NCBI GenBank assembly: GCA_030704615.1
Contig: CM060733.1
Span: 53,568,001 to 53,632,000 of the forward strand
Direction of reading: 5' to 3'
DNA length: 64,000 bases
Origin: Takakia lepidozioides
Taxonomy: Eukaryota > Plantae > Bryophyta
The notes beneath the pieces were generated by a model. The model saw nothing but the letters and a program-made list of their open reading frames with translations. It made no database searches and had not been told where the DNA came from. Made by a program: the position numbers and the translations under genes. Positions 1-64,000 of this stretch are shown here, one piece after another; the stretch's first letter is position 1; each line of letters begins with the position of its first letter.

Positions 1-911
1 TGAGGAGGCCCATTTGTTATGAGTTGCATCCTGAGCTATAGCTAGGCCAGTTCCAAGGGAACAATGGTGGCCGAGGACGAGACAATGTAGTCCAGAGAGG
101 TAAATGAGGCAGAGGTCGTGGTGGAGGTCGTGGTGGAGGTCGTAACCAAAACCAAGGAGCACAGGGTTGAGGTCAAGGTCATAACCAAGGCATGGTGGAT
201 AGGCTTGCCCAGCTAGAACAACGTCTTGCTACCATGGCCACTACTCATGTTGCACCAGCTTCAAGGCCTGAAGTTCAAGCCCCACCTGCACAACCTCTTA
301 TGCCTAGGGAAGACCAAATTGGTATGGCCTTCATGTGTGGAGCCGCACTTGCATGACCATTGCATGTGGACTCTGCAGCTGCTGTCACTCGAGCAGCAAC
401 GCGTGCTCTTGAGCCAAGAGGAGCGGATGTGGATTTTGATCCTCAAAGGGGGGAAGCAAGTCGACAAACAAGGCTTCCATAATCTTTCACATTGGCTGAG
501 ATAGTGCCAACTACGCCATCGATGACACCCGCTCGCCCAAGCGTGTCAGAGGTAGAGCCACGAGTGCCATTGGGGAGAGTTGGTGTGGCTTAGGAAACGC
601 CAGTGGGTGGTGCTGCAAAGCAAAGTGCAGCTAGTACATTCTGGGGGCGGCTACGACAATTTGCCAAGCTCCATTATTTTCTGCAATGACAATTGCAATT
701 CCGGGGATTCGGCCAGCTGCTGTGTTCAGACTAGCAGCTAGACTCTGTGAGAGTGCTGATGCATTGGCACTATCTGCGGGGATAGCGGATAAGGTGCAGT
801 GCATTGATACCTTGGATTTAAGGGGGATACAGCCACAGCTGCGCCATGACAAGCGACAGCTACAATGTGCCATGCTTGTTGCACACACTCGTCTGTTATT
901 CGATGCAAATT

Positions 912-1457
912 TCTAACCGTACCCCACAGTGGAATATGCACAGGCACATAAAGAAACAAATCAGCTTTGTATGCCAATTACTTGTCATCATCAGGTGATG
1001 GCCTATCATCCGCATGGCTATTGCCCTCCAAGAGCTCACCACTCCAAGCCACCACCCCTGAAAATGCGGCCAATGTGGACATTGATCATGTTCCTATGAT
1101 CCACCGCTACATTCCCAATAAACCGCATTGGGAGCAGTGCACGTCGACCATCTCTTGACTGCCATTCCGGCCTATAGGATGTCGTTTCCTCCCAAAAGTC
1201 CAGAGTAAATCCCATGGGGTATAACACAGCCCCACCAACAAGCACATCATAGGACATCGCGTCCCAAACCTGCAATTGCTGCTCTCCCCAATATCAATGG
1301 CTGTGTTCCCGAGTCCAACAAGACCCGCAGTGGCCTATACCTCTTCCCGGCTAGGCCACCCAACTGAAATACACCATCCTGATTGTCCACCAGAATTACC
1401 CCATGAGTCACCATACTACGCTCAATGGCTGGTCTAGCTGGCAACCCCTGACTCAGG
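912..1457 (-). pseudogene. Retropepsin (aspartic protease) segment of the gypsy element, in inverted orientation
   Basis: Minus-strand ORF 1247-1444 contains RVLLDSGTQPLILG (DSG catalytic motif), and ORF 1036-1275 contains YDVLVGGAVLYPMGFTLDF (protease C-terminal strand). Flanking element ORFs are on the plus strand. Confidence 0.8.
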
Positions 1458-1464
1458 GATTTGT

Positions 1465-2400
1465 TTGCTAGACCTGTTTGGAGGCATGAACACTGGGCTT
1501 GCAGGAGTGTTGCAAGCAGGGATTAAAGTACGCAAGTACTTGTATGTAGAGAAGGATGAAATAGCTCGACGTATTTCTATGCGCCACATCGCCTTGCTCA
1601 CACACCGGTATCCTGGGTTGTTGTCTCTCTCAACAATTCAAGGGTATCAAAAGACTTTGCCAGTAGACATTACCCTACTAGGGGCGGATGATTTGGACCA
1701 GCATGGTTCCATTGACTTGGTGATAGCCGGATGGCCTTGCCAATGACACTCTCCTGTAGGTCATGGGAATGGCTTGCATGATGCACGATCGCATTTGTTT
1801 CGAGAGATGTTGTGAGTGTTGCGGGACTTGCAGACGAGACAAGTGCAACCTCTAGGCTATATGTTGGAGAATGTTCCACTCACGGGGGATTCTCGGGCCA
1901 AGTTTATGGCCAATGTATGTCAGGTGCGGTCTTAGATTAGATCGACAGTGCTATTAGATGCAGCAGCGGTGGGATCACGCGCGCATCGACCTCGATTGTG
2001 GTAGACCAATCTTGCACCACTAGAGTTGTACAAGAGAGCATACGATTCCATTCAACGGCCACCCAATCTCACGGTTGAGGCATTTTTTACCAAGGGAGGC
2101 AACCACAAAGGGTGCGACATGATGACCGTCCACCTTTGGCAGTGGTCAATCGAGTGGGGTAGCCACGTACGGCCTTGCCTACGCTCATGAACTTTCCCTC
2201 GTCTCATGCTTTTCGAGACAATGGTCTTGGGTTGTACGACAATTGGTGGAGCCTAATGCGGATGAGCGAGAGCGAGCAGTGGGGTTTGTTACGGGCACTA
2301 CAGATGTGCCAGCTCTGTCGGAGGTATCACGTCGCCAAGTGTTGGATCAGACAATGGATCTAAATTGGTTGATATGGGTCATTGGTTTGTGCATGACTGA
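1465..2400 (+). pseudogene. DNMT3-like C5 cytosine DNA methyltransferase domain embedded in the retrotransposon pol region (disrupted)
   Basis: Motif I LLDLFGG (1465), II YLYVEKD, IV IDLVIAGWPCQ (~1711-1743), VI YMLENV (~1858-1875), VIII SRAHRPRLW*TNL (~1975-2013), IX/X EPNADERERAVGFVTGTT...RRQVLDQTMD (2243-2360). In-frame stops and frameshifts. Confidence 0.9.
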
Positions 2401-4544
2401 GCAATGGAGATTGCAAGCAGTGGTGGCTACTTCAGCAATCCCATTGGATAGTGCATCTTCCCTGCCAACCGGGACGGTCGAGGCAGTGAGTGGGGGCGGG
2501 CACAGGATTGTGGGGTGCAAACACCCATGACAGATGTGGGATGAGATGCGCAAAGAGAGAGTCATTGGATCTTTCAAACAGCAATATGAGGAGTGGGGAG
2601 AGCCATGGACTGAGGATCAGTTGGAGGCCAAGGTGGCCAAGATTTTTGAAGAGGTTGAAAATGTTTCTTGCTTAGAGGATGTTCTCAAGGTGGCTATGGC
2701 GGAGCAAGTGGAGGCTATGCCACAGTCAGATTCGGCGGACAAGGCCCAAGCGGTAGCTATCTAGCAACCAAAGGATTCATCTCCTACCTCCAAGCCTGGT
2801 GTACCCAAGGTTGCAGTCATTGAGGACAATTGGGAACCAGATGTTGGACCTACAGTCACCGGAGGAGAGAGACAGAGGATTCAGCGATTTCTAAGGGCTT
2901 CTAGAAATTATTTTGCCTTCGGTTTGAAAGATTTGGGGAGTTTGAAGGGTCAGGAGATTCGTATTAATTTGGCAAGTGACACGCCAATCTTTCGAAGGCC
3001 CTACCGGTATAGTGACATGGAGAGGTCATTGATCCAGTCACAGACTATAGAGTTGTTCGAAATTGGATTGGTGGAGTGGTCAGGCGGGGAGTATGCCTCG
3101 GCAACGGTGATGCCAACTAAGAATGATATCTATGGCAATTGGACAGAAAGAAGGATGTGTGGGGATTATCGTCCTGTGAACCGTTAGAGTAAGTCCAATA
3201 GATTTGTCATGCCTACTCCAGAGGAGATCTTTGATGTCATTGGGCATGTAAAGGTGTTAGCACATTGGACTTGCGATCCGGTTACCACCAGTTGCCAATC
3301 AAAGAGGCTGACAAACAAAAGACGACATTCTGGGGGATTGATCAACATAGGAAAGATTGTTTGTAACAATGCGGTTCTTACTGTTTGGGTTGAAGAATGC
3401 TCCTGCAGAGTTTCAGAGGGTCATGGATGATGATGGAAGAGAGTTCGTAGTGACATATACTAGTCGCTCGAACAATGATGCCGAGGCGAAGTATAGTTCA
3501 TATGAAGGAGAGTGTCTAGCTGCGGTATGGACAGTGATACATTTCAGATGCTACCTCTATGCAAATCTCTTCACCATTGTCACGGATCACCAACCATTGA
3601 AGTGGTTGATGGAGTCAGACAAGCTTACATGGAAGCTTGCACGGTGGGTACTTATGCTTCAAGAGTATGACTTCCAGATGGTGCATCGAACCGGTATTGT
3701 CAATCGGGATGCAGATGGATTAGGTCACAATCCATGTACGAGCGAGCATGATGATATTGGAACTCAGTAGCATGGTGAGACGGATGAGGAGATGATGCCA
3801 AGATGACATACATCGACATTTTTGTGCATTCTAGCAATGGGAGCTCAAGCTGGTCCATCCCATGCGATTGGTCATGTAGATAGTGTGCATGACGATCCAG
3901 AGACTAGTGATGAGCTTAGTGGTGCTAAGGATGTGCATGAAGATGCAACAGTGTTGACATACCTTTGTACCGGAGAGACAACAACTAGTGTGATTGCTAA
4001 GGAGAGAGATCGGGTCCTACAACGAGCCAAGATATTCAAGTGGGAGGGGACTCACCTACTCCGGGTATGGGAGGATGGACGAGTGAAGATTGTGCCTCAT
4101 CCAACACAACGAGCGCGATTGGTACGCCATGCCCATGAGGAATTGAGATATTTTGAGGTGTAGTGCAGTCATAGTTTGCTGCAAGGGCAGTATTGGTGAC
4201 GGAGCATGCACACGAATATGCAACAGTTAGTGGCAAGATGCACGGTGTGTAATAAAGTGCGGGTTTTTTTCAACGCCCCTACTCCATAATTACATCCTTT
4301 ACCCATTATGGGTTTGGGCTAACGTTGGAGTCTTGACTTTGTAGGCCCATTGCCATTGACGATTCGCCATAACAAATATCTGCTGGCGATGGTGGAACAC
4401 TTTTCCAAATGTATTGAACTGGTGACATTGCCTGACAAAACAAGTGAGAGGGCTGCGTATGCATTCTTAGATCGAGTACCTAGTCATTTTGGTGCTCCAG
4501 CCGAGGTACTCACGGACCAGGGGAGAGAGTTCTTGGGGGAGTTT

Positions 4545-5161
4545 CAGGGAGGGCAGCTAAGGCGTGAGCAAAACCCGTGAACAGATTCCCTGATGCGTGA
4601 GCAGATTACTGATGCGGACCCCAAAACCGAGGAAACAAGTGGGCCTATAACCGTGGACACGAACTCCACTGCAAAGATGCAGTGTCCATTTGATCGGATC
4701 GAAGACAGACATACTCCATGACGACAATGTGGCACGACAATGTGGCACGAAAATGCGATGAAAAAGGTTTCGGATGAATGTATGTGGGATGAACGCAAAC
4801 GGGAATGGATGAACGCTGGATGATTATCGGATGAAAAATTGCCCAGACGAGTAAACCATGGATGACTACTACAACATGTATCATCAAAGATGAGCATGCG
4901 CAGGAAAGAAAACATTAAGCTGTCGTCAACGACAGCTTATCTCGCAGCCCATCTTAGCACATATCAACCCACGATAAAACCATAGGGGGGGGGGGGGGGG
5001 GGTTTCATTTTTGTGCAGGGAAGCAGGCCTAAAGGTGCCCTCAACGGTAGCTCAATTCCAAACAGGGGCACATGACATTTCAACTCAGGGAGCACATGCA
5101 TTACCGGTAAGTGAGTGTGTGGAGGGGCTGCAGATTAAGGTGTCGTCAACGACATCTTAAT
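4545..5161. repeat. Probable non-autonomous element remnant with GGATGAA subterminal-like repeats and two palindromes
   Basis: Abrupt end of the integrase at ~4545; repeated (c)ggatgaa motifs at 4770-4835; palindromes TAAGCTGTCGT-CA-ACGACAGCTTA (4916-4939) and ATTAAGGTGTCGT-CA-ACGACATCTTAAT (5134-5161); long G run at ~4985-5002. Confidence 0.4.
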
Positions 5162-5391
5162 TACTGCTGATAAGAGTTCACAATTCACACCCAGCAGTAG
5201 CTGCAAGAACCACAACCACTGTACATGCCCAGAGATCCAAGGCACGCAAGTTATATCCTTTCACACTTCTTCAGGATGGTAATCTGCCGAAGACAGTATC
5301 CTCATGCGCAGAATGACTCTTATTGCCCTCCAAAGAGACCTCAAAGAGCAAAAGTGTTGCATGCTTCTGCATCTAACAGACAGAAACACAC

Positions 5392-6052
5392 CTGACCAGG
5401 TAAACATCGATGGGGCCCATGGTATTGCAGAGCAGAATCTGGAAGCGTCGTTGTGGGTACTCCACTGCCTGAAGCATCCATATTTCACCATACATCAATA
5501 AGCAACTCGTAGGCAACAACCTTCCAGACCCTATCAATCTTTTGTACTCTGCAAAACTACCGAGTCTGTCACTAACATGCCCTGAACACAGATTGTACTC
5601 ATAAGACGTTGTTTGCCGTAGCCTTGTGGGCCCTGAACACAGAAAGGAAGAAACAGATTGTAGATTACAGACAAACAGACTTTGCCCCTGTTATGTGTGA
5701 TTGGCATTCAGATTATCTATCAGAAGGATGTGACTAAGGGTTTACCTCATCAGGGTCAGGGACCTCAAGAGTGGTGCCATGTGGGGCTTTGATAGCAATA
5801 AGCGTCTCATTCTGTTTGAAGATAACAAGCAGATTAGTCTCCCAGGCATAGCAAAGTACCTGATACTGTGTTTGTGAGATACATGACTCACAAGAAAGGG
5901 CACAAAAGTGTTCACTGCCTTGCAAAATATTCTAATGAGTGTTTCAGAAGCTCAGTTCAGGCACACAGGTTCTAAAAAGCAACTGCGGAGAAATTTCACT
6001 GACCTGAAAGCATGGCAAGCTCTTGATGTCATCCTCAGTAACATAAAGCCAT
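5392..6052 (-). pseudogene. E2F transcription factor gene fragment (3 internal exons of the dimerisation/marked-box region)
   Basis: AG/GT-flanked exons 6052-6004 (WLYVTEDDIKSLPCFQ), 5811-5746 (NETLIAIKAPHGTTLEVPDPDE) and 5468-5392 (AVEYPQRRFQILLCNTMGPIDVYLVS). No DNA-binding-domain exons found upstream. Confidence 0.85.
5593..5629 (-). mobile_element. 37-bp extreme 5'-truncated copy of the LINE at 9875-11237, with a 14-bp TSD
   Basis: ttgtactcataagacgttgtttgccgtagccttgtgg matches 9875-9911 (1 mismatch) and is flanked by direct repeats gccctgaacacaga at 5579-5592 and 5630-5643. Confidence 0.85.
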
Positions 6053-7107
6053 CTGGAGAGGAGGGCAGAATAAAATGGTTAGTGAATGCAGAGTAGATAT
6101 TGACCTGCTCCAGAGAAAATGAGAGTTCTACAATGCCACCACTAGAGATGAATGCAGAAAGCCCAGATCTTGAAAGCTATAGCAGGAAATGCCTAGTAGA
6201 ACGAACCACAAGCTGAACAAAGATGAGGAGGAAGGATTAGGCACGCAGACAGAGAAACACCATAGATACCACACCGGAATAGTGCGAGCAATGAACGATG
6301 CACTTCAAATTATTCGCTCTCCCTTGGATATCACACCTAAAACTCAGTAAAAGCAACATCCCATTCCAGGCTTGGATCTGCACCACAAAAAAACTAAACC
6401 ACTAAATCAAAACATATGGCTTGCAATCTTCATGTTCATTGAAAAAACTCCTGTCCAACTTTGTTCCTCTGCAACATCTTGTCCCCTGAGCACCTTTCTT
6501 ACTTTTAAGAGAGGAGCAAAGTAAGATGAAACTCACACTACCGTTCCAACCAGAGGGTGGGAACATCTTGTCAAACCCCACACAGCAAAGCTGCTTTGGC
6601 ACCTATAGCAGACGTGCATTTGACTGAGACAAACCATGCCACTTCATGGGAGAAGCCAAACGATCACAATACCAGCACCTGAACACAGGCAAGACCAAAT
6701 TTGACTGTGAAGATACCTCCCAAAATAACGCGTGCAATCTCTCACTCTGCAGCTGCCTGTAAGGGTATTTGATATGCAAAATTGGGGTTTTGATATCTTC
6801 CATGATCAGACTTCTAGGTTGAGTTAGTCTGGACCCCATATGCAATAACAGAGGCATCCCTCTCTGAAAGTGCAAGGCACCTGGACACCTCATGGGGTTC
6901 GCAAGCAACCAACTATCCACATCATTACGCGTACCAACAAATGCAAGAACCTGTCCACAACCACTTGGATTAGTTTAATGTAGTGCATACATGCATCTAT
7001 GCAACACTTTTGGAGAAATAAGCAGATCGTCTGGCTAGCTTTATCCTCCGTTATGCATAAGCAAAGCTCCTTCTGAAAGAAGAAAGATGAACATCTGACT
7101 GCCTCAC

Positions 7108-8997
7108 ATGGGAAACCAGTCCATTTGCAGGTGATGATACAGGATGGCAGTGTGACCATCTACCTCCTTGATCAAGCTGCCTTGATGAAAGCTGCAGTCC
7201 TATCTGCCACCTAGCATCAAGCATCATTTGACTTTGCCCAAAGCAGAATATTACAGTTGCAAAATGAATAAGAGACTCAAATGAAAGGTTGCAGCTTACT
7301 CATAGCGTGTGTCGTCCATGCCCATTATTAGCTCAAATATGTCAGCACAGGCTGCTTCCACCACTCCCATAAGTCTGCATTTTTCGTCTTTCAAGAAGCC
7401 ATCCACACCAAAACGATGGATGAAGCTCATATCCGAAATTGAGGTCTGTTTTGGTTGATTCAGCAATGGTTGAGTTGTCCCGGGCCATTATTCAAGTGTT
7501 GGCGTCATTCCAATGATATAGCATCTAACACTGTAATTGCCCTGCTCCGGCTCTGCGCCTGCAACGACTGGCTCTGCCTAAATACCTCCCCTATCTTATC
7601 TGCGGCACACAAAGCTCCGTACTGATTGGCATAAATCAGCATCTTTTACAAAAATGCAGTCATTCTACTGAACACAAACGAGAGATTTTTGAGGCTGAAC
7701 CACTTACATTATGGTCAACATCAGGTATTTCCTCAAAGAAACGAAGCCCTTCCGTATAGAACCAGTACAAAGATTAGTTTAGAGCTCAGGTATCAGAAAA
7801 TGCCAAACAGTGATCAAGCAACATTTACTGCAATACTGCCATTCAGCTGCATCCTGCTGGAAAGCAGACAAGGAACTACAAACTTGCCATTTTGGCATTG
7901 AACCAAATGCCAGTGTTTTTGAACTGCAGCAGCAGCATCCAGTGGGCGCTCCCCCCCATAACTCCAATGGTCTACCAACTCCGGAGGGCCTGCCACAGCA
8001 AGCCAGGTGCCACTCAGCACTGGACACTCTACAGATATCGTGGAAACCGAACCCAAATTCAAACCAAACAGGAAAGCAAATATGCTAGAGACAATGTGTG
8101 AACATTTTGCAAAAGTCTCCATACCACTGCCGGCCTTCCTTCGAACGTGGTTTCTTCCCTTCTCCTCCTATTCCTCTACTTGAGACTTGCCACTTTGACC
8201 CCTTCAAAGGCCAGGTGCAGACAGACATGACATTAATACACCTTTCAACAAGCTACGAAGGCTGGTTTAAGCTGGAAAAAGCACCAAGAAGTGCCAAACA
8301 CATGACAATATCATGTAAATTTAGTGAACACAAAATGTGAGATAAGCAGAATACAAACTGGCTTTCACGATCGGAGGACGAAGCAGTTCGCTCAGGCTCG
8401 CACTTCCTTTCAGTTCAGCAGGTGCATAGCGGCTGCTGCTCCCAGTAGCAGTGTGCATGTTCGAGTACTGCCAGTACCCCCCATCCCCCCGTCAGAAACA
8501 CGCTCTGTACTACTGCTGTGCTCACGTCTATCTTTGAAGGTTCGTTACAATGCAGTAGGTTAAGCTGCAGCAAAAGGCCCTTGTAGCACTAAACCTCAAT
8601 CCTCATGAATAGAACAAGCAGTCAGCACGTACAACTCATTGGCCCTTGCACCTCCTAAGAGCAAGCAGACTCCAGATTCGCTGTTCTGGTGATACACAGC
8701 ACCAGCTTAAACCTTCCAACTTCGGCAACTTCACTCAGGCCTTTACAGAGCAGGAATGCCTTTCAACATTGATCTTAAGTAGTCCAATTGGGTGACACAT
8801 GCACATGAACATATGTAACTCATTTGAAGGTCATTTGCACACTGTTGCAGCAGAGGACTTATCGAATCCCCAAGTGAGAACCCTCGCCTAGTGATACAAA
8901 CCAAGACCCAACTTTGCAAGTAGCGTAGCACCTGATCTATCACCTGTTCCAATGCCTCTTTCCATGCACATGCCTCCTGAATATTCAATGCGGCCAT
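7108..8997 (-). pseudogene. EDR2-like (PH-START-DUF1336) gene fragment, several internal exons with introns
   Basis: Exon translations MAALNIQEACAWKEALEQVIDQ, ERTASSSDRESQF, GPPELVDHW...KHWHLVQCQN, GLRFFEEIPDVDH, MGVVEAACADIFELIMGMDDTRYE and DCSFHQGSLIKEVDGHTAILYHHLQMDWFP match EDR2 as I recall it. N- and C-terminal parts are missing and lesions are present. Confidence 0.85.
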
Positions 8998-9874
8998 CTG
9001 CAGCATAACAAGTTACTCCAATGAACATCTCTCCAAATAACGTCAAGGTTCAGGACAGCAAACTCGTAGAGCAAATTCTCAAAGATTACACTTACTGAGA
9101 ATAATCACATGCATATTTCCCCAGTATAAGTCATCAAGTTCCACCAGACATCCCACCAAAATACGTCTCTTCAGATAGCTTGAGCACTTATCATGTGTTC
9201 CAATAGAACAGGACTCTCTGCAAGGTTTATCCATCAGTCAACCAAGCTTCAAGAGGCCATGGCTCATAAATACCCCACCCACTGTGTATGCAAACACTAG
9301 TCAAGGGCACAGAAGTACGCCCATTCTGGCACAGTAACAGCAATGGCACCAAACCTGTAAATAACAAACCATGCATGTGTACCCCAAGTAGGGGGGCTGG
9401 GCTATCCAGGGGTGGCCAAATAGACAGAAACTTATCTTCTGGGGACTAACGTTTGGGCGCATCCCGTGCCTTGACATCAAAAGACATCTCCGGCTCTGAT
9501 TCGCTGACCTGCTTTGATAGGCCCAACGCCAGATGGAGTTCCTGCATTATCCAGGATAAAAATTGATGATGGCTATCTAACAGATACTCCATAGTACATA
9601 AAGGCCATACCTGTAGTAGAGTGCCCTGCACTGCAGCACCCCTAGTCCCCAGAAATGTCATTTCTTTCAGAGAGTGGGAGATATTGATTAAATTCTCAAG
9701 TCCAACTTCATACATTTTGTAAATTTGCAATAAATACGAAATTATCAGAAAACCTTTCGCGTGGGCCGGGCGGAGGCATTGTGGTGCAATTGATGATGAT
9801 ATCAGGCCCAAATAGGCTAGATTGTGCCATAAAATTGAACAAAATAACATAGTAATGTGAGGAGGGAGGATAGA

Positions 9875-11237
9875 TTGCACTCATAAGACGTTGTTTGCCG
9901 TAGCCTTGTGGCCATTGACCCCGCGCCCAGTTTGAGCGGGAACAAAAGAGACAGAACCTACCTCTGTCAGGGGCTGACGTTGGTAGTAAGACTTTACTCC
10001 ATATAAAGAATTAATCCGGGTTTTCCAGATGTCCTCTAGAAATCCCTTCACACAAGCATCAATCTGCTGTGTGTGATTTGCCCAAAAACTAGGCTTCAGG
10101 AGGGCCTGGGCTTTTGGCTCAGCCTCGAGACTTTCAAAGTTGGTAAACAGGGTATAGGCACACTTCCCTTAATAGATTTGAAGAGAGCATCTCTTTGGTG
10201 AGAGAACCCCGGACAGTGTATCAGAAAATGAATACTGTCTTCAGATTGCCCACACAACGGGCAATTGCACTCTCCCTTTCCTCTCTGCTTCTGTTTGCTG
10301 TTCAAAGGTAGGCTTCCTGCCCTGAGTTTAAATTTCAGTCTAGTGCCGAGAGTGGGTAGACCCTTGAGGTCATCCAAGATGTCCTCCCCCATGTCACAGA
10401 CTGGAAACAAGTTCAGGGAAGTTTTCTGCCTAATTTCATTTTCATCAGACAATCTCATGGCAACAGACATGGCTGAGGACACTACAGCCTCTAAGTCAGA
10501 TTTATCCAGCAGGGTCAAGGCTTGCGGATCCAGGTCCGGGTCCTTGAGGATCTCTTCTACTCTCTTCTGCCAGGACTTAGCCTGTTTGACAGGGCGGTCA
10601 TGTTTCCAAGATATAGAGTCGATTAACTTAGGATATCTGGTGTTGGGCATATGTTGCAGCTGACCCCACCATCTGACCTTGAATTCATCTCGTCGGGAGC
10701 TTAAGGACGGAATGCCAAACTCACCCCGAACAGCCACATTGGCTGTTTTGGAGCATGCTGACATACACTCCTTAAGCACCCCCACTTGAATGGATTCTAG
10801 AGACTTAGCCTGGTTGGAGTTATCAACCCATATGGCAGATCCGTACTCCAAGGCAGGTCTAATAACGCGACAAAGCATGGTTTTCTTAACCTCAGAGTTG
10901 ACCCCTCTGAAGTGGAAAAATTTAGTGAGCCCCAGAGCTTTGCCCTTGGCAGTTTGAACAACTTTCCGGATATGTGCATCCCAATTACAATTGGAGGAGA
11001 ACTCAACGCCCAGGTAAGTGTAGGAAGGGAGGACTGGGATCTCTTGGCTACCCCACTGCCACTTAAGATCACTTCCTCCCTCTCCTCTGTCGTTGAATGC
11101 TACCACTGCACATTTGCTGACATTAGCCTCTAGCCCCCAAAGATCAAAGTATCTCTTCGCGCAATCAATCAACTCCTGGAGATTGGTTGGAGTCTCCCCT
11201 ATGCCTGCGAAGTCATCCGCAAACATAAGGGCTGGTA
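9875..11237 (-). mobile_element. 5'-truncated non-LTR retrotransposon (RT C-terminal half plus CCHC zinc finger), non-L1-like, 17-bp TSD
   Basis: ORF 10096-11262 has FADD, WGLEANVSKC, YTYLGV, RPALEYGSAIW and CPLCGQSEDSIHFLIHCP. TSD tgaggagggaggataga at 9858-9874 and 11238-11254. No poly(A) tail. Confidence 0.92.
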
Positions 11238-11277
11238 TGAGGAGGGAGGATAGAAAGGTCATTGGAGGGAGTGATCA

Positions 11278-11735
11278 CCTGTAAGTATGACTTCGCCCTC
11301 ATTAAGGGTCATGATGGTGCTACTATGACTGACAAGGAAAGGAATGCTGAAAATCATGTCCTTTGTACTGCCTTTCTGCTTCAGCTGTCCATCCACCGCC
11401 CACCCACCCATTTTAGTTGCAGCTGTTAGATACATAAAAGAGCATGCCACATAGGGGACCAAAAAGTCATATGTTACCATTGCTAACTGACTGTCCAACC
11501 TAAATTAGTAGAAGTCCTAAGCTTGTTTTAAACAAGCATGTGTTTGTAATCATTATAACTGCAGATGCCTCCTACTCTAGGAACAACCGGGGATCTGGTA
11601 CCTCTACATAAAGCTCCAGTGACCTTGGTACTGTGAATTGGTTACAAAACTGATTCTGAACAGTGGGACCAGGTAGATTTATCTCAAGCCATAGCTCCAA
11701 GTCATCATAGGCAGCCACTTTCTTCTTGGGTATCT
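11278..11735 (-). pseudogene. FAHD1 / fumarylacetoacetate-hydrolase-family gene fragment
   Basis: IPKKKVAAYDDLELWL (~11735-11688) and VDGQLKQKGSTKDMIFSIPFLVSHSSTIMTLNEGEVILTG (~11400-11278, ending at a GT donor). Confidence 0.75.
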
Positions 11736-12047
11736 GCATGCATCAGTCCCAGTTCCCTCCATCGACAATTCCCTAACACATAGTAAATTTGCTCAATTCA
11801 CATACCTCATAAACATGTCCGTCTCATCTCAATTTGCTCAAGTCCTGGAATATAACTGTGAAACCAATGATAACTAAGAATACCCAATTGTTGAGGGTCA
11901 TTAATTTTATCCATGGAAGACCTGTACATGAGAAACAATTCAGCCAAGGTTAGGACTACCTACTCCAGATAAAGTAGTAATTATGAAGGGTGCATAACAG
12001 AAGCTTGACCAATAATATTTTGCCACATCAAATCGCTAATGAAGTTA

Positions 12048-12180
12048 CCATAGCATCCCACAGGTGGTCTCTTCATCAGATGATCATAGGGAGGCTCGGT
12101 CGCCCATGCCAGCGCACCGAGTGTGTCCATTATCAGATTCACCCAAAGCAGCTCGACAGCAGTGAGTGGTGCCTCCCCTG
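12048..12180 (-). pseudogene. P2B-type Ca2+-ATPase (ACA) exon fragment
   Basis: Minus strand translates as GEAPLTAVELLWVNLIMDTLGALAWATEPPYDHLMKRPPVG, the TM6 region of autoinhibited Ca2+-ATPases, preceded by an AG acceptor. Confidence 0.85.
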
Positions 12181-12399
12181 TATTGCAAGCAACATAAGAT
12201 ACTTAGCTCCTGGCATGATGAGAGCTGAGTACTTACATGTAACTTGTGCTCCCTACCAATGCCCAATCCAACCTGTTGACAGGGACATCCCTCCAAGCCT
12301 CAAGGTATTACAAAAAGCAGAGAGACACTTGTGGGGCAAACAATGGTAATGTCAGAAAATCTCCATTTCCCACTGCCTCCCAAGATGGGCAGAGTGAAC

Positions 12400-13530
12400 G
12401 TGCAGGGATTTAGGGTCAAGATTTTCAAAGTTGGTGAACAGAGGTGCAAGAACTATGTTCTGGATGTTCCTAAATAGGGTACCTTTTGATTATGAGATCA
12501 GGTGTCACAGACTGGAAACAAGTTTAGGGTTGCTAATTTATGTATAGCTTCATTTTTGGAGGACAGTTTTTGGGCATCAGAGATGGCCATTGCGAGGATC
12601 AGTAATGCTTGCCAGCTTAACTGCATGAAGTTGCGACTCTTAGACATCGGGCAATTACAATTTCCTTTGCTCTTTGCATTTGTGTACTGTTCAAATGTAA
12701 ATTTAGTTTACATTTCACTCCAGTCATGCGGAGGGTAGGTAGGCCATTGAGATCATCTCTCCCTTCCCTCCTCGCTACTATCTCTCTGTGTGGGGTGGGG
12801 ACAGAGAGTGCAGCAAGGGGGGAAGGGAGAGAGGGCATGAAACCCCATGTAGGGCACTCTTTCTCCTTCTGCTGCTCTGTCCCTCACAGACCCCCCTGTT
12901 GCTTGGTTAAACCTAAAAAAAAATAAACAGAGGGGAGAGCAGGTCGAGAAAGGCTCACTCCAGTAGTGACTTACCTTGGTATAAACATGTGGAAAGCCCT
13001 TCATACTGGCATCAAGCTCTGTGTGTGAGCAGCCCCAAAGGTACATCCCAATAGGGCCAGGGATTTAGGCTCGGCCTCGAGATTTTCAACGTTGGTAAAG
13101 AGGTCATATGCAGGAACCATGTTCTTGATGTTCCTGAAGAGGATCTAATTCAGATCCTTACTCTTGTCACAGACTGTAAAACAATATTAAGGTAGTTCTA
13201 TGGCTACATTTTCAGACGATAGTGTTTGGGCACTAGACATGGTTTTGGACACAACCCCCTCCAGTCAATTCCTATTGCGAGGATCAGATATGCTTGACAA
13301 TTTATCTGCATCTGTTTATTGTTAAAAGGTAGGCTCACCACCACGAGTTTAAGTGTCAGTTTACTGCCAAGGATACGCAGGCCCTTTAGATCATCCCTCA
13401 TGTCCTTGCTCATGTCACAGACTAGAAACAAGTTTAGGGTAGTTTTTATGTCTAACTTCATTTTCAAAAGACACTCTTTGGGCATCAGACATGGCTGCTC
13501 TGACCATGACATGCTTCTGCCATGGAGGTA
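12400..13530 (-). repeat. Scrambled, degenerate repeats derived from the 3' part of the LINE family at 9875-11237
   Basis: Repeated tgtcacagact(g/a)gaaacaagtttagg blocks; ORF 13204-13539 (TTLNLFLVCDMSKDMRDDLKGLRILGSKL) resembles the end of the LINE ORF; reverse-complement homology to 45350-46560. Confidence 0.75.
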
Positions 13531-13799
13531 GTAATACATTCAATTTGGATCTATGATTACAATCCTTATGAAGCCAAATTATTTCCCAAAAAGTGCAGTA
13601 GAGTAGTATCTCCAGGTGAGACCTCTCCACTTCCTTATGTATGCCTCCAATGACATTTGGGGAGGGGAAACAATCGAAATGTTCAAGTCTTTCAAAGTCT
13701 GATCCAACACAATGACGACGCTCTTTTCGAGCTGCAAATTGTATATTTGTCAGTATTGCAAATAAGATACCCTTCACATAATTGAAGAAAAGAAAACGG

Positions 13800-14410
13800 C
13801 TTATTTGAATACACACCTGACTCCAAAATGTAGCCTTGTGGAGCCAGTTATCAAACACCAAATCACTGATTCTTTCCACTTTTGTGCCAGGCTGTATGGT
13901 GCTATTTGGGAACTGATTCAAGTCATTTACTGTCTGATCCGAGTTCCATATCTCCAGCCACCTTATTTTTGTTTGTGGGTCGACCATGGATATGGTCAGC
14001 CGGTGCAATTTCTCCTGCTGCATCTCCGGATGCTTTCTTCATAGAAATGTGATGGGTAACTGCTGGTTTCCTCTTCAATTGGTGTTGCTGACACTACACC
14101 ACAGCAGATACCTCTTAAACAACTTAGGCCTTCCAGCCGCATCTTTGCAACCTGCTCCCACTCTGGGTGTGCAGCGAACAGGGTAGCTTCCTGCTCCTCA
14201 TCCAGTCCTCCCCTCCAGTCATACTCTCTGACCCCTCGAGGTCTTCTTGTAGCAGGTAATCTACTAGATTTCTCTGTGGTAATTTGTATCTCGTGCATCC
14301 CATTATGCACAGTTAGTAACTGAGAATTCCAGTCATGGAATACCCTGGCCTGTTTCAGCCACGGACGTCCCAATAATAAGGAGTAAGCCTCCATGACTTC
14401 ATCCAATGAG
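13800..14410 (-). mobile_element. Ty3/gypsy pol fragment (protease C-terminal region)
   Basis: ORF 13996-14406 contains AYSLLLGRPWLKQARVFHDW, typical of the end of a gypsy retropepsin. Confidence 0.65.
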
Positions 14411-16800
14411 ATTTGATCTGCTGAAGGAACTCAGAACCAAGTCCAGGATGTACTATTCTAAGCTGTTTTCCGAAGGCGGACATCAATTTGGTTCTTTGCA
14501 TTTCAAACTCCTTTTTTATTGCTGCTTCCACACCCTTTGATGTCCTTAGTTCCTCTGGTGTAGTGCGGTAATATTCGGATTTTCCCTTCTCAACTGCCTC
14601 TGCCAGTTCTTGCTGCATTGATTCAAATAGTGATTAGCACCGAAGGAACTACAAACATGTATTCGAAAAGTAAACTGAGTACAGACTCGGGCTTACCGCA
14701 TACATGTACTCCAGAAACGCCTCTCGAGTCAAAGAATACCAAGTGCCTGCAGCTCTTCCTGTTTCGCACTTCTTGATTATATTGGGGGGGAGTACTGTCC
14801 GAAAATCATCTAGCTTCATCAGACCAATCCTCTGAATTTGGAATAGTGTGTGGACCAAGCTTGTTGTCACATGCGATTTATCTGTCGATCTGCAAAAACA
14901 TTGGAAACATTGCATTCCTTAACACTGTTTTTTTGGGATTAACAAGACACTACAGAGGGAACGAAGTCTCTAGGATGACTTACTTGTTCACGTCATGCAT
15001 AGCTGAGAGAAGCCTAGCGATGTCGTTTCCAGGATCCAAAACCATTGCCTCCACAACAACATGCTTGTCTTTGTCTTTCGCATGATGTTTCTGAATGTAT
15101 CCCATCCATGCCAGCAATCGGTGGTTGCCGTCCCAGACGTAGAACATGTGGTTGCAGAATTGCTGGGTGTTCTTTCCCATCATGAGGCCCAGCTCGAACT
15201 CCTCATTAGCATCTTTCCAGCACACATCCCATGTATCACTGATATTTAGAGACACTAATGTGCTTTTCCCATTTATATCCGTCAGTGACACATAAAAAAC
15301 TTGTGCACCAAGTCTGTATCCATGCACGAAATCACTCTCCAATTTTGTTATGTCATGGGAAAGAGGTGGACGCACAACAGACATAGATATCATCCAGCAT
15401 AGAGGGATGTCCAAACGCCCTCCAGATACGAGCATGTCCCTTATAACCTCCTGAGAGTTTACCTTCTGGAATGACATGAGTTCTTTCACCTTGTCAAGGT
15501 AGTGCACTTCAGATTCATCTGCTTCATCGTTATTCTCTGAGCTTTTTCCAGACTCGTCCCCATCTCCAGATCCTTTCCCCTCTAATCCTGTAGGCTTGGA
15601 CCTCACAGTTTTCTGCACGATGCCATTCAAATCTGATTGAGTAATGTGCAAATAGTGAACAGCGGTAACGACCATCACTCTATCTCGTCTCAACTCACAA
15701 AGAATGGTATGAAACAAATTCAGAACCATCTACACAAGCAAAGCTGATCCCGCCGAATTCAAAACAAAACACTATGATTCTAGGGACACAGGAACAGAAA
15801 GGTTTTGAGCAAGAGCGAACGACGTTAACGACAATCACAAAAGAGTGGAACCTGCGAGATCGGTGTTGTGCAATGACATATATGTGTAAGTGATTGGCGG
15901 CAACGACATTCAGTATAGTTTAGGTCGGACAGTAAATGCAGATTATTCAGATTGACTCCATTGTGATGAACGTCACAAGCATTCAATGTTTCTTGTCTAT
16001 CTCGAGAGTACTTTCCAATCGATACTCTACCTGAATCTACAGTATGGTCTTCAAATCTTTGATTGGCGGTACCGCCTTTCCACTTCTCTATCTGTTCAAC
16101 CTCAAACAAAGAAAATGCATTGCAAAACAATATGACTGAATATGCCGACCCTCACTCTCTCTTCAAACACATAGGTACATAAATCTCATGAGGAGAGTCG
16201 AATGGCGTTAACGACGCTCGCAATTCAGTAGACTTCAATCACATGTTCCTGCTAAAGAAGGGAAGAGGAAGGACTGCTTGAAAGGCAATCAGACAGACTG
16301 TATGATCTGAACAACAGTGAATGACGGTACCGTCAGTCACCCACTCATTGTGCGGTAAACCCTTAACAGAGGAGTAGAAAGCAAATCACTGTTGTTTCAT
16401 GGTGATGGTCGGTAGCGACAATCCCTTTCTGGGACATTCCACTCAATCTCTACGCAGATCTTCAACAATGAAATGTAAGTTAGAGAAAACTTACTGGCGC
16501 CTTCGTAGGTTTTGAAATTGGATCCCCTTCTGCAGCTTTCCTCTTCCCTCTCATATCTGCTGGAATTTCTGTCTGCTCTAGGGTTTCTGGACCTTCTCCC
16601 GATTCAGCGTTCCTCGTACTTCCACCTCCTTCAGTTTCCCTGCGAGTCATCTCTGCATCCACAGGCTGGTTTCCAACGCGCACTGTTATCGCCGACTGTG
16701 TCACAGCCGCTGCCTCAGTCTCGGTCTGCTCTTGTGAATCAGTCTCCGCGTTCACCTGCTGCCTTGGCCCTGTGTTCTCCAACAAAACGACGCCTCGTCA
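14410..16800 (-). pseudogene. Spliced gene encoding a ParB/Sulfiredoxin-like domain protein, 3'-truncated by the gypsy fragment; probable transposon accessory gene
   Basis: ORF 14980-15729 contains VRPPLSHDITKLESDFVHGY...FYVWDGNHRLLAW (ParB/Srx-type DGxHR motif). Further exon-like segments at ~14690-14890 and ~14410-14620; acidic low-complexity upstream exon at 16480-16790. Confidence 0.6.
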
Positions 16801-17479
16801 TTTACTCTCTTGCTCTGCGTCTCTCTCTAAGGGAGATAAAATAAAGTTTCTTCTCTTTCGTATTGTGGAACCCTCTCCAGTTTGACTACCACTCTCCCTC
16901 TAAGCGCAAAAAGTAGAAAAACGAAGTGACTCCCGATTTCTTGCGGGATTGCGTGCATTGTTGCTTGTCTCTAGAAGCATCGGATTCCCTCTCGCGTGAC
17001 CGTTACACATAGTCGTTCCCTTATTAGTGCACATGCTAGCAATTAGTGTACAACTGTTCGTATTCAGTTATCGATGTCTGATGTGTGTCGCCCAAAATAA
17101 ACAACGTGTTCTTTATTAGAACGGTTTCAATATTTAAAAATAACAGCGAATCCCAGAAATTTTGGCGCCCAGTCTTAGACAAATATATGTAAATGAACGA
17201 AAGTTTGATGACAAATTTTGGGATATCATACACGCTCATCATTGTTAGCCAACCCCACGTTCGTTTCACATTTTGAACTTTCTAGGTGCGCATGATCATT
17301 GGTAGTAGTATAAAGATACATTTACTTAATCTGCAATCCCACCCTCAGATCCTGTGGCATGCTTCCAGGAAGTCAGCTTGTTATTGTGTTTATTGATGAG
17401 GTTCTGATTAACGGTTTAACAGCTGCTGACATTGCTCCTAGGGATACTCTGACCACTGGGCCCACAAGAAAAGTAATTA

Positions 17480-19880
17480 AAATGGACGGCTGCATATCTG
17501 GAAGGAATAACAAAATATGCACAGTCGTCGTCTGAGCTTCCTCCGTCATATTCTCTGCTCATTCTTCAACTGTGTGCTGGAGACATGAGTAAACCGATTT
17601 ACACTGAAGGTCTGCGATAGCAAGGTATCAACGTACGCGAGGAAGGAAGATGGCTTCCTCTGAAGCAGAGTTCTTCTCTGACGACAAACCAGTGCCGTTC
17701 TCCCAGGAAGTCCTTGACAATGGATTTGCAATTGTTGTGGAGCATGTCTTGGCTACCCGTTTTCAGCTTTAGAATGGCTCCATCTTTTTGGAGAAAGAGT
17801 TGTACGATTCGAAAGGGAAGTTGTTGAAATACTCTTTCCAAAACCGTGATGAGACGGCTCATGTCAGCCAGTGGAGAGTGCGCCCTGGTCGATACAGAGT
17901 ACTTGGAGAGCCTCGGCGAAAGTCCCTTGGGTCATATGTGACGCCCGGGACTGCTGCTTCGGTCGTTGAAGACAAGAGAGAGGTGGTGGTGAAAAAAGAA
18001 CAGACGTCCTCCACTCCAATCGTTGAGCTTTCGGATTTGTCCGATGATGACATAAGTGAAATTCCAAATCCAGTCCTTCCTACTGTGGTTGGAGAAGTTG
18101 ATGAAGAAGAGATTTGTAGTGTCATTCCAAAACTACGGGCGATGGGAGGAATGGCTGGATTCAAAAGTGAGTTGCGAGGAATTGATTGGGAATCTTTGAA
18201 GCAGGTGCTTGTGAAGTTCTTGTCAGAGACTTTTGATGGCGATATCCTATTCGAGCTGCCTCCTCCTCCGCGAGTTGGAGGTGTAACAATCATGATGCAT
18301 GGAATGGACAAGAAACACGACGGGCACCCGTGGTGCAGAACAAAAACATCAAATATTCAGAATGATAACAAGCTTGTTTTAAGGAGAACAATTTGCAATG
18401 GACACCTTAGGTGTGATAATTTGAATTGCAGACACTTTCTTCAGTCTGGGGTTCATAATCAAAGCGAATAGGAGGGTCTGGCGGAAAATCCATTTCAGCC
18501 TGGGACTGCCCCACCACCGGCAAACACTTTCGCCTGCAAATTCTGCAACTTGTGCCATCCTGCTTGGCGCTCTGCGGAGCAAGAATGTACTATGTTGTCC
18601 ACCGTTTGAAAACAATGACAAGAGTTTGTGTGCATTTCGGATTCCATAACCATCATGTCTCGAAGGGGGATTACAGGGAGAGTGTTGAGACAGTATCGAG
18701 GTTGATTAAACAGGAGTTCGGGAGAAACCCATCCGCAACAACATCTGCAATTGCTCTTGGCGCAAGTAAGTCCTTCTTGGAAAACCATATTTCGAGTGAA
18801 GGGGATTATGTGGGGACTAAACTCGACGGTGCAGCATTGGACCTGGTCATGGATCATTTCTCCACTTTGAGTTCATCTAACATTCGGCATCAGATCAATG
18901 CATTAAGAATGGGCTCTGGTATCAGAGGCTACATAGACAACATTTTGGAGTTGAAACGAGTGAGCAAGTACGATTACATCCAGGACAATGTATTCCCAGG
19001 TCAAGGTGCCATCAAAGTTTTTCTTTTCAAAATGTCGACTGTTGGGGAGGGCAGTGGGATTAGCCTCGTGAAGCTGATGCAGAAGACTGGGGATTTGCAG
19101 AACTATTTTCTTACGTTTGATCATGTGAAACGAGTGAAGGATTGGACGACAATGGCTTGTCATGTCTACGATCCAGTGTACCAACGAGTTATGACAATTG
19201 CAGTTTGTGACATGCAATCCGAGGATACGGAATCCCAGAAGCTCATGTGGAATTCCCTGATACGTGTCATGGGCTGCCATCTCCAAATTTCGCAGGTTTC
19301 ATGGCGGATAGTGCTCAAGCAAATTTCAATGCTGTTCGTATTGTCTTCGGATCGGGCGACCCAAAAGTGCCAATGCGAGGAAGAAAGCGTACATGTCTAT
19401 TCCATTGGACACAATCTCTGGAAAAACATACAAAGTCGGACATCAAACCAGAGATGCAGACTCAGCACCGTAAATTGTGCGAAGAGTACAAAGATGCTAG
19501 AACAATGAAGGAGACGGACACTTTGTTCCAGACAATTCGTGCCTGGTGGTTCTCTTCTGGAGCTGCATCACTTGAGAGTATGAGAGCATTGGAAGATTGG
19601 CTGGCGTTTTGGCACTTCCGGTATAGACAGTGGGGAGCAGCCATGGCAGTGGTACGAGGCTTATATTTCTTGCTTTATTCATACATTTACTTTCCATTTT
19701 ATTGTCTCCTCGCTTTCTTTATGTTGTTTCCTGTTCACTGTTTTGAAGTGTGGTTCTCCACTTTGCAGAACATGTCCATTGAGGAAATGGCGGACATGCC
19801 ATCTTGCAATTTGGCAGAAACTATGCACAACGCATGGTTGCAGCAGTCTGGGAAACGAGGTCGGGATTTGTATGTGACTA
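17480..19880 (+). mobile_element. Mutator-like (MULE) transposase pseudogene with an N-terminal GCM-like Cys/His domain
   Basis: GHPWCRTKTSN...CNGHLRCDNLNC...CKFC...CGARMYY...GFHNH (GCM-like), followed by a DDE core FDHVKRVKDWTTMACHVYD...AVCDMQSED...FMADSAQANFNAV...RTCLFHWTQSL (CxxH) and SCNLAETMHNAW. Stops and frameshifts present; 3' end truncated. Confidence 0.75.
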
Positions 19881-20775
19881 CGTACTTCACTAGCCGTTTG
19901 CTTGGGTTGCTAAGGAGATGCAGCACAAGTGGGTGGCAAAGAGATAAAGACGGAGTTTGGGTCAAGGTCTTATAGATGGCGGTGCTCTTACAGCTCCTAG
20001 ATTTATAGACATTGGTTTCATTTTTGAACAATGGTTCCTTGCTAGGCTGATTTTTTAAGTGAACCAATTGGGTCACTAGCTGCCCATTGCGGCTATATTG
20101 GGAGGTTCCCCCGATTGTTTTTTACTTATGGCGGTGTCGAGGTTATTTTTTCCTCATACCACTCTTTAATATATCCATAGGGATGAACCTTATATTTATG
20201 TGCATATCTACTACATCCGCATCATGTGAAAAATGCAAGCAATTTGACCATGCCTTTAGGAAATTATAATAAATAATCTGTCCCAATATTTCGATGCATT
20301 CCAAAATTTAATGTAAAAATTGTTTTGACCACAAATTCAAGTATCAAGTTGAATTTTCCCAGATTCAAGCCCTCCACAATCTGGATATATGGCACATACG
20401 GGATTGTCTTCCCCAAAATCAGACCAAAATTCCAATTATTGAGATAGATTGCTATGTACATGTGAAATCTGGAGGATAAATTGTCAGACCTTCCTATACG
20501 CCCATGAGATAATATTTGCTAATTTCTAATTCCTCCGGTAAGTATAATAACATTGTGTAGTCAAGAAATTGGGGCATGATAAATTTTGAGCCCTAGATGT
20601 TATTTACAGGATTGCCGATTGGGCCTGCCACGTGGGCACGCCAACGGTGCTTTTCCACCCCCCCAACCTTTGGAAAATTATAGGTTGCATGACATACCAG
20701 CCGGGCATGCCCTTACCTATACCCTTGTACACACCCCCGCCGACTGGCACATACTAGTACAACACGACATGTAAA

Positions 20776-21562
20776 AATGTTGGCCGGGTATGGCATCTCG
20801 ACATGCATATTCGGCGGTTATTTGCCGGTTATGCATATAACCAGAAAGTGCAGCCCTGCAAGAACCGGCCATATTGGAAGGGAGCCGGCAAAAGCCATCG
20901 AGCTTCCTAACCGGCTAGAGAACCGGCATCGTGAATGTAAGGGTGTTATATCTGGAGCAAATGTGGATGGCGTAGAGGCGGTTCTAGATAATACAATGTG
21001 TAGGGATTGGTGATGGTAGTTAAGAACATTACAAATGGACATATATGTTATGTTTTACTAGTAACTACAATGGTTGGGAAGATTAGGTGCACAACATTGA
21101 GAATGTCCAATAGATAGGAAATTAACTAGTTGGGCTGTGGCTAAAACAATAGTTGTAAGTTGTAAGCTTAGTGTATCACAGGGGCGGAGCCCCCAGCCTG
21201 AGATACATGACACGCCAATACATGTTTGAACCCCAAATCTACAAGCCAATACATGAGTGGCTTACCACCAGGCCACAGCCCTCTTGTGTAGTTTTACACA
21301 CACACACAAAAATGCTAGAAAAAGTAAAATAATTAAGAATTGATGAATCCCATAACCTATACCATGGAACCGGCCTTTTTTTTTTGGCATAACCGGTAGA
21401 TTGAGAACCGGACAAAAAAAAGTCATGTGTTTAATGAGAAAATGTAACCGAGATGTTTTTCAAACCTATTGATATACCCTGTTCCGGCCATCCTTTTTTT
21501 TCAAAGAGTAGGCCATAACCGGACCAGAAGAGGGCTCAAAACATGGTACCCGGCCAACACTG
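20776..21562. mobile_element. Possible non-autonomous DNA transposon (hAT-like MITE)
   Basis: Inverted copies of TGTTGGCCGGGTA at ~20778-20790 and ~21547-21559, with many internal aaccgg/ccggc motifs. No convincing TSD. Confidence 0.4.
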
Positions 21563-24500
21563 GTATATACGTATACACCCTTTTCTGCTCGTGTTGTGCT
21601 CACAAGATACCAACCCCCATCCAAGAGGGCCATGAGTTTGCGCCCATCAACTTGTAAAGAGTGCAAGGTGACGGTAGGTAGTGCATTTTCTTTAACATGG
21701 GAAGGGGAAAGATTAGAAGCAAATATTGGGCATGACGTTATGATCACGGCGACGGCGACCATTCCTGGACCCTCATGGAGACTTTTTTGGGAGTTCGTAG
21801 TCGGCACCCTAATCAAACTGTAGCCATCATCCTCACTTTACACTGCATCATGGTGCTGGTGCCTCCACAACCACTAACACCGGGCCCAGTGCATCATCAC
21901 CAAGGTCTCTTGCCCCCTTCATATGAGAAGGAAAGAGACAATTCAAAGATATTGCTGTTGAATAGTTTACATTGGGAACCACATACCCTACCAAGATCCA
22001 CGGCATGAGAAGGGTGAGCTTGCCATGAACGTCACCATACTGCATGCAAACTGAAAAGTATGGAAGGGTAGGGTCAGGGAATTTGCTGACAAGGGTTCAG
22101 TGCACATGGAATGAGATGGCTGCTGCTTCTCAGGGATCTCCTTTTCTGCCACCATTCCCATGAACTGGTCCTCGGTGATCCTTGTTGTAGGCACTGCTGC
22201 TGCCCACAGTGTTGCGTTTTCCACCAATATTTGGTAACTTACGAAAGCTGGCGTTTAGAGTACTGTATGAAAGAAATGACAGAGAATAACATCTCAAAAC
22301 ACATGTATGCAGTCATGCAACTATTGAGCCCAATGCGACAAATGTCAGGGGCTCTGATTGTGGGACCCTGGGACCACCTGTGTGCCTGAGTGCATCTCCC
22401 TCGTGTGCAGCCGTCATCATCATTCTCCTCTCCAATTCAAGAGAACGCACGCGGTTGATAAGGAATCAGGGTGCTCCTCGCTCACTTACGAGGTATTATC
22501 CTGTCGCTCAAGGACTTGTTGGCATCTAAGTTTCAAACTGTCCTTCCCTGCTCTGACATGCTCCGACCTTCCTTCCATGCACACAGCCTTCTGGAAAGTC
22601 AGCTGATTCTGTATCCTCTACAACCACCCACCTCTTCCCGATTTGCCTTGAGGGCCTCAAACGGTCATCATGTCAGAGTCAGTTTTGAGCTGTCATGAGA
22701 TCCAGCTTCAAACAGACGGCATGGGAACAGAGTGGTCGGTTCTGTGTTCAACGCCTCCGTTGGAGGTTCCAGTGAGTTGTCCTCTTTGGTGTCCCCTCCC
22801 AGCCCACCAGTGAAGGTGGCACTCGTTTTACTCAAACTCGGGTAGGTATACTTGTAAGGTCTGATGGGGGTTCGCTCCACATTCTCCTGACCCAGTTGAC
22901 AGGCCCGTGGCCGACGCTCTTCACATGCAGGACGGCACCTCTCACATGGCAGGTTCTTGGTTGCAGAATGGAAAGCTCACAAGCCTCCCACTTTTGTCCA
23001 TTGTTAGCTCATTTCAACAACTTGGCAGCAATAAATTTTGAGAACGGATGTGGGGCCACGAGAAATTCATGCACCAAGTGTAGGGCCACCGATAGATTGT
23101 AGTCGGTAAAATTAGGCGGTGGTGGCTGGTGGACCATTAACATCGTTCTTATTATTGCTAGCTTTTTGGTCACTCGAGAATGATGCAAGGAGGCCAAAGT
23201 TAAAGGCAATCCTGCATGTGGCAACGGACTAATTAGGTGAGTGGTTCACGTCATCTTTCGCCTCCTGAGCTTTATACACAGCCTGAGCAGGTTCAAGTCA
23301 ACTTGCAGATCTCCAAGCTATAATAGAGGAGTGTCCAGAATATATTATATAGAGACCAACAGTTTTGGGGGCAATCATGTAACTTGTACTCTACCAAAGG
23401 TCAAGAGTCATTCGCCCTCTAAAGATAACGGAATCGTTTGAATTGAGGGTTCACACAACAACGATCACATTAATCTAGCTGAGTTTAGTAGGCTTAAGTA
23501 GAACTGACATGTCTCTCAGAGCTCGTGGGATTTTTGAGCATAAAGAGCAGTACTTGCAAAATACAGCGCAACCCACCACGCAAATGTGGTAGCAAGGATT
23601 CAATCACTTCTGCAGCACTTACTCTGTCCAACTGGGTACTCATCGATCCACGGGTTTTCATTCCTTTTTCTTCTTCTTTCATTTTCAACCCCTAGACTGG
23701 TGCCTACGTGCCTACCTCGTGTGTAACTAACTGTTCTGTTTACAAGTCCCCTTTGGAATGCATGTGAACACACTATCCTACAGTGTAACTTCCACAAGTG
23801 GATTGTTTGAATTCCCAACTTGGAAAGAGTAGGTACGTTACTGACGAGTGCAGCAATCACGAGTGAACTTCGGTAAGTGCGCGGCAACTTAATGTTCAAA
23901 TGGCTGCGCTATGATTTCTATGAGTGATCAGCTTCTGCATTTTGAGAGCTCATGCAACTTCGGTGAGTCTCGATCTAGAGTGACACGCCGACTGGCGGTC
24001 TGGACAGCAGGAGACATTTGCGCTCTAGATACCTGGTTCCATGCATGAGGCGCAGCTGAGAGAGACAGATAAAGATTCGGCGTGAGAGAAAGTCACGTGG
24101 AGCGGAAGCGATCGTGTGAGAACGAGCTTCACAAAGCTGTAGAGGTGGTTCAACTTTGAAGGCGTAATTGTTTCTTCTTTCCAGTGGTGAGACATCCGGA
24201 AGTCGGGAGAAGAGAAAGAGAGACAGAGCCTTGAGATCGTGAGATCGTATGCATATGTTTTCATTGAGTGAGGCTTTTGAATGCTGAGAAGGTTCCGAGG
24301 CTCGGACATCCATCAATTTTGAAATCTTCAGAATTGATTCTTCAGCCTGGACCGGTATAAATCGCAAAGTCTGACAATTGGAAGGGGCGCACAGGTCTAT
24401 GACTTGCACTAACGTATGTAAAGGGAAAGAAAGCAATCCAGAAAGGGAGACAGGAAGATCGTGCGCGTGGGCTCTTCCAACTAGGGGAAGCTCAGAACCG

Positions 24501-24627
24501 TCTTGGAACGAAAGACAACATTGAGCAGAAGATCTCGTCGAGCATATGTGTACAATTAGTAGAGGAATCTGGAAAACCGTCGACCGGCATATGTTCGAAA
24601 TTAATAGAGCAGAGTAGGAGTAGGAAG

Positions 24628-27594
24628 ATGAGATGGGTCTATTCAGTAGCGGGAACCCTCTCCTTCCTCTCAGCAACGTCGTTCCTCATTCAAGGAATCG
24701 TCGTCTCCCTGAGTCATGGAGCCAACGCCATTGGCGACCCGGTAATGGCCGCAGGTTTCGTGCAGAGGGATGGAACACAACTCTTCTTAGATGGAAAGCC
24801 TTACTATATAAACGGGTGGAATTCTTATTGGTTTATGGCCCAGGCAGTGGAAGAGACCACAAGAAAGAGAGTAAGCTCAATGCTTAAGCTGGGAGCTAGC
24901 ATGGGACTAAACGTTTGCCGCACATGGGCTTTCAACGATGCGAGCCACCAAGCTCTCCAGATCTCGCCTGGGAATTACAACGAGTCTGTATTTCAGGTCA
25001 GATCCTCGATATGAACCTCAAAGCAAGTCTTTAAATTGTCATGAGACGATTGCTTGAGGACTTTTAAGTCATGACAGCTCTAGAACGATGTCTGTGTGGT
25101 GTGGCCTGTTTCTTGTCTCAGACTTAAATTATACCATAGACTCTTTATTCTTTCTCAACGTAGGCTATATGCCCGCTTGCACTGGGAGCAACTTGGAGAT
25201 CGAAAGTGAATCTTGAACATTTCTTCTTTCGCTGTCCTTTCCATGGGAGACTCAATTGATTGTCTTTCCGTGATACCCAATCTCTTGATCACGGTCTTCC
25301 ATTATATACGTGGATCAATATTGCTAGGCAGCCTACGTTCGTGAGGCGTTGACTCTGAGAGAATCCCTTGAGTGCTCAACCGTTGAGCACATTTGGGCTG
25401 GCCTCTCTCTCTTTCTTGTTTCTTGCTTTCTCTTGTCCCATGAGCTCTTTGAGCTTTCCGAGGACGTTATAAAGTACCATTGTTTCCTTTCGCAATCAGG
25501 TTTTCCCAAAGGGCAGCTCTTGAAATTTGGATTATATAACAAATGATAGTCCGTAACAGATAATCCAGAACGGAAATTGCACTACACATGTACAATAATG
25601 AATCGAATTCACGGATCTGTACAGCAGGGAGATCAGAGGGCTTACAGAGAATAGAGAATTCATAAGTACACCAAAACCAGACCTCGGTGTTGGTGGACAG
25701 CCATTCGGTCGTCCAGACCTGCACATTAAAACAAGGTCTGCAGCAGGCTTGCAAGCAAGCTTTGATCACTGCTTCACATTTTCGCTAGATACTAGTCAGT
25801 ATACGACGGTGCATTTACAGTTTAATACATATTCAAATTGTCTGATCATAGACTGACCAGAGCTGATAGAGAGTCGTAGAATGAGATTAGCTACATGTCT
25901 GAAATCAATGTGTGATTCCTCCCATCTAATTGATGAACTGACGGACTTGGGGGCACGCATTGTAGGCATTAGACTTCGTGATAGCGGAAGCCCAGAAAAA
26001 TGGAGTGAAGCTGATGCTGAGCCTTGTAAACAACATGGCCGATTACGGTGGAAAGGGTCAGTATGTCGCGTGGGCCCGTGCGGCAGGGGTTCAGGATGTG
26101 CTGCAGGGCTTGAACACTAACGATTCCTTCTACATCAATCCTACAATCCGCGACTACTACAAAAGTCACGTCACGGTACAACTCACAGATTATTTCTCTC
26201 CAGCCCAGTAGATCGATCAGAGAAATTGTTGGGCACCATGTTAGAACTATCATTTAAGTGGAGTCAAGATTTATCGACATCAAATTACCTAGCTACTGGC
26301 TTGCTGCATCCATCACTTGAGATTCATTCCAGGAGCCCTGTATATAATACGAGCAACTAAGTCGTATGCGCCAACGCCACTCTGATCTGACCCTTACCCT
26401 CCCCTTGCAGACAGTGTTGACAAGAGTAAACAGCATAAACAAGGTGCAGTATCGCGACGATCCAACAATCTTTGCATGGGAGCTCATCAACGAGGCACAG
26501 TGTGCTGTCGACCCTTCAGGCCATGCTCTCCAGGTACTATCAAGTTGCACACGCTCTTCCTTTCGCTCTTCCTTTCTTCTCTTGACATCTCCTTGATCTG
26601 TCTGCCATCAGATGTGAGCTGCACTAAGTTATTCTTCCCTATCTAGAAACTCTCATAGATCTTGGGTCGCGTACAGGATGATTGGGAGCTCGCACAATTT
26701 ATGTATATACGAGTAGACCTAGTTGATACTCAAGTGAGATCCGTCCCCCTAGTACATTACCATCCATGAAAGGTAGCTGAGAGTTCTAGTTAATTTCTTC
26801 CCTTGACAAACCTGCGAAACTGGAGCAGGCATGGATCGAGGAGATGGCATCGCACGTGAAAGCCGTGGACAAGAAGCACCTTCTGACGGTCGGGTTAGAA
26901 GGTTTCTATGCACAAGACACCGTGGGGAGAGGCAAGGCGCATCCAAGCTTCAACGCCCCCCTAACAGGCACAGATTTCATACGCAATCACCAGGCGCCCG
27001 GGGTCGATTTTGCAAGTGTACATGTGTATCCGGACCACTGGTAAGTGACTGACTGTCTTCATGCTGCAAGAGAACCCACTGGATTCAAAGCTCCAGTGTG
27101 TGATTTTCTCTAGTGTTGACCACAGAGCTCATGGATCTGCAAGACAACTTGGTTGAATTAATTCTTCTCGCCCCCCTCGCTGCAGGATCCCCTGGGAACA
27201 AATGGCAGAGAAAATGAAGTTCTTTGAAAAGTGGATGACCGTGCACATTGAGGATGCTGCCCAACATCTGAAGCAGCCAGTTCTTTTCTCTGAGTTTGGA
27301 CTCTCTGATCGGCAACCTGGATTTGACATCAAGCACCGCGATGCAATGTTCAAAGCAGCGTATGACAAGATCTACAGGTCAGCGAAGGAGAATGGGGCAG
27401 GAGCCGGGGCCATAGCCTGGCATTTCCTTGACAAAGAACTGGTGGGTTGGGACGATGGGTATGCCGTCTACCCGCTGGAATCTCCATCAACCATAAAAGT
27501 CATGACAGCACAATCCTGTAGATTGCGGACGCTGTTGGATTCGACTATACAATCTAATGATGAGCTGAGCAAGTGCGAGTACGGAATCACATGA
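24628..27594 (+). CDS. MAN: Mannan endo-1,4-beta-mannosidase (GH5 subfamily 7), signal peptide, 5 exons: 24628-24996, 25966-26175, 26411-26533, 26829-27040, 27186-27594
   Basis: GFVQRDGTQLFLDGKPYYINGWNSYW, CRTWAFND, FAWELINE, HLLTVGLEGFY, SVHVYPDHW, PVLFSEFG. All introns are GT-AG and the frame is continuous. Confidence 0.95.
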
Positions 27595-28651
27595 AAAATA
27601 AACCTTGATCACCTCGAACTTTGAATGCGAATTCGCCAAGTGAGAGCTGCAGATGTTGCGTAGAGAATAATCTCCTTTAGTGTGTAGAAGATGTATCGTG
27701 ACCGAATAATTGAGAGGGACTCTTAGAGCTCTACCAGATGGCTCGCTATGCAAGTCTAGAAACTCTAGTCTTGGAAGACTCCCATGAATTCAAAATACAC
27801 GGGTACCTATCTGAAGGTAACAACCCTGCTACATACTCAATCCACCTGCAACAACTTGATCACAAACCTGGGTCCAAGTATATGAAATTACCTGAAGTCA
27901 TATTATCGTCGAGTGATACCTGTTCAAGGTGCACTACTTATCAATGCTCTCAATCGGCAGACCTTGCCGATTCGGGATACGTGTTGCCGGTGCCATATAA
28001 ACAAAAACCAGTCTCTTCTTAAACTGAAATGATTTACAGTAGACCATGTTGGTTGAGAAGAAGTCAAGTCTGTTGGTATATCACTCTTTAAGTTAGGAAT
28101 TCCTACACAATCAAATTGCGGGCATTTAAAACGCAATGAAACAACTGCAGGTCTCACATCTGATGTGTTGAAAGATCCACTCGGGCAAGCAAGCAGAGTC
28201 AGTACACTCTCACCAATGTCACAAGAAAAAAGGCGCAGTATGATAAGGGATTTAAAAGCATATTTACAATTCCCTCCACAACTGAGGACAATGACAAATA
28301 CTCACTTTTAAAAATCTCTATATCTACATACCAAGGCAGTCTCATTTAATGATGGAGCTGCAAAATCTTTGCTTTCTGGTTCTTTAACATTCTTACAAAA
28401 ATTAGGATTAACTGCAAATGTGCAAAAAGGAAAAGACTTGCGGCTGTCCAGCCTTTCTTGCTTGTGCATACAAGCAACACACACAGAAAGTAAAGTACGA
28501 CATTACTGGCTTAAAAAGTGTAGCTAGCAGGAAGATATCTTCTGACCATTACAGAGCATCCATGGAATAGTCATATGGCTGTCAATCAAAACATTCAACT
28601 TCCTTGCTCTGGACACTCCATCACATCTGGACTGGTCGGTAAAACAATGTC

Positions 28652-30783
28652 TTATTCCTCCAGGTCCTCATCCTCAGATTGGTTCTCCCAGAAAGAGCCC
28701 AGAGACTTTCTCAGCATACTGAATGATGTTCCCTCCTGCGCAAGTCGGTGAAAAGGTGTCAGCACTTCCATGGTGACAATCACCTCAATGTTACGAAGAC
28801 AAGGGCATGATTAACCTCTCTATTTTTTAGGCAGCACCCCTGGCAGCACAACTCTGGTCTTCACTTTCTTTGTGGCTCTTCCAAGCTTCACCTGCAAATG
28901 AGACATAGGCAGGAATGCTTAATTCACAGTGCTATGGACAAATGAAACCTGTTTCCTCTTCTTCACCAATCGTTCAGCATCAGCAATCTTTTCTGCACAG
29001 ATCTTTTCCAGTTCAGCAAGAGCTACCTTCTCCTTCTTCCCTGTGACAGCAAATTCAGTGATTGTTATCACTCGTTCCAGTCCTAGGTATTGTCAAACAT
29101 GAACCAAGCAGGAGATCCATCTATGATGCATCAGTCACCACCAGCAATGACTCTCACAATGATCTCCTGCTGTTGTAAACCGGAGTTCCATTACAAACAA
29201 GTTCTTGCTCCTGTAAACATCACCACCATAGAAGATGTCACATTGTACAAAGAGCTTACGTTGCTGCTCATATCGAGCCAGCATTTTCTCTTTGATGTCC
29301 GCAAAATTTGTGAATATGTCTGCAAAATGTGAGCACCAATTGGAAAGTTAGCAGCGGCTCGACAGAATTTTCCACAAATTATATACCTCCATTTTTCTTT
29401 CATCTGCTGCAAGCACTAGTGAAATTCACTATTTCAATGGAGAGGACATACAGAGTGAAAACCAATTCTAGGAGTTGTGAACGCTGACCCTCGTAAGCTT
29501 GAAGGTGTGAGGTTCTGTCCTTGCAGAACTTTTCATAGGCTTCCTGATACTTTGCATCCTCACCCTGTATAGCAGACTCAACCTGCATCATCAAGAACAA
29601 CACCTGTTAGGTGTCTATGCATACAACATTGTCTATAATTAAACATAGTTGAACTGTACATTTCCGACATTTAGTGAAGTTGCATGTTCATGTACCCTGT
29701 TTTTGATAGCAGAATTACTGTCAAATTTAAACTTTATGATGTACAGATTGTTTGAACTTCATGATGCAAAGAGAGGGCATCAGCCTACTGCTTACTTCTC
29801 TGTAAATCTTTGAGGATGCTTTGATGAAATTTTGCCTGTAAGATTTTGAAATTTAAAGCATGAGTGGTGTCACTGGATCAGTTCACGACAAATCAAGATG
29901 GAGCACGTGATCCTTCAATACACGTGCGACCTCACACCTTGGCTGACATACGACATGACACTCCTGTGTGTTACGTCCATTGTGGAGAACCATGAGTGGT
30001 TTAATAGTGTAAGTACAGAGAAGTAATCATCAACACTGAATCCAGAGATTTGAAGGACCGTACCTCTCTTTTTCCGCTTTTCCTTTTGTGCCATCCACCA
30101 AGGATTTGATTTCTGCAGTCACACTGCACATGAACAGGGCATAGTAAGGCCTGTCTTACTTCACAAGGGGAGGCAGTGAACAGATGCAAGTCTAATAGCA
30201 TCTCAAAGACGAGCTCAAAGAAAGAAGTACTATAGGTCGACCTGAACAGAATTGATTGTCAATATTACGAAAGTAACACCAAATGCAGGAGTTTCCACTA
30301 AAGTTACCTTACCGAGCAATGACGATCTCCGACAACTAGTCAGTCCAAAACAAACACCAGGAATGAAACAGACCTGTTCAAGATTTCTTCATTTCTTTTC
30401 TGCCCGTCCGATTTCGCCTTGTGGCGGACGTGTTCAAGAGCTGCAAGAATCCCTTTAATGTCGCTGTACCACGTTGTATCAAGTTGTCAGCAAACCAGAA
30501 ATGCACTGTAGGAACCTAATTCATTGATGTAAACAACTCGGGGGAGAAGGGTGTACATGATTCAAGAGAGAAACATCATAGTAGTAATTCAACACGCCCT
30601 ATCTGCCAAAAGTGTCACCTATCAGCTTAGCGCGTCAGAGATAGTCAGACGAAGTGACCTTGAAAGATCAAGATCCACTTCATCAAGAGCGTTAGGGACT
30701 CCTAAAGCTTCTCCACCGATAGCCTTTTTCACGGTTACTACTTGATCCCTTGACCGCTTCGTGCTTGCTGCCTCCGCTGTCAT
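28652..30783 (-). CDS. ASY4: ASY4-like meiotic chromosome-axis coiled-coil protein, multi-exon
   Basis: Exons translate as MTAEAASTKRSR...DEVDLDLS|SDIKGILAALEHVRHKAKSDGQKRNEEILNS...VESAIQGEDAKYQEAYEKFCKDRTSHLQAYE...KKEKVALAELEKICAEKIADAERLVKKRKQ|EGTSFSMLRKSLGSFWENQSEDEDLEE*. This is colinear with Arabidopsis ASY4 as I recall it (DELDVDVSSDFKGIMSAL...FSILRKTLGSFLE). Confidence 0.8.
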
Positions 30784-31307
30784 GACTGGTGTTTGTACAA
30801 AACAAATCTAAGCTAAATCAGAAACAAAACGAAGTTGGCCTCTTCGACTCGACTGCAAAAGCAACTCGTAGAAGAATACTCTCGCCTGCTTTCAGAAACG
30901 AGCCAATCCACTTTTGCAGGATAATAAGCCAGCAATCACGAAGAAATCAAGCAGAAATCACTCGAGTTTGCCATACAGACCCAGCCAAATCTAAGAAGCA
31001 GCGACTATTCGCGCAAACAATCAAAGGTGTTCTTACTTCCTATTTGTTATAAGCAAGAGGCGTTTGTATAGCCGGGCATGGGACTGGTATGGTTGGTATA
31101 AGGGGAAGGGCAGCCGACGAGGCCCTTCCTTCCGCCGTTTTCGAACGCGAGAACTTACCGCCGTCGTTCAGGAATTCCAAATTCCGAAAGGCCCGCGGTG
31201 TCTTACGTCCTCCATGAAAACTTCACGTCTCAGAAGGTAACGAAGAAATTCCTAGGCGGTCTTTTTATGCCTGGCCAAAACATGGGACACCAATGGGACT
31301 AAAAAGC

Positions 31308-34300
31308 TTTTTTTTTTTTTTTTTGGACAGAAAGGGGGCGGAGGCCCTTTTAATCAAATTAGATGAAATTAGATGAAACAAATGTTTAAAAGCAGTGGAA
31401 AAAATAACCATTGAGGGAGGCCGTGAAGGCTAATTGCGGGGGAACATCCCCCTGACCCTAGCAAGCTTGCTACTGCCGAGAGAAAGAGCTGGAAAAGCAG
31501 AGTGGAGAAAGAAGGGGACTATCGAGCTACGAGCGGCAGGGGATGGGTAAAATCGAATGTAGAGCTAGGAGGGTGTTGTAGGGGTTTGACTCGATAATGA
31601 GGAGAGTGAACCCAAATCTACCAAAGAGCAACAAAGAGAAAGCTTAAGCTTAACTAGAAAATGAGAGTGTAGTTAAGCATCAGACTATAGCTGTCCGGAT
31701 TGCAGTTGAGCGACGATCATGGTGGGACCAAGAGGCTGCAAGGAAATAAGATCTGTGAAGAAGTGGAGCAGGGAAGAAGCCTTTGGAGTGAGTTGATAGT
31801 AGTCGAGGTATCAGAATTTGAGCTGAGTTCTGAACTTGTTGTCGCGGGCTTTTTTATGGCGCCAACTGAATTTCGTTTCCTCCGCCTCACCAGGGGACTT
31901 CCCATTGAGGGGGGATGGCAACCTTCCAAGTAAAGGTTGCGTCGGGAAGACTAGTTCCGAGTATGTTGTTTTTGCCCCATGATTGCTTGAAATCTTGAAG
32001 CAACTGCCTCCCCCGCTGTTCTGAAGTTCTGGGAAGAGCTGCACACATCACATCCCAAGCTTTCCTTCCCTCAGTTAGCAGTTCATGATATATAGAAAAC
32101 AATATCAATCTGGCCCTGGGGGGGTTACCCTCAAAAACCCAGGCACATCTCATTTTCCAGAGATTCCACAGGGCGATTGCTCTTAGAGAAGCCCAAACGA
32201 GGCAGTTGGTCTGAGAAGAGCCAGGCATGAAGTTGAGAAGAAGAAGGAGAGAAGGTGGGGGGGAAGGAAAAGAATTCCAATTCGAGTAGAAAGCGAGAAC
32301 CACCCGCCAGATCCCTTTTGACAGATTGCAGAGTAGGATGGAGTGCTATTGATTCTGGCTCCGCATTGCAGATGGGGCAAAGTGGTTGGTCTTCATGGAT
32401 TTTTTGCCTCACTGGTAGGATTCTGTGAGCAATTTTCCACAAGAAGCCCGAGACTTTTGCTGCCCTATCTTTCCTCCAAACCTCTTTCCAAATTTTGTTC
32501 CAGTCCCTTTGAGTGAATTGATGGTTAGTCCACTTGGAATGCCACTTGGCAATGAAGGACCTGGCAGGGTTGAGTAGAGAATACCCCAACTTGACACTGT
32601 ATACAAAGAAAGGTGAGTGTTTTTTATCCATCCACTTCCACTCCCCTGGATCAAACTAGTGCAAATCTGCCAGAGGGCATTTGAGGAACCAAAAGAAGGA
32701 GTTATGAATAGCCCATTGGAGCTCTTGTCCATGGGGAGGGGCAGGGTTGACCAGGCCTTTCTCGTCCAACACCCGTATGTGGAACAAGTGTGATTTGTCA
32801 GTGTCAGCGAAGCCACGCAGGAGCAGGCTTCCTTCATTATATGCCTAGAACCTAAGACCAGAAGCCAAAGTCTCTCCAAATGATAGCACCAGCATAACCA
32901 GTGTTGGAGCTTGCTGTGAAGAGGCCATCCAGGCTGGGGGCGGCAGGGGCTCTATTCGTACCATCCAGCAGAGGTAGCATATATTGCGGAATATTCTGAA
33001 GAATGGTATTCCAAGCCCTAGAACACCTGGTGCCCATCACTACAGACACATCCGCCTGCAAGAGGAAATGGTTTTGGGATCTGCCATGTGGGTGAAGCCT
33101 TGTTTTTCCTAGAAAGCCCACTTTGGAGACTAGGTAATCAAAATTGATGAGTCCATATTGTAGTTGGCAAAGAGGGCTTGCCTCTCACACTCCTGAGCAG
33201 TAGCTGGCATTCTCTGAGTGAGCCAACCTCTCATCCCCTGCCAGGCTTTCCAGATGGATTGCCATGATTGGGAGCCCATTTTCAGGTTGGCATTTTGGCC
33301 TTGGGCTATCCATCTAAGGGAATTGGCCCAGTGGGGGGAGTTGGATGGAGAAGAGCCCATCAGGTAAGGTTGAATCAGTTTACTCCAGGGGCTAGTTGTG
33401 TCCGTGAGAGCTCTGATTATCCACTTGGCAAGCAGTGCTTTTGTCTGGGATCCAGGGTCAATGATCCTTAAGCCTCCTCTGCTTTTTTTCTGACAAAGCT
33501 TGTCCCAAGACACTTGTGCATGTCTCATTGGGGCTGCGGGGGTTGCACCCCAAATGAAGTTGCGGGTTAGTGCCTTAACCTCCTTTGTAATATCACTGCC
33601 AGGGCACCAAACTGCTGAGTAGAACCATTTTGTACCTAACAAAATCTGATTCGCTACCAAGGCCCTCCCGACGATTGACAACATCGCTGAGCTCCAGTAT
33701 GCCATCTTTTTTTTAATCTTAGCAACCACTTCCTTCATTCTATCTTGTTGGGTCAGGTTGTGACCTATTTGATGTCCCAGAAACTTGTGAGACTGCCCTT
33801 CCATGAGCCAGGTCAAACCGATATCCCGACCCCATGGTTGGCAGTGCGTTGTTGATGCCTCGGCGTGCAAAATTGATAGAATTCCAATTGATTTTTTCCA
33901 ATTGACTTTGAGACCTGTACCCAAGCAAAAAGTCTGCAGAGCTTGCATAGCCTTTTGAATGTTTTCCTAGGTGGAGTTGGCCAACAGCAGCGATGTATCA
34001 TCAGCGTACATAGACACCTTCAGCATCCCAGGTTGCAAGGTAGGAAGGTGAAGCCCTACTATATCATCCCTGTGGTGAAACAGATGGCCCAGCGAATCTG
34101 CTGCAGTTAAAAACAAGAAAGGGGCCAGGGGGCAAGCCTGCCGAACCGACCTTGAGATGGGGAAAGATGGAGAGATAACCCCGTTGACCATGACCCTGCT
34201 GGATGCCGAGTGAAGAAGGATGTGAACCCAGGTGACAAATGGTCCTCCCAACCCTGCTTTCTCCAAAGCCTTCAATAGAAAATTCCAATCAATCGAATCA

Positions 34301-37300
34301 AACGCTTTTTCAAAGTCAAGCATTAAGTAAGCGAGTGGTTGATTACTGATTTATGCTCTTGAAGCGCTTCGTAGGCCAGCAAAATGTTGTCTAGGATCAT
34401 ACGATCATTCGTAACCCTATCTGTTCCCTTCTAATGATCTGTGGCAAGAGGGGCTGCAATCTGAGAGCCAGAGCCTTGGCCAGAATTTTGTAAGTGGAGT
34501 TGAGTGAGGTTATAGGGCGATAGTTTGCCACATTGTCTCTCTGGCCTTTCTTGAAGATTAGAGTAATCAGCCCTTCAGAGATAATCCTTTTCTCCAAGAT
34601 CTCATTCGCCATTGCCAGGAAACTTCCTCCAATTAGCCCCCAAAGCACTTTGAAGAATTCATTTGGTAGACCATCCATACCTGGCGATTTCAAAGGAGCC
34701 ATGGCCTGCACCGCTTTGCCCAATTCCTCCTCGGTGAAGGGGGAAGCCAGGGTGGCCTTGTCATTATCAGAAATCATGCAGGGGATGTGTTGCAGCAGAG
34801 TTTCCGAAGCCCTGTCGGAGGATGTGGTGGCCTGCTGTTTTTGGAACAGGTGCTTAAAATAATCTGCAGCCAGCTTAGCCATCTCCTTAGGGGAATCTGT
34901 GGGCAGGCCTGATGTCGGGTCCAGCAGAGCTGGGACCACAGTAGCCGACTTTCTTTGAGCCGCTTTGATGAAGAAGTATGTGGTCATCTTTTTACCTTTA
35001 AGAGACCAGTTGACACAGGCTTTGACCCTCATGAACTGCTCCCTGTCATGCATCAGCGAGGCAAGGTTCCTCTTAGCCTCCAAGTAAGAGATCATTGTGT
35101 GAGGGCTCTCCTTGCCACATTGCAGCTGATATTGACAGTCTAGACATTTAGTAAGTGCTTTTTGTTTGCGTTTGTTTTCCTCCGCTTTTTTCCTAGAGAT
35201 TTCCTGGCAGAGGTTCCTTGTCGCGGCCCTTTGCCTTGAGGGCAGGGGGTCGGGACACGAGAGGGGCTGCCCCTGTGGTGGGGGCAGTGGCAACAATAGA
35301 TGCAGGGGCTGAAGCACCCTTGAGTGCCCAAGGCACTCAAGGAGGCGGAGGCGCTCACTAGGTGGAGCCCCGCACACTGGGTTGCGGGGGGGGGGGTGGT
35401 TCCACGAGGGGTAGTGGTAGCTTAGTGGGACTTAGTGGGGGTGGCATAGAACTCACCATGGGGGCGGAGACCTTGTGGTGGGAGTCGTGGGGAGTCTTGG
35501 GACTCATCACGGTCCAATGGGACCGTGGTGGGTGGGCCAAGACTCACCACGACTCCTCACCGGGAGTCGAGGGTTTTCGTGGTGGTTCGCCATAAAAGGG
35601 CATGGTTGTTTGTGAAACCCCCGCGGACAGTCACAGAAGTATATATAGGGAGTAGTAACCCCGAGAACGGTGCAAGCCCGTTGGTGACCAAAAGCTAGTG
35701 AGTAAGCGTGCGAGCCGGAAAGCGACCAAGGTGTGGGGAGTTGTTCCGGACTGCCATTGACCAAAGGGAATTTCCACTTGGCCCAAATTGAGATAGGGTC
35801 TCGTGGAGAAGTAAAGGGGGACCGTTATGTCTCGGTGAGCAGCCGAAGCTCCGAGTTGGCCCGGCGGCCAGTTTGGGAGTTAGGCGCGCGCATCAAAGCG
35901 AGTAACTATGACTTGAAGGGGAGCTTACCGAAGTGAGGTGCGCGACATTCCTGAGAAATCAAAGCTTGGAGAGAAAGAGAATGGTTGGTGAGGTAAATAG
36001 AAGGATAGCAAAATCCCAAGCCTCTTTCAGGGACTGGATGACCTTTGGATCCTTGAGAATTGCAGGGTTGAAAACCTCTCCCTTTTGTCTTGGCTCCAGG
36101 GGTAGCTAGGAAGATATTGATAGCCACGTGGTCGAATCCTGGCAATATTGGCTGAATTGGAGTGCGCTTAATCCAGGACAACAGCGTTGAAGTGGCGTAG
36201 AAACGGTCCAACCTGGCTTGGCAGAGATCTAGAGGTTGTTTGACCAAGTATGCTTGAGCTCACGAAGAGCTGGGGCAGTGGCATCCAGCAAGCCCACCGC
36301 CAAACACATGGAGACCCAACAATTCTTTTTAGCTGCAGAGAGCGAATGAGAGTTGGGCCCCTGCCTATCTGAGTCATCTTCAACCATATTCATATCCCCC
36401 CCAATTAGCCAATGCTGAATTTGCGAGTTATGAATCATCTTATCCCTGATGAGAGACCAGAGAGCAATTCTGCCTTCTTCATCCTTGGGGGCATAAATGT
36501 TCAAGACCCCTACACAGCCTAGAGTCTGACCCAGGTTGAGAGAGAGGAATTGAAGATGGCCTCTAAACCAAATCTCGTTTGAGAGGATAGTATGCTGAAG
36601 TGCAGGCAAAATGAGTAATGTTGTGCCTCCCATGGAGTCAACAACTGTAGGATTCCAGAAAGCAGATGCAGCAGGCCAGAGAGTTCCGCCCATAAAGTCA
36701 ATTTTGTGCTGATTTAATTTGTGTTCTTGCAGAAACAGGATGGAGGCACCTCGGACATAGTTGGAGGCCCAGTTTCTGACCCTCGCCCGTTTCGGGCCAG
36801 AATGGTTGGATCCCAAGCCTCTCACGTTCCATGAACAAAGAGAAATATTCATGGTTCCACTGGGGAAGGGCCCATGGATAAACCAAGATTTGATGGCCAT
36901 GAAGATGTGAAGAGATATTTAGAACGCATGTCATTTGGTGGCAGCGTGGACACCCATGTGAACCCTGGCTGGGGGGGGTGCAGCAGAGGTACTAGTTTCC
37001 AGGTGTATACCTTGACTGTTTTCCTTCTTTTGTTCGGCGGGGGTGAGTCCACCATCTCCTCTGGAATTAGAAAGGTGATGGAGTTCTCTGGGAGCGCATT
37101 TGTTGACATGTTGAGCTGGTTCTCCTCCTTTAACACCAATTCCCTGTGGGGATTGGGCTCTGGAATAGGGGAGTCTTTCTGCTTTAGGAAATTGTAATGC
37201 TCCTCCACCAGCAGCAAACCCTCCTCAAAGATTTTTTTGCTTCTAGCCCACTCACTGGGATTCTTCACCCTGCAAGACAAGTATGCTTTTTCCACCCACA

Positions 37301-39650
37301 GCCATGAGTTATGATTGCCAGTAGTGTCGAAGTCCCTACTAAAGAGGACAGGCAGAACATGAACAATAGCAAGGTCCGGATGCAAAGCATTATGTTCAAC
37401 CATGATGCCAATATGCTGAACATGGGAGAGAGAGAGGATCATGTTTGGAAAGTAGTCCTTGAGTAGCTCATGTGTGAGGGCCAATGTGATTGCCAGTTCT
37501 TTGCCCATGCCGAAGTCTTTGGACAACTTCTGATACCCAGGCCGTTTGAAAACCATCCTTTACACTTGGGAGGAAGAAGCAAGTGTAATCATCGACGAAG
37601 GCATACGCCAAGAGGGGTGACACACATCACTGCTTTCTCCCTGGCATAAATCAAGCATAGCGTCCAGCTTGTCAGAGGCCTTGTCTTGAAAGAGTGGAGC
37701 TCCAGGAAGGATATGGCAAGGTTGCTGCTATCGAGTTGTTGTAGGTCTGCTTCAGTGAAGGGAAAGGAAGCCCACTCTTCCATGATTCTGACTGTGAAGA
37801 AAGCTGATGGGCGGTTGGGGTGGCACCAATTGGCCAAATCTCCATTTCTCTTTCGCTTCTTGGAAACCTATTGTTCAGCAGTGCAATCGTCGTGATCTGC
37901 CACTTTTGCTTTGCCTTTAGCCTGGTCTGCCAAGAAATTGAGTGACTGAGGAGAGGCCGAGCCTCCAGCAGGGGGATCAACTGCCTTGTTGCGATTGATT
38001 TTTGGACAATCCGCCTTAATGTGCCCTTCACCGTTATAGAAGAAGCATATGGCTGAGAGGATTTCCTCTTTGATTGCCACGACTATAAAGGAGTCGTCGT
38101 CAACTGTGGGTAGCTTGATAGAGGCACCAATCGAGGCCGTTTCAGGCATGAGGACCACCATTTTCGGAACTCCATTGTCGCGATTGTAGTCTAATTGCAC
38201 ATCCTCAATGTCAATGCTTAGGATTTGGTCTTGAACAGGCTCGTAAACGTTGATAGCGCTGATGAAAGTCCCGAAGCTCGCACCTATTTCAGGGAGCGAA
38301 GTAAGATAGGTGGGGGGCTGGAATGGGATTGCAATCACTTTGGGTGTCCACATTATTCCCTGTTTGTGGCCCCAGTCGTGAGTCCAGGGAAAAATGTACA
38401 CCTTCTCCGTGGATAGATGAGTGTTGAAACGAATTGCATTGTCTGCTTCATTGGGGGAGTTGAACAGAATGGCATATAAGCCTCTCCCCATTGACAGACA
38501 AAAGTGTTGCGACAGACCACCGTCTGCTCCCAGGTGCACCACCACCCAACGACGTACCGAGGCCCTTGTCTTTGGCTTCCCAGGGAAGTAAACGAGCACA
38601 CCTCTCTGCGAGAGTTTCTGAGCCTGTGCTTTGAGCTTTTCTTTGTTAAATTTGAGCACTGGCTGCTCTGATTGGATTGGCTCCAGAGTATCATCCCATT
38701 GAGTGTCTGCAGGCATGGGGGAGGGTGGCGCAAGACTGGAGCTAGGCCCTCTACCCAAGATGGAGGCACCAAAGGCCTCTGCAGTTGTAGCTTTCTTCTG
38801 CCAAGTTTGGCTCTTGCCTCTGCTGGGGTTGGATCCTCCTCTCTTTGAGCGTTTGTGACTAGTTCCTCTGGGCTCCATTTGTGACCTGCAGGTTAGAAAG
38901 GAGCACGCACAACGAAGACGAGGAAGAGCAGAGGAGCAACAGCAGCAAAAAGTGAAAGAGCTACCAAGTAGACGCAGCATACGATGAGCAGAATGCGGGG
39001 GCTCGGAGAAGTCATTGAGAGAAGAAATAAGAGTTATGGAAACAAAGAATAGCAAATAGAGTATGCACGAACCAAATCAGAGGGGTGCGATCGATGTAGC
39101 TAGTGAGGGAGGGAAAGCGAGCACTTCCCTGAATGTTGAGTCGTAAGCATTTGAAGTGGGCGGCTGAACTGTAAAGAGGTCTGCCATATTGTGAGGCAGA
39201 GAAGGAACTCCATCCTTCTAGACATTCATAAGGACTCAATTTTCTTTAGAATCCTGTGAAAAGTTGGAGCGTCATGAATTTGTATTGCCAGAAGGGGGAG
39301 AGACGCCGCCATGAGCAGTGTGGCTCATTAATGACTTACAGGAGGGGGGGTTGGAGAGTGTGGGGAATCTCCTCGAAAGATATGCAAATAATGGCGTAAG
39401 AAGGCCAGCTATTATGAGTGAGAGCGAGGGAGAAGAGTGAGAAGGGGAGAGATGAAAGCAGTGAGCAGTGATGGCGTATTGCAGCACATTCATAGATTTG
39501 AGAAGGAGAGAGGGGAGGGGAGGGTCACCAGGAAAAGCCCAAGTCCTAGGCCCCCTCACCGCAAAACGCGGAGCCCCCCGACCTCCATTAATACACCTTA
39601 GAGTCGTCTCTAATTAGTCTTGCTTGGCGAGGTTACTATGAAAGAAGAAA
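31308..39650 (-). mobile_element. Near full-length L1/Tx1-type LINE (ORF1 with RRM-like region and zinc knuckle; ORF2 with APE endonuclease, RT and zf-RVT), degenerate
   Basis: Poly(A) as T17 at 31308-31324; ORF1 37868-39055 with a mutated knuckle ICFFYNGEGHIKADC; EN SWNVRGLG, FLQEHKL, IGGDMN (36229-36900); RT KSPGMDGLP, NYRPITSLN, LDFEKAFDS, YADD; 3' CPICNAEPES. Possible TSD aaagctttt at 31303-31311 and 39648-39656. Confidence 0.92.
35219..35947. mobile_element. Solo LTR inserted into ORF2 of the L1 element
   Basis: TGTCGCG...CGCGACA termini with a perfect 5-bp TSD TTCCT (35214-35218 and 35948-35952). It interrupts ORF2 between EN and RT. Confidence 0.9.
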
Positions 39651-39819
39651 GCTTTTCCACTCCTACTCTACAAAGATTTATCTACGACCACAGAGGCAGC
39701 ATGGACTCCATAGATTCCTAAATACTCTATAAAATATGCTACAACAAAACGAAAATAGGCTCAAGTGACAAAAAAAGCGAAAGTAGTTCAAATCAATGAG
39801 TTTCTCTAGTGAAACTATC

Positions 39820-40382
39820 TTTTTGATCGCATTGTACCATTCCCAAGTAACACCTCCTTGGCTATATGAGAAATAATGGATGAAAAAATGACCATGGAAG
39901 AGGTATAAGGTGGCATAATTAATTAATTGTGGATTAAAGTAGATCTTTGACAAAGGAGGAGCCATTACACAAATTGGCAGGGACGCAGTAGGAAGGGGGG
40001 TGGGGATTCGACAGCAGGTCCTGCTAGAGGTGTGCTGCCCCCAAGTTACCTCCACTTAAACTCTCACCGGATGAATAGTGTGTTGCTTAGTAGCTTTTTG
40101 TTGAAGTGGCTCTTACCGTCGTTCATGGGAATCTTCTCTCTCGCTTATCGGTGCTTTTCACAAGATGATTTCAGCAAGGTTTTATATTTAATTACAAGCT
40201 CGGCATTGGAGATATTCATGTAATGACTCCTCCTTTGTCATGGAGATATCGACTTTTAATCCATAATTAATTAAAAAGTCATAAAATTATGCCACCTTAT
40301 ACAATTTCATCATCTTCCATGGTCACTTCTCATCCATTATTTCTCAAGGAGATGTTTCTGGAATGGTGTAACATGATCAAAC
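39820..40382. repeat. Foldback/MITE-like element with ~150-bp imperfect inverted arms
   Basis: 39820-39970 (gagaaataatggatg...accatggaaga...tataaggtggcataatt...tgacaaaggaggag.cattac) is the reverse complement of 40220-40382. Confidence 0.7.
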
Positions 40383-40469
40383 TGGTTTTGGGCATTGATG
40401 CCTAGTCTCATCCTATGAAGAGCCTGTAAGGAGGAGCCAACAATAAATGTGATGAGACCATTGGATGTT

Positions 40470-41640
40470 ACCATAATGATAATGTCAAATACAAAAGATA
40501 AATACTCCCTTCAATATGTCATACGCTTGGACCCCATTCCCCAACATGATTAACTCCTCCATGAGTACACATCAATGTTCTCATTGCTAACTGACTCCTT
40601 ACCTGGAATCAAGAGAGTAAACATGACAAAGAACTTCTTTGTAGTAAGCTATGGAGACAAGTTGTATACCAGCGTCAACACCGGCCATGTTGACCAACAA
40701 TTGTTCTTATCTTAAAATAGGTTCACTCCATCCAAAGATAGTCCAAGCCTTATATTGCGAGGCTCCGCGGCAAACTCAGGCCAAGTGGCATCAATGTGTT
40801 TCCATGCCTTTAATCAACTGCATGACGTACAAGCTTGCATTCCGATTATGTCAGGTCATTAATTGTGCAGTGGAATAACATCTATACCTATGCAAAATGC
40901 GTGGTATGAGTGGAAAATGTCGAAGCACCTTATCACGTATCTTGGATTTCCCCACGTGTTTGAAATGTGCGCTTTTACATTTGGGGCACCTCTCTCTTTC
41001 TATTAAGCTCCCTCTAAAGAGCACACATCCATTATCGATCTTGTTATAAGCAAGCCCAAGCTTACTCACCATAGTTTTTGAGTGGTAGGAAGATGTGGGC
41101 ATGACGTTTGGTTGTGGCAATAAGGGTTTCCGCAACAAAGAAAACAATTCGTCGGCAAAAGCATTTGTAACCTCATGTGTTGTGCACACATTTATAAGAA
41201 GCATCGTGGTTACGCGCTTGGAGGATTTACAGCCTTCGCATATGAAATATGTCATGCCTCTTCTAGGGAAATGGGATCATCCCTTTGTGGGTCCCCACTC
41301 GTACTATGATCTTCCCTCATATTGGTGTCAAATTCAGCATCTACATCCTCTAAGTTCTCAACATCTTCTCCAGTTAATGCAGGTGTATCTATAACCTGTA
41401 ATGTCTCTTGCACCATACGTTATACCTCAACATTGGAGTCCATTGCTGAAAATCGAGGAGCACATCTTTGGTCTGCAGCAATACCACCTCCATTCCTAGC
41501 TCCATTTGCTGGAGGTATGCAAAGAGCATCTATGGGTTGTTTATCCCATTCATCATCTGAATCGTGTCTTCTTGCACTTTTCCAAGACCTGAATGCAAGG
41601 GATCTGCCATGTTCAATTAAGCATTCCATCTCTATTAAAC
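40470..41640 (-). mobile_element. CACTA/En-Spm (Tnp2/Transposase_21-like) transposase pseudogene fragment
   Basis: FADELFSLL...LGLAYNKIDNGCVLFRG...CPKCKS...KVLRHFPLIPRI, and downstream WPVLTLVYNLSP...LLIPGK...NIDVY. Confidence 0.85.
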
Positions 41641-41989
41641 ACTAGGTTTTTTTTTACTTAGTCTCTCCTAATTTGACTTTGCATATTAGTCACAGGATCA
41701 CACCCCCCTGATATGCTTAACGGCTTGTCTCTTTGATAATTTGATTAAACAGGCTTCCTCCCCTTTCGTTTTTAAAAAAAAAATGTTTGAATGCACGCAC
41801 ATCATGTGCAAGGGCATCTTAATTTTTCCACATCATATTCACAAGCACGAGAAAACTCACATGCCGAAAGAGAATCATCGCATTGCTGCAGTCAGAGTGC
41901 ATCAGGTGGTATGTGAGCCTCCATGGTTTGGGTTTCATCACCTGCATGTAACTATTTTCAAACCAGTTTTGACATATGACAGCACTACA

Positions 41990-42358
41990 ATACCACCACT
42001 AGAGACCCTCGACTCCGGACTGTGATGAGTCACAGTGAATCTTGGTCCACCCACCACGGCCCCAATGGACTCTGGTGAGCCCCAAGACTCCCTACGACTC
42101 CCACCACAAGGCCTCAGACTCATGGTGAGTCCTATGCCACCCCCACTACGACTCCCTAAGCTACCACCACCCCACTGCATGGAGCCCCCACCGCAACCCG
42201 GCTTGTGGGGCTTCCTTAGTGAGTGCCTCCGCTCCCTTGAGCACCTTCGGCCCTTAAGGGTGCTTCAGCCCCTTTTCCTATTGCTGCCACTGCCCCCACC
42301 ACAAGGGCAGCCCCTCTCGTGTTCCAAACCCCCGCCCTCAAGGCAAAAGGCCGCGACA
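41990..42358. mobile_element. Partial, reverse-oriented copy of the LTR at 35219-35947
   Basis: Reverse-complement similarity over ~360 bp, ending ...aggcaaaaggccgcgaca. Confidence 0.85.
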
Positions 42359-42364
42359 CAATGA

Positions 42365-43520
42365 TGTCATGGTTTTGTTTGTGATCAGTTAGAAATAGTT
42401 ATTTCTAGCTAATTAGGACATTATACATTTATTTTTGTTTTTTGCTGGCATTGGGACTTCATTTGGTTTCATGTACCAAGTGAGGTGACGAACTTTATTT
42501 GGGACGTGGAGAGGTTATCTCCACGTGAGACGTAGGCAGGCTCGTCTTCTTCTAGTCGAGCCTCCCGAGGCCTCTCTCGCCGCCATAGCTCTAATATTTG
42601 AGATGGAGAGTGGGTGAGGTCTGTATGGTGGAGTCATGTAGCAAAGGTGTCATTGGCTTGACTTATATAACGTGATAGAGTGGGTTCACCTCTTTTCACC
42701 ATTTCCGTATCACTAGAAGAAGACCTACTTACATCCATGAGTGCAAGGTGTTAGCATAGTTAACACTTGTGTGTGGAAGAGAGCTTGGTAGATAGCTCTT
42801 GTGTTACAAGGTGTTGCAGGGTTTGCAAGAGGAAAACCTTGTGGTGTTTATGTGCAAGTGAGGTCTTCAAGGAGAGCCCCATTGAAAAGTTTGAGAGCTT
42901 GTGAAGAAGCTCTTGTTCTGCAAGTGTTGCAGGGTTTGAGGAGTTCAAGAAGAGCTCGGGTGTTAAAGAAACAAGCGGTGCATGTGTGGAGCATGGTTTC
43001 AGCTTGTGGGCGTCTTCAACTTCAAGCTTAAGAGAGCTATGAGTGGAGGTAGACATCTGATTTTTCTTTGGGGCAGAATAGTGTATTTGTAGAGCATGCT
43101 TTGAGTTGGGATTTCAATCCCAAGCTTGGGAAGAGCATGTCTATGGAAGTGGCAAGTGCAGGGCTAAATTAGGAGCTCTAAGATGTACACTATGACCATG
43201 GAAGGAAGCACTATGAGTGCATGCGATGGCTAGAAGAGGGTATGCCATAGAAAGCTCAATAGTTTGTTCTATGCTTGTTTCAATAAGTTACATAGAGAAA
43301 GAGAGCTTGTTGTGTGGCAAATAGCTTGTTCAGGGAGTAACAAGCACTTTTGGTGGTCTATTGATGCTCAAGAAACCAAGAACAACACCTCTGGTTGCTC
43401 CATAGAAACCATAACTCGTTCGCAGCAATCACAGAGGCAAAGCGGCGCAAACCCTAGCTTGGGAACGCGTGGGTTTGAAGTCTGTACCCTATATCCGACC
43501 AATTACATAGTTTCCTCACA
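42365..43520. mobile_element. Possible LTR of another retrotransposon
   Basis: TG...CA bounded, non-coding, with a TATA-like ttatataa and LTR-like composition. No TSD found. Confidence 0.35.
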
Positions 43521-43599
43521 TCCCTAGAGGTGCCAGAACATTTCTTGTGGACTCCCTCTCTTGGTCCTCTGATTCATCACAGTAGACGTTCCTGATTCA

Positions 43600-44075
43600 A
43601 ACAACTGTGTGACCCCTTCCTCCAGTTGAGGATCTACACTTGGATGTTTCTTGTAACTACCCATCCACAGTGACTCGGTGGTTCTCTTGTGCTTGAAATC
43701 TGGTCCTTCAAAATGGATCTGTATCCAGGCTCTTTCAGCTGTCTATGCCTCCACAACACAAATGCCTAGAATCTGCCCCTCGTTGCAAGTAGCTAACGAC
43801 GATTACTCATTATCCACACAGCTAACACCATCACAACCTACCAAAAATAGCTCCCATGCTGAATTGCTGGTAACACTAGAAAAATGCAGGTGAGGGAGAG
43901 GGAGATGACAATTTGAGACAAAATTTTCAATGCCTGTTGTTTGCTTCCGCTGTAATAGAACAGAGGCATTCACCTTTTTGCCTTGATTGTCCCACCATTG
44001 ACTGGGGTCTGACAAATATTCCTTCCAAAGATTCCCCTCATCCCTAATTGTGCTATTCAGAAATTTTGCCTGCAA
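43600..44075 (-). pseudogene. OSB (organellar ssDNA-binding protein) C-terminal PDF-motif exons, probably a fragment
   Basis: NLWKEYLSDPSQWWDNQGKK (~44030-43973) and GPDFKHKRTTESLW (~43707-43665) match the OSB PDF motif. No SSB-domain exons recognised upstream. Confidence 0.7.
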
Positions 44076-45310
44076 CTACAGAAGTTGTAACATGTCAAAA
44101 CATCATACCACAAGAGATCCACCCAAACTTACATTACAAAGCCCATTATGAAAAAGAGATGTTCGTGTATTTTAAGAAACCCCTTTGAAACTGGAGAAGA
44201 AAATAAGGCCCAAAAAAGAGGTGAACCCACAGTTCCACTGAATACTAAATCTGTTGTGGGGTTTTAACGACCGTGGCATGGAAAAAAACATTCATATACC
44301 CATGCACAGTCAACTAAACAATTTGATAATATTATTGGCATCATGCTAGAAAGCACCAATGCGTGGTCTCTCCCTTATAGGGAGGAGCCAACAAATTGCA
44401 AGAGAAAAAGGTTTTTTTCTTCAGGTTGATGGATGGAACCTTTCTTCTTTGATGGAATCCAAAAGTTGGGAAGTAAGTGCAACGGAATCGCGGAGTTACG
44501 CTCTACAAGTGGCCGGATAGCGGAAGTGACTATTTCAGAGAGCATCAGAGGGAAATCAGCTTAGCTAGAAACACAAGAGAGGAGAGAGACGCTCACTCCG
44601 TTGGTCATCGCGTAACAGAATATTGTAGGGAGGCCAGTGGAGGTGGACATTACTCTTTGAGAGAGATATTCAAAGCTGAATTGCTGTAAATGAAGCTACT
44701 CTCTCTCTCTCTTTGCACTTTCTCGGTAGTGTTTATGCGACCTTCACCTCCTCTCGTACTAATCACCAGTTCTCATTCAGTAGGTAAACATTCAAGTCAT
44801 CACTGGAATATTCTCTCGTTTTCGAGTTCCTCCATAACACCAAATCACCTCTCAATTTCCCTCCCCTTCATTCTTCGCAAATTCGCAACCTCATCTCCTC
44901 ACGTTATTAGGTCTCTGCCTCCCCTTACGTATCCAGTGGATCATCTAGTTTTCAGGCCCCTAATTATTCCGCTCGTTGTAGACATCAAGGCGTATTTGTT
45001 CTTGCCTTATCTTGGGATTCGTTGCTTTATCATCACCCAGGCAGTCCATTAACAACATTCGCTGTGCTTGTGAGGACACACAGATGCTTTCACATGTTCG
45101 AAGTGCTCTAGGGACACGAACTCTCATTGAGTCAAGCGAGAGAGAGAGAGTTTTGTGCGGAGGAGGTGTGACACCTTGTTTCAGTCAAGCTCAGCATAAT
45201 GACGAGGGCTCCAGCTGGAGCGTGTTAGCTGCCACTTCTTGCAAACGGTCCGAGATGATTTGGCAGGTCTGTCTTTGGTGCCTTCTTGTGAACCTGCGTG
45301 TCAGTCCTGA

Positions 45311-46560
45311 TCAGATGTAGGTAAATTCCCAAGCATTTCTGATCCTCCCACGATAGGAGTTGACTTGAAGGGGGTTGTGTCCAAAGCCATGTCTAGTGCC
45401 CAAAGACTGTCCTCTGAAATGTAGCCATAGAACTACCCTAAACTTGTTTCCAGTCTGTGGCATGAGCAAGGACCTGAAGGATGATTTAAAGGACCTACAT
45501 ACCCTTGGCAGTAGACTGAAATTTAAACTCATGGTGGTGAGCCTACCTTCAAACAATATGAATTCAGATGTAGATAAATTGCCAAGCAAATTTTCTGATC
45601 CTCCCACGACAGGAGTTGACTTGGAGAGGGTTGTGTCAAAAGCCATGTCTAGTGCCCAAAGACTGTCCTCTGAAAATATTGCCATAGAACTACCCTAAAC
45701 TTGTTTACAATCTGTGACACTAGTAAGGATGAGAACTAGAGCCTCTTTGGGAACATCAAGAACATGGTTTCTGCCAATGACCTGTTTACCAACTTCGAAA
45801 ATTTCTGCTGAGCCTAAGGCCCTGACCCTATTGGGGTCTACCTTTGGGGCTGCTTACAAACAACAGCTCAATGCCCGTGTGAAGGGCTTTCCACATGAAA
45901 TCTGGTAAGCTCACACAATTGTTTATAGCAAGATAAGTGACTACTGGAGTGAGCCCTTCTCGACCAGCTCTCCCCCGTGTTTTTCTTAAAGAGTTTAACC
46001 AAGGAGCAGGGGGGGTCTGGGAGGGACAGAGCAGCCATTTCTGATGGCCAAAGACTGTCATTTGATAATGAAGTAAGTAGACATTAAACTACCCTAAACA
46101 TGTTTCCAGTCTGTGACATGAGCAAGGACCTGAAGGATGATCTAAAGGGCCTTATTCGTTACCCTTGGCACTAGACTGAAATTTAAACTAATGGTAGTGA
46201 ACCTACCTTTGCACATTAATCAGATGCAGAAAATTTCCCAGCATTAATTCTGATCCTCGCAATGGGAGTTGACCTGGAGGGGGTTGTGCCCAAAGCCATG
46301 TGTACAAAAGCTGTCCTCCGAAAAAGTAGCCATATAACTAGCCTAAACTTGTTTACAGTCTGTGACAAGAGGAAGGATCTGAATTAATAGACCATCTTCA
46401 GGAACATCAAGAACATGGTTCCTGCACATGACCTGTTCACTAACGTTGACAATCTCGAGGCTGAGCCTGAGTCCTGGCCTTATTGGGATCTACCTTTGGG
46501 GCTGCTCACACATAGCGGCTTCATGCCAGTGTGAAGGGCTTTCCACAGGAAATCTAGCAA
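45311..46560 (+). repeat. Tandem, scrambled repeats derived from the 3' region of the non-L1 LINE family
   Basis: At least four blocks of aaac(t/a)tgttt(c/a)ca(g/a)tctgtg(a/g)ca and three of ttgtg(t/c)c(c/a)aagccatgt. Translation TTLNLFPVCGMSKDLKDDLKDLHTLGSRLKFKL matches the LINE ORF. Confidence 0.8.
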
Positions 46561-47716
46561 GCTCAAACAACTGCTTATTCTTAAGCATTAATTGCGTGGC
46601 TCTATCAGTATGTTCATAGAGCCTCGTGAAGTATTCCCAAACTTCACTGGCCGTATCAAGATTCCTGACCATCGCTAACTGACTGTCTCCGCAGTTCAGA
46701 AGGATGTCACACTTGGCTCTAGCGTTCTTAGCCAAGCCTTCTGCTCGTCAGGATCATTTGACCATGGGTCTTGATCAACACCTTTTACTACATTCAGTAA
46801 ATCATTTCTTAGCAACATAATTTCAATTTTCATTTTTCAAATTGTGAAATTTGTGCCATTTAGTTTTTCAATCATTATGGAACGATGCTCAGAAGGTACC
46901 GATGCCATGGTAGACTCTGATTGTTAGATTAGATTAGTACCAAAGACCAGCAGTGCTTATGGTTGATGGTGTGCACTGATCGTTGGATCAGGCTAGTACC
47001 ACAACCAAGTGGAACTGCTTACCCTTCTATTTTGATATCTCTTAATCCTCAATCATATTGATGAAGGACTCGGAAAGATAAGAGAATGAACACATTCCAC
47101 ATGAGAATATTATATCTATGTTTTCCTTGAATCTATTAGAGAATGAGCCCATCATCTTTCTTATTAGAAAGAGAATGCTCATCTCTATCTTTTCCTCTAA
47201 TCTAGCTCTGATACCATGTAACAAATTACACAGGATCTACTCTCATACATCATTGCATGTATTTAGAGAGAGTGAGGAAAAACATGGATCTAGATATTCT
47301 TCTGTAATAATAATTACACTTCTTCTCTGTACGAAGAAGACAAAGAACTCTAGCTACAACTGTTCAAACTAACCGTTGTAACCTTTCACTTGACCAATCG
47401 GTGTAACCCTAATCCTTGATACTTCAAAGAGTTGTGTCTATTCACCATATCAGATGAAACCTAGAATTATGGATGAGATTATCTATCATTTCAATAACAG
47501 CCCCATGCCTCCGCTTCACTGAATATGTCGTGCTTGTCATCTCTATTGGATCGACTAACACACACCTCCTCTGCCAATACCACTACACTGCAACACAGAA
47601 GCAGCTCCCACCTTAACTCTAACCATCTATATGGCCTACTGAAACACAGCTCCCCAAACCCGACACCCTTGCCATACAAAATACAAAACTGATCTACGCG
47701 CACAGAGCATATTACA
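46560..47716 (-). mobile_element. 5' end of a Ty1/copia element: LTR (47217-47716), tRNA-Met PBS (47205-47216), gag N-terminus
   Basis: Minus-strand PBS TGGTATCAGAGC directly next to a TGTAA...TTACA-bounded 500-bp LTR. Gag reads MASVPSEHRSIMIEKLNGTNFTI*KMKIEIMLL...TASEVWEYFTRLYE. Confidence 0.88.
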
Positions 47717-48855
47717 GACAGGGATATCCAATCAAGTCATGCGTGGGCGAAGGCATGCCCCAATATGGTCGCTGGTTAAATTCTAACCAGTTGTACCCAA
47801 ATGATCTCTGATCAACTTGCTTCCCCAAGGAAATCTTTTGCAGTAGAATCCTTTCAATTTAGTTTCTATTTCATAGAAATTTTCTAAGAAACTCATTTTT
47901 TTGAAGCAAAGTGAGGAGTGGGGGGTTCCGGGGTTTTCCACATGCATCTTTTGGGGTCCCTCTCTGACTACCCTTCCGACATTCCCAAGAGGGAATGCGC
48001 AATGCATGTAGTTTAGAGGAGAACTCCGGGGGGGGGGCAGAGATTTCATTCCTCCAAACAAATTGGATTTCCGCGTGAAAAGTCCTGAAATTTCCTCACA
48101 TCATAGGACATACTCACTGTTGGCAATTGTAGATTCCTTGGATTCAAAACAATGAGTTTTGGGGCTGCCCGTTCTTGACTCACCTTTGGCACTACAATTT
48201 TTGGCCTGAAAAAGTCTGCTTTAGTTTGTTTTGGCTTCCACTAAATCATTATAATATCTCAATCCCTCCAATGGCCTTCTATGAAATGTTTCGAGGTGGT
48301 AGGGGGGCAAGCAAGCTCACCTCTCCTACTTACTGTCAATTTTCATGGATGTTGATTTTCTAGTAGATATGGCGGTTCCAGTTTTGCAAAACATGGCTTT
48401 GGAAATTAGGGGTTAATTTGGGAGTGGTCACCCGCAGGTGTTTCCTTTGAAAAAGAAAAAGAAAAACACATTGTAGGGCATAATGATAGTTTGAGAATCT
48501 CATTTTTCAAGCATCCAAGAGGTGTTCTCTGAAGGCATAGTTACTGCTGGAGCAAGTTATGAGGTTCAGCCATCAAAGATATGAGATTGACTGCAGCAAT
48601 GCTCCTCTTGCCCACCACTTATATTGCTACAGATGGGTTACATATGACTGTGGTGTGAATTCAGCCACACCTTAGAGTAAAAGGGGCAGCAAGCAAGAGA
48701 GGTAGCAACGAAAGAAAGGAGGAAGACATAATAGAGCCAAGAGAGCTTTTGCCCTAGCAGGGAAGACATGCACCTGCATATGCATGTTTGTACTGGCAAA
48801 CCTGACCAGGGGTGCCAGGTGGTTTCCTTACTTTGGTGTTGTTTCAATAAAGTAC

Positions 48856-51800
48856 TCAAAAGTCCTCATCAGCAAGCCCGGGGCGGGTGACTGGCACTGC
48901 CCAACGTCCTAAATGTGCCGTATAATTCAAGCATCGAACAACCCCCTTCCCAGAAGGGCCATCAGGGAGATCTATTACACTTAGGCTCCCAGTATCTAGG
49001 TGGAATGAGCCCAAGCAGGCCTGAGTGAGCCCAAGACAATGTCCTAGCATTGCGACATGCACTGTTTCATGTCCTACCACCACTACTGTCCTTTCCTGGC
49101 TAGAACCTGCTAAAGTGCTCAACTCATTGAGCACTGCCTGCCAGGTTTGGCCTGCTCGCTCCCACAGGAGGGAGAGCTTCTCTGCACCAGGAATATCCTC
49201 ATGTTGTAGGTAGTCTTGCCACCTCTCCTGTTGTACAACTTCTCCTTTGAGCTTCCCCTGCAGAACAGATGATTGAAATTGGGTAAGGCATGTCTGCAAG
49301 ATGTCAGTTCACCATGTTCGACAAACTATATGTCAATTTACTGCTCATGCCACTTCTCCAGCCTATAGTAATTGAGGTCACAGAGAAGAAATGTATTGTT
49401 GACTCCTAATAGAGGAGGCCATGCATCAGTGCCTAGTCCCTGCTACATCTGTCCCAGTTAACACCCACATTGAAGGACACACCTCCCAGGTACAACCCTT
49501 ATGTACTGTCCCCAACTTCCCCTTGCATCCTCAGTTATATCGCATTAATTTTATTACCGTTAGATGAAACGGTTGGAGTGCATGCAAGAGCTGAATTAAA
49601 GCTGCAACATCTTGTTTAAATACAGGGAAGCCATCCTATTCATACAGTTGCAAACTCAAAACCTCCCTCACTCCAATTAATTCTTTTTTAATCTCATCTT
49701 CAAAAGCTTATTGATAGTCTCACATGCTTGTCCAGCAATAATAATAGATATTTTACAAGTATCAAACAAATAAATTACGACTTCCAACTCCAATTTACGA
49801 AAAGTACTACAATTCATGGCTCACAATTAGGTGTCTGTCCTCACGGACGTTGCATATCTGGTATTATTGGAAATATATTGGCCCATAAACATGTAGTTGT
49901 TACTTCATTTATAATTCTTGCTACCATCATCAGTATCTTGTCAATACAATTCAGACTCTTAATTATTTATGACACTCCTTTGAAATAAGGCTGTAGGAGG
50001 CCCAGAGACTTGCTGTAGCACACCTCCCAGTGCAGGAAGCAAGCTATAAAAAAAACAGGAGGGTAGAAGAGAGGCCAGGAGAATGAGAGGCACCATATGT
50101 TTTTGGAAGTACTACTCTTTGCACAATAGACAGCAGGTAAGCACAGTGTAGGAACGGGCACAAAAACTGAAATGCTTACCTGCCAGGCACCCCAGTTCAT
50201 GTCGCGAAGATCTGGCAATTCCTTCACCTCCACATATCGAGGCTTACAATTCACTCCCAAGCAGTCAGCTGCCTCCTGCACCTGCTCGTCCCTCACAATC
50301 ATGAGTTCACGTGACTTCAAGAGATTGCATAAACACCATGGGACACAAGCAGCAACAGTGCATTCTTCATATAAACGATGAAGGGTCCCAAGACCTCCTG
50401 GAAGAGACCATCACCCCTTGAACGGCACGGACTAGTATGGTACCTCAGCAATTGCACTAGCTGTGTGCTTTGCACAAGGTTGAGGGCCAGAAAGCAATAA
50501 GTCCACCTCCAAGTCCAGCAACAGCTCTGCTGCCTTGCGTGACTGTCATACCCACCCAGACTGTTAAAACAGCTACCTTCCAGCTGCCAAATTTGGATTG
50601 CGCAATGATTGACAGCATATCCTGTAGTTGTGACAGCTAGAAGTTCAAAAAAAGGAGTAAATTATGCAGCAACCCCCAGCCAGGGTTGCCTGCCATTTAA
50701 CGATTGATAAATTCACCAGGCATGCCTGCTGTCAAATTCTTTTGTTCCTCCTGATATAAAGTCGCACTCTAAGGGTAGTACCATGAAGGAAGGGCATTCA
50801 CCACCTCGGTTCTATGACAATCCCCTCTACACCTTTCAGTCTGAGATGGTAATCCTTAGTGTCATATTATTAAACTGTGGAGGGTCCAATCCAATAGAGG
50901 CCTGAGATTCAGATAAATGGATAATCCACAGCAAAACAAATCCTCGCATAATTCCATAGCTTGTTTGCACGTAGCCTGAGGAAATAACCCCTCACAATTT
51001 CTCTAGAATTCACTTTTTCTTGTACTGCACCACTCTTCTCTCAGGCTGTTGGTTTAGGCACTGCGCACACTATCTGCATTCAATCCTTCTGGGTAGCTAT
51101 TTGCATGTCAAGGCTTCGATCGAGTGCTTTCATAAAGTTTGTTTTTGGGTATTTCCCTTTGCCTTATACAAATACAATAAAAATACAAAGGGAGGAACCT
51201 GGATAATTCCCAGCATATTCATTGGTTCATTTTCCGCTGCAGCAAACCGATCCTGCACCCCACAAGCCCATATGTTAGGCCGTGAATACTTCTTTCTTGA
51301 TCGTAGTTAGTGAAGTGAATGAGAGAGCACCTGGTGCAGGTGATGCTCAACAATATTCTTCAACAGATGATATTTTGAACGGCAAAGAGAGTCTGCTGAA
51401 GCATTGCAGTAAGACTCCCTGCACTCGAGTCATCAAACATCAAACATTTCATGGTGCAGAAACACATGGAGCCCTACAGACTAAGACTGACACAGCCTAG
51501 ACTAAGCTAGCAATCACATCCGCGCTGGGAAAAATGTCACTTAAAATCTGTAATGTATAGTCCCCTAGCAATTTTGGTAGTGTTTTATTTTCCTTTCCAC
51601 TGGGAGAAGAGGAAGGGAGAGGAAAGAAAGATGACATGTGGATACAAAGGCAAGGTGCTGATGGACCTGTGGTGTGAGGGGGGCTGCATGATGATTGAGC
51701 TCTTTGAGGTCCTAACCTGAACAGAGCTGTCCGTTGCGCCATGGCACACAAGCACAATGCGTGTGCGCGCCTTGCGCCCTCCTGCCTGGGCAACTGGTGG

Positions 51801-54630
51801 GCTTGGAGTCTGCAACCCCAGCAGGCCTGCATCAATGTTATGATCCCTCTCTCTGTCATCTGCTCCTTGATAAACATCCAGACAGCAATGAATGCATTCA
51901 GAACTCCTTGGCTGCGATGCAACGGACTTATGAGTAAATAAAAATAGCATGCATACATACTAAGCAGAGAATGAAGCGCTAGTAGACAGCACAAAGATCA
52001 GGAGAGGAGAAATGTGACTGCCTGGTTGAGGCGGTCGAGGCAGACGTAGGGGGGGCCGTCCCCACTGCTTCGAGGACAAAAATCCAGCACGCTCACCCCA
52101 CAGTTACTCTGCAACAGCTGCCGAAAGTACTCTGGTCCTAGCCCTGTCCAGTGCATATTCCCCACACCCAATGAAGAATTCACCTCTTATTCTGCCTGCC
52201 TGTCTCTCTGAATCTGTGTCGGAATGGGGCTTACTCTCACCGTGCCCCCCGTCCTCTAAGCTCTATGAGCTTTCCGCGGACTTATAAAGCACCATTTCAT
52301 TTCTCTCTCAACTCCTGAGGGTGGCATTTAGATCCTGCCTGGAGTACACGTTTGGTGCCCTTCCACTGATGCTCTAGCCCCCAACCTGGCACTATGGTCT
52401 ATTTCACCCTGCAGAGTGGGATGGTCACTGAGCACAATGTCTGGAAGAAACACACCAGCACACATGAGCATGCACACATGTAGATGTACATACTCTGTGT
52501 AAAACCCTCCAGCGGTGGCAATACCCCCCAGCCTATTTCCTTATGAATATGTGACTACCTGTCCCTCCCTCTCCAAGCTAGACAGCAGTGAGCTCATCCA
52601 CTTTCCTCCTACCGAGTTTACAGTGCTGTTTAAGAGGAAAAATAAGTTGAAAGCACCAAGGCAGAGGACAGACCTGTAGCAGTAGCAACAAGAGCTTGGT
52701 TAACAGCGTTATGGGCTACAACCAAAATGGAGCTGCCTTTGCTGTTGAGAATGCTGCCCCAGCATTTCTGGGCACGTACCCAGAGCTCACGCACAGGGTA
52801 GTGTCCATCAATCACAAAATTCACTGCATCTTTTTGCCACATCCGATATGCATCGCCATACAAATCTTTCCCTTCATCTTTCAAAAGCCCCTGACAAATT
52901 GTGCGATGGAATTCATGAGTGTACAGGTGAGGCCATCCCTTCAGAGCATGACCAACTAGGCTACTGCACTGTCAGTCTTGTCTCTTGACCAAAGCCCAAA
53001 CAACACAACTTGGAACTACCCTGCAAAATGAACACATATAGACTCTGTCTACCACAAACATATTATAAGTCAAACCATCAGATGGCATGGACAATATTCC
53101 TCAACTACTGGCTAGCGGCTAGGATATGCATACTCTGGGGCTTAGTAGAGGGAGAAAGAAAGTGAATGCAAAAGTCCATATGATACCTGGAAAGAATATA
53201 GATCAATCTCGCGTAGATCATGAAGTGGAATCAGTGCACTCTTACGAGTATCCCAGATGATCTCTGCAGTGCGCTTGGCCCTTGCAAGGGGACTTACCCC
53301 ACCCAACCCCTATACAATCAGTTCACAAATTCCTTTCTCTTTCACCGGTGCTTCAAGCCTCTTTTTCTCCTCACCATGGGTGTCATGAAGTTACTTTCAT
53401 TTCTCTCCCATAATAGACAATACTGAATGGAAGCAATGTATAGAGCTACCCCAATCGAGAAAACCTGATAAAGCATGTGTCGAACGAATCAGCTAGTAAC
53501 ATTTGGCGAGAGGTTTCTGCCTGACTCTCGCCTTTGCGAGTGAGAATGGCGTAATCAGAGCTGCCCTGGATGCGACCTGCTTCATTCCAGGTGCTCTCAC
53601 CATGTCGCACAAGAACCACCCGCATGTGTGCTTGTATAGGTGGCAGTGCATCATAGTCTGGTACAATCATCTGCAGGCTTCCTTTCAAACTGGGGGACTC
53701 CATAGCCTTGCCTGCGCCTGCGACTGCGGCCATCACCACAAACCTTGGCCTTTGCTGCAGATCCATAAGATGGACAATTTGGGAGTTGTCTTGACATCAT
53801 CTATGCTACTCACCAATCATGTCCTTATATTCTCTCCGTGGTGACTTATCTTTAACTTGGGTTAATATCAAGGCCTAATAACTGGAAATCTGCCTACACC
53901 GTGTTGAGAGCAACCTGTATGTGTTCACCCCTTCTTCAACAAAGAAACAATGTGAATGAGTGAAATTGAGCTACAATATCTACATTCTGAGAGCCTAAGC
54001 AAAGCCCCACCAGCAGATGCCATCAACAAGCAGACTCTTGGCAATCTAAATATTGTGCTTGCACTGAGCACAGAATCTTAAAAAGAGAGTGTCAGGGAAA
54101 GCTCCTGTTAAACAAATTATGGTTTCAGTTGTGTAAGTCCATTTGCTGTGGATGTGGTAGTTTCAAAGGACAGGAGACTGACAGTAGAAAAAAAGCTAGC
54201 TTATAATATTTTGTCCTTCAAAACGAGGTGTCTTTGTAAAGTTCACATCAAAACACTTCCAAAGAGAGACATATCTAGTTTTATTTTTACAATGGGATTG
54301 TTGAAATTGATTCTGTTACCATTTGCATGCACAACTGCGAGTCAGGCTAAAAAATTTGATACTCATAAAAAGGAAATTCCTGTCACTTGAAATCCTCACA
54401 CATACATACCATTGGGCTTCACTGCCTAGCAATGGTGCTAAGAGACATCAAAAGTCACAGGTGATGTACATTCTGTTGGACATGTGCCCTTCATACCAGA
54501 TCATCGCCCCGCTGGTGAGCCAGCTGGGCTTTGTGGCAACTTTGAAGAGGTTGAAAACCAATTCCAACATCACTTGAGCAATTCAGAGAGCAAACCCCAT
54601 TGCGCCCTTCTCCTTGAATTGAAAGCCTTT
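48856..54630 (-). CDS. 2-carboxy-D-arabinitol-1-phosphatase-like protein (two histidine-phosphatase/PGM domains), multi-exon; 5' end uncertain
   Basis: RVVLVRHGESTWNEAGRIQGSSD, DLREIDLYSFQ, GHYPVRELW, LVVAHNAVNQAL, QSNCGVSVLDF, RIVLVCHG, LRDMNWGAWQ, VVRCLNYTAHLGRW...DEDF*. An upstream exon at ~54494-54630 is plausible; the start codon was not determined. Confidence 0.88.
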
Positions 54631-56731
54631 CTATATATTACTTGGCAGTCGTGAGAAAGGGAGGCCAGCTCACAAAACACTAGATTGCACAGAACGAACA
54701 TAGGTAATCTACAATCAGATTCGCAAAAGAAAACAACTGTTTACAATACAGGCAGATTGATTTAACCAAATTTGTAACTTGGTCAAGTTGGTAACCAAAT
54801 TGAGAGGAGTATTTACCAAGCATTTTGGCGAAGAGTGACTGTAAGAAAATATCCTGGATCCCAGCCATAAGGATTGCAGCGGGTTCAATATGGCACAGCG
54901 TCTGTCAGGCAACGCTGCACATACTACAAGCATGCTGCCTTGCCGCACAGCTCGAGAAGATTTCCGGGGAACACGGGGCTGAAACTGTTGCTCAAACGAA
55001 TTTGGCAGTCCGTTTAACAGAACTTGTCTTCAAGAGCAGTTCTCTCAAAGGCACTCCATCTGAGAAAACACCGCTGCCCCTTTCGCAGTTGGGCACTTTC
55101 GTACTTCAGAAGAGCTGATCCTCAGCCAGCGCACGCAATTCATGTCGCATATATGGGATCATGAGCCGAAATAATATGAACTTGACAATCAAGGTTGCTG
55201 TTGAGGTTACCCAAACAGAACCGAATCGGGGAGGCTCATCCACGCTTAAGGAAATTCTCTACTGCAATGTCTGGGCTCCGTTCTCTTCACTTGAGCTCAA
55301 TTTCTGGTCTAACACGAGCTCACAATGAGCCACCCTTATTGGAGCTCCTGCCTCAAGAGAAAAACTCACTGGAGCTTCAGCAGCTGCTACTGATGCAGAT
55401 TGCGCGCCGTACAGAAGTCTGACCATCCCTAAACGACTCTCTTTGCCTGTTCTCCTCTTCCTTCGCTGTTTTCCCGATATAAAGGAAGTGCATAGCAACT
55501 TGCTATTGGGTGGTGGTTACTCACCGCATTCTAGCGCAGCTTTTCATCTTGAGCAACTTTTACTCCTTGAAACTCTCAAAGTAGGCCTACCATTTCGCGT
55601 CAACCCAGCTCGGGAGTCAAAAGATATCGAGTTTTCCAAGACAAATTTCGAGGATCTCATTCCAACAATGTTCCATTTGCCAGGGAAGCGGCATGAGGAA
55701 GAGATTTGAACTCCGGCCTACTCAAGTGACTTCACCACAACGAACTGGGTATTCATTCACTCCTGCGGTTCAAATTGAAAGGTTGATACTCGTCTGGATA
55801 GGCTACACATCCGTTTTCTGGCCAAGCAAATCACTTGATCAAGCATCTTTCATCACGAGTCAACTGCATTTTGACGAAATTTGTGAGAAGCCTACGATCT
55901 GCTAACACATGGATATTACATACGGACCACGTGACTAATGGCGTGCAGGAAGTGTTGTTACTTGCAAGGTTTGCGGAGACACGACATGAGAAGATAGTTA
56001 TGAGGTGGAAATGAGGTGGAAGCGGTGTGTGCAAATGGAACAACTTGCCCTTGTTAGTTGGTCCTCTATCAAAAAAGAAACGCCCATCAGAGCATTACTC
56101 GAGGTTGAGCTCTCCAGTACCACATAATTTCTGTAACGCTCATTCATTTGCCCTGAAAGTTGGTCAAGAATGTCCACAAATCTTCATAATGTAAGATGTC
56201 TTCAGACGTACACTTGCATCTCCTTTTGCAGCGTTAAAACTGTCCTGCAAGTCAGGTTTTGCAGAGCTCTGGACAACTTTAAGGACAGCTCACTTGTAAA
56301 AGTGGGGAGTGGGGTAATTTACTTATGCATGATCAACTAGGGGACTTGGGTAGAACGCGAGGTCAAGAGATTACTCCAACACAATTTATACATTTGAACG
56401 ATGGACTGATTGCCGGGCGCCGATTGTGGGACGCCCAAAAGGTGGAACAAATGCTTCAAGAAACGAAGGTTTTGAATCAAACTCATTTGTTTGTGTTGTG
56501 CTGACTATCTGTACGCTGAAGTGCATACCAGTATTTCAATGAATGTGCAGACAAAAACCTATCACTTGCCTACCAGAACCAACCACAGCAACTAAACTAT
56601 ACTTTGTTACAACGACACTTTCTTCCCTACGTCTTGCAAACGGGTCCATGTGCTAAAAACCAATCATGGAATATTTCAAACAGCACAAAAAGGGCAAGAC
56701 AACATTGCCGTAAAGTGGTGCGAGGTTACTT

Positions 56732-58820
56732 TTAAGCCAGTACAGGAGTGCAACAGCTCTTAAGAATGTCATCTATGTCAGCATGGTCTCCGGTGGCTTC
56801 ATCCTTCCGAGCATACAACAGTGTTGTCCCCTCGAACACATACACTCCTCCCTGCCACACACTTGAAAGTTAATGTCTCCAAACGAAAACCGCAAAACAT
56901 GGCTAAGGCGTTCAGGCCCCAGGGAGGATGATGAGGATAAATGTTTCCACTTGCAAGTAAACAGGCATGAGAAATGAAATGAAATGAAATGGTACTTTTT
57001 TCGTGAGAGAAAGAGATAAAGAAAGGGCTCCGATAACATTCACAGGAGGGGGAGGGAGGTGAAAGAGAGAGATATGTGAGTGGCGAAAAAGTGTTTGACA
57101 ATCACTATATTCACAAAGATTAAGGCAAACCAGCAAATGGAAATGGAAACATATTAGTTAGCAATGACCTGCTGGAGGGTGGCGGCAGGGTTGTCAGGCA
57201 TAACCTCAAGGTTATACCCTTTCACTGCTTTGGCGACGGCATCCATCCTACCAAATATTTTGACCTGCAATGGAAACGTAATTTGTAAGCTCTCTAGGCA
57301 TTTCTTCACTTGATGGACATGTTTCTCTAATTCAAGCTCTGTGCTGTGAAGTCTTTTTCCAATTTCCCCAAGGGCAAGGCAATATGAGTCTTGAAGAAGG
57401 CCCTTTCACACATTATTCTCATGAAGACCACAACAGTAAGATTCAAAGGAAACGGAAAACCACTCGGTGATATGATTATTTCCATGTGGAAAATCAGTTT
57501 CCATACACTTTGCAAAACTTACACTAGCTGGATTCAGAAAGGTGCGGCCCACTCCATAGTAAAGCCCCAATGCATCATACGCCTGCCATTCCATTTCAAT
57601 ACAAATTAGAAAACTAGAACTTTCAACAGTCGCTGCTTCTCAATTCCCAATGAGCCATGAACCTGCAGTAGAGGAAGGTGAAGAACAGGAAGGCCTGCTG
57701 GCCACTGCAGAGGAAGAGACCAAGCCGTCAGCCACTGGAGAATGTCCCAATAAGTACATCTGTGCAGTTTCACATTGCCAGTGAAAAAATAGCAGAGGAC
57801 CTGTCAGGTCATGCAGCACCATGCCACATAGAATGTAGTGGAACTTGTGACCCAGGTACCAATCCTGTGAAACGTGAGATATCGCAAACGGCAACATACC
57901 TTGCGGTCAGGATCAGCATAGAGGCACTCACTTGGAAACGGCAACTGCCACCACCAGCAAGAATGTTAACACCCAATGTCAAAACATCATCAAACCAGGA
58001 ATTCAGCAAAGCACCATCTACATTCACATGACACAAGAATGAGGGAGAATGCTTAGGTTGTGGGTTTCAGAGCTGACCATCCCAAAATCACAGAAGTATC
58101 CCCAAGCGATGTTCATCAGAGTGTAAGATGAAGAAAGGTCCGGAAAACCGCACCTTTTCTGCAAGTACGCGAGCTTTCTCTGGGGGCCCAACGCCGATGG
58201 TGATGAGCTTGAACCCTGCGGCATCAAACTTCGGCTTTGCGTCTCGTAAGGCTGCTGCGAACTCCCAGCTGCCACACTATCCTTTGTAAGTTCTTGCATT
58301 CCTTGCAATTAATCCTAACTGCAATATTGACCCCACAACTCAATCACACGAGAACAATGTCACCATCCCTTGACGAGTTTTTATGCAAAAGTCCAAATTT
58401 TAGTCTCCACACTAGCTAGTTGGCATCCGCTAGTGAAAGGCGCCTAAGATTGTCACAGAATTGTCGAGGGGAACAGGCGCTCTCTCTCTCCCTCGTTGCG
58501 GAGCATTTCGCTTCAGCACTACACTGCCATACATGTGTGAGAGATTCGATCCCAAAGAAAGCTAAACAGTAGCTCACCAGAAAGGACACCCAAAATGCCT
58601 TAAGAATGCCACCACTGCCTTCCCCTGCACCAACATCACTCCGCCAATTCAGACCAGTTTATCAGACTATTCCAGACTTTCCGCAGTGCTTCTATTGCCC
58701 GCCTAACTTCGCATCATTTGTCTGCAACATATGAGGATCCACACTCAGTTCTCAATGACATTCCGAGAAGAAAGGAATCGGTGCACACAGCGAGAGAGAG
58801 CGAGAGAGAGAGAGAGAGAG

Positions 58821-58857
<37 letters not shown>

Positions 58858-59271
58858 CAGAAATCTTATCATACACAAAAACGAGTAGATAGACTGACAA
58901 ACAGTCTGAGTTCCAACTTCCAGCATAAATTCCAAAAACAGAGGTTTGAGATTGAGGATGCAACATACATCCTCTTGGACCCACAAATCCTTGAATTGCA
59001 CAGATTCGCCCTCTGCCGTGAAGATAGAAATGGGAGCAAGGGCCGTGATATCAACGGCTCCCACTGCCGCCCGTGCAACACCTGGTCTCTGAATCAACCT
59101 TGTCCTTGATTTACCTTGTCGAGATGAGAGTGAAAGAACACGGCGTATGGAGAAAGAAGGCGACAGAGCGAACTGCACAGGCGGACAGAGACGAGGTGTG
59201 ATTCGCGGGGAGGATGCTTTCGCAGCTGCGATCTCCGTTCCAGTACCAGTTCTTAGCATTACGCCCTCCAT
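56732..59271 (-). CDS. Thioredoxin-like AhpC/TSA-domain protein (AAED1/PRXL2-like), probably plastid-targeted, multi-exon
   Basis: Transit-peptide-like N-terminus, then IFTAEGESVQFKDLW|GKAVVAFLRHFGCPF|WEFAAAL...LITIGVGPPEKA|LPFPSECLYADPDRK|AYDALGLYYGVGRTF|...LQQ|GGVYVFEGTTLLYARKDEATGDHA...*. Confidence 0.9.
58793..58852. repeat. Compound (GA)n(GT)n microsatellite in intron 1 of the AAED1-like gene
   Basis: Seen directly in the sequence. Confidence 0.95.
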
Positions 59272-60436
59272 ATTCTTCTATCGATGTGGCCTTAAACCTC
59301 CACCCCCTCTCTATATGAATGCTTGCGTCCCTCCCCCTGTCTCTCTGTCTTTATCCTCAGCTGCTTCTCTTCCCACAAATCCTCACACAGCCCCAAAACT
59401 AAATCCTTTGCAGAGATGCGAGTATGTTCAGGATGGTAGGTAGACTCAATTGACATTGAAACTCGTGTTTCTCTCTCCGCATGCATTGTACACTTGGCAA
59501 CGGCGGGAGGCTCGTGAAGAGACCGGCCGACTACTACGTGTTTGAATTTTAGCCTTAAAATCAGACCCTTTGATCTGATCTTTAAGCAAACTCTCTCCAT
59601 ATTTCGAAAGCACACTGGCTGGCTACAGGTTAGTACAGGATCGTGTGTTTACTTGAGAAAGAGTGCAACCCAAAGTGAACCCGCCCTTTGTGAGCGCATT
59701 CATGAAGGAATGCAATTGGCAGGCGGTCAACCCGCAGAGAGCCATCATGGAAAGCTCCCAGCTGTTCAGTACTGTAGTTGGGTCATTACACTGAAGTTGA
59801 GGACGATGGACCTGACTTGGCCGGTCAAACAGACTGACTGTGGTGCTTTTACTTACGATTTCATCGTCGGCATATCCGAGTCCGGATCAAAGCAACTGTG
59901 GGTCCTTGTTTACCAGAAAGAATTGAAAAGAACCCAAGAGAAATTCAGATGTGAAAGGAACCTTCAGCGAGAACTAGAAAATATCCCGAACCTGTTCAGT
60001 GTGGGTCGCCGCTTTGCAAAATCCGCAGTATATTCCAGCTGCACTGTCGGCCAAAGTAAGACTTGCCACCAATAAATAGTTTGTTCTAGAGCTTCAGATT
60101 TGTGCCATGAAATCTGGGCTTCTATTTCCCTCTTAGAAGATTGTCTCTTGAAAGCTGCTCTCTCTCTCTCTCTCTCTCAACTCCATGATACAAATTCTAC
60201 GTGATCTCAGTCTCTTCTGTCAACATCTGGTTGCTTGATCTGGTCTTCGATTGAGCAGTCACTGCAGTTCACTCTTTCACGTATATCTTCTCTTTGCCTC
60301 GTCCGTAAGCCCAATGCAATTGTAAATGCTCAGTTCTTCTTTCGCTTTCTCCACTCGAGCTTCTGGTAGAATTTGAATCTGTTCTCCTCTTCGGTTCCGA
60401 CGTCTAAAGGCGGCATTGGTGAAACATCCTGGACAA

Positions 60437-60928
60437 ATGGATCGAGTGTCAGCAGTCATAGTTGGCATAGCCGTGTGCATCTTCGCAGGGATGGCATGCG
60501 CCCAGCAGCCGCCAGCACAGGCTGGGGTGTACCCAGACCCAAACTTGACCCCAGGAAATGTTCAGGAAACTGACTACACAGTTTTCTGTGTGCGAGGCTG
60601 GCCATCATCCCACCGAAATGTGTCACAGGCCGAAAAGGATGATGTCTACAGCAATTATGGGCTGCCCGGTGGTGATTACACTGGATATTGCTCCAACGGC
60701 TGCGAAATGGATCACCTCATTCCACTGGAGCTTGGCGGGGCCAACGACGAAACCAACCTGTGGCCTCAGTTGTACACAGGAGATTGGAATGCACATACCA
60801 AAGATGCACTGGAGAATCAGATGAAAAAATTGGTCTGTTGCCAGGCTTTGGACGCTAGCGTTGCCACCACCGCTATTTCTACCGACTGGATTAAGGCTTA
60901 CAACACCTACATGAGCCAGAGCTGTTAG
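60437..60928 (+). CDS. Intronless secreted HNH-like (His-Me finger) protein of bacterial type, 163 aa
   Basis: Open ORF from ATG 60437. Hydrophobic signal peptide (VSAVIVGIAVCIFAGMACA), then YPDPNLTPG...EMDHLIPLELGGANDETNLWPQ...NAHTKDALEN...LVC...AISTDWIKAY. Confidence 0.8.
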   Translation: MDRVSAVIVGIAVCIFAGMACAQQPPAQAGVYPDPNLTPGNVQETDYTVFCVRGWPSSHRNVSQAEKDDVYSNYGLPGGDYTGYCSNGCEMDHLIPLELGGANDETNLWPQLYTGDWNAHTKDALENQMKKLVCCQALDASVATTAISTDWIKAYNTYMSQSC

Positions 60929-61593
60929 ATCAACGCCTGTCTCATGCACTAGTCAGAACTCACCGAAAAACCACAAAATCCCAAAATACAACTGTTATCC
61001 AAGACTCTTCCGTGAAGGTCTCAAAGACTCGGGCATCTAACTCGCAGAGATCTTTGCATACTGTGGAATTGTAGGAAACACAATATTCTTTGTGGCTGAT
61101 CAAATCATACTGCTGCAAATTGTTTCTGGATGGAGATGCAAATAAGGTTGCTGACGAGAGCATACCTGTAGGGCTCTGGTAGACTGTAGTATGAGAACAT
61201 GCACACAATGACATTGTTTAGGACTCTCAAATAAGGTGAATCTTGTCGTACTAGAGCTTGAGTTGCTCTTCAGTTTTGCTGCTTTTGTGAGCTGCTGTAA
61301 TGCCACTGGGATAGCTGAAGTTCTCTTCCCAATAAAACATTCTCAATCTTCAACAATGTCAGGGACGCGCAGATCCTCATTCTTTGCTTTATTGCCAAGT
61401 CGGGTATCTTCCAATTCAACAAAATGAAGGTAGACAATTGACGAGACACATTATCCAATTACAAGGAGCATCCAACAGTGATCCCAAAGTTCAGGAATGA
61501 GGTGAAAAAGAGGGAAAAAGAAGAGAATACTGAACTTCACACAAAAACCCACTGGTAAGTACTGAACAATGCCAAATGCCTGAATGTGGGATA

Positions 61594-64000
61594 CTATGTA
61601 GATGCTGTGGGCCGTTTAGAGAGCTTCGTGTGCTCAGGTCTATGTAGGGACTCATAGTCAAGGTGCACATAAGCTCGTTCCACCTCGGATAAATCCTCTA
61701 GCTTATTTTGCAAGGTTTCCCCTATGTTGTGTGCCTCCCGCAGTGACATCTCTTCGGGTAGCTCTATATCCACCTGATTCACCTCATCCAAGCCCAGATG
61801 TCACTTGCCAACCCAAGGTCAAGTGCAAAATAATCCTTTACACTTGAGCTGTGACCTGACTACAACACGTGAAATTAATGGAGTGGCAGACGACATGTGT
61901 ATAAATGAGCATGCTCAAACATCTCAAAGGGAAGAAAGAGAGGGATAAAGATAGAGAGAATATACTCATTCATATTTCCCTGCAACTGTTGAGATATTAG
62001 TCCCCTACCATGAAGAGCTTCATCCTAAAGCCAGTTGTAGGGTTCCAATCCACCAGGATAGATGCCCAAATTGCAGCAGCTGACAACAATTCCGTTACAG
62101 TGAGTGAGTGAGTGTTGTTTTAGGGGCAGGCATTGTGGTACTAGGACCGTGTAATGCAGAGTACAAGTTCAAACTTCATTTTGAAAGGTAAGTGAGACCG
62201 ATAATTAGGACATCTCCAAGGTAGAAGAGAAGGTCTTCACAAGAAGATCATTACAACTGCAGCCTTGTATCTTAGACAGTTAACTTTAGAGTACAAGTCA
62301 AATCAACCATTTCTTGAATAACAGTTACTAGATGGTGCTAAGATTCCCACCGACTGGTCATTGCTAGTGCTTAAGACTATTGGTGGGTTCCAAAAACTGT
62401 GCCAACATATTGAGTTTCTTCCATCATTCCGGAAAGGCAATGGGAAGCCTCACGCCAGAATCTGAGTGGCACTAGGAGAAGAGAAACAGATAGGGGACCT
62501 AACTAAACCAAAGTGGTCATACTTAAAAGTGTCAGTCTGTTTTTCCCTCCTGTCGCTCTAGCTTGGAGGTTTGGCACTCTGATGGGAAAGAGCACAAGAA
62601 AGAGCGAAAGAAAGGACAGAGGGAGGAGCTCTCAACATCAGTGAAAGCTCAAAGGGTTTATGAAACAGTAATCCATAACAAACAAAAGGTCTGCAAACGA
62701 ATCGTTGGACGGAGGTAAAGGGTCGTGTGAAGGTAACTTGATTAGTATTTTTGAGCCTCAAACTAAATGCCTCCTATGCCAGTGGTCAATGTTAGTAAAT
62801 GCGAGGTGGTAGTCTTCAGTGATAGGGGGGAGGGAGGGGGGATCTCAAATGGACATAGGGCAGTGAAGAGATCCATGTGCTCCCTTCCTACACATATCGT
62901 GGTCGAGTTCTCCTAGGATGCCCATGTACAAAAAGTGGTTCAAACAGTTAAATGCAAAGCGTTAGGTCTCACTCAATTTTCCACTGCAGAGGGAATACTG
63001 AAGTTGAAAAGACCATGCTTTGCAATGTTATTAGGCTACCTTGGAGTATGCATTTGCCATGTGGGAGGGCAACTCCAACCATGCTAAAACTTTAGAAGCC
63101 CACCCTAAACCTTCCCAATGCCCTCAGAAAGATGGAGATAAAGTGGCAGGCAAGTAATTGGGCATTCTATCATCGTGGAGGACCAAGAATGTCTCCCGAT
63201 AGAACTGCAGCTTTGTTGTAAGATTGACTGATTCCAGGTCCGCCTAACATGAAGTTCCATCAGCTCCTGCCTCATGAGTTTGTTGCAGCTGTGTTTGGAA
63301 GAAATTTTCAAACCTTCCATATCCAGAATGTCCACGTGCATGGACATAGTAGAAGACCAAGCAAAGACAATATGAGCCACAGGGAGAAACACAACTTAAT
63401 AACGTCCTTAGAAAATAAACCTCCACACTCAAACAGTTTCCATTCGGAGCAGTAAGTTAAAGTCACACACCTCCACAAAGTAAAGACTTCCAAATGTGTA
63501 GGCGCGCACGGTATCGAGGCGTCGGATCTCATGGTGGTGGTTAAGTGCCATGTATGTGACTTTCTGTATGAACTCAGGGGGTGCTGCTTGCCCAATCAAG
63601 GATGCTGCATCCACAATTAAATAACGCTCTTCAAGACCCCCATGCTATAAGCAAGAATTGAGGGACAAATCGGTAAGACTAATGACATTTTACAGGTGAC
63701 TGGGAAGAAACGGAAGGTCTTTTGCATCTGCTAGACACAGTTTATCATGAAACTGACGACAATCACCTAAGTCAGAAGAAGCCTTTGGAAACTGATGAGA
63801 GCAGGGCTATGCGTGTTTTCCAATCAAAGAAATCAACAATTAGAACGAAATTTCAACAAAAGGATGATCATCACCAATGGCAACATGAGTCTTGGTCGAG
63901 ATAACTAGTCCAATTTTTAATATGGAGGCGTTTAGAAGGATACCAGCATTTTCCAGCACAGTTTTGGACCATTGAAAGATGGTATAGATGGCAATGAGGA
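61594..64000 (-). CDS. Metal tolerance protein (Mn-CDF, MTP8-11 group), last exons; the gene continues beyond the window
   Basis: [18 protein letters not shown] | [44 protein letters not shown] | [48 protein letters not shown]...*. Confidence 0.93.

Follow-up and report, generated by a model that had tools for sequence, protein, structure and literature searches.

A probable ancient bacterium- or phage-derived gene for a secreted nuclease-like protein in the moss Takakia lepidozioides

Introduction

How has a short, uninterrupted gene that resembles exported bacterial proteins come to lie between two spliced plant genes in the moss Takakia lepidozioides, and what might its product do? The window analysed here is a stretch of 64,000 nucleotides of contig CM060733.1 (assembly GCA_030704615.1), in which all positions given below are counted; it is situated more than 53 Mb along a chromosome, as would suit a genome of few, large chromosomes. 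The first-pass annotation, made from the letters alone, had described an intact gene of bacterial type for a secreted HNH-like protein and had proposed it as a candidate for horizontal transfer.

Transfer of bacterial genes into bryophytes is already well documented, and the Takakia gene adds one case. According to the main text of a study from 2025 (PMC12513842), 1,809 families acquired by horizontal gene transfer are found in 49 streptophytes, with 90 events assigned to the ancestral embryophyte; bacterium-derived bryophyte genes were also treated by Ma et al. 2022, as cited in the same text. That main text mentions no HNH or nuclease family, and no paper on the Takakia gene or on its bacterial family was found by our literature search. 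Like the other bacterium-derived genes of bryophytes, the gene considered here is short, intronless, of prokaryotic ancestry, expressed and kept in early-diverging land plants.

Results

A transcribed gene of the plant nuclear genome

The coding sequence opens with an ATG at 60437, in a context with A at -3 and G at +4, and ends with a TAG at 60926-60928, specifying a product of 163 amino acids. It is transcribed without splicing. Two transcriptome-like runs from different studies, X5 and X6, which are RNA because the exon of the neighbouring MTP gene is spliced in both, each gave one contig colinear with the genome, from 60187 to 61354 in X5 and from 60187 to 61361 in X6. The transcript measures about 1.2 kb, the RNA contigs reach some 25 nt into a CT repeat, and an AATAAA signal is located 18-25 nt ahead of the contig ends. 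No joint interrupts the 163 codons and stop in these contigs, so the intact, intronless frame of the first-pass annotation was recovered, together with the (CT)n tract that it had seen upstream, a (CT)10.5 repeat. The features of the locus are collected in Table 1. A chance reading frame is excluded by a match of E = 4e-68 to protein P0001 of the clubmoss Diphasiastrum complanatum and by 5,540 homologous cluster representatives. The GC content of the coding sequence is 52% and its GC3 58%, the neighbouring exons giving 51% and 50%; the base composition matches that of the host.

Table 1. Positions of the gene, its transcript, its encoded elements and its neighbours in the window
Feature	Position	Strand	Basis
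Upstream AAED1-like gene, multi-exon, divergent	56735..59682	-	first coding exon ends at ATG 59271; RNA contig 5' end at 59682
(CT)10.5 tract, at or just within the transcript 5' end	60158..60178		Tandem Repeats Finder
5' UTR, unspliced, at least 250 nt, start probably near 60162	60187..60436	+	X5 and X6 contigs colinear with genome from 60187
Coding sequence, 163 codons plus TAG, intron-free	60437..60928	+	ORF translation; RNA contigs without joint
Predicted signal peptide, residues 1-22, cleavage ACA/QQ	60437..60502	+	inspection of sequence
Predicted His-Me-finger (beta-beta-alpha-metal) core, residues 89-126	60701..60814	+	AF2 model and conservation
D92-H93	60710-60715	+	within His-Me-finger core
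N107	60755-60757	+	within His-Me-finger core
Segment bounded by plant-specific C135 (60839-60841) and C163 (60923-60925)	60839..60925	+	homologue alignment
3' UTR, about 430 nt, AATAAA at 61331-61336	60929..61361	+	RNA contig ends at 61354 (X5) and 61361 (X6)
Last exon and 3' UTR of convergent MTP/CDF transporter gene	61353..61791	-	AATAAA on minus strand at 61388-61393

The product contains YPDPNLTPG, DHLIPLELGG (residues 92-101), NLWPQ (residues 107-111), KDALEN, LVCC and AISTDWIKAY; all the motifs quoted in the earlier reading are present. Its N-terminus, read by eye, bears out the signal peptide that had also been proposed and has the look of a eukaryote-type one, with MDR followed by a hydrophobic core of 17 residues and by the junction ACA/QQ; a hydrophobic N-terminus ending in a site of AxA type is seen in the plant copies generally. 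The A/QQ junction is likewise found in the Diphasiastrum proteins P0001 and P0026, and the AF2 model renders the region as a lone helix of low confidence (residues 4-22). The mature protein would be free-standing, with 141 residues.

The gene is part of the plant nuclear genome, situated between spliced plant genes. DNA contigs of run X1, covering 59000-60255 and 60230-62000, join it to both neighbours, which had been named from the sequence as AAED1-like and MTP genes. The flanking genes were searched exon by exon. One of the AAED1-like exons between 56735 and 59271 matches PF13911 AhpC-TSA_2 (E 5e-4), a match below the cut-off because the exon is short, and the last MTP exon, at 61597-61791 on the minus strand, matches the ZT_dimer domain of CDF/MTP transporters (E 5e-5). 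In the RNA contigs a loose MTP end at 61775 runs on into the upstream MTP exon, demonstrating splicing. A histidine-phosphatase gene is located further upstream.

These contigs bear directly on the suggestion that bacterial contamination or a chimeric assembly join accounts for the gene, an outcome that the first-pass annotation had itself named as contrary to its reading. An intronless, bacterial-like gene slightly richer in GC than the DNA around it is what such an artefact would look like. Nevertheless, the suggestion is contradicted by the DNA contigs that bridge to both plant neighbours, by two RNA data sets with untranslated regions of 250 nt and 430 nt, by the poly(A) signal and the eukaryote-type signal peptide, and by orthologues on two Diphasiastrum chromosomes, so that its probability is negligible.

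A large family of bacterial and phage relatives

The first word search returned Diphasiastrum proteins with 65-66% identity, followed by bacterial and metagenomic proteins at 32-42%. An exhaustive search collected 5,540 cluster representatives at E<=1e-3, of which 2,507 remain at E<=1e-10; identity does not exceed 54% in any of them. A profile built from the four plant proteins and run against 5.8 billion proteins gave 2,932 matches at E<=1e-20, in which the score fell from 315-328 bits for Diphasiastrum, through a two-domain metagenomic protein, to 172 bits. Single-domain members reached E values of 1e-35 to 1e-45, with homology over the full length. Furthermore, one narrow peptide pattern retrieved at least 591 relatives, at most 47-48% identical, from the GTDB species genomes, among them Armatimonadota, Gemmatimonadales, Acidobacteriota, Chloroflexota, Actinomycetota, methanotrophs, Deinococcus and a cyanobacterial plasmid. 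A single-protein scan of JGI metagenomes yielded one match, at 46%, and no other plant or alga, while among 241 million metagenome records the plant-only peptides Q[AD]GVYPDP and PGGD[YH]TGY retrieved no relative.

There is no Pfam model for this family, which belongs to bacteria of soil, peat and freshwater and to their phages. The nearest representatives are embedded in dense bacterial gene neighbourhoods, one of them beside the nuo operon and nadABC. Bacterial members carry Sec or lipoprotein (lipobox) signals, as judged by eye, and some are fused to an extracellular Excalibur domain. The family is also present, with signal peptides, on 294 IMG/VR viral contigs from phages or prophages (L088-L167), and is therefore mobile among bacteria. 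The same mature protein is encoded by viral contig L088 and by Methylobacterium terricola (P0250).

Every tree unites the four plant rows in a single clade. Support for it amounts to 98 (SH-like) with 349 rows, 98 (SH-aLRT) with 90 rows and 91/91 (UFBoot/SH-aLRT) in a careful tree of 56 rows, the bootstrap of which was not fully settled. In these unrooted trees the clade is one twig among bacterial and phage rows, in a family that spans many bacterial phyla. In the careful tree it joins two long branches, P0040 and P0056, at 99/97, of which P0040 comes from a bacterial-looking metagenome contig. The position of the plant clade inside the bacterial and phage family bears out the bacterial origin claimed in the first-pass annotation. 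The gene is also integrated, intact and expressed, and bacterial ancestry followed by domestication is very likely.

A different history would be that of an ancient gene of eukaryotes or of the green lineage that was passed down vertically and disappeared from nearly all descendants. A few relatives of eukaryote-like appearance (P0042, P0032, P0034 and P0044) could be seen as remnants of it, but they do not group with the plant clade, which is itself a small twig in a family of many bacterial phyla and phages. In addition, the best 120 of the 2,932 profile matches from the 5.8 billion proteins name no further plant or alga, a statement that applies to the annotated proteins of that collection; as Takakia's own protein is not among them, unannotated bryophytes, ferns or algae may likewise carry the gene. 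Widespread green homologues with a vertical tree, which the first-pass annotation had regarded as decisive against transfer, were not encountered in the databases searched. Vertical descent is consequently very improbable, and bacterial ancestry is retained. Since the eukaryote-looking members fall outside the plant clade, other eukaryotes may have acquired the family independently. P0042 is a marine-protist MMETSP transcript, and P0032, P0034 and P0044 are JGI metagenome proteins; among the members of such appearance, one carries the domain twice in tandem (340 aa) and several have eukaryote-like signal peptides.

P0056 is one of the two closest relatives outside the plants. The contig that carries it (L087:1-3406; GCA_040384165.1, JAWVHB010057956.1) is 3.4 kb long, with 22-27% GC, and encodes five intronless reading frames on the same strand, 25-100 bp apart, one of them with DUF7666. 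Neither the atlas, the cluster names nor a word search with a neighbour revealed its source, which may be an AT-rich bacterium, a giant virus or a protist. A giant virus as the donor of the plant gene was considered and not adopted, since it would be founded on a single long branch and on the composition of a single contig. Given the AT-rich and densely packed nature of this contig, a viral or symbiont intermediary may have been involved.

Orthologues in a clubmoss and the age of the transfer

Diphasiastrum complanatum has four loci, one on chromosome 22, two on chromosome 18 and the fourth on an unplaced scaffold, the two chromosomes measuring 45-49 Mb. Their coding cores are also intronless. 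In the models of 208/209 aa an upstream exon replaces the signal peptide that is seen in the model of 180 aa (P0026), and an uninterrupted reading frame of 180 aa with a signal peptide is present at 10555-11094 (L086:10001-11097, chromosome 18, CM055109.1); the longer models may represent mis-annotation or an alternative 5' exon.

The junction A/QQ..Q.GVYPDP is common to all plant copies. Moreover, C135 and C163 are present in all four plant proteins, whereas a cysteine occupies the column of C135 in 1 of the 456 other homologues and that of C163 in 2 of the 456. Such shared derived residues support a single origin of the plant copies. Comparison of the plant copies gave a dN of 0.27-0.31, a dS of at least 1.3 or too high to compute, and an omega of about 0.14-0.21; for the Takakia copy and that on Diphasiastrum chromosome 22, dS could not be computed on account of saturation. 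Saturated synonymous sites combined with low omega indicate purifying selection over a very long time. As the Diphasiastrum orthologues fall into the same clade and dS is saturated, the transfer is ancient and did not take place recently in Takakia. The proposal of horizontal transfer was thus upheld, but the gene is not private to Takakia and has orthologues in Diphasiastrum.

A single transfer before mosses and lycophytes separated is the favoured account, held with moderate confidence, and the gene was then probably lost in most plants. The moss and clubmoss copies might instead be of bacterial origin without descending from a common plant ancestor, either by plant-to-plant transfer or by capture from near-identical donors. 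The gene is seen in two distant plant lineages only, and no synteny is shared between the Takakia window and either Diphasiastrum locus; the linkage to AAED1 and MTP, which the first-pass annotation had proposed to look for in relatives, is real in Takakia and is not found at the Diphasiastrum loci, an absence of shared synteny that is as expected at such depth. Furthermore, the two paralogue groups of Diphasiastrum differ from one another as much as from the Takakia copy (~64-66%), and the branching order of the three plant lineages differs between trees. Against separate origins stand the single plant clade (support 91-98) and, with respect to two bacterial captures, the common processed N-terminus and a cysteine pair that is nearly absent from the 456 others, while saturated dS excludes a recent plant-to-plant transfer and still allows an old one. 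Separate acquisition is accordingly unlikely, though it deserves more weight than vertical descent, and one early transfer is the reading carried forward here.

Predicted fold, catalytic core and cysteines

The AF2 model, built with 22 sequences, has a pLDDT of 87 overall and above 92 in the core. It predicts strands at residues 89-93 and 108-112 and a helix at 119-134, with D92-H93 at the end of the first strand and N118, K122, D123 and E126 assigned to the core helix. In an alignment of 456 homologues, all 16 invariant or near-invariant positions of the family (G40, C51, R60, E90, D92, H93, G100, G101, N107-W109, K122, D123, E126, C134 and W151) are kept in the plant proteins. N107 is found in 456 of 456 homologues; of the helix residues that are candidates for a metal ligand, N118 is found in 363, H120 in 323 and D123 in 452.

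The mature protein has six cysteines (C51, C85, C89, C134, C135 and C163), spaced as for disulfides, and lacks the zinc-binding CxxC pairs of classical HNH domains. From their distribution we infer the pairs C51-C134, family-wide, C85-C89, of the subfamily, and C135-C163, restricted to plants.

Known families are approached from a distance. PF01844 HNH scores 16.4 bits (cut-off 21.4) and PF13930 Endonuclea_NS_2 17 bits (cut-off 27), both below threshold; NCBIfam has no match to the protein, and matches in PHROGs are sub-threshold or uninformative. A profile of the family gave a single match in the PDB, the HNH core of Cas8f-HNH (E 6e-4), whereas Foldseek against the PDB returned nothing at E<=0.001, its E values being 1 or higher. 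VIA-align gave Z<=4.9, with Cas8-HNH at 4.9, Rhs2-CT at 4.4 and GVE2 HNH at 4.3, scores that lie in the range of chance; the weak matches are mostly His-Me nucleases, namely these three with Sda1, McrA, EsaD, NucA and Serratia nuclease. Between predicted models, whole-domain TM scores of 0.70-0.76 over 122-139 residues were obtained to bacterial and phage Atlas clusters, one of them being 68% fused to Excalibur, an extracellular domain. The atlas feature search led to unnamed, phage-rich clusters only.

These weak likenesses leave room for the proposal that the exported protein is not a nuclease and that its His-Me scaffold binds nucleic acid or another polymer. Family models below threshold, weak structural matches and the lack of a characterised member of the exact family in the literature searched would all suit such a role. 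On the other hand, about 456 homologues and the plant copies alike keep D92, H93, N107, K122, D123 and E126 unchanged, as expected of a catalytic site, and an enzyme would also fit with the joining of relatives to Excalibur, which is a domain found in extracellular nucleases. A binding protein is therefore rather improbable, and a secreted nuclease is the reading that we prefer, with moderate assurance, from the retained catalytic residues, the predicted fold and the signal peptide read by eye.

Discussion

Proposed origin and function

Taken as a whole, the gene is best regarded, with the same moderate degree of confidence, as an ancient gene of bacterial or phage derivation for an exported His-Me-finger protein that would now serve the plant as a secreted nuclease. 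One transfer, probably before bryophytes and vascular plants parted, would have brought into a plant genome a gene from a bacterium or phage that encoded a small exported His-Me-finger (HNH-like) protein; long purifying selection and loss in most lineages would have followed. The signal peptide would direct the product into the ER, where up to three disulfides may form before secretion. Outside the cell it would act as a metal-dependent nuclease, with H93 as the putative general base and with D92 and one helix residue (N118, H120 or D123) as ligands of the metal. A need for disulfides would render the protein harmless inside the cell, in the manner of Vvn/EndoI and Serratia nuclease. The likely role would be to degrade nucleic acid outside the cell, either as a defence against microbes or to supply phosphate.

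A bolder version, which we consider doubtful in its full extent, is that the first land plants captured an exported His-Me nuclease from bacteria or phages, which the relict Takakia and the Lycopodiaceae now use as an apoplastic, disulfide-activated DNase or RNase, directed at microbes or biofilms or serving to scavenge phosphate. If true, an apoplastic nuclease activated by disulfides would constitute a class of secreted plant nuclease, and a component of defence, not described so far.

The locus is a clean case of a bacterial gene fixed in early land plants, being integrated, expressed, under purifying selection and with its catalytic residues kept. Its occurrence in the earliest-branching moss and in a clubmoss, and in no model plant, points to an ancient acquisition that survives only in relict lineages and bears on the dating of transfers. 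The search also brings to attention a family of bacteria and phages, very large and made up of exported nuclease-like proteins, for which Pfam offers no model.

Comparison with known exported nucleases

The closest counterparts are the bacterial and phage proteins labelled "HNH endonuclease" by NCBI, such as those of Methylobacterium terricola (P0250) and of a Ktedonobacteraceae MAG (P0189), which align over their full length at 40-54% identity. The two groups are alike in the invariant residues, the N-terminal export signal and the predicted fold, whereas the plant copies alone have the eukaryote-type signal peptide, eukaryotic UTRs, a poly(A) signal, the pair C135/C163 and the QQ..GVYPDP N-terminus.

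A more distant likeness is predicted to exported, non-specific nucleases of beta-beta-alpha-metal type, namely Vvn/EndoI (Endonuclease_1) and Serratia nuclease, EndA, Sda1 and NucA (Endonuclease_NS). The exported His-Me nucleases Vvn/EndoI and Serratia nuclease are disulfide-dependent and show no activity in the reducing cytoplasm (PMC5714182). Z values of 2.9-4.1 were obtained for Sda1, NucA and Serratia nuclease, which belong to the weak structural matches. In contrast to this likeness, no sequence relation to the Vvn and Serratia types is detectable outside the core, and their DRGH or EndoI motifs differ from the DH...N...NLWPQ of the Takakia protein.

Colicin E9, pyocins S2 and AP41, Rhs2-CT and EsaD, which have a core of HNH type and act outside the producer, are among the best of the weak structural matches. 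Such HNH toxins are the C-terminal domains of large delivered toxins that are accompanied by immunity proteins, whereas the Takakia protein is free-standing, and no adjacent immunity gene was seen in the plants or in the bacterial loci inspected.

The known secreted nucleases of plants include the S1/P1-type ENDO/BFN1 enzymes, RNase T2 and the staphylococcal-like CAN nucleases. The location proposed for the Takakia protein, in the secretory pathway and apoplast, and its proposed substrate, extracellular or senescence-related nucleic acid, are the same as theirs, but the folds and the chemistry are unrelated. To our knowledge, no plant nuclease of HNH or His-Me type with a signal peptide has been characterised; the product would then be the first secreted nuclease of HNH type known from plants, and it is small and easy to express and assay.

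Minor features of the locus

The first-pass annotation had reported no remnants of transposable elements. This holds within the window, where the intergenic DNA, apart from the simple repeat, has no further copy, but about 75 nt of the 5' UTR (60226-60300) occur in multiple copies in the DNA run. On either side of this segment additional contigs diverge, and word depth there is about 70 compared with 20-30 nearby, with no second copy within the window. Two adjacent microsatellites, (GA)16 and (GT)17, are located at 58792-58857 in the first intron of the AAED1-like gene.

At the other end, the convergent nuclease-like and MTP transcripts terminate no more than about 10 nt apart, at 61354/61361 and at 61353/61366, respectively, each after an AATAAA of its own on opposite strands. 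The coding sequence showed no variant among three samples. In the UTRs, G>T at 60281 is present in both RNA runs and in one X1 DNA contig (depth 22.7 of 52.3 at that point), and C>G at 61247 is present in run X6 and in X7, a "plant metagenome" run that contains a little Takakia DNA.
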